Source: Octopus vulgaris (Eukaryota). From it: 64,000 bases of DNA. The stretch covers positions 48,546,001-48,610,000 of the forward strand of contig OX597819.1 in the NCBI GenBank assembly GCA_951406725.2, given 5' to 3'. Under the pieces are notes generated by a model, which did no database searches, was not told where the DNA came from, and saw nothing but the letters and a program-made list of their open reading frames with translations. Of this stretch, positions 1 through 64,000 are shown one piece after another; within the stretch, counting starts at the first letter, position 1; every line of letters begins with the position of its first letter. The translations under genes and the position numbers were made by a program.

Positions 1-313
1 ATTTAATTCATTAATAGCGAAACAATTGTCCCAAAATAATCTGTATTTTTGTTATTTTTTATTTGCCCTGTCCGTGTGAGCTAACAATCGTACTGACTTT
101 CATGGGAAACATGTATTTTTGTGGTTGAAACCTTTTGGATTAACTGGTGCTAGAGTGAGCCATATAGTGACCACTCTCTTATATTTATTTTGTAAAAATA
201 TTATAATATATTATAAAATATTATAATAATCCAGGTTTCTCGGAGCACTAGGCCACTTGGTGTTGAATAGATATACTATTAAATTAGTATCTAATTCTCT
301 CACCCTTATTAAT

Positions 314-317
<4 letters not shown>
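1..317 (+). mobile_element. Penelope-like (PLE) 3' terminal fragment ending at a (TA)n tract; carries the 3' half of a hammerhead motif
   Basis: GAAA-CAATTG-TC at 19-30; the 5' half of the motif would lie outside the window. Ends CACCCTTATTAATTA before (TA)n, similar to the termini at 39672-39690(-) and 62062-62080(-). Confidence 0.4.
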
Positions 318-381
<64 letters not shown>

Positions 382-384
<3 letters not shown>

Positions 385-482
385 GTTAATCCAAGCATGA
401 AAACACAAAGGGAAAACAACAACATGAGGATGTGGAACAAGTATAGTATTATTGGACGCTCAGGAAAGACAGAAAGAAGGAG

Positions 483-484
<2 letters not shown>
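382..484 (-). mobile_element. Short (TA)n-embedded element tail, same family as 40603-40940 and 61760-62043
   Basis: Reverse complement reads TTTCCTGAGCGTCCAATAA...TTGTTCCACATCCTC...TTGGATTAACTA and aligns with the two other copies; (TA)n on both sides. Confidence 0.7.
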
Positions 485-514
<30 letters not shown>

Positions 515-517
<3 letters not shown>

Positions 518-1844
518 AACTACAGAAGAAATGCTATATATATATATATATCACTAATACAAGTAAGAATTTGTATATCAAATAATTCAGAGACACCAGC
601 CGCATGGAAAACAATAGCTATGTTATTGTTAACATATTTAATGCATGGAACATTAAAAACCAACTATAGATAAATATACATTGAGAACGAGCTTCCACAC
701 AGTTTCCACCTAGAAAATCCATTTACAAAACATTGATTGCCCAAGGTGTCTCACAGTGGGACTGAACCTAAAGCCATTGGGTTGTAAAGTGAGTTTTGCT
801 AACCACACAGTTATGCCTAACTTTTTTCATAACAATATATAATTCATGGAACACTAGAAAAACGAATTAGAAATAAATGTGCATAGATGAGAAAAAAATG
901 ACGTTATTTAATGATTAATATCATTTATTTATTTTTAGGCCAGTATGAGAAACAACCAGACTTATTTTGTATTTTTTTCTGACTTCCTCAGTCACACATA
1001 CACAGTTGGCATCTTTATTGTTTTTTTTTTCATCTCCTAAGAATTTTACTTCCCTATTCCAATAAATATGCAATTTCTATATTTAGTTAAAGATTTGTTC
1101 ATTTCTGCTTCAGCAATACTGAAGAGGTTAGGAAAAGAAGGAAACATGTTTGAACTTATTTCCCCTACTACTCGTACTGAAAATAAATATAAAATAAAGA
1201 TTAGTTACAAACTAATAAAAAAATTTTTAATTGTCATCCTCATCAGTTTAAAGTCCACTTTACGTGAGGTAGACAGAGTTCATTGAGGAAGATTATCTAC
1301 AGCTGGATGTTCTTCATATTCCCATCACGCACCTGTTTCCAAACAAAGATATTATTTCCCCATACCTGAACATGTTTTTCATGGAAGACTGGCAATCAAT
1401 GACACTGCTTGTATGACAGTGACACTTGCTTAGAACTATCATGTGATGTTAAGAACACACACACATGCATATAAATACATATTTGACAAATTTCTTTCAA
1501 TTTCTGCCTACCAAATCCACTCACAAGGCTTTCGCCTACTCAGTGCTACAGCTAAAGACACTTGCCCAAGGTGCCATACTTTGGGATTGAACTTGAAGCC
1601 AATTGGTTGGAAGTATGTCTCTTAACCACATAGACATGCATGTGCCCATCATAGACATGGTTGTGCCTTTTCATTCTCAATGTATATTTATCTATAGTTG
1701 GTTTTTAATGCTCCATGCATTGAATATGTTAACAATAACTTAGCTATTGTTTTCCATGCGGCTGGTGTCTCTGAATTATTTGATATACAAATTCTTACTT
1801 GTATTAGTGATATATATATATATATAGCATTTCTTCTGTAGTTA
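515..1844. repeat. Inverted duplication of about 175 bp (515-688 vs 1673-1844)
   Basis: ATAACTACAGAAGAAATGC...TACATTGAGAA is the reverse complement of TTCTCAATGTA...GCATTTCTTCTGTAGTTAT with about 3 mismatches. Confidence 0.9.
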
Positions 1845-2526
1845 TTTCTAATCTTGTTCTTATTAAAAGTTTGCCAATAATTATCCTAGAAACATTATTT
1901 TTGAATTGCAGAGTTGGGCCATAGTTTATTTCTTTCTAAGCCACAAAGTATATATTCTGTGATCTTTATGCCATTACACTAAGAGTGAATCACACCATTC
2001 TTTGATATATATTGAACTGTAATCTATTGTATCTTTACATCACTACTGTCTAGACTTTATGATATAAGCAATTGTAGTATTTTATAAATGTTATTATTCA
2101 TTTATTCATCCATTCATCCATCCATCCTTCCATCCTTCTAAGCACATTAGCTTATACAGGGTCTGAACTTATAATCTTGGACCAATTAGTTTTAAGTTCT
2201 GGAAACATTTCATTCTCCTGCACAAGTTGTTTCAAGTTTTTAAATGAAAATAACATTATCGCTGTAAGTGAAGTGAAACACTTACTACTGGGAATCAAAA
2301 CTGAGTCATCAACTTGGTTTACTTTACAGTGAACTCACCAATATTCCATGATATCATCTCCATCCAGCCTGCTGTAATTATCAAGGATGTATCAGACATT
2401 TTAGCAGTCATTTTGGCACTGTTTATTTGATGCCACTGATTCGAAGCTGGTTTGGTTGATATAAGATGTTTTAGTGTTTCTCTCATTCTCTCCCTCTCAA
2501 TCTCTCTGTTTAAGTGTGAATATATA

Positions 2527-2691
2527 GGCGCAGGAGTGGCTGTGTGGTAAGTAGCTTGCTTACCAACCATATGGTTCTGGGTTCATTCCCACTGCGTGGC
2601 ACCTTGAGCAAATGTCTTCTACTATAGACTCAGGCTGACCAAAGCCTTGTGAGTGGATTTGGTAGACAGAAACTGAAAGAAGCCCATTGTA

Positions 2692-2748
<57 letters not shown>

Positions 2749-2957
2749 GTGTATGTTTGTGTGTCTGTGTTTGTCCCCCCAACATCACTTGACAACTGAT
2801 GGTGGTGTGTTTACGTCCTCGTAACTTAGCGGTTCGGCAAAAGATACTGATAGAATAAGTACTAGGCTTACAAAGAATAAGTCCTAGAGTCGATTTGTGC
2901 GACTAAAAGGCAGTGCTCCAGCATGGCCACAGTCAAATGACTGAAACAAGTAAAAGA
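2527..2957 (+). mobile_element. tRNA-derived SINE family A, full length, with central microsatellite
   Basis: Head GGCGCAGGAGTGGCTGTGTGGTAAG with Pol III A/B-box-like motifs (GGTTCATTCCC); internal (TA)n; tail ...CAAATGACTGAAACAAGTAAAAGA. More than 15 related copies or fragments occur in the window. Confidence 0.9.
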
Positions 2958-3009
2958 AAATATTTCTCTTTATGTGTATGATGAAAGGGAAAGCATTTAA
3001 CAATTTTAT

Positions 3010-3168
3010 TCATGGCTTAGTGTTGGACTCATGATCATAAGATTGCAGGTTCAATTCCTGGACCAGATGATGGGTTGTGTTCTTGAGCAAACACTTCATT
3101 TCATACTGCTCCAGTCCACTCAGCCGGTAAAAATGAGTAATCTTGCGATGGAATGGCATCCCATCCAG
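3010..3168 (+). mobile_element. tRNA-derived SINE family D, 5' part (related copies 11000-11192(-), 21290-21612(-), 33955-34045(-))
   Basis: TGGCTTAGTG...GGTTCAATTCC box motifs followed by GTTCTTGAGCAAACACTTCATTTCA, shared with the other copies. Confidence 0.65.
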
Positions 3169-4900
3169 ATCCATTCACAAGGCTTTTGTTGGCCTGAGGC
3201 TATATTAGAAGACACTTGCCCAAGGTGCCATGCAATGGGACTGAACCTGGAACCATGTGGTTGGGAAGCAAACTTCTTACTACAGTCCACCTACACCTAT
3301 TTCAACTTATCATTTACTCTTCTGGGGTTGGTAAAATAAGTTCCAGTTGAGTACTAGGTGGTGATGGTGGCATGTTTATCTAATTGACTGTACCAATCCC
3401 CTAAATTTGAGGCCTTGCTCTTTGGTTAAAAAGAACAAACCATTATTATTGTTTAGTGTCAGTAGGCATAGTGATTTTGTGCCTTCCTTAAGTAAGAGGT
3501 AAGGAGGATAATTGAGTGTAGTTAGTACTATTAATATTCAGTTTGAATTACTGCAGGCAAACAATTAACGAAAAATAAGTGCAGGAAAGGGAAGCATTGT
3601 TGGAAAATGGGATTGGAAAATAATTCTATATGACATTTGGAAATTAATTCTTTTGTTACCATATTTCTGCTGAAATACATTGCCTGTATTTCAATCAATT
3701 TTCAAAATAATGAAAAACTATGTCATTATTAAGCTGATGTTTAGAATACAAATTAATTTGAAATTATGATGGAAGGCTTTAATTTAGATCACTTTAAAAT
3801 GGAATTTGTATTGTAGAAATAGAGGCAGTCTCAGGTAGGATGGTATCAAAAGGGTTTAAATATGGATGATTGATGGGAAGATGTCAGCTGTGTGCATTGA
3901 TTGAATTCATATGGATGTCATATAGAGTCAGCAAGTGCAAGGAAGATAGAAGTAATTTTTGTGACTAAAAAACACAGAAAGAGGACACAGATCAACAATG
4001 GGTGCGTTAGCAATGGAATGAGTGTTAATTATTGAGGAATAGCTGTTATGTAAGCAGCTTTTTATATGGAAAATGGAGCCTTGGATAGATGTACATAAAT
4101 ATGCATGTGTGGTGTTATGATAAAGAAACTATAAATATGAAACTATGATTTAAATATTGATTATTTACTCATTGTATTTTTCTGAATAAAAGTCTAAGTC
4201 AATCCAGAATTGTAAGCTTTCCACCAACTAATCAATTCAACAGTCTGGATTAATGCTGCACATGGAACTATTTTTGGATCTTTAAATCTCGCATATTAAG
4301 TTGAACTAAGCCTTCCTCATGGGTTATGTTCTGAGGTTATGTTCCAGATTTTGGATCATATTTTCTTTACATATAAAACAATAAGGATTTATTACAACAC
4401 TTGGATAGAATGTTGTCAGTAGTTTGGATATTAAACATAGAATTCATCTTTACAAAATCCTCCACTGAAACGTTTTCTTTTAATTTTCTTTGTTGATAAA
4501 ATTCCAGCTCCATTTTAGCTACTAATGCTTGGCAGATTCATTCTGAGTAGCTTGGATGGATTTTTGCCTTAGCTTAATTTTGATTTTAACTTTTCTAGCA
4601 GCTGACATATAATATTTCTTGTTCGTTTTATTTTTTAGTTGCAACTAATGTCTTTATAGCTAATATGTCACATCCAAAAGAAAATGTCAAAGTTATAAAC
4701 ACAGTGAATAATTTGTGATGAGTGTAGTTTTTGTTTCTTTGTTGTGTACATTATTTTACTGAGTTGCCCTGTTCTACATTGTAGCTCCAGAATACAGTGG
4801 TGTTTACTGATATTTACTGAGGTAAATTTTACAGAATATATTAGTAGAAATAGGCAATATATATATATATATATAAAAAGACAAAAGAAATATATAAATA

Positions 4901-5087
4901 GGCACAGCTGTGGCTGTATATAGGCACAAGCTTGGCTATATGATAAGAAGTTTGTTTTCCAACCACATGGTTCTGAGTTCAATCTTACTGCATGGCACCT
5001 TGGGCAATAGTCTTCTACTATAGCTTCAAGCCAACGAAAGCTTTGTGAGTTGATTTGGTAGATAGAAACAGAAAGAAAGCTCTCATG

Positions 5088-5173
<86 letters not shown>

Positions 5174-5419
5174 CTTATTTTTGTATATATATCTACATGT
5201 GTATTTCTTTGTCTTTGTGTTTGTCCCCCACCACTACTTGACAACTGGTGTTGATTTGTTTATGTCCTTGTAACTTAGTGATTCAGCAAAAGAGAGCAAT
5301 AGACTAAGTATCAGGCTTTGGGAAAAATAAGTACTGGGGGGTCAATTAGTTCAACTAAACTATTGAAGGTGATGCCCCAGCATGCTTGTTGTCCAATGAC
5401 TTAAGCAAGTAAAAGATAA
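4901..5419 (+). mobile_element. SINE family A copy with central (CA)n
   Basis: Head and tail align with 2527-2957. Confidence 0.85.
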
Positions 5420-6045
5420 ATTATAAAGTAGAATGAACTAAAGTAAAATCTATTTTGTTATAGTTTCTCAATTGTGAAATGTGAATCTGTGGAACTTAAT
5501 CAATAGCCAATTGATAGTTTATAACAACGTTTCACTGAACAAAATTATATCACACTCACAAAAAAAAAAAAAAAATGAATGATAAATAAAATAAAATATA
5601 TAATAAAATAACTATTCAAATTACCATTATTCTGAGATTCTATTATTTGTGTCTCTGATTCAGTCAACTGTTATAAATTGTTAAATTGTCATCCTTGTGA
5701 GGAGATTTATGAATATTGGCAGAAAGATATTAAATAGACAAGCAGAAATAGTTGTCCTTGTACTGTTAGATGTACTTACAGACTTGCTGTACTATCAGTG
5801 ATATATGTTACTGTTACCTAAGATTTGATAAGTTTCCTTGATCAGGGCTGACCTGTGACTAAATAGTAATGACAACAAACCCTAGAAGACAGGAAAAGTT
5901 CTATGGAAACCTCAAGAGTGTTCATTAAAATTTTGCTTTATGGACAAAGTCTAAGAGAACAAATATATCTAATTTCATTCTTATGTTCAATGTTACATCC
6001 CTTGCTTATGGTATTTCCAGTTACATAAAACAAAATGAGTCAGTA

Positions 6046-6437
6046 TGGTACTAACATATTCTCTATATGTTGCTGACATAATCTCAACCTGTTACTAACA
6101 TATTCTCCATCTGGTACTAACATATTCTCAACTCGGTCCTAACATATTTCCTATCTAATACTAACATATTCTCTATCTGTTGCTAACATATTCTCTGCCT
6201 GGTACTAACATATTCTTTACATGCTACTAACATATTCTCTACTTGGTACTAACATATTTCCTATCTAGTGCTAACATATTCTCTATCTGGTACTAACATA
6301 TTCTTTGCATGGTATTAACTTTTCTCTATCCTGTACTAACATATTCTTTACTTGGTACTAACATATTTCCTATTTAGTACTAACATATTCTCTATTGGTA
6401 TTAACACATTTTCTACCTGATACCAACATATTCTCTT
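6046..6437. repeat. Minisatellite, about 21-22 bp unit (GGTACTAACATATTCTCTATCT), roughly 18 diverged copies
   Basis: CTAACATATT core recurs about every 21-22 bp. Confidence 0.9.
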
Positions 6438-6789
6438 TCAGTTTCTGAGACAAGAGAGCAACAGGGATTCATATACATTCTGGATCTTTTGAATTCTTTC
6501 AAGAATCATAGTATACACACATACTTTTGAGGAAGTACACAGAAGTACCACTTCTGAATGCCCTAACTCAAGCTCCACTGTAGCACTTTGAGAAGTCTAG
6601 AACTTTAATGCAATCATCTTCATCATGGATTGTTGCATTCAAGGGAGTCTCTTTGACATTCACTATAGAATGTTCCAGTCTATATGTAAAGGTGTTTAAC
6701 TGCATTAGACCTACTATGTGGTTATTTAATTGACTTTTTGATCATTACATAGTTGGCTTGTATTAAATGTAGGAATATAGTTATGAAGA

Positions 6790-7115
6790 GCAGAATTAGA
6801 TTCCTGCTGGGATTGATACAGTCCATCTTCCTGTACACATGTAAGATATGGACTTCCACTACTGAGACAGAGAGAAAGAGGCAGACATTAAAGATAATAT
6901 GATGTCATAACATCTTAGGCAGCTGGTACTTGGGAGCATTTCACAAATGAGCAGGTTCATGAAGCCATTGAGAATCACACAGGCCCAAATAAAAAAAATA
7001 AAAAAACATCTTACAATCGTGAAGATAGAGAGCTCAGATGGTGTAACTTGTATAATGAGATCCAGTGACTTTGCAAAGGCAATTCTTCAAGAAACTATAA
7101 AAGAGGAAGAAAGAG
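6790..7115 (+). mobile_element. Old RTE-clade LINE fragment (C-terminal part of the RT ORF, degenerate)
   Basis: Translates as SIFLYTCKIWT...HFTNEQV...LTIVK...RSSDFAKAILQETIK, matching the RTE pattern LYxxExWT...TNEEV...LAKxILQGT. Confidence 0.7.
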
Positions 7116-8127
7116 TACCTTTTACTTGTTTCATTCATTGGACTGTGGTCATGTTGGGGCACAACCTTGAAGGATTTAGTCAAATAAATTGACCCCTTCC
7201 CCACTCCATTCTTATCTTTAAGTCTGGTGCCTTATTCTCTTTTGATAAACCTCTAAGTTGTAGGAATGCAAACAAACCAGCACCAATTATCAAGCAGTGG
7301 TGGGACAAACACAAAGAAATACACATCTACATATGCACACACACACACACACACACACGTGCCTGCACACAAATACACGCACTAGGCTCCCCAAACAGAC
7401 TCCATCTACTAAATTAACACACAAAGCATTGGTTGATCCAAGGTTATAGAAGAAAATATTTGCCCAAAGTACCATGCAGTGGGACTGAACTTGAAACCAC
7501 ATGGTTGCAAAAGCAAGCTTCTTAGCCACATAACCGTGCCTGCATCTGTATCATTCTCTTCTGGTAAAACAGTGAACTTGCAAATAAATTGCCGAGTGGG
7601 ATGTTGTTGATGTGTAATTTAAAAGTCAGTCCTGATTGAGAGCAGTTCTGTAGCACACAGATAGTTTAGAAAGAAAGATGATAGGGTAACGCTGTTAGGA
7701 AGAGAGGTTAGGAAGGTAAGGGAAGGGGGGATGAGATATTGTAACTGAATAAATCAAGGGAAGTTAAGGGGAAGTTAAGGTAAGAGAAGTTAAATGAAGT
7801 TAAAAGTGCATAAGAACAAGACGAGAGAAGGTGAAAAAATGAAAAAGTGAAGAAGTGTGAAAAAATTGGGAAAAACTGTGAAAAAGGGAAAATAGATGTC
7901 TGAAATGGCAAGATTCATATTACATAGCATGTAGAAAGCATATATACGAGAGTTATTGTGAAAGGCTATAAATTGGGTGTGTGGTAAGCTTGCTTCCCAA
8001 CCTCATGGTTCTGGGTTCAGTCCCACTGCATGGCACCTTAAGTATGTGTCTTCTACTATAGTGCTGGATTGACCAAAGCCTTGTGAGCGGATTTGGTTGG
8101 CAGAAACTGAAAGAAGCCTGTCATATA

Positions 8128-8564
<437 letters not shown>

Positions 8565-8593
8565 TATATATATATATATATATATCTCCTCCT

Positions 8594-8775
8594 CATCATC
8601 ATTGTTTAACGTCCGCTTTCCATGCTAGCATGGGTTGGTCGATTTGACTGAGGACTGGCGAACCAGATGGCTGCACCAAGCTACAATCTGATCTGGCAGA
8701 GTTTCTACAGCTGGATGCCCTTCCTAACGCCAACCACTCCAAGAGTGTAGTGGGTGCTTTTACATGCCACCGGCA
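8594..8775 (-). mobile_element. RTE LINE 3' tail fragment
   Basis: Matches the 3' end of the RTE at 26040-26230 and ends in (GAT)n. Similar tails at 15200-15398(+), 15488-15765(-), 28235-28430(+), 36230-36455(+), 39220-39573(-) and 51970-52170(+). Confidence 0.85.
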
Positions 8776-8811
8776 TATATATATATATATATAAATATTA
8801 ATAATAATAAT

Positions 8812-9032
8812 ATGACAACAAAAGAATGAATGAGACCTCAAAATTATGTAAAATAGAGGAATTTATCTATAAATATAATATGTGACAATTAGTTGGTTGT
8901 CATAATAAAACTTTCAGATACCATGGCTGAAGTCTGATCCGGCATCACATCAGTTATTTATAACTGATGAGATACCGGAGCATCCGGAATTCTGAGTTTT
9001 ATTATGACAACCAACTAATTGTCACATATTAT
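8812..9032. mobile_element. PLE-type fold-back element with degenerate hammerhead; same family as 20378-20917
   Basis: Inverted arms 8875-8956 / 8961-9032; CTGATGA at 8964; shares GAGACCTCAA..ATTATGTAAA..TAGAGGAA with the 20.4-kb element. Confidence 0.75.
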
Positions 9033-9049
9033 ATATATATATATATATA

Positions 9050-10306
9050 TCAGGGGGAGTAAAAAGTAAGCAACGTTTTGAAACATGAAATTCATCGCAA
9101 TATATTTCAACAATGCAGAAATTTTATTCATCAAAGTAAGTACCATTACAATCAAGACATTTTTGCCGAGTTACAAGTTTGTTTATTCTGGTAACATAAA
9201 AATATGGAGTTCTGGAACTGATAGATTTTTTGAATGCACTTTCAGCATCAGTTTGATTTTTAAACTCCTTACAGGAAACTATCAAGGTGCTTGAAAAAAA
9301 GTGGTAGTCGGTAGGAGAAACATCTAGGGAATCAGCTGGTTGAGGAAGAACTTCATAGCCAAGTTCCCTCAACTTCTGTGTGCGGTGGAGCATTGTTACG
9401 AAGAATGATAGGCCCTCTTCTGTTGACCAGTTTGGGATGGAAGAGTAGCAGTTTTTTGTTCATTTTGGCAATTTCATGGTAATAAGTTTCTGCAGTAGTG
9501 GTTTTTCCAAGTTTTAAGAATTTATAATAGATGAGTCCAGCAGTACACCACCAAATTAGTCACTATAACCTTCTCTTTGAAGAGCTTGGGTTTAGGGAAG
9601 GTTTACGGTGCTTTATTTTGGTTCAACCACTGTGCAGAATGTTTTTTATTATTGTACAAAATCCACTTTTCATAGCAAGTTACAATATGGTTGAGAAATG
9701 GATTGATCTGGTTACGGAGATGAAGTGATGAGCAAATTTCATATCTGCGCATTTTCTGATTTTCATTCAAATCATGTGGTACCCATTGTTTTTTTGATTT
9801 CCCGATCGCCTGCAAATGGTTGTAGGCAATTTTCTGGCTAATTTGAAGTTCTTTTTTCAGTTCTGGAGTGGTTTTATGTGGATCTTTCTCAATGACAAGT
9901 CTTTAATTGACCATCATCAATGACAGATGGGCGTCCACTATGCACACGATCTTCAAGGCTCAGATCTTCACTGCAAAATCATTTAAGCCATTTTCAAGCT
10001 GACCACTCACTGGTCATTTCCTCACCAAGCATTTTGTTGATATGGTGAGCAGTTTCAGCTGCTTTACATCCTTTTTGAAGTTGAATAGCAAAATTGCTCG
10101 AATATCGCATTTTGACAGTTCCATTTCAGATGATTGTAACAATCGTGAAAAAATATCAATGTTAATTTATTGATGCATTTGGGCAAGTCTACGTCTGTAT
10201 TATCACACAATTGCTAAAAAATGTTTTAAAAAATTCCAAAACTCTGCAAAAATCTGGCACAAATTCTTCATGGTTCAAAATGTTGCTTACTTTTTGCTCA
10301 ACCTGA
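9050..10306 (-). mobile_element. Full-length decayed mariner (DD34D-type) transposon
   Basis: About 40-bp TIRs TCAGG(GG/TT)GAG(T/C)AAAAAGTAAGCAAC..., TA on both sides. Transposase remnants (ATG near 10124, stop at 9124) include WVPHDL, IVTCYEKWILYNN and SLDVSPTDYHFF. Frameshifted, with two catalytic Asp residues altered. Confidence 0.93.
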
Positions 10307-10630
10307 TATATATTTATGTGTGCGTGTCTTTGTGTCTGTGTTTGTCCCCCACCACCACTTGACAACCAGTGTTGGTGTGTTTATGTTCCTGTAACTTAGC
10401 ATTTTGGTAAAAGTGACCGATAGAGTAAGTACCAGGCTTATAAAAAAAAATCCTAGGGGTCGATTTGTTCAACTAAAAAACCCTCCAAGGCAGTGCTCCT
10501 GCATGGCCACAGTCAAATGCCTGAAGCAAGCATAAGATAAAAGATAAATTAATAAAAAGTGTAGAGAAAACTTTAGTGCATGATTCCAGCTGTTGTACCT
10601 ATTATAAGAATTAATTAAAAGTGGTTAGTC

Positions 10631-10957
10631 TGCAGGTGTGGCTGTGTGGTAAGAAGCTTACTTCTAAACCACATGGTACCAGGTTCAGTCCCACTGTATG
10701 GCACCTTGGGCAAGTATCCTTGTGAGTGGATTTGGCAGATGGAAACTGAAAGAAGCCTGTCGTATATATATATGTGTGTGTGTGTGTTTGTGTCTGTGTT
10801 TGTCCCCCTGCCGTCACTTGATAACCAATGTAACTTAGTGGTTTGGAAAAAGTGACTGATAGAATAAGTACTAGGCTTACAAAGAGTAGATCCTGGGGTT
10901 GATTTTTTTCAAGTAAAACCCTTTAAGGCAGTGTTCCAGCATGGCTACAGTCAAAGA
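10631..10957 (+). mobile_element. SINE family A copy with internal deletions
   Basis: Aligns with 2527-2957. Confidence 0.8.
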
Positions 10958-11895
10958 ATATTATTCCATAAGGAGTATAGGGCTGGCTTCCCAATTTCTT
11001 TGGTGTATATATTCCTCGCTGGATGGGACCCCTGTCCATCGCAGGATTTCTCAGTTTTTCCATCTGAGTGGAATGGAGCAACATGAAATGAAGTGTTTTG
11101 CCCAAGGAAACAACACATCACCCTGTCCAGGAATTGAAACCACAATCTTACAATCATGAGTCCAACATCCTAACCACTAAGCCATGTGCCTTCACATTTT
11201 AATCAAAAGTAGCAGTGATGACTACAACATGGATACTTTTTTAGATTCCACTCCATGAAATGTACCAGTTGAGCTCATTACACTTAGAAAAATATCCAAA
11301 ATAAAAAAAAAATTATACAAACTGATGATAATCCCCCCCCCCCAAAACCACTCTGAAAATACCTGAGGCACTCAGTGGGGAATCTGGTAAGGAAGGATAG
11401 GAAACGCATTTGGAAGTGAGAAAATGTTGATAACAATAAGCAAGATAAAAAAAATATACCCTTAAAATTTTGTGTGTATGTATGTGTGTATTTATGTATA
11501 CGTGTGTATGAATGTATGTATGTATGTATGTATGTATGTATGTATGTATGTGTGTGTATGTGTGTGTATGTATGTATCTATATTATGTATATATATATAT
11601 ATGAGTGCGTGTGTGTATATATATAATGTAAGCTATATCTCTATAAATATGTGTATGTGAATGTTTCTATATATATATGTATGTACACCACACGCACACA
11701 CACACGCACATACATACACATGCAAACAGACACACACACACATGATATATATATAAATTCAATCAGATTACAGGAAGACAAATGATTTGTATATTTAAAA
11801 AGGAAATGCAAGTGAGGTATTGAAGGGAAGGAAAGCTGAGGGTGACAACTGAATAAATCTTAGTTGGCTTGATATGATATTAGCAATATATAAAA

Positions 11896-12152
<257 letters not shown>

Positions 12153-13064
12153 GGTTAAAGAAGAGCAACAAGGAAGGTTGTCTTGTCTCTGTGGCATGAG
12201 ATCAAAGGTGAGTGATAGACAAAATAGGTTGGTTTAATCAGCTGGCTAGCCTCGTTTTGGAGACTATTGATAGTTGGAAAAGGTTCTCTTCTTCTTAGGC
12301 ATTGGTGGAGTTTTATTCAATTATTGATCTTTGAAAAAATCCTTGTTTTTGTACTGGCTGATTTCTCCTTACTGTAATGTTTAGCTGAAGTACAGTATTA
12401 CTTGATGTGTTAGAAGCAAACGAGTCTTTATGGGCAGCCAGAACAGTTTAAAAAAAGGAAGAAGAAAAGAATATATAATCAAAAATTCAAATACATTATG
12501 GTGATGTCATTACAATTTTAATTTTATGATTTTCTATTGCTTATAATGCAAATAAAATACTGGTTGCTTTTAGACAGATATTCTTAGAATTTGCAACTAC
12601 CTTTGGCAATTATACTTCAAATATATTCCATAAATTAAAATGCAGCGAAATTATGGGCCATTTTATGGCTTACAGTTAAATGAGGTTATATGGGGAAATA
12701 AATGATACTAGTTCAATATTAGCTGTTAGCTGTGTGTTGTCTCCAATGAGTTGCCTGGTTGGCATGTTGCCAAACTACTCTACTGTTTGTTCTGTGATTG
12801 ACGCTTTAATGTTCAGCTTGTTATTATCTTCCTGTAATGTTTTGAGAATAATTCTAAAATTTCAAAAGACACTTCAGTTGCAACTTCATCCTGAATTCTC
12901 ACAATTTGTTGTTGTTGTTGTTGTTACTTTTATTGTTGATGTTGTTGTTAGTGTGGTAATGTTTTTCACCCTCAGGTCAGCCTTGATCGAGCAGATCTTC
13001 GATCAAATTCATTTCAGCCACGACCATTTGTCTTTTTGTTGATTTAAGACTACACTGTTTAATG

Positions 13065-13294
13065 CAGATGTTTTCTACCATTTTTTTGCCTATGGACCCC
13101 CTTTGATTCCTAGTTTACTCTTCTGGACCCCCATATGTGTATATAAAAAAGATCTTAATGTATTTTTATAATTGAATATTATTAGGATTTGTATAAAAAA
13201 ATTAAAATATTTTGTGAATTGTAGACATATAACCAATTTATTGCACATAAATTTTAACAAAAGAATTTATAGGGACCCTAGTTGAGAACCAGTG
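13065..13294. mobile_element. hAT-type MITE
   Basis: Degenerate TIRs CAGATGTTTTCTACC / GTTGAGAACCAGTG (CAGTGGTTCTCAAC type); 8-bp TSD GTTTAATG (13057) / GTCTAATG (13295). Confidence 0.7.
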
Positions 13295-13792
13295 GTCTAA
13301 TGCTTGCTTCATTTTCTAATATGATGGGTATGATTTGATAGAATTTAGCTGCTATTTCTTAGAAGTTGAGTTCTAATACACTTGGGAAATGCATGGACAT
13401 CACATTTTCTCTGAGGCTCTCTTGTAGAATTGTTATAGTTACTATTGGTTAGATGTAGAATAGAACATAAAGGCAGCCAGCTATATACTTCTGATGTAAA
13501 ACCATGTTTATTATCTCTGTGTGTTGGGATAAATAAATAACTTGAAATACCAAAGAAACCAGTGAGTGTCAATCTCATCAAAAATCAGTTAATAATTTCA
13601 AAAACTGAATAATCTGTAGGACCAGGGATGAGTAAGGTCTTTATTAATCTTGTGAACCTTATTTGTTGTGGTATAGGGACAGTACATTCTGAGACTGATA
13701 TTATATAACACACACACACACATGCACTCATGCATGGCCATATGTGTGCACACACACACATGCACTCCCATTTGGAAGAAACACATCATAAA

Positions 13793-14022
13793 GGCGGCAA
13801 GCTGGCAGAATCGTTAGCACACTGGGTGAAATGCTTAGTGGTATTTCGTCAACCGTTTCGTTCTGAGTTCAAATTCCGCCAAGGTCGACTTTGCCTTTCA
13901 TCCTTTCAGGGTCGATAAATTAAGTACCAGTTATGCACTGGGGTCGATGTAATTGACTTAATCCCTATGTCTGTCCTTATTTGTCCAATCTATGTTTAGC
14001 CCCTTGTGGGCAATAAAGAAAT
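13793..14022 (+). mobile_element. SINE family C, full length, 17-bp TSD
   Basis: Head GGCGG..AGCTGGCAGAA, B-box-like GAGTTCAAATTCC, core GTCGACTTTGCCTTTCATCC; TSD AAGAAACACATC(A/G)TAAA at 13776-13792 and 14023-14039. Confidence 0.9.
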
Positions 14023-14361
14023 AAGAAACACATCGTAAACCCACTTACCAGAAATTATTCTCAATACTGACTCAGCAGGGTATAAACAGAATTCAGAGGG
14101 GTAAAAATAAAATACTGAAAAGCTTTTGAGTTTGCACCCACCATTTCCTTAACATTTTTTTGTTGTTTGATTTATCATAAAAGTTCTATAATATACATGG
14201 ATCTGAAGATGTCATCAGGGTACTACTGCCCAGTGCAATGTGATGTTGTTGCTAAAACAATATACAGTGCCATCTGAAAAACAAAAAAGACTGTCCTGGG
14301 ATAAATACAGAGAATCCCCCTGTTATTGAACACATACAAAAAGATTAACACAAGAAATATT

Positions 14362-14573
14362 ACTCTTTTACTCTTTTACTTGTTTCAGTCATTTTGACCG
14401 TGGCCATGCTGGAGCACCGCTGGACCCCAGGACTTATTCTTTGTAAGCCTAGTACTTATTTGACTGGTTTCTTTTTGCCAAACCGCTAAGTTAAGGGGAC
14501 GTAAACACACTACCATTGATTGTCAAGTGATGTTAGGGGGACAAACACAGACACACAAAGATACACACACACA

Positions 14574-14623
<50 letters not shown>

Positions 14624-14804
14624 CACACACACATATATATACGATGGGCTTCTTTCAGTTTCTGTCTACCAAATCCACTCACAAGGCTTTGGTTGTCCCG
14701 AGGCTATAGTAGAAGACACTTGCCCAAGGTGCCACACAGTGGGAATGAACCCAGTACCATGTGGTTGGTAAGCAAGCTACTTACCACACAGCCACTCCTG
14801 TACC
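14362..14804 (-). mobile_element. SINE family A copy
   Basis: Reverse-complement match to 2527-2957. Confidence 0.9.
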
Positions 14805-15195
14805 TATTGGTGGAACACTACCCTCAAAACGTCTACCAAGCACAAGCACAACAGGCCAGATGTTGCTGTTTGAGACAGTCAGGAAAAAGTACATAACCAT
14901 CATAGATGTTAGCTGTCCTGTTGATGTGAATATCTCTTTGAAAATCAGAGAGAAAGAGGATAACTACTGACAACTGCTTTGAAACCTCCAGCTTTTATAT
15001 CAAGATTATACATTTTACCTTTATAAATTCACCTTTGATAATAACTGGTGCTCTTGGTTTTCTTAGTAAATGTTTAAGTGACAATCTGGAAAAGTTAGTG
15101 TTTTCAGAAAAAGAAGTCAGCCAGCAAACATGCATATTACGAACAAAATCTGTAAGTGAAACAGTAAAAATATGCAAGATTTTTCTTAAGTTCAA
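14805..15195 (+). mobile_element. Fragment of a restriction-like-endonuclease (REL) non-LTR retrotransposon, R4/Dong-like, degenerate
   Basis: Translates as YWWN...HNRPDVAV...TIIDVSCPVDVNISLKIREKEDNY...IITGALG, the PD-(D/E)xK C-terminal domain; contains stops and a frameshift. Confidence 0.75.
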
Positions 15196-15790
15196 CATGT
15201 TACATTGAGTGCAAGTGGCACAAAAAAAAAAAGCACCCAATCCACAATGTAAAGTTGTTGAAGTTAGGAAGGACATCCAGTCATAGAAACCATGCCAAAA
15301 CAGACATTGGAACATGATACTACCCTCATCAGATCATGTCAAACCATTCAACTTATGTCAGCATGGCATATGGACATTAAATGATAATGATGATGATGTA
15401 AGCATATATAAATAATATGTGTGAGTATGTATGTATGTATGTATGTATGTATGTATGTATGTATGTATATATAAATGTATGTATATATCATCATCATCAT
15501 CATCGTTTAACATCTGCTTTTCATGCTGGCATGGGTTGGATGATTTGACTTAGGTCTGGCGAACCAGATGGCTGCACCAGACTACAATCTGATCTGGCAG
15601 AGTTTCTACAGCTGGATGCCCTTCCTAATGCCAACCACTCTGAGAGTGTAGTGGGTGCTTTTATGTGCCACCGGCATGAGGGCCAGTCAGGCAGTACTGG
15701 CAACAGCCATGCTCAAATTGTGCTTTTTATGTGCCACCTGCACAGGTGCCAATTCAGCGGCACTATACACACATATATGTACATACATAC

Positions 15791-15823
<33 letters not shown>

Positions 15824-16131
15824 CAACTAGAGATAAAACCACTATTATGCAACTCAAACAGTGATAGACATAAACCAATGCATATTTATATTTATACTGC
15901 GAAATTTGATTTAATACTAAATCGAATTTTTCCCTGTAAGTTTGGAGCTATACTACCTAATATTATTATTATATATATATATAAGTATGTATGTTCATAT
16001 ATATGTATATATATATATATATATATATACATACATTTATACATAAATACATACATATATACACAGTCACACATCATTTATATATGCTTACATCATCATC
16101 ATCATTTAATATCCATATGCCATGCTGACAT

Positions 16132-16179
<48 letters not shown>

Positions 16180-17371
16180 TGCATATGTGTATGTGTTTGT
16201 CTCCACATATCATTGCTATGACACAGCTTTTGGGAAGTGATTTGTTTGTCATCTCATAAATAAAATGTCTTATTTGACAGGCTGATATAGAAAAAACCTT
16301 TGCAATATAGTATCTTACCTGAAAACAAGTGTGGATTGTTGTTCAACAAAGCATCTGGCAGTAGAGCACTGTCCTAAAAAGGTCAGTGGAACCTATGTAA
16401 ACTTAGGAAGAAGCAGATATAAAAATGATGACGATGATGATAATGATGTAGACGAGGATATAGGATTTTGTGCCAAATCATAAAAAGTGGCCAATATTGA
16501 GGGAATGGCAGAAATGTGCTCAGATGTTTTCTCTGTTTTAGTTTTGTTTCTCAACCTTCTGTGAGGATTGAGGGATAAATCCTGTTCTGTCAGCGCTATG
16601 TTTCTTCAGTTGGTGATTGATAAAATAAATATCAGTGTAACTGTAATTCTAAATATCTCCACCTCTAAGTTGGTGAATTTCATTTCAGTATTATAAGAAA
16701 TTATCATTTTAACTACATTGCATGCCATAATTAATTAGCACTAGTAATTAGTCTACATACTTTCTGTTTGGTTTGGTTAACATTAAAAAATCTGCAAACT
16801 CTGTATGCTTTAATTAAAAAGAAGATCTGTACGAGCTAATTAAAAATTTGTAGCAGCTAATTAAATATTTTGTTTTATTTTTTACTCTATTAATTATTAA
16901 TATCAGACAATTAATGCTTTACATCATGGTAGAGTCATGTGAGCTAATTAATACTTAATTATACTACACTTATATGAAAAAAAACATAGCTATAGATCAG
17001 TGGCACCAGCCCTTCCTTCTAATTGGACAGACTTCTGACTATAGTTGTATAAACATTACAAGTAACTCCCATTCTGGAACAATTATATAAGCAAGATGTT
17101 ATCATTTAGTAGTTGACCTCTTAGTTTTGAATAAACCAGAGAAATATGGATATTTTATTTTATTGTAAATATCATTTGCTGTTACAATTGTTATAGCTAT
17201 TGTTTATTTTCCACCAAATGATGAGAAATCAAGTTCTGTTTCATTCTGACAAATAATGCTACAAAATAAAAGCAAATCCTACCTTTGTTGTTCAGTCAGT
17301 GGAAATGCTAGTATATATACATATACATGTATGTATGTATGTATGTATGTATGTATGTATGTATGTATGTA

Positions 17372-17484
<113 letters not shown>

Positions 17485-17536
17485 TTGTTTTCTAAATAAG
17501 ACAACAAATGGCAAATATGACATATTCATATATATA

Positions 17537-17934
17537 CTCTTTAATCTTTTACTTATTTCAGTCATTTGACTGTGGCCATGCTGGAAGACCATCTTTAGTT
17601 GAGTAAATCGACCCCAGGACTTATTCTTTGTAAGCCTAGTACTTATTCTATCAGTCTCTTTTTCTGAACCACTAAGTTACAGGGACATAAACACACCAGC
17701 ATCGGTTGTCAAGCGATGTTGTGGGGACAAACACAGAAACAAACATACACATACACACACATACATATATACAACAGGCTTCTTTCAGTTTCCGTCTACC
17801 AAATCCACTCACAAGGCTTTGGTTGACTGGAGGCTATAGTAGAAGACACTTGCCCAAGGTGCCATGCAGTGGGACTGAACCCGGAACTATGTAGTTGGTA
17901 AGTAAGCTACTTACCACACAGTCACTCCTACGCC
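17537..17934 (-). mobile_element. SINE family A copy
   Basis: Reverse-complement match to 2527-2957. Confidence 0.9.
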
Positions 17935-17959
17935 TACATATAAATATATATATATATAT

Positions 17960-18352
17960 ATAATTATAATAAAGGGTTAATTACAACAAGTTGCTCAAAA
18001 CCACATACCGAAAATATTAGAAATAGCAGCCAAATAGATCACTATTTCTCCTACTAATAAAAATATAATTAATCCAAAAGGCTGGGATTTCGTTATTTTC
18101 TTTCTCTTTACCATATATGGGTTACAAATTCTGTTTGTTTGTGGAGACTTTTTTTATTAGTGGGAGAAATAGTGATTTATTTGGCTGCTATTTCTAATAT
18201 TTTCGGTATGTGGTTTTGAGCAACTTGTTGCAATTAACCCTTTATTATAATTAATATAATTCTTACCAAATTTGGTCTTTTCCATACCGAAAAATCTACT
18301 AGGTGAAATTTATTAATTTTATTAAATAATTATATTTCACCCTTTTTTGTGT
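17960..18352. mobile_element. (TA)n-embedded element with about 105-bp inverted arms (17960-18063 / 18150-18253) and a 100-bp one-sided tail
   Basis: TAATTATAATAAAGGGTTAATT...CTACTAATAAAAA has its reverse complement about 90 bp downstream. Confidence 0.8.
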
Positions 18353-18364
18353 ATATATATATAT

Positions 18365-19420
18365 AGAAAACCATCCGAACGTGGCCGTAGCCAGTACCGC
18401 ACCGACTGGCCTCCGTGCTGTGGGCACGTAACAAACACCATCCGATCGTGGCCGTTCGCCAGCCTCATCTGGCACCTGTGTCGGTGGCACATAAAAACAC
18501 CATCCGAAGACCCGGCAAGACTAGTCAGGCCATAACCTGTGGCCCCTACCTGGGACGTAGTCAGTCCACCTGTGCATACCTTCCTTCTTGTGACACTTGT
18601 GAAGACCTGTTGAGGCAAGTGAAAATCAAATCAATCAAAACAAATCAAAATAGATGAACATCAATGGAATTTGTATCTTTGTGGTACCAGTGCCGGTGGC
18701 ACGTGGCACACAAGAAAACCATCCGAACGTGGCCGTAGCCAGTACCTCATCGACTGGCCTCCGTGCTGTGGGCACGTAACAAACACCATCCGATCGTGGC
18801 CGTTTGCCAGCCTCGTCTGGCACCTGTGTCGGTGGCACATAAAAACACCATCCGAAGACCCGGCAAGACTAGTCAGGCCATAACCTGTGGCCCCTACCTG
18901 GGACGTAGTCAGTCCACCTGTGCATACCTTCCTTCTTGTGACACTTGTGAAGACCTGTTGAGGCAAGTGAAAATCAAAACAAATCAAAATAGATGAACAT
19001 CAATGGAATTTGTATCTTTGTGGTACCAGTGCCGGTGGCACGTGGCACACAAGAAAACCATCCGAACGTGGCCGTAGCCAGTACCGCATCGACTGGCCTC
19101 CGTGCTGTGGGCACGTAACAAACACCATCCGATCGTGGCCGTTTGCCAGCCTCGTCTGGCACCTGTGTCGGTGGCACATAAAAAAACACCATCCGAGCGT
19201 GGCCGTTTGCCAGCCTCGTCTGGCACCTGTGTCGGTGGCACATAAAATCACCCACTACACTCTCGGAGTGGTTGGCGTTAGGAAGGGCATCCAGCTGTAG
19301 AAACACTGCCAGATCTGACTGGACTGGTGCAGCTTTCGGGCTCCCCAGACCCCAGTTGAACCGTCCAACCCATGCTAGCATGGAAAGCGGACGTTAAATG
19401 ATGATGATGATGATGATGAT
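18365..19420 (+). mobile_element. RTE 3' UTR in about three head-to-tail copies (period 339-348 bp), ending in a (GAT)n tail
   Basis: AGAAAACCATCCGAACG at 18365, 18713 and 19052; sequence matches the 3' UTR at 37630-39000. Confidence 0.9.
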
Positions 19421-20271
19421 ATATATATATAAAATGTGTAGTAAATAAACATGAACATATACTAAATACCTGAATGAATGGAAAACATCTAAGGTCACCA
19501 ACACCTCTTCAGTTATCAGCCTGGAGATTGAGCACAATTTTGGCTATTATTGATAATATTGCTTCCACTCTGGAGGCACTGGCAAGAATCTTGCCTGGAA
19601 TGTACGTACATATGTATGTATGTATTTTGCTTAGGCAAATGTCGCAAGCTGGCAGAATAATTCGGATGCTGGGCAAAATGCTAAGCAGTGTTTCATCTGA
19701 CTTCATGTTATGAGTTCAAATTCTGCTGAGGTCAACTTTGCCTTTTATTCTTTCAGCGTTGATAAAATAAGTACCAGTTAAACACTGAGGTTGATATAAT
19801 TAACTTGTGCCAAAATTTGATATCAATATTTTGTTTAAGCATAGTGATACTAATAACCCGGTGTTTAAACTCATTATACATATGCTTCAGAGAAAAGCAT
19901 TAGAAAAGCCTTCTAAACTTCTAAAAGAACTTGGATTTCTCTCTATCTCTTTCTTCCTCCCTAGATTTTGGTTTCCATCATCTTTTACATGTCTCGATTT
20001 CCTTCTTCCTATCTCGGTTCTTTATGGTCATTCTATCTACAATCTATATTAATATACATAATCTGTTTATATCTTCCATATGTGTGTAGTTATTTATGCA
20101 GGGGTTAATTGTATGCCCATCTTTGTAGATATATATTCACAAATTATCTAAATGATCTAAATCTACATATGTCTGGGAGTGGCTTTCCTCCTTCAAACTT
20201 GATACTATGTTTTGGTGATGTTTTCTGTATTTATAAATAGTTTCCCAAATGAAATTGCACTTCATTTTTGA

Positions 20272-20326
20272 AGCTCTGATGAGGTTATGAGTGCACTGCA
20301 TCTTATAGCAGAAGCAGCTGTAAGCT
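20272..20326 (+). ncRNA. Type I minimal hammerhead ribozyme motif, slightly degenerate
   Basis: AGCT-CTGATGA-g-GTTATGAG..CTTATAGC-a-GAAG-CAGCTG-TA-AGCT; lies 35 bp upstream of a (TA)n tract. Confidence 0.65.
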
Positions 20327-20377
20327 AATGAAGTTCATTAAATAATTTCTTATTCCCTTATATATATATATATATAT

Positions 20378-20914
20378 TGATAAAACGGTAAGATAACAAA
20401 AGAAAGAAAGAGACCTCAATATTATGTAAATAGAGGAAATTTATCTATACAATAATATGTTACATTACTCGGTAGTCAAAATAAAACTCTGAGTTTCAGA
20501 TGCCGAAGTGGAAATCCACAACACCATCTCATCGGTTATCTGGCTATTTGAAAACGCTAGGAAAAAATACCGTTAAATAAAGGGAAATTACTCTGTTATA
20601 ACTCTGTTTGCCTGCGTACTTATACATCGCTCGCATTTTTCGTCATAAAAATTATATAAAAATACATAAAAAATATATAAAAATATATAAAAAATATATA
20701 AATTCTTCTTGGGACATAACATAGAAAGCATGTTCTATCTGTTTTCTTTAGGGACCAAAAACGTAACAGAAATTTAGTCACATGTGGGCATGATCCGAAA
20801 AGCGTTTTCAAATAGCCAGATAACCGATGAGATGGTGTTGTGGATTTCCACTTCGGCATCTGAAACTCAGAGTTTTATCTTGACTACCGAGTAATGTAAC
20901 ATATTATTGTATAG

Positions 20915-20917
<3 letters not shown>
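20378..20917. mobile_element. PLE-type element with 117-bp inverted arms (20442-20558 / 20801-20917), each carrying a hammerhead motif
   Basis: Arms are nearly identical; (TA)n on both sides; one-sided tail 20378-20441. Confidence 0.85.
20818..20880 (+). ncRNA. Type I hammerhead motif with CCGAUGA core variant (mirror copy 20479-20541 on -)
   Basis: AGATAA-CCGATGA-GATG...CATC-t-GAAA-CTCAGAG-TT-TTATCT. Confidence 0.65.
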
Positions 20918-20952
<35 letters not shown>

Positions 20953-20953
<1 letters not shown>

Positions 20954-21263
20954 GAGGCACAATGGCCCAGTGGTTAGGGCAGCGGACTCGCGGTCGTAGG
21001 ATTGCAGTTTCGATTCCCAGATCAGGTATTGTTAGTGTTGTTTATTGAGTGAAAACATCTAAAGCTCCACAAGGCTTTGGCAGGGGGTGGTGTTTATCCC
21101 TGTTGTACTCTTTCACCACAACTTTCTCTCACTCTTTCTTCTGTTGGCCTGCTTGCTTAGCCAGCGGGTGGCATTATTTGAAGGCTAAAACAATGTGAAG
21201 CGCATTGTGACCAGCGATGTGTAGCAACATCTGATAGCCTAGTCGATCACAGTGATCACAGTG
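20953..21263 (+). mobile_element. tRNA-derived SINE family B (second, internally deleted copy at 27941-28207)
   Basis: tRNA-like head TGGCCCAGTGGTTAGG...GTTTCGATTCCC; body shared with the 27.9-kb copy. Confidence 0.8.
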
Positions 21264-21953
21264 ATATATATATATAAAAGACCCCCTTTGGTCATGATTG
21301 ACCATAAGATTGCACTTAGGAAGTTCCCCTCTGAGGCTCAAGTCTGGGTGAGATTGTTTATGGATGACCAGCAATCACCCATGCATACCAGCCTCCTCTC
21401 TACACACCACCAATGTTATCCAAGGGAAAGGAAAAGACCAGTGCAGTTCAGCACTGTAACGCTGCAACTTATTTCTACAGCTGAGCGAACTGGAGCAATG
21501 TGAAATAACATGACTTGCTCAAGAACACAACACACACAGCCTGGTCCAGGAATCAGACTCACTACCTCATGATTGTGAGCCCAACACTCTAACCACTGAG
21601 CTATGTACCTTCAGCACCCTGCCCCCACACATATAAGATTGCCGTGATCATTATTTTAATGTTTACTTTTCTATGCTGGCATGGGTTGGACAGGATTTAT
21701 TGAGGCAGATTTTTCTGTGATTAGATGCTCTTTCTATCACTAACACTCACCTGTCTCAAAGCAAAGAAATATTTCCCCTTTGGGAATGAATAATATTGCT
21801 TGTACAAGGGTGACATTTGTTTTACAGCGATCATGCAATGTGAAGACAAGGAGACACAGACACACTCGTACACACACACAAACACGTGTACCCGTATGCA
21901 CACACATATGCACGCATGCACACGTGTGTGCACACACATATATTTCATATATG

Positions 21954-22072
21954 GCTTATGGCCATATCATTTTGAATACACTGGCTCTCATCTGATCACC
22001 GAAGTTAAGCAATGTCAAACCTGGTGAGTACTTAGATGGGTGTCTGCTTGAGAAACCTAGGTGCTGCAAGCA
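21954..22072 (+). pseudogene. 5S rRNA pseudogene (solitary, diverged)
   Basis: 119 nt, GCTTATGGCCATATC...GATCACCGAAGTTAAGC...AGTACTTAGATGGG...GGTGCTGCAAGC, colinear with metazoan 5S rRNA; many C>T and G>A changes. Confidence 0.88.
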
Positions 22073-22088
22073 TCTCACTGCTTTAAAA

Positions 22089-22198
22089 GGCACAGAAGTG
22101 ACTGTATGGTAAGTAGCTTGCTTACTAACCACATGGTCCCAGGCTGACCAAAGCCTTGTGAGTGTATATGGTAGACGGAAACTGAAAGAAGCCTGTTG

Positions 22199-22231
<33 letters not shown>

Positions 22232-22462
22232 GAGTGTATGTATGTATATGTTTAGGTGTCTGTGTTTGTCCCCTTACTATCTCTTGACAACCGATGCTGG
22301 TGGGTTTACATCCCTGTAACTTAGTGGCTTAGCAAAAGAGGCCGATAGAATAAGTACTAAGTTTACAAAGAATAAGTTCTGGGGTCAATTTGTTCGACTA
22401 AAGGTGGTGCTCTAGCAAGGCTGCAGTCAAATGACTGAAACAAATAAAAGAGAGTAAAAGAG
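22089..22462 (+). mobile_element. SINE family A copy with a deletion in the head
   Basis: Aligns with 2527-2957. Confidence 0.85.
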
Positions 22463-22643
22463 GTTATCCTGCATGTATATATGAATATATATATTCATAT
22501 ATACACACATGATAACCTTTTTACAGTTTCTGTCTACCAAATCCACTCTCAAGGCTTTGCCCAAAGTACCATGCAGTGAAATTGAACCTGAAACCATGTG
22601 ACTGAGAAGTAAAGATATTTACTCAACTATGCTTGTGCCCATA

Positions 22644-22704
<61 letters not shown>

Positions 22705-22984
22705 CTGTCTGTTTTTCTATCCATCCATCCATCCATCCACTTATACATTTGAATATATGTATCTGAAATCTCAGATGAGGCCACATCACGGCAGGATGCA
22801 CAATAAAGAGCAGCTTCGTCCAACTCACTTCTTCACCAAAAACAATACTGAGAGGAGACCCCAAAACACTGAAAGGCAGTGTTCCAGCATGGCCCCAGCC
22901 TCTGGCTGAAACCAGTAACAGAATAAAATGATATATATGTATTTGTGTATATATATGTATATATATATATATATATGTATATAT

Positions 22985-23400
22985 TCCTAAAGACAAGATG
23001 TGCTTTTGCCTGTCTCTTCTCAAAGTTCATTTTTCCAGCATTCACCACTTCACCTCGTTATGGCTTAAGAGCTCTCACCGTTTGTTTTTACTGTTTTGTT
23101 CTTACTGTCCTGTTTTTGTTACCACTTTATCCCTCCGCAAAAAATCCCAAATTTTATCTAATTTCCTTTGCGGGAAGGACTGTTTTAACGAAGTTGCCTC
23201 TTGTCTCTACCTTCAAAACGCGGAGTAGATAAAACAGGGGACATCTGATGAAGGGAACATTCTTTATGTTGCCTGTCTCATTTCTCTATTTGTTTCTTTT
23301 GTTGTTCGAAAAAATGTTCATTTTCCATGCTTTTGTTTTTTACGTTCTTGTTTCTCATTTTGTTCACTTTTTTTTTATGTCCTGTACCCATATATGCATG
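22985..23400 (+). mobile_element. (TA)n-embedded element, same family as 26935-27147(-); probable PLE tail
   Basis: Both copies share CCTTC(G/A)AAACG..GAGTAGAT.AAAC...CTGA.GAAGGG and end TGTCCTGTAC.CATATATGC.TGTATA. Confidence 0.55.
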
Positions 23401-23481
23401 TATATTATTTATATTATTATATATAAAACCTTCTACATATATATATAAATATATATATACATACATATATGAGGATGATGA

Positions 23482-23512
<31 letters not shown>

Positions 23513-23545
23513 ATATATATATATATATATATATCTGTCTATCTG

Positions 23546-23602
<57 letters not shown>

Positions 23603-23644
23603 ATATATATATATATATATATATATTTGAGGAAATATATATAT

Positions 23645-26230
23645 TTGACGAAATAGAAGGGGGTATAGCTACACATGGGGTAGAAGACAACTGGACGCTT
23701 CTAAGGGACAACCTGCTGAAAGCCACTGACCAGATCTGTGGCTGGTGCAAAGTCCCCTCAAGACCCAAAATAACGTGGTGGTGGAACAATATTGTTGACA
23801 GGGCTATTAGACAAAAGAAACAGGCTTGGAAGGACTGGAAGAATGGTGGTAGCAGGGAAGTGTATCAGACTGCCAGAAGGGAAGCTAGGAGGCAGGTGTA
23901 TTTAGACAGATGGGAAGCAGATAAGAAAAAATTTGCCAATGTTCTGTGCCGTGAGGATGAAAGACTTGAGGTATTTCATGTTGCAAGACAGTGTGTGAGA
24001 GAGAATTGTGATGTGGTACGAGAGAAATGTGTTCGCAAGGATGACGGTTCACTTGCGCTAAATGAGGATGCAAAGAGAGAGGTTTGGAGACGCCACTATG
24101 AAAGGTTGCTGAATGAGGAAAATGAATGGGATAAAGAGAGTCTACCGAATGTCGACCCAACAGAGGGACCAGCAACCCGAGTTGACAGTTCCTTAGTAGT
24201 TAAGGCAATTACAAGCATGAAAACAGGGAAAGCCCCAGGCCCATCAGGAATTACTGCAGAGATGCTCAAAATATCTGGTAGTGTCGGCTATAACCTAGTC
24301 ACTCGTATAGTTAACCAGGTGATACACGAAGGAGTCATACCCAATGACTGGTGTAGCAGTATAATAGTCAACTGCTACAAAGGTAAAGGTGACGCCCTAG
24401 ATACAAATAACTACAGGGGTATCAAGCTGCTGGATCAGGTAATGAAGGTTACGGAGAGGGTTATAGCCCAACTAATTAGAGAGAGAGTTAGCCTAGATCA
24501 GATGCAGTTTGGGTTCGTGCCAGGGAAAAGTACTACTGATGCTATATTCCTGGTAAGGCAGCTGCAGGAGAAATACCTAGCCAAAGATAAGCCCCTGTAC
24601 CTGGCTTTTGTTGACATGGAGAAAGCCTTCGACAGGGTCCCCCGATCCCTTATCTGGTGGTCAATGAGGAAACTAGGGATAGATGAATGGTTAGTGAGAG
24701 CTGTGCGAGCCATGTACAGAGACGCTGCTAGTAAGGTGAGGGTTGGCAATGAGTACAGTGAAGAATTCCGGATAGAGGTTGGGGTCCACCAAGGTTCAGT
24801 CCTCAGTCCCCTCCTATTTATCATAGTCCTCCAGGCAATAACGGAGGATTTCAAGACAGGATACCCCTGGGAGCTCCTCGATGCTGATGACCTTGCTCTA
24901 ATTGCTGAGTCACTATCAGAACTGGAGGAGAAGTTTCAGGTGTGGAAGCAAGGATTAGAATCGAAGGGCCTTAGAATCAACCTAGCCAAAACCAAAGTCC
25001 TAATAAGTAGGAACTTCTACCATGTTCCAGGGAGAAAAACTAGAAGTAGTTGATAGCTTCCGCTACCTAGGTGACCAAGTCAGTAGCGGGGGTGGGTGTG
25101 CTGAAAGTGTAACTGCTAGAGTAAGAATAGCCTGGGCAAAGTTTAGAGAGCTCTTACCCCTGCTGGTGACAAAAGGCCTCTCGCTCAGAGTAAAAGGCAG
25201 ACTGTATGATGCATGTGTACGTACAGCCATGCTACATGGTAGTGAAACATGGGCTGCGACTGCTGAGGATATGCGTAAGCTTGCAAGAAATGAAGCCAGT
25301 ATGCTCCGATGGATGTGTAATGTCAGTGTTCATAATTGACAGAGTGTAAGTACCTTGAGAGAAAAGTTGGACCTAAGAAGCATCAGTTGTGGTGTGCAAG
25401 AGAGACGTTTGCGCTGGTATGGTTATGTGACGAGAATGGCTGAAGATAGTTGTGTGCAAAAGTGCCACACCCTAGCAGTTGAGGGAACCTGTGGAAGAGG
25501 TAGACCCAGGAAAACCTAGGACGAGGTGGTGAAGCACAACCTTCGAACTTTAGGTCTCACGAAGGAAATGACTAGAGACCGAGACCTATGGAAGTATGCT
25601 GTGCGTGAGAGGACCCGGCAAGACTAGTGAGACCATAACCCGTGGCCTCTACCTGGTATGTAGCCAGTCGACTTATACATACCTTTCCTTCTTGGGACAC
25701 AAAACTCCACTTGTGAAGACCCGTTGAGGCTAGTGAAAATCAAAATCAAACCAAATCAAATCAGATATCAGAAAGCAGAACCAAAATCGAAGTCGATCAA
25801 CATCAATGGAAATTGCAGCTGTGATACCAGTGCCGATGACAAGTAAGCGAACCATCCGATCGTGGCCGTTGCCAGCGCCGCCCCGACTGGCCTCCGTGCC
25901 GGTGGCACGTAAAAAAGCACCATCCGTTCGTGACCATTGCCAGCCTCGCTTGGCCCCCGTGCCAGTGGCACGTAAAAAGCACCATCTGTCCGTGGCCGTT
26001 TGTGGCAGTTTGCCAGCTCCATCTGGCACCTGTGCGGGTGGCACGTAAAAAGCACCCACTACACTCACGGAGTGGTTGGCGTTAGGAAGGGCATCCAGCC
26101 GTAGAAACACTGCCAGATCAGACTGGGCCTGATGCAGCCTTCTGGCTTCACAGACCCCAGTTGAACCGTCCAACCCATGCTAGCATGGAAAGCGGATGCT
26201 AAATGATGATGATGATAATGATGATGATGA
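23645..26230 (+). mobile_element. 5'-truncated RTE-clade LINE (RT ORF remnant 23645-25627, 3' UTR, (GAT)n tail)
   Basis: RT motifs KAPGPSG, NYRGIKLL, QFGF, AFVDMEKAFDRV, GVHQGSVLSPLLF and DADD (from YADD); FRYLG and LHGSETW downstream. Internal deletion with frameshift near 25013; stops at about 25337 and 25517. Confidence 0.97.
23860..25053 (+). pseudogene. Reverse transcriptase domain of the RTE LINE, disabled
   Basis: 397-aa ORF with non-LTR RT motifs; YADD changed to DADD; no endonuclease domain present. Confidence 0.95.
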
Positions 26231-26272
26231 TATATATATATATATATATATATCTGTCTATCTGTCTATCTT

Positions 26273-26348
<76 letters not shown>

Positions 26349-26855
26349 AGTCTGTCTGTCTATCTGTATGTATATATGTATGTATGTATGTATGTGTATA
26401 AGAAGCGGCAGTTTGACTTGACTTTGTGCTTCATTAGTTGCTTTAACTCTTGTTTACTGCAGCAGCTTGTGGACAGAAATAAAACTTTCCAGCAAGTCTT
26501 CTGAGCAAATCTCATTGATTATCGATTTTTTTCCCCCCCTGATCTTCTGTTATTGACAATTAGTAACAAAGGCCTGTTGAGTTTTATCATTAACACTTAA
26601 TGTTGTCGATGGCAACCTTGTGCACTTTACATTAAGCAATGTTTACCATGACATTTTGTGACTCTATTTCTTTCTCTTGTATGTCTTTCTCACTTTCTCT
26701 TTTTCTCTTGCTTTCTGTTTGTCCCCCTTTGTCAAAATATTTATTGCTATGCCATAGAGGTAATTAGGGAGACACCAAGACTTTTTCCGTGATAATAGCA
26801 AAAACAAAAAAGAAAGACATTGACTCGAGCACAACAAATAAAAATGCACATAATG

Positions 26856-26900
<45 letters not shown>

Positions 26901-27841
26901 AATAAAATAGAACATATGCATATATATAAACATATATGTACGTACCTACCTCTACATGTACATATACACGCATATATGTGTACAGGACACCAAAAAGACG
27001 TCGAACACATAGAGAGACGAAAAACATAGACACAAACCAAGGAACAGGACAAGCAAAAAAGAAAAAAAGAGATACAGGACAATAAGCACAACGAAAAATC
27101 CCCTTCTTCAGTCGCTAAGGTTTCATCTACTCTACGTTTCGAAGGATATATATATATATATATATTTGTTGTTTTAAAATTCAAACCAGCCAGTTGGGTT
27201 GTCATATTTAACATATGCTTGTTTCTTGATTGGATAACTAAACTATCCAATGTTTCATAGTCTTGAGAAACATTGATTTTCTTAAGATTGCTCTATTTTA
27301 TTGTTGTTGAATTGTGGCTCAGGTAAGGTGGTAAGGTGTGTGTGTATGTGTGCACGTGTGTGTATTTGTATGAGTAACATAACATCATCATTATCATCAT
27401 CAATATTTTTTAACATTGTTGTTTCAAACTGGCAAGGGTTGGATGGTTTGGCAGTATCTAATGAGCCAGAGGAGTATGTTGAGCTCCAGTGTCTACTTTG
27501 GCAGGGTTTCTATGTCTGGATGCCCTTCCCAATACCGACTACTTTAAAGAGTGTACTAGATGTTTTTTTTTTTATGGTGCTACCACTTTTGAGGTCACCA
27601 AGTAACTTTCAAAACAAGACCCTCACCCCCACCTGAATGGGGATGCAATACTGAGGAAGATGGCTTTGTGGGGAGAGAAAAGGACACAGATCAGAAAATG
27701 GAAGTTAGAGATATGTTGTATGGAGTGACAAACAAAGGTGGGGGAGCTCTTGATGGCAGATATGAGAGGGCGTTTAATGGAATGGGATGATATTGAAAAT
27801 GCAGGATGGGCAACAAGGGACTCTTATATTATATCTATCTA

Positions 27842-27936
<95 letters not shown>

Positions 27937-29766
27937 TAGAGAGGCGCAGTGGACTCGCGGTTTTGATTTTCAGACCAGGCGTTGTGAGTGTTTATTGAGC
28001 GAAAACACTTAAAGCTCCATGAGGCTCTGCCAGAGGGTAGTGGCGATCCCTGCTGTACTCTTTTGCCACAACTTTCTTTCATTCTTTCTTCTGCTGGCCT
28101 ATTCACTTAGCCAGCGGAGTGACGTCATTTGAAGGCTAAAACAATGCGAAGCACATTGTGACCAGCGATGTGTAGCAACATCTGATAGCCTGGTCGGTCA
28201 TGGTGATATTGTTAGTACTTGTACCACTTAAAAGGCACTGGTGCTGGTGCCATATAAAAAGCTCTCAGTACATTCTGTAAAGTGGTTGGTTTTAGGAAGG
28301 GCATCCAGCTGTAGAAAGCATGCAAAAACAGACAAGAAAGCCTGGTGCACCTTTTAGTCTTTCCAGCTCCTATCAAACTGTCCAATCCAAGCAGCATAGA
28401 AAACGGATGTTTGATAACAATGATGATGATATAATATGTATCTGTCTGTCTTTGCATATGCATCTCTTTGGTTTTGTATATGCATCTCATTTTCTTTACC
28501 ATGCACTCAGGGTGAGAAAGGTGACAGCAATGATGATGCATTATTTGGGGCTTTGATACTGACAGGAGGAAGAGTGGAAGCTGTCCTCAAATCAGAGACC
28601 TGTCTCAGATGCTTGTAATAAAAATGTTCACTGCTAAAGGTACCCAAGATTTGGTGGTGGTGTTAAGTTGTGCAGCATATTAAGTCTTCCAGCCAGGAAC
28701 TATAATATATAAATCTCATTCACTGTTCTGTAGCAAGACTAATTCCTTAATTGCACGTTTTAAATTTAAATAATCTAAAAAAGTCTTTATGTATAAGTCT
28801 CTAATGATTGGTCATGCGATCAGTCATGTGACTTTGAAACACTTTGCAGTGTCAGACATTTAAATTGGTCTAGTTTTATGTGGGATACTGAACTTGTATC
28901 TAATTGCGTTGTGCAATAGACCACCAAAAGTGGCAAATTAAAAAGCTCGTCTGAGCCCCTTTTTGTTTTTCATTTTAATTCAGAGGGGAGAGTTTGTTTT
29001 CAGGAAGCTATGTCACATTACTTTTGTTCCTGTTGAAACACATGTAACCAAATTCGACTGAGTTGAAAAGTCAAGTATGTAGGATTTTCTACAGACAGCA
29101 TTCTTCATGATGTATCAATTAGTTTCACTGTATAATTTGTACTGAACTCCTAATGAATATATAACAAATGCTGTATATTTGTTTAAATAATTAAAAACTA
29201 CCGGTCACATGTCATGTATGAGTTTTATGTGAACTTGTCCACTTTTTTTTTATATAAATTGCAATTAAAATAAATGAAAACACACAATTGCTTCCATCAC
29301 TACAGGATCATGGTTGATGTTGTTACCCCTTCTCATACATTCTGCTGTTGGTTGTGCCTCCATTACGGTCAGAGAGAAATTTGCAGTTTACAGCTATTTG
29401 ATCCTTGTTCCTATACTGGTGCTTATGAAATAAGCAAATCACAAAACTCGACAATTTAGCGGAAGAATAAAGTGTTGTTGTTAATTGAAAGCTCATTTCC
29501 GGAGTCATACATCTTACTCATTTCGGAGTCATACATCTTACTGTACACATAGGAAGATTACAGTCCATATTCCTGGGATGATTACAGTGTAGTCTGTAGT
29601 ATCCTTGGGCATCTGGTTGATCATCATCGTTGATTCATTTCACATTAGTGGATGAACCACCAAGGGATGTTTTTCTCTTTTTACCGGCATAATGGAATAG
29701 GAGCTTTATTTGCATGTTCAAAACATTACCATAAACAAATTTAAAAGATATATATATATATATATA

Positions 29767-30170
29767 GGCGCAGGAGTGGCTGTGTGGTAAGTAGCTTGCT
29801 AACCAACCACATAGTTCGGGTTCAGTCCCACTGCGTGGCATCTTGGGCAAGTGTCTTCTGCTATAACCTCGGGCCGACCAAAGCCTTGTGAGTGGATTTG
29901 GTAGACGGAAACTGAAAGAAGCCTGTTGTATATATGTATATATATATGTATGTGTGTGTATATGTTTGTGTGTCTGTGTTTGTCCCTCTAGCATTGCTTG
30001 ACAACCGATGCTGGTGTGTTTACGTCACCCGTCACTTAGCGGTTCAGCAAAAGAGACCGATAGAATAAGTACTGGGCTTACAAAGAATAAGTCCTGGGGT
30101 CAATTTGTTCGACTAAAGGCGGTGCTCCAGCATGGCCACAGTCAAATGACTGAAACAAGTAAAAGAAGAA
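29767..30170 (+). mobile_element. SINE family A, young full-length copy
   Basis: Retains many CpGs; aligns end to end with 2527-2957. Confidence 0.92.
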
Positions 30171-30193
30171 AAAAAGAAAAATATATATATATG

Positions 30194-30239
<46 letters not shown>

Positions 30240-30247
30240 TTCAGTTT

Positions 30248-30446
30248 GAAATTATAAACTAGGAAGTGTTATAGACAAGCAGTATTAACAATCAGTTTCA
30301 TGCAAAATCAATCTTTCTTTATAAGGGAGAAAGAGACTCTTCAATTGTTAGAGTCTCTCTCTTTCCCTTATTAAAGGGAATAGATTTTGCATGAAATCAA
30401 TTGATAATATTGTTTATTTATAACACGGTCCTTTGTTTATAAATTT
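30248..30446. mobile_element. Old (TA)n-embedded fold-back element, arms about 90 bp, 9-nt loop
   Basis: TTTCATGCAAAATC...GAGACTCT tcaattgtt AGAGTCTC...GATTTTGCATGAAA; the arms have diverged. Confidence 0.75.
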
Positions 30447-30449
30447 ACC

Positions 30450-30480
<31 letters not shown>

Positions 30481-32628
30481 ATATCATACATATATATACA
30501 GATACACATATATAAACATGCACATATATATTAATATGAATTACTATATGTTGTGTCTATATGTGTATATAAGGATTTTTCCATCTCTTTCTATGAAAAC
30601 CATAAGTATATCTAATATCGATGACAGTAGTATGTTCATCAAAACAAGAGGTTGAAATATATTCTTATATGGGATGAAAAATCAGCAGAGGAGAATTCCC
30701 TCAGGTTTCTTGTGAAAAACGATATTAAAGTACCACATGCATGTTGTACAGTATTATTGTATAACATGCATGTTCTACAGTGTTAATGTATGACGTGCAT
30801 GTAGTAATATTTAGGGTATGCCTCAGTATTTTGTTTCATTGTAAGCAATCTTATGAAAGAACAACCTGTTTGAATTTAGAATCTAAGATTTCTTCTACTG
30901 AAATAAGAAGCTGATTAATAATAGAAATGGGAAAATGTAAAAGGGAAAAGAAAAAAGACTTTAAAAAAGGAAAAAAAAAAAATGGAGAGGGGAAAAAATA
31001 AGGAATTTCAATGGTTCTGTTTTTTTTTTATCATTACTGGAGATTAATTCAAGTTTCCATGGTAAATGAACATTGCTGTATCTTACTGAAAGCTGTACAA
31101 TATCAGGATGTGAGGATTATAAAAATGTTTAGAGTAAGATCGTTTTTAGTTTAGCAGAATAGCTATGAAAGCTATTGACTTATTAGTTGAAAATATGATG
31201 TTGATGGTGTTAGTGGCAGTGATGCTGGTGGTGGTGGTGGTGGTGGAGAAGGAAAAGGGGGTAGTGTTGAGAATAACTCTCATAAAATGATTCCACATAC
31301 ATTTGTTCTTATCTGACTAAGTGTCTGTGTGCCTCGCTATCTGTTTGTCTATCGGTCCCGGCTGTCTATCTGTCTAAGTATTCTGTGTGTCTGGCTATCT
31401 GTGTGTCTATCCGTATGTCTGTCCATCCATCTGTCTGTTATCTGCCTGTATCTGTCTATGTGCCCATCTGTGTGTCTGTCGGCATGCCTGCTTGTATGTG
31501 TGCTTCTGTGCATCTGTTTATATGACTCTGTGTGTCAGTCTGTCTGTGTGGCTATCTGTCTGTTTGCCTGTTTGCCTGTCTGTGGCAAAGTAATTTATTT
31601 TACTAAGCCCTTTTATATAATGTACATATACATATATACATATTTAGCAATAAGAGTAATTGTGCAAAGATAAAAGGGCCTAAAGAGAAATAAAAGTAGC
31701 CTGTCATTTAAGTTCATCATCTTTTTGATTGGTAATAATTGAAAATGGAACATGTCTGTTCCAGGAAAAGAAAATGACAAAATTGTATCAGACAAATGGG
31801 AGTGACGTTGCAGCCTGATTCTGTAAGAGAATGCTGCATTCACCTTAGTAATTTAGTTAGACATTTTGGTATGAATGTGTGTAGACGAAAGATACAGAGA
31901 TGAAGGAAGAAAGAGAGAGGGTAAGGGAATAAATATGAGTGTCCTCTGCGATGGTGGGTTTTTAAGTTAGTTGCAGTTTGGTCATTGGTTGTTGCAAAAT
32001 GTTCCTGCTGTTCAGTCTAGTTGTCAAAAACAACTGATATTGAACTAAGCCTAACTTAATGCATGATTGCAGCTTTCTCTGTTTGTCTGTGATTGTATTT
32101 GTTTGATCCTCTTCCTGTTGTTTGCTAACCTTTTTATGAGCCATGTTTAGTTTAATTAATGTTTGACTGATTTTCAACCAACAATTTGGGGATTCATTAA
32201 AACTTTTACTGACATCATTCAAACATTTAAGTGTATATTTGTTGGGTATCATTGGTTAGTTTTTTCATGATATCATCCTTCAATGTGAAAGATCCTGTTT
32301 TGTTGTTTACTAAAACCTAGTTGAAAAAAGAATCCACGTTCAAATTGAGACCTGTTACATTACTCTCCCATCAGAGAGTTGGTTATGTATCAATGAGCAA
32401 AAATGAAGATGTAAGTATAGCAGACCGTGCTACTATCCATGCATGCATACATGATGGCTGTCGACTTGCTAGACAAGTATGACCATCACTGACCAGTTAT
32501 CTTGTTTCTGTTTTCTTTTTATATTTAAAATTTTTTCGGTGACCATAGCCTCTACAATGGCTCTTAAATCCAACAAGTAACTCACAATTTTTTTGTTGCA
32601 GATGTGGTATTCATTTTCGTATGTTGCG

Positions 32629-32733
<105 letters not shown>

Positions 32734-32762
32734 TGTGCTTCCCCCCTGGGCTTCCACACAGT

Positions 32763-32995
32763 TTCTTATTTCTTTACTGCCTACAAGGGGCTACACACAG
32801 GGGACAAACAAGGACAGACAAATGGATTAAGTCAATTATATCGACCCCAGTGTGTGACTGGTAATTATTTAATCAACCCCAAAAGGATGAAAGGCAAAGT
32901 CGACCTCAGTGGAATTTGAACTCAGAACGTAGCAGCAAAGGAAATACCACTAAGCATTTCGCCCGGCATGCTAATGATTCTTCCAGCTCTCCACC
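32763..32995 (-). mobile_element. SINE family C copy
   Basis: Reverse-complement match to 13793-14022; TSD-like CACACA(G/A)TTTCT. Confidence 0.85.
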
Positions 32996-33744
32996 TTCAC
33001 ACAATTTCTAACTGCTAGTTTTGTTCACATGGCATTGGTTGGCCTGAGGCTATAGTAGAACACTCATGCACAAGGTGGCATGCAGTGGAATAGAACACAA
33101 AACTACATGGTTGGGAAGCAAATGCCTTAACCACCTCTCCATTCTTATGTATGTATGCTTCTGTGTGTTTAAGTATAAGTATGCTGGGTGAAAATGCAGC
33201 ATCATTTTATCATTGTTATCTTGTTTAACTAATTTAACTAATATTGTTTACTAATTTGATTAATGTTCTTATTATCATGTTTAACTAATTAAATAACGTT
33301 TTATAGCTTTGTGAATAGATAGATTGATATTTGGTGCCTCTGAATGTCTGAGTTATATGCTTGTACATGTGTGTGCGAGTATGAATGTGTGTGTGTGTGT
33401 GTGTGTGCGTGTGTGTGTGCGTGTGCATGTATGAATGTGATATATATATATATAATATATATATGGAATAATATTGAACTTTAAAAGCATAAAGACACTA
33501 TAATGTATTAGTATACTTATTTATTAATTTTTGTATATAATTATTTTTTTTTGAAAAAAACATTGTAAATAATTTTCTTCCCCTTCCTCAACTTAAAAAA
33601 TTTTTTTTTCCCCTTCCAAATCTTGAAAATTTGCCTTGCAATGAAAGCCGGTTTCATTTCCTTTTTTAATTTTTCTTACATCCATTTTTATTAAAATTTG
33701 CTTTCAGTTTAGCATTCTGCCTTATTATTATAATTTTTTCCTTT

Positions 33745-33833
<89 letters not shown>

Positions 33834-33838
33834 GTGTA

Positions 33839-33877
<39 letters not shown>

Positions 33878-34199
33878 AGGTGTGGCTGTGTTGTAAGAAG
33901 TTTCTTTCTCAACCACATGGTTTGAGGTTCAGTCCCACTGTATAGCATTTTGGGCTCAAGAACAAAATGCATTGCCCAGTCCAGGATTTGAAACCAGATC
34001 TTGCAATCACAAGCACAAACACTAAATGCTAGACCACAAGCCTTCGCATGTTATATATATATGGCCAGGAAGCAGTCTTCTTACCACACAGCCACACCTA
34101 AGTCTGTATATATGAATATGTGCAGGTGCGCTTGCATGTCTGGTAAGTTCACCACCATCAATTCACCATTTTTGTTTTCAATAAAATAGTTTTTAACTA

Positions 34200-34591
34200 A
34201 GCATTATTAAATCTCGGAACGGGATGTAAACAGTAATCGCTCGACAATGTAAAGTATAAAAGCCATCTCAATATGGCTAACCACAAAGTGGGGGGTGGTG
34301 TTACTGTAGCTATTTAGCCCCAGGAGATCATTGTCTCCAGCTGGCTTTAGACACACTTTCTGTGCCCTTAAAGTATTTGCAAAGGGAGGCCATCCCTTTC
34401 TCGTAAGCCTGAGTGATACGCACCGGACCGGTTTCGAGATTATTGTCTCTTATCAACGGGCGGTAATCACCAGATCACGATGAAAGACAAGGCCTGTTTG
34501 CAAATATATAAATTTTTTTCTAGTGGCGTCTGCCACTGATTTCGAAAAACTGACTGTAAGCATTATTAAATCTCAGAACGAGATGTAAAAA
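34200..34591 (-). mobile_element. Retrozyme-like element: 359-bp unit plus about 33 bp terminal redundancy, 12-bp TSD, internal hammerhead
   Basis: TSD AGTTTTTAACTA at 34188-34199 and 34592-34603; direct repeat TAAGCATTATTAAATCTC(G/A)GAACG(G/A)GATGTAAA at 34198 and 34557; extensive self-complementarity. Confidence 0.75.
34420..34461 (-). ncRNA. Type I minimal hammerhead motif with two core transitions
   Basis: Minus strand: GCCCG-TTGATAA-GAGA-caataa-TCTC-GAAA-CCGG-TC-CGGTGC. Confidence 0.7.
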
Positions 34592-34607
34592 AGTTTTTAA
34601 CTACAAA

Positions 34608-34939
34608 TACTCTTTTACTCTTTTATTTGTTTCAGTCATTTGACTGTGGCGATGCTGGAGCACCACCTTTAGTCGAGCAAATCGACCCAGGACTTATTCT
34701 TTGTAAGCCTAGTACTTATTCTATCAGTCTTTTTTGCTGAACTGCTAAGTTACGGGAACGTAAACACACCAGCATTGGTTGTCAAACGATGTTGGGGGGA
34801 CAAACACAGACACACCAACACACTCACATATATATACATATACATATATACGACGGGCTTCTTTCAGTTTCCGTCTACCAAATCCCTTCACAAGGCTTTG
34901 GTCAGCCCGAGGCTATAGTAGAAGACACTTGCCCAAGGG
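34608..34939 (-). mobile_element. SINE family A, 5'-truncated
   Basis: Reverse-complement match to the body and tail of family A. Confidence 0.85.
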
Positions 34940-35837
34940 ATATAATGGTGAGATACTATGTATATATTTTCTTGGTAAATTTTCCTTGTGTTTAACTTTC
35001 CTCACCGTGAATTGATGGCAGTGAACTTACCTGTAATCATGTCTGTGCATGTGTGTGTATTTGTAAATTTATTTATACATTCACCTTTAAAGAAGAATTT
35101 ATTGTTTTCATTTTTGTGATAGCATCTTTTAGACAATTAAGTGTATCCTTCCTATATTTCTATGTCTGTCGCCTTGCAGGCTATAATCTTGTTAGCCCCT
35201 ACTAGCACTATAAATCAAATCAGCTGATTTGTATTGATCTCTAGCTATACCTTGGTTGATTTTAAAGTCATCCTGTATTATAGATTATGTATATCTGTAT
35301 GTATAAACCAGTTTAATCTGACTTGATAATATTTAACAAAATTTTCTGCTGTGGATATTGATGATGATGATGATGATTGTGATGATGATGATGATGATGA
35401 CGATGACGATGATGATGATGTTGCTATTGTTTACTTCCAAGTCAGTTCTGATTGAGTCGACTTATGATCAAAGACTTTCCAGTCATGATCATCCTGTCTT
35501 CTTTAGAGGTGAGTAGGATTACGTTATCCAGTGTGTTGTTCCCCCTTATATAAGACAGTAAGGTATAATTTTGTGGTTCATGATGATGACAATGGCGAAA
35601 GCATTGCTATCAGTGTAAAAAAAAGTTATCAGGGTAGTGTCTGTGTATTTGACTGAATCAGTGCGGCTAACTGTGCACTGGGACATAACTAATGATGGGA
35701 AGATATGATTGATCAGACACACATGCTTTAATGCAGGAGATACTGGAAATCAAAGGCTTTATATTGAAGCAGTTATGGGCAAACTTATTCAACCATCATC
35801 ATCATCATCACTATTACCACCGCCACCGTTGCTGCTG

Positions 35838-35876
<39 letters not shown>

Positions 35877-36510
35877 TTGTCATTTTAATGTTGACTTTTC
35901 CATACTTGCATGGGTTGGACTGAATTTATTGATGCTGATTTTCTATGGCTGGATTTTCTATGGCTTATGGCTATCACCAACCCATTCGTGTTTCTAAGCA
36001 AAGTAATATTTCCTCATGGTCAGACATGTTTTCATAGAGTATCGGAAACGAATGACATTCATTTACAACAATCATGCAATATGAACACAAGGGGACTCAA
36101 ACATACATACGCACGTATGCAAACACACACACACACAGACATACATGCATACGCACATGCATGTACACACGCACACAAATTCACGCACACACACACACAC
36201 CCCCACACACATGTATGTGCGCATATATGCATCCATGCTGGCACTATGTAAAGGGTACCCATGTCAGTGCCACATGAAAAGCACCTGTGCTGGTGTCATG
36301 TAAAAAGCACCCAGTACACTCTGTAAAGCATTAAGTCATAGAAACCATACCAAAACAGACAACTGGGGCCTGGTGCAGCCCTTTGGCTTCCCAGCTCCTG
36401 TCAAACCATCCAACCCATGCCACCATGGAAAACAGGCATTAAATTATGATGATAATGACATACATTCATACATACATACATGCATATATATATATACATA
36501 TATATACATA

Positions 36511-36558
<48 letters not shown>

Positions 36559-36587
36559 TATATACATATACATATATATAAACATAC

Positions 36588-36646
<59 letters not shown>

Positions 36647-36647
<1 letters not shown>

Positions 36648-36871
36648 TTCATTTAAAGCAGCTGAAAATTCTACAAAACCTGTTATTTGAGTTTGCGTTG
36701 CCGTTCATTGGACAGTTTTAGCAAAAACTGTCCGATGAACGGCAACGCGAAACTTAGAGTAACAGGTTTTGTAGAATTTTCTGCTGCTTTAAATAAAGCA
36801 TATTACTCTACCACTGGTATTTGAGTACTCTTTTTTTCCACCTTGTTTCACATTTATGTGTTTACTCCGGT
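36647..36871 (+). mobile_element. PLE-type fold-back element (arms 36647-36719 / 36723-36798, 3-nt loop, 70-bp tail) with a hammerhead motif at 36728-36765
   Basis: CTGT-CCGATGA-a-CG-gcaa-CG-c-GAAA-CTTAGAG-TA-ACAG; (TA)n on both sides. Confidence 0.75.
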
Positions 36872-36889
36872 ATGTATATATATATATAC

Positions 36890-39218
<2,329 letters not shown>

Positions 39219-39570
39219 CATCATCATCATCATCATCGTTTAACGTCCGTTCTCCATGCTAGCATGGGTTGGACAGTTCGACCGGGGATCTGGGAAGTCA
39301 GAAGGCTGCACCAGGCTCCAGTCTTATCTGGCAATGTTTCTACAGCTGGATGCCCTTCCTAACGCCAACCACTCCGTGAGTGTAGTGGGTGCTTTTTACG
39401 TGCCACCCTCACAGGTGCCAGGCGAGGCTGGCAACGGCCACGGTCGGATTGGTGTATTTTATGTGCCACTGGCACGGAAGCCAGTCGAGGCGGTGCTGGC
39501 ATCGGCCACGAGTCAGATAGTGCTTTTTACGTACCACCAGACCAGGGATCCTGGCTGGTTCAATTCGATT

Positions 39571-40248
<678 letters not shown>

Positions 40249-40336
40249 CATATATATATATACATATATATATATGTATATATATATATACATATACATA
40301 TATATATATATACATATATATATATACATATATGTA

Positions 40337-40373
<37 letters not shown>

Positions 40374-40389
40374 TTTTTCTCTCTGTGTA

Positions 40390-40427
40390 TCTTTCTGTTG
40401 AAGAGCGTAGGCTCGAAACGTTAAAGA
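40390..40427 (+). ncRNA. Type I minimal hammerhead motif in a short (TA)n-bounded element (40370-40526)
   Basis: TCTTT-CTGTTGA-a-GAGC-gtag-GCTC-GAAA-CG-TT-AAAGA. Confidence 0.65.
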
Positions 40428-40601
40428 CTTGTTTTATTTATATTTCCTGAGCGCCATACTAATACAATTGTTCGTTTGTTTTCCACCTGCCTTCGTCTTT
40501 TGTCTATTTTCATAAAGCTTCCCGTTATATATATATATATGTATATATAAATATATATGTATGTATATATATATATGTCTATATGAATATATATATATAC
40601 A

Positions 40602-40940
40602 TTTACCCCGGCCTTCTGACTGACTTGGATAACCAATTTCTGGATTTTTACACCTACGGATTACTGTTACCATTCGTCCGGAGTATGCCACTGTAATCGT
40701 GATTGGAAATCATCAAAAAATTTGTCCACTTTTTCACGCCCTGTTTTTACCCTTCTTCTTCTACTTCTCCATCTTCCCTTCCTTGGACCTTTCCTTTTTC
40801 TATGGTTCTGACGAAGAGCTCCACTCTTAATGTTAAATCCTCCTCCTTTCTTTCCTTTCCTGAGCGTCCAATAACACTATACGTGTTCCATGTCCTCGCG
40901 TTGTTGTGTTTTCTCTTTGTGTTTTCATGTTTGGATTAAC
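40602..40940 (+). mobile_element. (TA)n-bounded PLE-like tail with decayed hammerhead (CTGACGA-A-GAG..CTC at 40808)
   Basis: 3' part aligns with 382-484(-) and 61940-62043(+). Confidence 0.65.
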
Positions 40941-41057
40941 TATATATATATATAGGAGAAGAAAATGGATATAATAACAAAGGGAAACTCATCGTTTTTG
41001 CTGGTATGCCTTTAATTTAATTAGATAACAAAGAAGGAGGAAGCAATGATGAATGTA

Positions 41058-41108
41058 GCATTTACGATCATTTCAATTTATGAGTTTTTGTAAATCTCTT
41101 CAGAATGC
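41058..41108 (-). ncRNA. Type I hammerhead ribozyme motif with fully canonical core
   Basis: Minus strand: GCATT-CTGAAGA-GATTTA-caaaaactca-TAAATT-GAAA-TGATCG-TA-AATGC; about 100 bp from a (TA)n-bounded end at 40955. Confidence 0.78.
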
Positions 41109-41325
41109 GCAAAGAAGATTGATGCGTCAGTTAGGATGCAAAAATAACTGATACATGTGTAATGGTAATAGAAGCAAATTTAGTAGTTCTTACATTAAAT
41201 TTTGTTCTTGCATTGGTGATTTCGCTGGGGAGAGGTTTCATTGCAATAGGCTGGTTAGGCTGGAGTAAAAATGTACATTTTTAAGCTAAACATGGCCAAG
41301 AATTTTAGGAGAATAAGTTAGCTGA

Positions 41326-42258
41326 AAACATGCGTAGGCTCGAAAGAAATGAAGCTAGCATGATCTGCTTGATGTGTAATGTCAGTGTGCACACATGACA
41401 AAGTGTAAGTGCCCTGTGAGAAATGTTTGACAAAAGAAGCATCGGATGTGGTGTGCAAGATAGACGTTTGCGCTGGTATGGTCATGTACTATGGATGGAT
41501 GAGGAGAGATGTGTGAAGAAGTGCCACTCCCAAACAGTTGAAGGAATCCGGGGTAGAGGGAGACCCAAGAAGACATAGGATGAGGTGGTAAAGCATGACC
41601 TTTGAACATTGGGCTTTACAGAGGCAATGATAAATGACCGAGACCTCTAGAGATATGCTGTGACTGAGAAGACCCAGCAAATGAAGTGAGTCAACAGCAG
41701 TATTGAGTCAAGTACATCAAGATCAGCAATATCAAATCAAATCAAATGGAAATTGTAGTTGTGAGCCCTGTGCCGGTAGCACATAAAAAGCATCATCCGA
41801 ATGTGGCTGATGCCAGTGCCACCTTGACTGGCTTCTGTTCCGGTGGCACATAAAAAGCAGCATCCAAACGTGGCCATTGCCGAGTCAAGTACATCAACAT
41901 CAGCAATATCAAAATCAAATCAAATGGAAATTGTAGTTGTGAGCCCCGTGCCAGTAGCATGTAAAAAGCACCATCCAAATGTGGCCAATGCCAATACTGC
42001 ATTGATTAGCTTCTGTGCCAGTGGCATGTAAAAAGCACCATCTGATCGTGGTCAATGCCAGCTCCTCTGGCCCTTTGTGGTGGTGGCATGTAAAAAGCAC
42101 GCACTACACTCTTGGAGTGGTTGGCATTAGGAAGGGCATTCAGCTGTAGAAACACTGCCAGATAAGATTAGGGCCTGGTGTAGCCTCCTGGCTTCCCAGA
42201 TCCCAGTTGAACCATTCAACCCATGCCAGCATGGAAAACAGACATTAAATGATGATGA
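41326..42258 (+). mobile_element. RTE LINE 3' fragment (second subfamily) with a tandem duplication of about 177 bp in the UTR
   Basis: MRRLERNEASM...RLRWYGH; GAGTCAAGTACATCAA at 41705 and 41882; (GAT)n tail. Confidence 0.9.
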
Positions 42259-42284
42259 TATATATATGTATGTATGTATATATA

Positions 42285-44245
42285 TATAAACAATAAATTA
42301 AATAAAGAGATTCAATTGACAATCCAATAATTTATTTATATTATAACATAACATATTATGAATATAATATAAGATAACATTTAAAAAAAATCATTAAAAA
42401 ACCCAATAGAGCCAACAATTTGCTTCAACTTATATACATTATTTGATTTATAAACAATTCATATCCACTTATATAAGTCTCTTCAGAGCTTTGGTTTATA
42501 GACAGACAAAATTCCATGTCAAAGGATGGCAGGATTGTAAAAAACTCAACTGAAATGCCTATGTATTATAATAGACAAAGATTGTTTCAACCTAGGTTGC
42601 ATATGAGGTGCAGCAACATCGAAGGAAAATTAACCGAGAAGATAGCTTTTGTGTGTGGCATATGCACAGGGACAAATAGACACCACAGATACTCAGAAAA
42701 CAGATTCCATCACACTCCAGGGGAAGAAACTAGAAGTAGTTGATAGTTTCCGCTCCCTAGGTGACCAAGTTAGTAGTGGCGGTGGATGCTTAGAGAGTGT
42801 CACCACTAGAATACGAATAGCCTGGGCAAAGTTTAGAAAGCTTCTACCTCTACTGGTGACAAAGGGTCTCTCGCTTAGAGTGAAAGGTAGATTGTACAAT
42901 GCATGTGTGCGAACTGCCATGCTTCACGGTAGTGAAACATGGTCTGTGACTGCAGTGGACATGCGTAAGCTTGAAAGAAATGAAGCTAGCATGATCCGCT
43001 GGATGTGTAATGTCAGTGTGCACACACGACAGAGTGTAAGTGCCCTGAGAGAAATGCTGGACATAAGAAGCATCGGATGTGGCATGCAGGAGAGACGTTT
43101 GCGCTGGTATGGTCATGTACTATGGATGGATGAGGAGAGATGTGTGAAGAAGTGCCACTCCCAAACAGTTGAAGGAATCCGGGGTAGAGGTAGACCCAGG
43201 AAGACATGGGATGAAGTGGTGAAGCATGACCTTCGAACGTTGGGCCTTACAGAGGCAATGATGAAAGACTGAGATCTCTGGAGATATGCTGTGACTGTGA
43301 AGACTCGACAAATGACGTGAGTTCATAGCTGTTTCCTGCACCAGTTTCACATAGCAGCCCCAGCCCATCCAAAGTACTTTGGATCGCAGAATGGCCTGCT
43401 GTGCTTACCTCGGATCGTAGGGTGACCTGATGTGCTTGAGGAGACCTATTGAGTCAAGTACATCAACATCAAAATAAAAATCAAATGGAAAATTGTAGTT
43501 GTGATACCTGTGCCAGTGGCACGTAAAAAGCACCATCTGAATGTGGCCGATGCCAGCGCCGCCTTGACTGACTTCCATGCTGGTGGCACGTACAAAGCAC
43601 CAACCGATCATGGCTGCTGCCAGCCTCCCCTGGCACCTGTGCCGGTGGCATGTAAAAAGCACTCACTACACTCACTGAGTGGTTGGCATTAGGAAGGAGA
43701 TCCAGCTGTAGAAACACTGCCAGATCAGACTGGAGCCTGGTGCAGCCTCCTGGCTTCCCAGACCCCCAGTCAAACCGTCCAACCCATGCTAGCATGGAAA
43801 ATGGACGTTAAACGATGGTTATGATGATGATGATATATAGAAATATATTTCAATAGTTGTAGATTCTAATTACTTGATTATTTTGTCCATTATAATTTTG
43901 TTGTTTTTTTAATTGTAATTGTCTATGAACCAAAACTCTGAAGAGACTTATATAAGTGGACATGAATTGTTTATAAATTAAATAATGTATATAAGTCAAA
44001 ACAGATTGTTAGCTCTTTTGGTTTATCAATGATTTTTTATGTTATCTTATATTATATTCATAGTATATTATGTTTTTTTTATAATATAAATAAATTATTG
44101 GATTGTTAATTAAATCTCTCTATTTAATTTATTGCTTATAATTTGCATTATACACATATTTATGTGGTATTCAACTGACATGCCAGTGAATTGGATGTTT
44201 TACATACCCCTTTGAAGGAATTCCTTTCCTTAGCTTGTTACTTTA
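42285..44245. mobile_element. PLE-type element with about 220-bp inverted arms (42285-42504 / 43920-44140), interrupted by an RTE; hammerhead motif in each arm
   Basis: Two-arm consensus AGCT-CTGAAGA-GACTTATATA...TATATAAGTC-GAAA-CAAATTG-TT-AGCT (43934-44014 on +, 42410-42490 on -). Confidence 0.8.
42600..43835 (+). mobile_element. 5'-truncated RTE LINE (second subfamily)
   Basis: HMRCSNIEGKL..FVCGIC, LHGSETW, RLRWYGH, GRGRPRKTW; 3' UTR and (GAT)n tail. Confidence 0.93.
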
Positions 44246-44255
44246 TATATATATG

Positions 44256-44354
<99 letters not shown>

Positions 44355-44847
44355 TATATATATGTATATATATATATATTTATATATATATGTATGTATA
44401 TATATGTGTGTGTATATATATATATATATATATTACACTCACCTGATAGTCGAAAAACCCTGTTTGTTTTGTTCTATTTTTGTTTTAATTGTATAATTAT
44501 ATTTCATATGTTATGTTTGTCCGTTAGTTGAAAGACTCTTTCTGTTGTTTACTTATTTGTTTTCATATATGTACATTTGTTTGCCTTGTCCAGAGGCTTA
44601 ATGCTTTTGGTTTAAGTCCCTGGCCAACCGGTTTTGAGTAGTATTGGATAAAAGTGGGCAAAACTATGTGGACATTCTGGACTCTGACTGAAGGGGCAAT
44701 TGGCTGCGCATGATCTGTGTATCTTGCTTTGTCCTGTTTGCTGTTGTTGTGCTATTGCCCCTTTTCTGCATGTTGTATTTTGACAGTTTCCGTTTGTTAT
44801 GTTTTTTCTGCCCTACCTTTGATTTATATATATATATATATATAATA

Positions 44848-44952
<105 letters not shown>

Positions 44953-45240
44953 TAATGGGTTTTGGTTAGCCTGGGGCTCTAGTAGACAGACTTGGTTAAA
45001 TTTCCATGCAGTAGGACTGAACTCAGAACCATATGGCTGGAAAGGAAACTTCTCAACCGTTCAGCCATGCCTGAATGGTAATATCTTATTACAGACAGTA
45101 ATATATTATTTCAGTCAGATTAGTTCTCAACCTGGATGGTAGCACCTCCCTTGGGGCTTTGTGAGCTCTTAAAGAGATGGCAATTATCAAGGGGACACTA
45201 TGCGGTGCACCTGCTGTTTGAAGGTGGGGGTGTGATAAAA

Positions 45241-45484
45241 TATTGGTTTCAAATTTTGGAACAAGGTCAGCAATTTTGGTGGGTGGGGTAAGTTGATCAC
45301 ATCAACCCCAGTATTCAACTGGTACCTATTTTATTAATCCCGAAAGGATGAAAGGTAAAGTTGACCCCAAAAAGATGAAAGGTAAAGTCAACTCCGGTGG
45401 CTTTTGAACTCAGAATGTAAAGTTGGAAGAAATGCTAACCATTTTTTCCAGCATAGTAATGATTTTGCCAGCTTGCTGCCCTAG
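45241..45484 (-). mobile_element. SINE family C-related copy with 11-bp TSD
   Basis: Core GACTTTACCTTTCATC on the minus strand, locally duplicated; TSD GTGTGATAAAA at 45230 and 45485. Confidence 0.7.
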
Positions 45485-45894
45485 TGTGATAAAAATAGTG
45501 AAAACATGTGTTTAAAATACAAGAATTGTATTTGATTTCATTGATAAAATATTGAAACCAAATACAATTCTTTTAGGTAAGTCTGAGGAAGAAAGGAAGC
45601 ATCCATGACTTTTTTTACCAGACCTCTGAGACTGGATGAAAGTAGGTGGATGGTAAGTGAGACATAAATTGTAACATGTGTGTTGCTTATAGTAGGATGC
45701 ATTATCAAGTTTATTCTCATACAGGATGCTTGATCTGATTGCTTATAAATCAGTAGATTCCAGTAAAAGCACCCAACCCCAAATGGGGTTATGATGGATT
45801 AAGTCTTGTTGGTTTTGCATTGTCATCAATACTTCTGTAACTCGCTTTTGTTTTTCTTGGTAGTAGGGCTGGCTCTATGTAAATTCATTTATAC

Positions 45895-46050
45895 TTCTAG
45901 GAAGAGGTGGTCCATGTTAGACTGGCCTCTTTCCTTTGATCTGTCCAGCATGGGAGGCCCTACCACAAGCTTGTGTTCCACTAACATAGCTCTCAGGGCC
46001 ATTGAGTTACACAAACCACTGCGCCATAAGGGCTGGACCTTGTGGTGGAA
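45895..46050 (-). mobile_element. Probable 5' end of an old RTE/BovB-like element (copy at about 53907-54062)
   Basis: Minus strand GGTTTGTGTAACTCAATG.CCCTGAGAGCTATG...GGTAGGGCCTCCCATGCTGGACAG resembles RTE 5' UTRs as I recall them; not verified by search. Confidence 0.45.
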
Positions 46051-47149
46051 GGTTATTGTAGATGATATTTTGTCAAAGTACTAGCTGGACAATAGGATTG
46101 AAATATGAACAATATGAACCTTGAAATAATGTGAACTCTGAACAATTACATTAAAGCCAAATTTTTATCCATAACGCCAAGCATGCATCCATAAACATTA
46201 TTCCTTGTGCCCATACACAGCTACGAACTCTGTGCCTATGATTCTCTAGTCTTGCATCAATTGTTGTCCATACACTTCTACGCCAACACACAACATGTTT
46301 TATGTCATTTTATGCACATCCTAACCATTTACAATGGTTGATAGATCTCTTAAGGGTGTATTGTTCAGAAACTTTTTGGATTTAGAGGAAAGGTGTTTTC
46401 TTTCTTTTTAGTTTCAGTTTTTATTGTGTCTGATGAAATGCAAAAAAACATCTCTCTTTTTTCTCTCTTTAATTGCTTCGTTGTCAATCTAAAGGAATAC
46501 ATCAAGAAGCCAAGAAGCAAAGAAGATTAATTTTTCTGCCAACTGAATCAGTTGCTATATTTCCTGTCAATCATGAAAACTGGGGGGTTGTTATCATTAC
46601 ACTTACTCCCTTTCTTTTTCCACTTTTCCTCGCTTCCTGTTTCTATTATATAAAAGTATTGAAAAGAACAGGTTTGCATGTTTAGATTCCCTATTTTATA
46701 CTCTGTTTTTGGCCCCTAACCACTGACTGTCTCCCACTAATCACTGACCAAACTGTTGTCTAATATCAAGTTTGTAGGATTAATTAAAAAATATGAAGAA
46801 ATCTCACTTCAGACTTCTTATTGGCTGCTTTAGCTTTGAGCCAATACTTTTCAGTAATTTTTTTTTTCTGTTGCATTATAATTTAATTGAAATTCTTTTT
46901 ATTTTGAATATTTGTTTCATCAGCTGGATGCTGTTCCTTTGGCTAAAATACTAACAAAACATCCAGTAAGGTAATAATATGCCTTAAAATATAAGGCATC
47001 AATCATGTCAACTAACCAATGGGCATTCTCACAGTTGCTTAGTTTCAGAAAGAATTCTATTGTACTCTTTGCTTTTTATCATATCATAGTATATGATACA
47101 CATGCATACACTCACACAGACACTTGGATGTATGTGTATATGGAAACAT

Positions 47150-47214
47150 ATAATCCCATCAGCAGCATTATGATCCTTTTCCTCTTACTCTGTTTCCTGC
47201 TCCTCCTCCATCTT

Positions 47215-47246
<32 letters not shown>

Positions 47247-47610
47247 TGTTGTCATTAATGGTGCTGTCATTACATTGTCCATCATTAACACCATTATTAC
47301 CAAGAGCACTGCTGTCATCACCATCACCATCACCATCATCATTATCATCATTGCCAACATTGTCATTATTCTTACCATTACTGTCATATCTTCATCATTA
47401 CTGCTGCTGCTGCTGCCAGCATTATCACCCTCACTGCCACAGCCACTGTTGCTGCTGCCAACATCATCATCACCACCACCACCACTACCACTACCACCTG
47501 CATTGTTATCACTATCACCTGCCTCATCTTCATCACCTGCATCATCATTATGTCCTCCCTACATAACCACCACTTACATCCTCCTCCTCCTCTTCCCCCC
47601 ACCATCATTA
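47150..47610. repeat. Degenerate trinucleotide low-complexity tract (CAT/CAC/CTG/CCT); copy at about 55160-55620
   Basis: Read directly; it produces poly-I/L/H/M ORFs in several frames. Confidence 0.9.
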
Positions 47611-49131
47611 TGGCTTCTGGAGTCCATTTTCATATAAAGCTCTCCATGCTAAAATAAGTAAAAAGCATTTGATTTAAATGTCAAAGAGGAATAGTTGAAA
47701 TGAATGGTTAAAAGTGGAAATCTGTTGACTAAATTTTGACATTGTTCAGCTATCACTGAATTAGCCTTCAACAATGCAGAGCTACAGAAGGAGGAGGAGG
47801 AGAAGGAGAAAATGCCGTGGAAACTGTTGATTTTGTTCTCTATCTTGTGTGGGTGGTATAGAAGGGCAGACATTAGAATATAATAAAGAATAAAATTTCT
47901 TTCAATATAGATTTTTCTACAAGTTTGTGAAGTGACTTTTGAAAAAAATTTTAAAAGAATTTTTTACATATTTGTGTCTGACATGTTCTAAAATGAGCTG
48001 CCTGTGTCTATTCAATTTATATATATATATACACATACATACATATACATATATATGTAACCCCCCCCCTATATATCTATATACATATACATATATAAAA
48101 GAAATTTGTTAAAAATGCAGAAACCATATAACCATAAAATTGCATTATTTTCATTTTGTAACAATGACAACAACAACAACACCAACAACAGCATGAATAA
48201 AAAAAAATGAGTGAATAAAAATAAGCCTTACTGTACAGACAGACAGGTTAATATTTCTGTTGTTCGGTACAAGGTGAATATTACTGTTGTTCAGTACAAA
48301 TGGCAGACATCTGTCATGCTGAAGGACAGAGGCATGATTTGTGTGGGTAGAGTTTTGTTGTGGTGGAGATCTATTCATTCAGAACAAGTGAAACCAATCA
48401 CAGTTATGTCAAAAAGTTCCCTTTAAACTTAAAAACTTTTTTTTATGCAACTTGTAGATAAACCTGTGACTTCAAAATCTGAACTAAGAACACTCTACAG
48501 TTATTGATATACTACTGCTCTTTAACCCTTTCTCTTCTTTCTTCCCCTTCACATGTCCATCTTTTATAAAAAATATTTGGCATTCCATTTTAGAAATTAT
48601 TATTTCTTTATTATGTATGAGAGATTGATTTATTTGGTAGAATATTTGATTTAAAACAGAAAAAGAAAAAAAATTCTCTTTGGTGCAAGTTGAAATGAGC
48701 ACGTAATTCACTTTAACAACTAAAGAATGCCAATGGCTCCAAGATTCTATAACTCTGAAATGAGATATCATTGTGGATAAGAATTGATTTCTTTCAGATG
48801 TGATCTTCAAACATCTTTGTGTATATATAAAACAATATTTATGCCAATATTTTATCTAAATGTTGACAGGTATCGTATTATTTAGATTTTGCATATAATA
48901 TCATGCTATAGATATATAAAATATTTTTACTATGACACTTCAGAATACAATATTTGAAACGTGTGTGTGTGTGTGTGTTTGTGTGCATGCACGCATGTGT
49001 GTGTTGTAGTGGAAGGTTATTTCACAATGGTGTGAAAAGCAATTAAAAATGTTTTCAATACTGTTAGGGTTGTAGATTAATAATGTTTATTCAAATTTGG
49101 ATTCGTTAGATGGAAACTGGAAGAAGCCCAT

Positions 49132-49181
<50 letters not shown>

Positions 49182-49421
49182 TGTGTGCATGTGTCTTTAT
49201 GTTTGTGTTTGACCCTGTAACTTAGCAGTTTGGCAAAACTGACTAGGCTTCAAAAAAATATTAAGTTCTGGAGTTGATTTGTTTGACTAAAATTCTTCTA
49301 GGTGGTGCTCCAGTATGACCGCAGTCTAACTACTGAAACAAGTAGAGTATAAAAGATAAATGTAAATTAATGTTTTGCAATCCTGTAAAAAACAAACAGA
49401 AAACCCCCAAAAACATATGAA

Positions 49422-49738
49422 GGCGGTGAGCTGGCAGAAACGTTAGCACGCTGGGCAAAATATTTAGCGGCATTTCGTCTGCCGTTACGTTCTGAGTTCA
49501 AATTCTGCCGAGGTCGACTTTGCCTTTCATCCTTTCGGGGTCGATAAATTAAGTACCAGTTATGCAATGGGGTCAATGTAATCGACTTAATCCCTTTGTC
49601 TGTCCTTGTTTGTCTCTTCTATGTTTAGCCCCTTGGGGGCAATAAAAAAATAAAAAACACATCATAAACCCACTTACCAGAAATTATTCTCAATACTGAC
49701 TCAGCAGGGGATAAACAAAATTCAGAAGGGTAAAAATA
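49422..49738 (+). mobile_element. SINE family C copy with an extra 3' segment of about 85 bp (duplicate at about 57452-57770)
   Basis: The extension matches 14023-14112; the whole unit is bounded by AAAAACA(T/C)ATGA at 49409 and 49739. Confidence 0.85.
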
Positions 49739-51699
49739 AAAAACACATGATTTCTCTTCAAACAGCTTGTATTATTCCACAACTTTGAGGTGTGGAAAGT
49801 GTTGATTAAAATTTATAATGTATGTGCATTAAAATATTATAGGAGGCTATTCTAAGGAAGGGAAACAATCATAATTATAAACTCGTATTCAACTCAATTT
49901 GCTATCCAGCCAGTCAGAATCTTCTGAAATTGTTTTGTCTGTTCTTATTTAGGGAAGCAACTCCTGTAGGAACAGCAATTAGATTTATTTAATTATTCAA
50001 ATCATTGTAATATAAAAGTATAGTGAGAGAATTTTATTTGTTTTGTGTCATTCTTGACTTATGACACGTTTTTAATTGTTTTACTAGAGAGAATCTTTGT
50101 TAAGTCATTGTAGATGTTGTCAGGTCTATTAGCAAAAGCTGACAAGTAGTACAAATCTTTGATATCAGATGCTTGCTGTCACTTTATATCTCATTAGCTG
50201 ATCCACAATGTCAGGCAAACAACAAATAGATATCTCCCTAGATAGGAACTTCAAATGCTGGAATTTGAGCTGTCAAAGAATTAATGCCATTGTCAGTGGC
50301 ATATCTTTCCTTAAAAGAATTGGTATCTGATGAGGTGTTAGCTTTGTTGATCACCTTTAGAAGCAATGTCTACAGCTTTGCAGATACTTTTTAACACCAT
50401 TGATCAAAGTGTTAGTTGGCAGAGAAAATATTTTTCCACCTACAGCCTGTAACAGTCTCATGCGATTGATGGAAATGTAACTTTCTCATTTCTCATTTCA
50501 GTTTATGAACAGCTTTTGCTGTCATTGTAATACAAGTTCTGTGATGAAATAGTGTATCTCTACCTTCAGAACAGTTTCATCATGCAAGTTGTTAAATGAA
50601 CACAGTTCCTGATGTCTTTAATGATTTGTTCAGTAACTTCTGAACCATTTTCAGTTGATCTGATGACAACATTTTAGCTGCTTGCAGCAACTTTCATAAA
50701 TTGTCTGTATGTTAGTACAAGAATTAGCTGTGACTTAGTTGAATAAAGAAATTAATTACATGTAGTTCTGTCTGGCTATGACCATTAATACAAGAGAGAT
50801 AACCATTACCTCACAACACAATGTGGAATAAGAAATTTGAATTTAAAATTACAGAAGAAAATGTTCAGAGTTCACATATCTAATTTCTTTTTATCTTCTA
50901 TGAAGTTCTTACAATTTCTAGTTGCTCATAATCATGTATAGCACTATTTCATTATTTTTGGAAGTCTTCAGTATGATTTAACCTGTAACTTATTGATTAG
51001 CTATTTATGAAAACAGTCATTTCATTAAAATTAAAAATGAAATTAATTATTTCAGTCTGAGGGAAATTCATGTTTTTCTGTGAGTTCATAGTTGTTAGTG
51101 TTCTGTGTTCAAATCCTGCTAAGGTCAACTTTGCTATTGATCCTTTTAAGGATCAATAAAAAACAAAACAAATGAATCCCGAGTAGTAGATTGGTAGAAC
51201 TGTTAGAGCTCCAGGAAAGATGTTTTGTAATACCTGTTCTGGCACCTTGCAATATCTGTGATGAAATTGGCACTAAGCTATATCAGCTCTAAGATGGCAG
51301 CCTTTCCCTTGGATAACACTGGCAACATGGAGAGAAGCTTACATATATAGACTCTGTCAGCTATCTTCAAAAAACAAAAAAGCTTTACCTAGGCTTGTGC
51401 GGACACATGGTCAACTCTGATTGACAGAGGTCCTGGAGCTTGGATTCAACCACGAGGTCCTGAATATCAGCTTCCAGTAGTGGTTGTACACATTATTGCC
51501 AATTCTCAAATAAGACTCAATAATCAAGTATTCCCTGAAAGAAAGCAAATATATTCCCCATTTAGTTACACAATAAAAATTTGCTTTGAATTCAGAAATT
51601 TGTATGAAGTTAATATATCACTGGGTATTAATTTACTTTCAACCTTTTGCATGGTTTTCTTCAACTCACCAAGTAAATTCTTTCTCTTTGGTGAAATTT

Positions 51700-51880
51700 G
51701 ATTAAAATAATCTACCTCTGCCATCTGAGGACATGCTTATAAAATCAAAAAACAGCGCAGCACCCATGACTTTTAGAAACTTTTTGTGTTCAGAATTGTT
51801 GAAGCATGGAATAAACTATTCGTGTCTATCATTAGCTATCAGGACATTGCATTCTTAAAAAATTCTATGCATCCTGAAAG
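51700..51880 (+). mobile_element. CR1-clade LINE 3' fragment (copy at about 59730-59910)
   Basis: GHAYKIKKQRSTHDF...FRIVEAWNKL matches the CR1 C-terminal pattern RGHxxK...FFxxRxVxxWNxL. Confidence 0.65.
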
Positions 51881-53249
51881 TTGCTAACACTACTCCCGAT
51901 GTGCATATGTACCCTTTCCTCTTCCCAGCTCTCTTACTGTCCACTTTTCTGAGTTCTTGTGTTTTACCTCATGGAAGGTTATCCAGCTGTAAAAACCATG
52001 CCAAAACAGACAGTGAAGCCTGGTGCAGTCTTCTGCCTAGTCAGCTCCTGTCAAACTTGAGTTGACAGGCATGGGTTGGAACCCATGCCTGTCAACTCAA
52101 GTCAAAATTTCCAACTCCTGCCAGCATGGAATATTGACATTATATGATGATGATGATGATGACAATGATGACTATGCTTTTATTTTTGGCTTTCACTGCT
52201 TTCTTTCTTTATATGAATTAACACTGCTCTCTGTCCCCTCTTTTACCATTTTCCAATGAGCTCTTGCAGACCTGAGAAATGCTCAATGTAGCAGACCTAG
52301 TAATCTATTGCATTGTACTTTTTTTTCATTGTTGTATAAGAATGTGTGGTCAAGAAAGTTTGTTGCTTCATACTTACATGGTTTTAGGGTTAGTCCCACT
52401 GTGTGATACCTTGGACAAGCATCTTCTACGAAAGCTTTGGGCTTACCAAAGCCTTGTGAATGGATTTGGTAGACAGCTATTGAAAGAAGCACATTTTGTG
52501 TGTGTGCGTGCGCGCGCGCGTGCGTGTGTGTGTGTGTGTGTGTGTTTGTGTGTGTGTGAGTGTGAGTGTGCACCAAATTGTGCCTACTTCACCAAGTTAA
52601 TCTTTCAAAACAAAGTCAGCCATTATGGAACAAAATTTATTTTGTCACTGATTGTTCATTGCTTACTATGGTTGTTGATACCTGAAATTGTTTAATAATC
52701 TATTTAACACGGGTTTTGAAACAAAACAAGACAGTTTCCCTGCAGTCAGTTGACATTTTATTTAATTATGTTAACCAAACAAATCAAAGTGTTTAACCCT
52801 TTCAGACCTACAGCCTCATGGATGAACACTTAAGTATATTAACTTCTAAAACAGTATAATGATTCTAATATTATTTTTAAATTCATTCCATCGAATTTGA
52901 GTCTAAGGAATTAACCCAACATCTATATTAATTACTGTTATTTGCTAAAACATTTTGAAGACAGAAAGTAATACATCATAACTGTATCGTTCTGCTTTCT
53001 ACCTGGATCCAAATTTTTTGCAGATTTTATCCATGACCACATAGTTAAGTTTTGAAGAAAAAAATCAGCCAAAGTCAATTATTTTTATAAAGTCAACCAT
53101 TTTTATAAGATGTATTCTAACAGAATTCATATAGTCTTTTTTTTTTTTTTGCCTGCTTTTGGCATGCTAACACAAGTTAGACAAATGTATGTTGTTGGAG
53201 CATTGTTTTACAACCAGATATTCTTGTTGTTGCTTGAGCTTGCATGTTT

Positions 53250-53349
53250 NNNNNNNNNNNNNNNNNNNNNNNNNNNNNNNNNNNNNNNNNNNNNNNNNNN
53301 NNNNNNNNNNNNNNNNNNNNNNNNNNNNNNNNNNNNNNNNNNNNNNNNN
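53250..53349. other. Assembly gap (100 N)
   Basis: Run of 100 n characters. Confidence 1.
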
Positions 53350-55223
53350 ATCCCGAAAGGATGAAAGGTAAAGTTGACCCCAAAAAGATGAAAGGTAAAG
53401 TCAACTCCGGTGGCTTTTGAACTCAGAATGTAAAGTTGGAAGAAATGCTAACCATTTTTTCCAGCATAGTAATGATTTTGCCAGCTTGCTGCCCTAGTGT
53501 GATAAAAATAGTGAAAACATGTGTTTAAAATACAAGAATTGTATTTGATTTCATTGATAAAATATTGAAACCAAATACAATTCTTTTAGGTAAGTCTGAG
53601 GAAGAAAGGAAGCATCCATGACTTTTTTTACCAGACCTCTGAGACTGGATGAAAGTAGGTGGATGGTAAGTGAGACATAAATTGTAACATGTGTGTTGCT
53701 TATAGTAGGATGCATTATCAAGTTTATTCTCATACAGGATGCTTGATCTGATTGCTTATAAATCAGTAGATTCCAGTAAAGCACCCAACCCCAAATGGGG
53801 TTATGATGGATTAAGTCTTGTTGGTTTTGCATTGTCATCAATACTTCTGTAACTCGCTTTTGTTTTTCTTGGTAGTAGGGCTGGCTCTATGTAAATTCAT
53901 TTATACTTCTAGGAAGAGGTGGTCCATGTTAGACTGGCCTCTTTCCTTTGATCTGTCCAGCATGGGAGGCCCTACCACAAGCTTGTGTTCCACTAACATA
54001 GCTCTCAGGGCCATTGAGTTACACAAACCACTGCGCCATAAGGGCTGGACCTTGTGGTGGAAGGTTATTGTAGATGATATTTTGTCAAAGTACTAGCTGG
54101 ACAATAGGATTGAAATATGAACAATATGAACCTTGAAATAATGTGAACTCTGAACAATTACATTAAAGCCAAATTTTTATCCATAACGCCAAGCATGCAT
54201 CCATAAACATTATTCCTTGTGCCCATACACAGCTACGAACTCTGTGCCTATGATTCTCTAGTCTTGCATCAATTGTTGTCCATACACTTCTACGCCAACA
54301 CACAACATGTTTTATGTCATTTTATGCACATCCTAACCATTTACAATGGTTGATAGATCTCTTAAGGGTGTATTGTTCAGAAACTTTTGGATTTAGAGGA
54401 AAGGTGTTTTCTTTCTTTTTAGTTTCAGTTTTTATTGTGTCTGATGAAATGCAAAAAAACATCTCTCTTTTTCTCTCTTTAATTGCTTCGTTGTCAATCT
54501 AAAGGAATACATCAAGAAGCCAAGAAGCAAAGAAGATTAATTTTTCTGCCAACTGAATCAGTTGCTATATTTCCTGTCAATCATGAAAACTGGGGGTTGT
54601 TATCATTACACTTACTCCCTTTCTTTTTCCACTTTTCCTCGCTTCCTGTTTCTATTATATAAAAGTATTGAAAAGAACAGGTTTGCATGTTTAGATTCCC
54701 TATTTTATACTCTGCTTTTGGCCCCTAACCACTGACTGTCTCCCACTAATCACTGACCAAACTGTTGTCTAATATCAAGTTTGTAGGATTAATTAAAAAA
54801 TATGAAGAAATCTCACTTCAGACTTCTTATTGGCTGCTTTAGCTTTGAGCCAATACTTTTCAGTAATTTTTTTTTTCTGTTGCATTATAATTTAATTGAA
54901 ATTCTTTTTATTTTGAATATTTGTTTCATCAGCTGGATGCTGTTCCTTTGGCTAAAATACTAACAAAACATCCAGTAAGGTAATAATATGCCTTAAAATA
55001 TAAGGCATCAATCATGTCAACTAACCAATGGGCATTCTCACAGTTGCTTAGTTTCAGAAAGAATTCTATTGTACTCTTTGCTTTTTATCATATCATAGTA
55101 TATGATACACATGCATACACTCACACAGACACTTGGATGTATGTGTATATGGAAACATATAATCCCATCAGCAGCATTATGATCCTTTTCCTCTTACTCT
55201 GTTTCCTGCTCCTCCTCCATCTT

Positions 55224-55255
<32 letters not shown>

Positions 55256-57137
55256 TGTTGTCATTAATGGTGCTGTCATTACATTGTCCATCATTAACAC
55301 CATTATTACCAAGAGCACTGCTGTCATCACCATCACCATCACCATCATCATTATCATCATTGCCAACATTGTCATTATTCTTACCATTACTGTCATATCT
55401 TCATCATTACTGCTGCTGCTGCTGCCAGCATTATCACCCTCACTGCCACAGCCACTGTTGCTGCTGCCAACATCATCATCACCACCACCACCACTACCAC
55501 TACCACCTGCATTGTTATCACTATCACCTGCCTCATCTTCATCACCTGCATCATCATTATGTCCTCCCTACATAACCACCACTTACATCCTCCTCCTCCT
55601 CTTCCCCCCACCATCATTATGGCTTCTGGAGTCCATTTTCATATAAAGCTCTCCATGCTAAAATAAGTAAAAAGCATTTGATTTAAATGTCAAAGAGGAA
55701 TAGTTGAAATGAATGGTTAAAAGTGGAAATCTGTTGACTAAATTTTGACATTGTTCAGCTATCACTGAATTAGCCTTCAACAATGCAGAGCTACAGAAGG
55801 AGGAGGAGGAGAAGGAGAAAATGCCGTGGAAACTGTTGATTTTGTTCTCTATCTTGTGTGGGTGGTATAGAAGGGCAGACATTAGAATATAATAAAGAAT
55901 AAAATTTCTTTCAATATAGATTTTTCTACAAGTTTGTGAAGTGACTTTTGAAAAAAATTTTAAAAGAATTTTTTACATATTTGTGTCTGACATGTTCTAA
56001 AATGAGCTGCCTGTGTCTATTCAATTTATATATATATATACACATACATACATATACATATATATGTAACCCCCCCCCTATATATCTATATACATATACA
56101 TATATAAAAGAAATTTGTTAAAAATGCAGAAACCATATAACCATAAAATTGCATTATTTTCATTTTGTAACAATGACAACAACAACAACACCAACAACAG
56201 CATGAATAAAAAAAAATGAGTGAATAAAAATAAGCCTTACTGTACAGACAGACAGGTTAATATTTCTGTTGTTCGGTACAAGGTGAATATTACTGTTGTT
56301 CAGTACAAATGGCAGACATCTGTCATGCTGAAGGACAGAGGCATGATTTGTGTGGGTAGAGTTTTGTTGTGGTGGAGATCTATTCATTCAGAACAAGTGA
56401 AACCAATCACAGTTATGTCAAAAAGTTCCCTTTAAACTTAAAAACTTTTTTTTATGCAACTTGTAGATAAACCTGTGACTTCAAAATCTGAACTAAGAAC
56501 ACTCTACAGTTATTGATATACTACTGCTCTTTAACCCTTTCTCTTCTTTCTTCCCCTTCACATGTCCATCTTTTATAAAAAATATTTGGCATTCCATTTT
56601 AGAAATTATTATTTCTTTATTATGTATGAGAGATTGATTTATTTGGTAGAATATTTGATTTAAAACAGAAAAAGAAAAAAAATTCTCTTTGGTGCAAGTT
56701 GAAATGAGCACGTAATTCACTTTAACAACTAAAGAATGCCAATGGCTCCAAGATTCTATAACTCTGAAATGAGATATCATTGTGGATAAGAATTGATTTC
56801 TTTCAGATGTGATCTTCAAACATCTTTGTGTATATATAAAACAATATTTATGCCAATATTTTATCTAAATGTTGACAGGTATCGTATTATTTAGATTTTG
56901 CATATAATATCATGCTATAGATATATAAAATATTTTTACTATGACACTTCAGAATACAATATTTGAAACGTGTGTGTGTGTGTGTTTGTGTGCATGCACG
57001 CATGTGTGTGTTGCAGTGGAAGGTTATTTCACAATGGTGTGAAAAGCAATTAAAAATGTTTTCAATACTGTTAGGGTTGTAGATTAATAATGTTTATTCA
57101 AATTTGGATTCGTTAGATGGAAACTGGAGAAGCCCAT

Positions 57138-57191
<54 letters not shown>

Positions 57192-60100
57192 TGTGTGCAT
57201 GTGTCTTTATGTTTGTGTTTGACCCTGTAACTTAGCAGTTTGGCAAAACTGACTAGGCTTCAAAAAATATTAAGTTCTGGAGTTGATTTGTTTGACTAAA
57301 ATTCTTCTAGGTGGTGCTCCAGCATGACCGCAGTCTAACTACTGAAACAAGTAGAGTATAAAAGATAAATGTAAATTAATGTTAAAAGAGGATATTGAAT
57401 GTAATCGCAATCCTGTAAAAAACAAACAGAAAAAACCCCAAAACATATGAAGGCGGTGAGCTGGCAGAAACATTAGCATGCTGGGCGAAATGCTTAGCGG
57501 TATTTCATCTGCTGTTACGTTCTGAGTTCAAATTCTGCCGAGGTCGACTTTGCCTTTCATCCTTTCGGGGTCGATAAATTAAGTACCAGTTATGCAATGG
57601 GGTCAATGTAATCGACTTAATCCCTTTGTCTGTCCTTGTTTGTCTCTTCTATGTTTAGCCCCTTGGGGGCAATAAAAAAATAAAAACACATCATAAACCC
57701 ACTTACCAGAAATTATTCTCAATACTGACTCAGCAGGGGATAAACAAAATTCAGAAGGGTAAAAATAAAAAACACATGATTTCTCTTCAAACAGCTTGTA
57801 TTATTCCACAACATTGAGGTGTGGAAAGTGTTGATTAAAATTTATAATGTATGTGCATTAAAATATTATAGGAGGCTATTCCTAGGAAGGGAAACAATCA
57901 TAATTATAAACTCGTATTCAACTCAATTTGCTATCCAGCCAGTCAGAATCTTCTGAAATTGTTTTGTCTGTTCTTATTTAGGGAAGCAACTCCTGTAGGA
58001 ACAGCAATTAGATTTATTTAATTATTCAAATCATTGTAATATAAAAGTATAGTGAGAGAATTTTATTTGTTTTGTGTCATTCTTGACTTATGACACGTTT
58101 TTAATTGTTTTACTAGAGAGAATCTTTGTTAAGTCATTGTAGATGTTGTCAGGTCTATTAGCAAAAGCTGACAAGTAGTACAAATCTTTGATATCAGATG
58201 CTTGCTGTCACTTTATATCTCATTAGCTGATCCACAATGTCAGGCAAACAACAAATAGATATCTCCCTAGATAGGAACTTCAAATGCTGGAATTTGAGCG
58301 GTCAAAGAATTAATGCCATTGTCAGTGGCATATCTTTCCTTAAAAGAATTGGTATCTGATGAGGTGTTAGCTTTGTTGATCACCTTTAGAAGCAATGTCT
58401 ACAGCTTTGCAGATACTTTTTAACACCATTGATCAAAGTGTTAGTTGGCAGAGAAAATATTTTTCCACCTACAGCCTGTAACAGTCTCATGCGATTGATG
58501 GAAATGTAACTTTCTCATTTCTCATTTCAGTTTATGAACAGCTTTTGCTGTCATTGTAATACAAGTTCTGTGATGAAATAGTGTATCTCTACCTTCAGAA
58601 CAGTTTCATCATGCAAGTTGTTAAATGAACACAGTTCCTGATGTCTTTAATGATTTGTTCAGTAACTTCTGAACCATTTTCAGTTGATCTGATGACAACA
58701 TTTTAGCTGCTTGCAGCAACTTTCATAAATTGTCTGTATGTTAGTACAAGAATTAGCTGTGACTTAGTTGAATAAAGAAATTAATTACATGTAGTTCTGT
58801 CTGGCTATGACCATTAATACAAGAGAGATAACCATTACCTCACAACACAATGTGGAATAAGAAATTTGAATTTAAAATTACAGAAGAAAATGTTCAGAGT
58901 TCACATATCTAATTTCTTTTTATCTTCTATGAAGTTCTTACAATTTCTAGTTGCTCATAATCATGTATAGCACTATTTCATTATTTTTGGAAGTCTTCAG
59001 TATGATTTAACCTGTAACTTATTGATTAGCTATTTATGAAAACAGTCATTTCATTAAAATTAAAAATGAAATTAATTATTTCAGTCTGAGGGAAATTCAT
59101 GTTTTTCTGTGAGTTCATAGTTGTTAGTGTTCTGTGTTCAAATCCTGCTAAGGTCAACTTTGCTATTGATCCTTTTAAGGATCAATAAAAAACAAAACAA
59201 ATGAATCCCGAGTAGTAGATTGGTAGAACTGTTAGAGCTCCAGGAAAGATGTTTTGTAATACCTGTTCTGGCACCTTGCAATATCTGTGATGAAATTGGC
59301 ACTAAGCTATATCAGCTCTAAGATGGCAGCCTTTCCCTTGGATAACACTGGCAACATGGAGAGAAGCTTACATATATAGACTCTGTCAGCTATCTTCAAA
59401 AAACAAAAAAGCTTTACCTAGGCTTGTGCGGACACATGGTCAACTCTGATTGACAGAGGTCCTGGAGCTTGGATTCAACCACGAGGTCCTGAATATCAGC
59501 TTCCAGTAGTGGTTGTACACATTATTGCCAATTCTCAAATAAGACTCAATAATCAAGTATTCCCTGAAAGAAAGCAAATATATTCCCCATTTAGTTACAC
59601 AATAAAAATTTGCTTTGAATTCAGAAATTTGTATGAAGTTAATATATCACTGGGTATTAATTTACTTTCAACCTTTTGCATGGTTTTCTTCAACTCACCA
59701 AGTAAATTCTTTCTCTTTGGTGAAATTTGATTAAAATAATCTACCTCTGCCATCTGAGGACATGCTTATAAAATCAAAAAACAGCGCAGCACCCATGACT
59801 TTTAGAAACTTTTTGTGTTCAGAATTGTTGAAGCATGGAATAAACTATTCGTGTCTATCATTAGCTATCAGGACATTGCATTCTTAAAAAATTCTATGCA
59901 TCCTGAAAGTTGCTAACACTACTCCCGATGTGCATATGTACCCTTTCCTCTTCCCAGCTCTCTTACTGTCCACTTTTCTGAGTTCTTGTGTTTTACCTCA
60001 TGGAAGGTTATCCAGCTGTAAAAACCATGCCAAAACAGACAGTGAAGCCTGGTGCAGTCTTCTGCCTAGTCAGCTCCTGTCAAACTTGAGTTGACAGGCA

Positions 60101-61641
60101 TGGGTTGGAACCCATGCCTGTCAACTCAAGTCAAAATTTCCAACTCCTGCCAGCATGGAATATTGACATTATATGATGATGATGATGATGACAATGATGA
60201 CTATGCTTTTATTTTTGGCTTTCACTGCTTTCTTTCTTTATATGAATTAACACTGCTCTCTGTCCCCTCTTTTACCATTTTCCAATGAGCTCTTGCAGAC
60301 CTGAGAAATGCTCAATGTAGCAGACCTAGTAATCTATTGCATTGTACTTTTTTTTCATTGTTGTATAAGAATGTGTGGTCAAGAAAGTTTGTTGCTTCAT
60401 ACTTACATGGTTTTAGGGTTAGTCCCACTGTGTGATACCTTGGACAAGCATCTTCTACGAAAGCTTTGGGCTTACCAAAGCCTTGTGAATGGATTTGGTA
60501 GACAGCTATTGAAAGAAGCACATTTTGTGTGTGTGCGTGCGCGCGCGCGTGTGTGTGTGTGTGTGTGTGTGTGTTTGTGTGTGTGAGTGTGAGTGTGCAC
60601 CAAATTGTGCCTACTTCACCAAGTTAATCTTTCAAAACAAAGTCAGCCATTATGGAACAAAATTTATTTTGTCACTGATTGTTCATTGCTTACTATGGTT
60701 GTTGATACCTGAAATTGTTTAATAATCTATTTAACACGGGTTTTGAAACAAAACAAGACAGTTTCCCTGCAGTCAGTTGACATTTTATTTAATTATGTTA
60801 ACCAAACAAATCAAAGTGTTTAACCCTTTCAGACCTACAGCCTCATGGATGAACACTTAAGTATATTAACTTCTAAAACAGTATAATGATTCTAATATTA
60901 TTTTTAAATTCATTCCATCGAATTTGAGTCTAAGGAATTAACCCAACATCTATATTAATTACTGTTATTTGCTAAAACATTTTGAAGACAGAAAGTAATA
61001 CATCATAACTGTATCGTTCTGCTTTCTACCTGGATCCAAATTTTTTGCAGATTTTATCCATGACCACATAGTTAAGTTTTGAAGAAAAAAATCAGCCAAA
61101 GTCAATTATTTTTATAAAGTCAACCATTTTTATAAGATGTATTCTAACAGAATTCATATAGTCTTTTTTTTTTTTGCCTGCTTTTGGCATGCTAACACAA
61201 GTTAGACAAATGTATGTTGTTGGAGCATTGTTTTACAACCAGATATTCTTCTTGTTGCTTGAGCTTGCATGTTTTTTTAAACACACACACACACACACAT
61301 GTGCATGCATACACACACACACACATGTGCATGCATACACACACAAAACACGCACACACATACCAACTCACTCAACATCATCATCATTTGATGTCCATTC
61401 TCCATGCTGGTGTTAAACAATAATGATGATGAGTGTGTGTTTGTGTGTGTTTGAAAAACATGGAAGGGTTAGCAAGAAGAAGAACATCTGAATGTAAAAC
61501 AATGCTTCAACTATGTATTTGTGTAACTCATGTATTTGTCTTATTCAGACAGCCACTCCTACCAAAATTCTTACTATAAATTCTTCCTATGACCTTAAGC
61601 AACACTAAGTCCAGCCACACACATACAATAACAGCCACAAC

Positions 61642-61676
<35 letters not shown>

Positions 61677-61759
61677 ACAAACACACACGCACACACGTGC
61701 TATCATTACACACACACACAGACCTGCGTGCATGCACATACCAACACATACACACACAT

Positions 61760-62043
61760 ACCTCCTTCTCTTGCACTCTCCTGTCTTAGAAAGAACTTTT
61801 TCCTCACCCATTCCCTTCCAGTCATTTCAATATGTGACCATGTGTGTATCATTGGTGATTTTCTTTCTCCATCTTCCCTTGTTTGGACTTTTTCTATATT
61901 TCTATATTTTCTATATTTCGAGCTCTGCTCGAAACAAGAAGTCCTCTTTCTTTTCTGTCCTTTCCTGAGTGTCCAATAACACATTACTTGTTCCACATCC
62001 TCACGTTGTTCTTTTTTCTTGCTTGTTCTAGTTTGGATTGACT
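61760..62043 (+). mobile_element. PLE-like tail ending at (TA)n, with hammerhead remnant GAGCTCTGCTCGAAAC
   Basis: Aligns with 40790-40940 and 382-484(-). Confidence 0.65.
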
Positions 62044-62338
62044 ATATATATATATATATATAATTAAAAATGAGGGTGTCTGAGAGACACCACCATGCCG
62101 AAATAACAGTCGAAACCCTGACTATAAAAACCACATTAAATGTTCGTTATTATATTCACTGCAGTGTTTATTTTAACCATATCGTGCTTATGGGGTGTTT
62201 TGGCGGGCAATTTAACTGGCCGTGTGCATACGTACATATGTATGTATGTATGGACGTTCGTATATGTAAGTATATCGTTTGTTCTGCATATATATATCTG
62301 TATTTATGTATATATATATATATACACACACATACACT

Positions 62339-62379
<41 letters not shown>

Positions 62380-62380
62380 A

Positions 62381-62431
<51 letters not shown>

Positions 62432-62669
62432 GGGTATGTATTTTAGAGATTTTATTGTTTTAGCAAAGAATCTCTGCTTTTGTTAATTTCAACAGTTCTT
62501 CAGAAACCAAAAGATTTTGGATACGTAAATGTAAATGCGGCAAAATTATTTTCAAACAGGTTTTTGTTATCCAAGCATTATAAATATGGTGTCAAAGAAA
62601 TTAGAGATAGAAAGAACAATCAAAGTCATTACATATCAAGTGTATCTTTTTACTTTTGATGAGTAAATA

Positions 62670-63268
62670 GTGTGATGTGGGCTCTGAATGCAGAAGACAT
62701 GTGAAGGTTAAAGAGGAATGAGGCTAGTATGTTTCACTGGATGTCTTAATGTAAGTGTTCATGTTCGACAGAGTGTTAGTGTATTGAGAGAGAAGTTAGA
62801 CATAAGAGGAATTAGATGCTGTGTACAAGAGAGAAGATTACACTGGTTTGGTCATGTGATGTGGATGGATGCCAACAGCTCCATAAAGAATTGCTGGTCT
62901 CTCAAAGTAGGTAGAACATGTAGAAGTGGGAGACCCAGGAAGACATGGGACGAAGTACTGAAGAATGATCTCAGGAGAGATGGCAAAGGACTGGGATGCC
63001 TAGCGACTTGCTGTACTCAAGAAGACCTATGATCCACAGCCAAAGTGTTAAGTCTGACCTCACTGGTGGAGAGTTGTCCTACAAAAGTCCTGTGCCGGTG
63101 CCATGTAAAAAGCACTCATGTGGTGTCACATAAACGCACTCAAGAGGTGCCATGTAAAAACATCCAATACACACTGTAAAGTGGCTGGTGTTAGGAAGGG
63201 CATCTGGCTGTAGAAACCATGCCAAATCAGACTGGAGCTTGGTGCAGCTCTGCAGCTTGCCAGCTCTC
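62670..63268 (+). mobile_element. Older RTE LINE 3' fragment
   Basis: RQSVSVLREKLDIRGIRCCVQERRLHWFGHV...GRPRKTWDEV plus UTR. Confidence 0.88.
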
Positions 63269-63270
63269 AC

Positions 63271-64000
63271 CAATATGGTGTGTGGGGCATTGTTTCCCAT
63301 TCAAACTGCTCCAGCCTTTCGAATGTCATCCTCGCTGTATGTGGCTGAGCATTATCCTGATGGAAGAACACCTTTTGCCTTGAAACCAAAGATGGTCGTT
63401 TTCCTTCTAGCACTGACTTAAGCTGCTCAAGCTACTCACAGTAGATCTCCTTTGTTATCATTTGGTTTGGGTTTAAAAGTTCAAAGTGCACTAAACCATT
63501 CATATCCCACCACACAGATAACAACACCTTACGTAGGTGAAGACCTTCTTTAGCCTGGGGTGCCAGTGTTTCTCCTTTCCCTACTCACTGTCTTCAGCAC
63601 TTGACATTTTCATAGCGAACCCATTTCTTATCACTAGTCACGATTTGGTCCAAACAAAAAGGTTCATTCATGAGATGTTACAGCAAAGAAGTGTACACAT
63701 TCACTCTCTGCATGCAATCAGACTTGGAAAGTTTGTGAGGAACCCATTGACCTAATTTGCTGACTATTTCGATGGCACACAGGAGTCGATGAATGGTTGA
63801 ATGACCAAATCTAAACTTCTCTGCTAGTTTCTCAACAGTTACAATGGGATTTTTTTTCCACCTGGGTTTGCAGGACATCCTCATTGCGCTCTACAGATCT
63901 TCCAGGATGAGGCTCGTCTTCTAGGCTATAGTTTCCAGCTTGGAATTTCCGGAACCGCTGTTGACACTGGTTTACACTTATTGTCCGATCCCCATACACT
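63271..64000 (-). mobile_element. Second decayed mariner transposase fragment, running off the window end
   Basis: SKLGQWVPHKL, IVTSDKKWVRYE, HQDNAQPH, MPHTPY. Confidence 0.88.

Follow-up and report, generated by a model that had tools for sequence, protein, structure and literature searches.

Animal non-LTR retrozymes are non-coding repeats with units of 150-450 nt (350-390 nt in mussel) and a GC content below 50% that carry a type I hammerhead ribozyme, occur as head-to-tail copies between target site duplications (TSDs) of more than 4 bp, and share their genomes with Penelope-like elements (PLEs); those of coral, mussel, and axolotl yield circular RNAs (Cervera & de la Pena 2020, PMC7229834). 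Both this class and the idea that PLEs act as its helpers are already in print (PMC7229834; bioRxiv 10.64898/2026.07.22.740005), and the support so far for what moves animal retrozymes consists of co-occurrence and of the homology of frog retrozymes to PLE pseudo-LTRs (pLTRs). Among the features of PLEs themselves are partial tandems, a 5'-truncated copy in inverse orientation, and, at one end, a tail of 30-40 bp (Craig 2021, PMC8557442). The PLE protein, when purified, introduces nicks into either strand of an AT-rich target and begins synthesis at two internal RNA sites that delimit this tail; ribozyme cleavage is unnecessary for insertion in vitro, where uncleaved RNA is the main substrate (Frangieh 2024, PMC11167929).

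Here, we compare with these systems an insertion at 34188..34603 of the window, i.e., of the whole 64,000-nt stretch of octopus DNA that was analysed. The insertion lies between exact 12-bp TSDs (34188..34199 and 34592..34603), the left of which shares its final two bases with the first two of the start site described below; if one mismatch is allowed, the duplication measures 18 nt and overlaps the truncated end of the element. Between the TSDs, a minus-strand unit of 359 nt (34198..34556; 41% GC) is followed by a second-round overshoot of about 33 nt (34557..34591), with 34198-34230 repeated at 34557-34589 at 94% identity and a spacing of 359. The unit is non-coding, with a longest ATG open reading frame (ORF) of 36 aa, and corresponds to a multi-hairpin RNA. 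The TSD, the unit with its partial repeat, and the lack of an ORF had all been recognised in an earlier, sequence-only reading of this DNA, which had also proposed a retrozyme-type insertion whose reverse transcription set out at a distance from the ribozyme and covered more than one unit. This interpretation was borne out, as the insertion belongs to a family of non-LTR retrozymes and its synthesis ran from the site S1 for 359 plus about 33 nt.

We number the unit q1-359 from window position 34198, so that the minus-strand ribozyme reads in the direction of decreasing q. The outer fixed end of the family, S1 (34198..34203, minus strand), is the probable start of reverse transcription in the window copy, which is a simple 5'-truncated copy of 392 nt with one hammerhead. 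The inner start site and second fixed end, S2 (34246..34248, minus strand), is unused by this copy. Between S1 and S2 lies a tail of the PLE type as defined by Frangieh 2024 (34200..34247, minus strand), which contains a small conserved hairpin. The overshoot ends at the variable, reverse transcriptase (RT)-stop side with short microhomology to the target and simply marks where synthesis stopped. A very high-copy SINE-like repeat (34608-34900) adjoins the right side of the insertion.

The minus-strand unit is predicted to fold at -110.5 kcal/mol, which is better than chance (z -4.9), and the plus strand reaches z -3.7. A long stem around the ribozyme, TATTTGCAAA/TTTGCAAATA, as well as GGAGA/TCTCC and AGTGGC/GCCACT, were located where the sequence-only reading had placed them. 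The further helices it had drawn fared less well: GGCTAA/TTAGCC occurs at the positions given but is unpaired in the minimum free energy and alignment structures, and TAAAGCC/GGCTTTA is a single site (34343) read on two strands.

The proposed minus-strand hammerhead was recovered with the Rfam model Hammerhead_HH9 at 34403..34474 (33.4 bits, E 4e-6, a score under the Rfam gathering score of 52), and its type I assignment is also backed by covariation. Rfam at E 0.05 reported no hammerhead in eight loci, a blank that carries no information because known family members were missed as well, and a two-strand fold of the ribozyme gave no clean double hammerhead. On the minus strand, the core UUGAUAA, with a U3-A8 pair, occupies 34456-34450, followed by helix II (34449-34436), the GAAA (34435-34432), and a palindromic helix III (34432-34427), and the predicted cut falls between 34426 and 34425. 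This core had been described correctly and had then been taken for two transitions in a probably inactive ribozyme; that judgement does not stand, as U3-A8 is family-wide and compensatory. Among the 30 closest loci, two of which overlap, U3 and A8 occur in 38 of 38 hammerhead segments, and the exact U3-A8 context has 110 matches against one for its C3 version. A degenerate pattern for the U3 subfamilies gave 316 matches, the first 100 of which, with core types tallied by hand, all have U3, combined with A8 in 56 and with G8 in 44. A second pattern for a sister subfamily gave 227 matches, and the first 100 of these comprise 97 C3-G8, one U3-A8, and two mismatched cores, so that the canonical-core relatives named beforehand as a check are present as the C3-G8 subfamily.

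The pattern of change across subfamilies points to a maintained structure. Positions 3 and 8 are paired in 30/30 aligned units (UA 14, CG 10, UG 6), two pairs of helix II change on both sides (A-U vs G-C) in 14/30, and a C/A mismatch at the base of helix II marks the C3-G8 subfamily (10/30), tallies that reflect a few inherited events rather than 30 independent ones. U4, G5, A6, and A9 are invariant in these units and position 7 is variable; the family possesses, as is typical of non-LTR retrozymes, a type I hammerhead in which core and helices are conserved. Helix III, of 2 bp, carries a palindromic loop that occurs in three forms across subfamilies, an arrangement that functions as a dimer. 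The U3-A8 pair is a natural covariation of active hammerheads (PMC3088659) and has been found in the hammerheads of schistosome PLEs (PMC4209133); UUGAUAA is thus a known compensatory variant and not a product of decay. Because positions 3 and 8 remain paired throughout, helix II shows double changes, and helix III stays palindromic, the ribozyme is, judged by these patterns, evidently under selection. The natural C3-G8, U3-A8, and U3-G8 subfamilies form a ready-made series for gauging the activity that such a ribozyme needs.

A genome search with the unit returned 3,385 first-look candidates, and the 40 that were scored share 89-96% identity over the main match; identity to the window copy goes down to about 75% among subfamilies. 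A conserved 15-mer of the unit has 6,780 exact matches vs 4 for a control, a count that is inflated, as 51 of the first 100 matches are a passenger fragment inside another repeat and the other 49 represent 35 true retrozyme insertions. Extrapolation gives roughly 2,400 insertions with the exact 15-mer, a lower bound drawn from one contig, and the family probably comprises thousands of copies. As in the retrozymes of PMC7229834, the unit is non-coding, of low GC, and without LTRs, and head-to-tail copies with at least two hammerheads occur (8/86 insertions, same strand, by a loose motif), which are the tandem multimers that the earlier reading had listed as a further check. The octopus family differs in consisting mostly of dispersed partial or inverted copies, with no more than about 2.5 units in the loci seen, and in its non-canonical cores (U3-A8, U3-G8). 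Circular RNA is documented for the retrozymes of PMC7229834 and is a prediction for the octopus family.

Two further repeats touch on this family. A repeat of ~400 bp with a hairpin and a CTAG end (L282-L368, e.g., L285 around 1240-1640), which by this signature we take to be Helitron-like, carries a tiny inverted S1+S2 retrozyme that has its own 10-11-bp TSD and has been amplified with its carrier to thousands of copies. L194 and L198 contain a distant 358-nt tandem repeat of similar layout that has, by eye, a hammerhead-like core with U4C and is also hit by the LINE described below.

An indication of the mobilising enzyme comes from the insertion ends. Our main set of 120 loci, half of them top matches and hence biased to long copies, represents 91 distinct insertions, 86 after exclusion of five interrupted by a LINE. 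These have 128 outward-facing RNA-3' ends, of which 69 fall at S1 (q350-9), 51 at S2 (q46-52), about 47 nt away, and 8 elsewhere, and 44 opposite (RT-stop) ends that are scattered. Inverted copies make up 42 of the 86, and all 34 with two classifiable ends combine one S1 with one S2 end (p about 1e-10); the other eight have one end elsewhere. The same holds for the 38 pattern-sampled ones in this set (51/54 ends at S1 or S2; 13/13 inverted copies S1+S2) and for a ribozyme-independent sample drawn with the 15-mer (31 true insertions after removal of 49 passenger copies, two shared with the 120-locus set), in which 46/47 ends lie at S1 or S2 (28/47 at S2) and each of the 16 inverted insertions among the 31 uses one site per end. 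The end sites are identical in the canonical-core subfamily, at 73-87% identity. The sequence-only reading had expected circularly permuted start points; the family has two fixed start sites instead (46/47 ends in the unbiased sample), a feature of which we found no mention in the available portion of PMC7229834. The one-site-per-end rule of inverted copies was not encountered in the literature searched. In the unbiased sample, 14/47 RT stops lie within q181-205, at a strong hairpin beside the long stem.

These footprints closely resemble those of Poseidon_Ac (PMC11167929) and of Neptune-type PLEs (PMC8557442), which likewise have a tail flanked by two neighbouring internal start sites, a hammerhead upstream of these sites, inverted 5'-truncated arms, partial tandems, and AT-rich or (TA)n targets. 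The retrozyme differs from them in having no ORF, a tail of about 47 instead of 30-40 nt, and a longer helix I, and it has no sequence match to the seven PLE ends tested. In the in vitro experiments of Frangieh, as far as the accessible text reports them, the choice of start site showed no difference between strands, whereas the genomic retrozyme copies use one site per end, a rule that bears directly on the origin of PLE tails and inversions, which was left open in vitro. Our conclusion on the helper class agrees with that of Li, Clavereau, and Pollet for vertebrate retrozymes (bioRxiv 10.64898/2026.07.22.740005); theirs is based on co-occurrence and pLTR homology and ours on an invertebrate integration footprint without pLTR homology, which points to PLEs and names two RNA sites.

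Candidate helpers are abundant in this genome, with 6,136 GIY-YIG candidates of which 150 were scored. A young PLE family (L125:1268-4968, L122-L137, L141), presumably Neptune-like from its cysteine linker, combines a 479-aa upstream ORF with a 781-aa RT-GIY-YIG ORF that is intact in many copies (98-99% identity) inserted in (TA)n. Its 3' repeat contains a minimal hammerhead with a UUGAUAA core (U3-A8) and palindromic helix III, and downstream of this hammerhead it has two 3' ends about 39 nt apart, one each in 2/2 inverted copies. A second coding family also has a hammerhead-like core followed by two 3' ends, here about 50 nt from each other. Of its four inverted copies, 3/4 combine the two ends, and the exception, L139, has the tail at both; for both families together the rule holds in 5/6. 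Short (TAC)n runs often precede (TA)n at the ends of the second family (L375-L394). Other PLE families (L095, L107, L108, L112, L113, L119) have hammerhead-like 3' motifs, many with U3 and a palindromic helix III. Comparison of the retrozyme with 30 PLE loci found no alignable homology beyond chance words, and the seven PLE ends share no terminal sequence with it (best p 0.013 of 21 tests). From the clean TSD and the location outside (TA)n, the sequence-only reading had suggested a mobilising enzyme different from that of PLE-type elements. The ends obey the PLE tail and inversion rule and 27/86 copies touch a microsatellite, (TA)n or (TTA)n, which speaks against this suggestion; what stands is that the two sampled coding PLE families insert almost only in (TA)n, so that the helper may be another PLE family.

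The remaining copies, two thirds of the total, lie in unique AT-rich DNA, and here the TSDs invite another explanation. Their median is 12 bp in 20 inverted non-microsatellite copies vs 4-5 in controls, and at least 8 bp is reached in just 8/35 non-inverted, non-microsatellite copies, a low share that counts against the PLE reading; in an empty-site test on DNA runs, repeats swamped the signal and the joints listed were uninformative. A SINE-like retroposon moved by an AP-endonuclease LINE (L1, RTE, or the Tx1-like family), its inversions arising via twin priming, could be considered instead: duplications of 10-16 bp in AT-rich DNA, and inverted copies, are compatible with L1-type integration as well, and such LINEs are abundant here. 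However, the retrozyme has no poly(A) or simple-repeat tail, its inverted copies bear at their outer ends two different fixed internal sites, S1 and S2, an outcome that twin priming by L1 does not predict, and the Tx1-like LINE inserts at a fixed target of its own inside the unit, so we regard this origin as very improbable. Scarcely better placed, and still improbable, is the reading of the copies as solo pLTRs or 5'-truncated ends of an autonomous PLE with the unit as its terminal repeat. It would agree with an end structure that matches PLEs and with the resemblance of Xenopus retrozymes to pLTRs (bioRxiv 10.64898/2026.07.22.740005), yet what lies upstream of the unit is the unit again and no ORF (43/87 arms), an RT plus GIY-YIG ORF was found neither in the unit nor continuous with it, and of 141 loci searched by tblastn with the PLE ORF, five matched, none with an ORF continuous with the unit. 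At L189, a retrozyme unit interrupts a decayed PLE. Widely spaced hammerhead pairs were considered as pLTRs of a coding PLE, and one of the two tested proved to result from the insertion of a LINE and the other apparently from local duplication.

We therefore consider it likely that the insertion is a non-coding hammerhead retrozyme mobilised in trans by a PLE RT/GIY-YIG protein, probably from circular or uncleaved multi-unit RNA. The nature of the template can be approached through the arms that span the ribozyme, 43/87 of which run beyond the unit junction, up to 886 nt in the longest arm and 2.5 units in seamless tandems. A ribozyme-cut linear monomer would stop the cDNA at q228, and just 1/47 stops in the unbiased sample lies near there (q224-233), which leaves a circle or an uncleaved multimer. 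Contigs of four runs that we took to be RNA cover the unit, with a drop in depth near the cut that tracks subfamily divergence, and bear neither on expression nor on circles. A PLE could also have copied a linear, uncleaved transcript of more-than-unit copies, or jumped between templates, with the ribozyme being weak or serving another role and no circle involved. Such a route would suit the dispensability of cleavage for PLE insertion in vitro (PMC11167929) and the fact that each subfamily is off-optimal at one place (U3-A8, U3-G8, or C3-G8 with the helix II C/A mismatch). Units within one insertion are, moreover, no more alike than neighbouring copies: divergence within insertions is 4.1% (tandem) and 3.8% (inverted) vs about 3% to the nearest copies, and private sites shared within an insertion number 60 vs 946 differences, some alignment artefacts included. 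Against this, 5' truncation would shorten the element in each round, but arms longer than one unit are still present in subfamilies with as much as about 25% divergence; the stops of the second round do not pile up at a fixed 5' end; and circles are formed by other animal retrozymes (PMC7229834). The loci fetched contain no long source array and the stops reveal no fixed 5' end, so that the balance leans to the circle, which we favour slightly as the template, and the linear route seems conceivable but doubtful.

For the PLE-mobilised retrozyme, we propose the following course. The ribozyme, with its 2-bp palindromic helix III, would cut mainly as a dimer, at loci where two hammerheads stand in tandem, and the 359-nt monomer would be closed by a host ligase. 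The scarcity of insertions with two same-strand hammerheads (8/86) and the lack of cleavage in 8/9 Xenopus dimers (bioRxiv 10.64898/2026.07.22.740005) count against this step. The PLE enzyme would nick the target on either strand, the nicks being separated by about 12 bp, and cDNA synthesis would start internally, at S1 on one strand and at S2 on the other. Joining of both cDNAs would give an inverted copy, and capture of one a simple 5'-truncated copy as in the window.

The retrozyme is in turn the target of another retrotransposon. Several Tx1-clade LINEs insert into a repeated sequence at a constant position, as do Tx1 (in Tx1D), Keno (in U2 genes), and Tx1-Mar (in Mariner), and their known targets include DNA transposons, snRNA genes, satellites, and microsatellites (Kojima 2015, PMC4494074). 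In L172:2699-7971 (G000:C1:68,120,698-68,125,970), a LINE of 5.3 kb lies within a retrozyme copy and encodes a zf-CCHC ORF1 followed by AP endonuclease, RT, and zf-RVT domains. Human L1 ORF2p is its nearest solved relative and Argonauta hians provides its sole species-named homologue, in a search that gave almost no names. Classed by its domains rather than by an RT tree, the family, which also occurs in L192-L241, appears to be L1/Tx1-like. A search with its 3' end gave 234 candidates, and in the best 30 examined, the query included, 30/30 3' junctions fall at one 14-bp site, far above the 20% of flanks by which Kojima recognises a fixed target. Of these, 27 continue into the retrozyme family at q287, 2 into the distant 358-nt hammerhead-like repeat at the equivalent position, and the remaining one into the bare target motif, with a retrozyme upstream. 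The target, empty in the window copy (34468..34481, minus strand), lies just upstream of the hammerhead, 56 nt from the predicted cut site, and the TSD of about 14 bp on both sides is spelled as in the host subfamily. The LINE copies are 95-99% alike and their flanks 65-97%, and one flank varies with the other (rho 0.86) and only weakly with the LINE (rho 0.14-0.17), which indicates independent site-specific insertions.

With Tx1-clade LINEs the octopus LINE shares the L1-like ORF1 zinc knuckle, the AP endonuclease and RT, and the fixed site in a multicopy repeat with a TSD of about 14 bp; its hammerhead retrozyme target was not found among the targets in the accessible part of PMC4494074. A LINE targeting a retrozyme was not found in the open literature searched, and the word 'ribozyme' does not occur in the available main text of the octopus repeat annotation (PMC13282606). 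A LINE that targets a ribozyme element would represent a new target class for sequence-specific retrotransposons. In 20/20 long LINE copies with a visible upstream flank, the host passes the unit junction, vs 43/87 otherwise (p 7e-6), and transcribed copies may be preferred. In R2, rDNA and an HDV ribozyme serve as promoter supply and end trimming. We tentatively envisage three layers here, a prospect that is far from assured: a circular-RNA retrozyme, a PLE dimer that primes one strand per RNA site, and a retrozyme-specialised LINE that uses the host promoter and hammerhead 3' trimming.

A second insert with a zf-CCHC ORF (L174:2456-4084) occupies the same retrozyme site, has no blastn match to the first LINE, and is possibly a second family sharing this target. 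In L176:4398-5830 and L234:891-1325, 5'-truncated LINE ends adjoin either (TA)n or a retrozyme arm in inverted orientation, the S2 end being normal, and these could be LINE-retrozyme composites moved via the PLE route. Elsewhere in the window, fragments of LINE reverse-transcriptase ORFs that are RTE-like by eye occur at 23482-25053, 36825-37646, and 42646-43272, and identical ORF-length stretches recur ~8,010 bases apart between 45500 and 62000 (46978/54987; 48484/56493), a recurrence that points to a recent duplication in tandem or to a duplicate created by the assembly.
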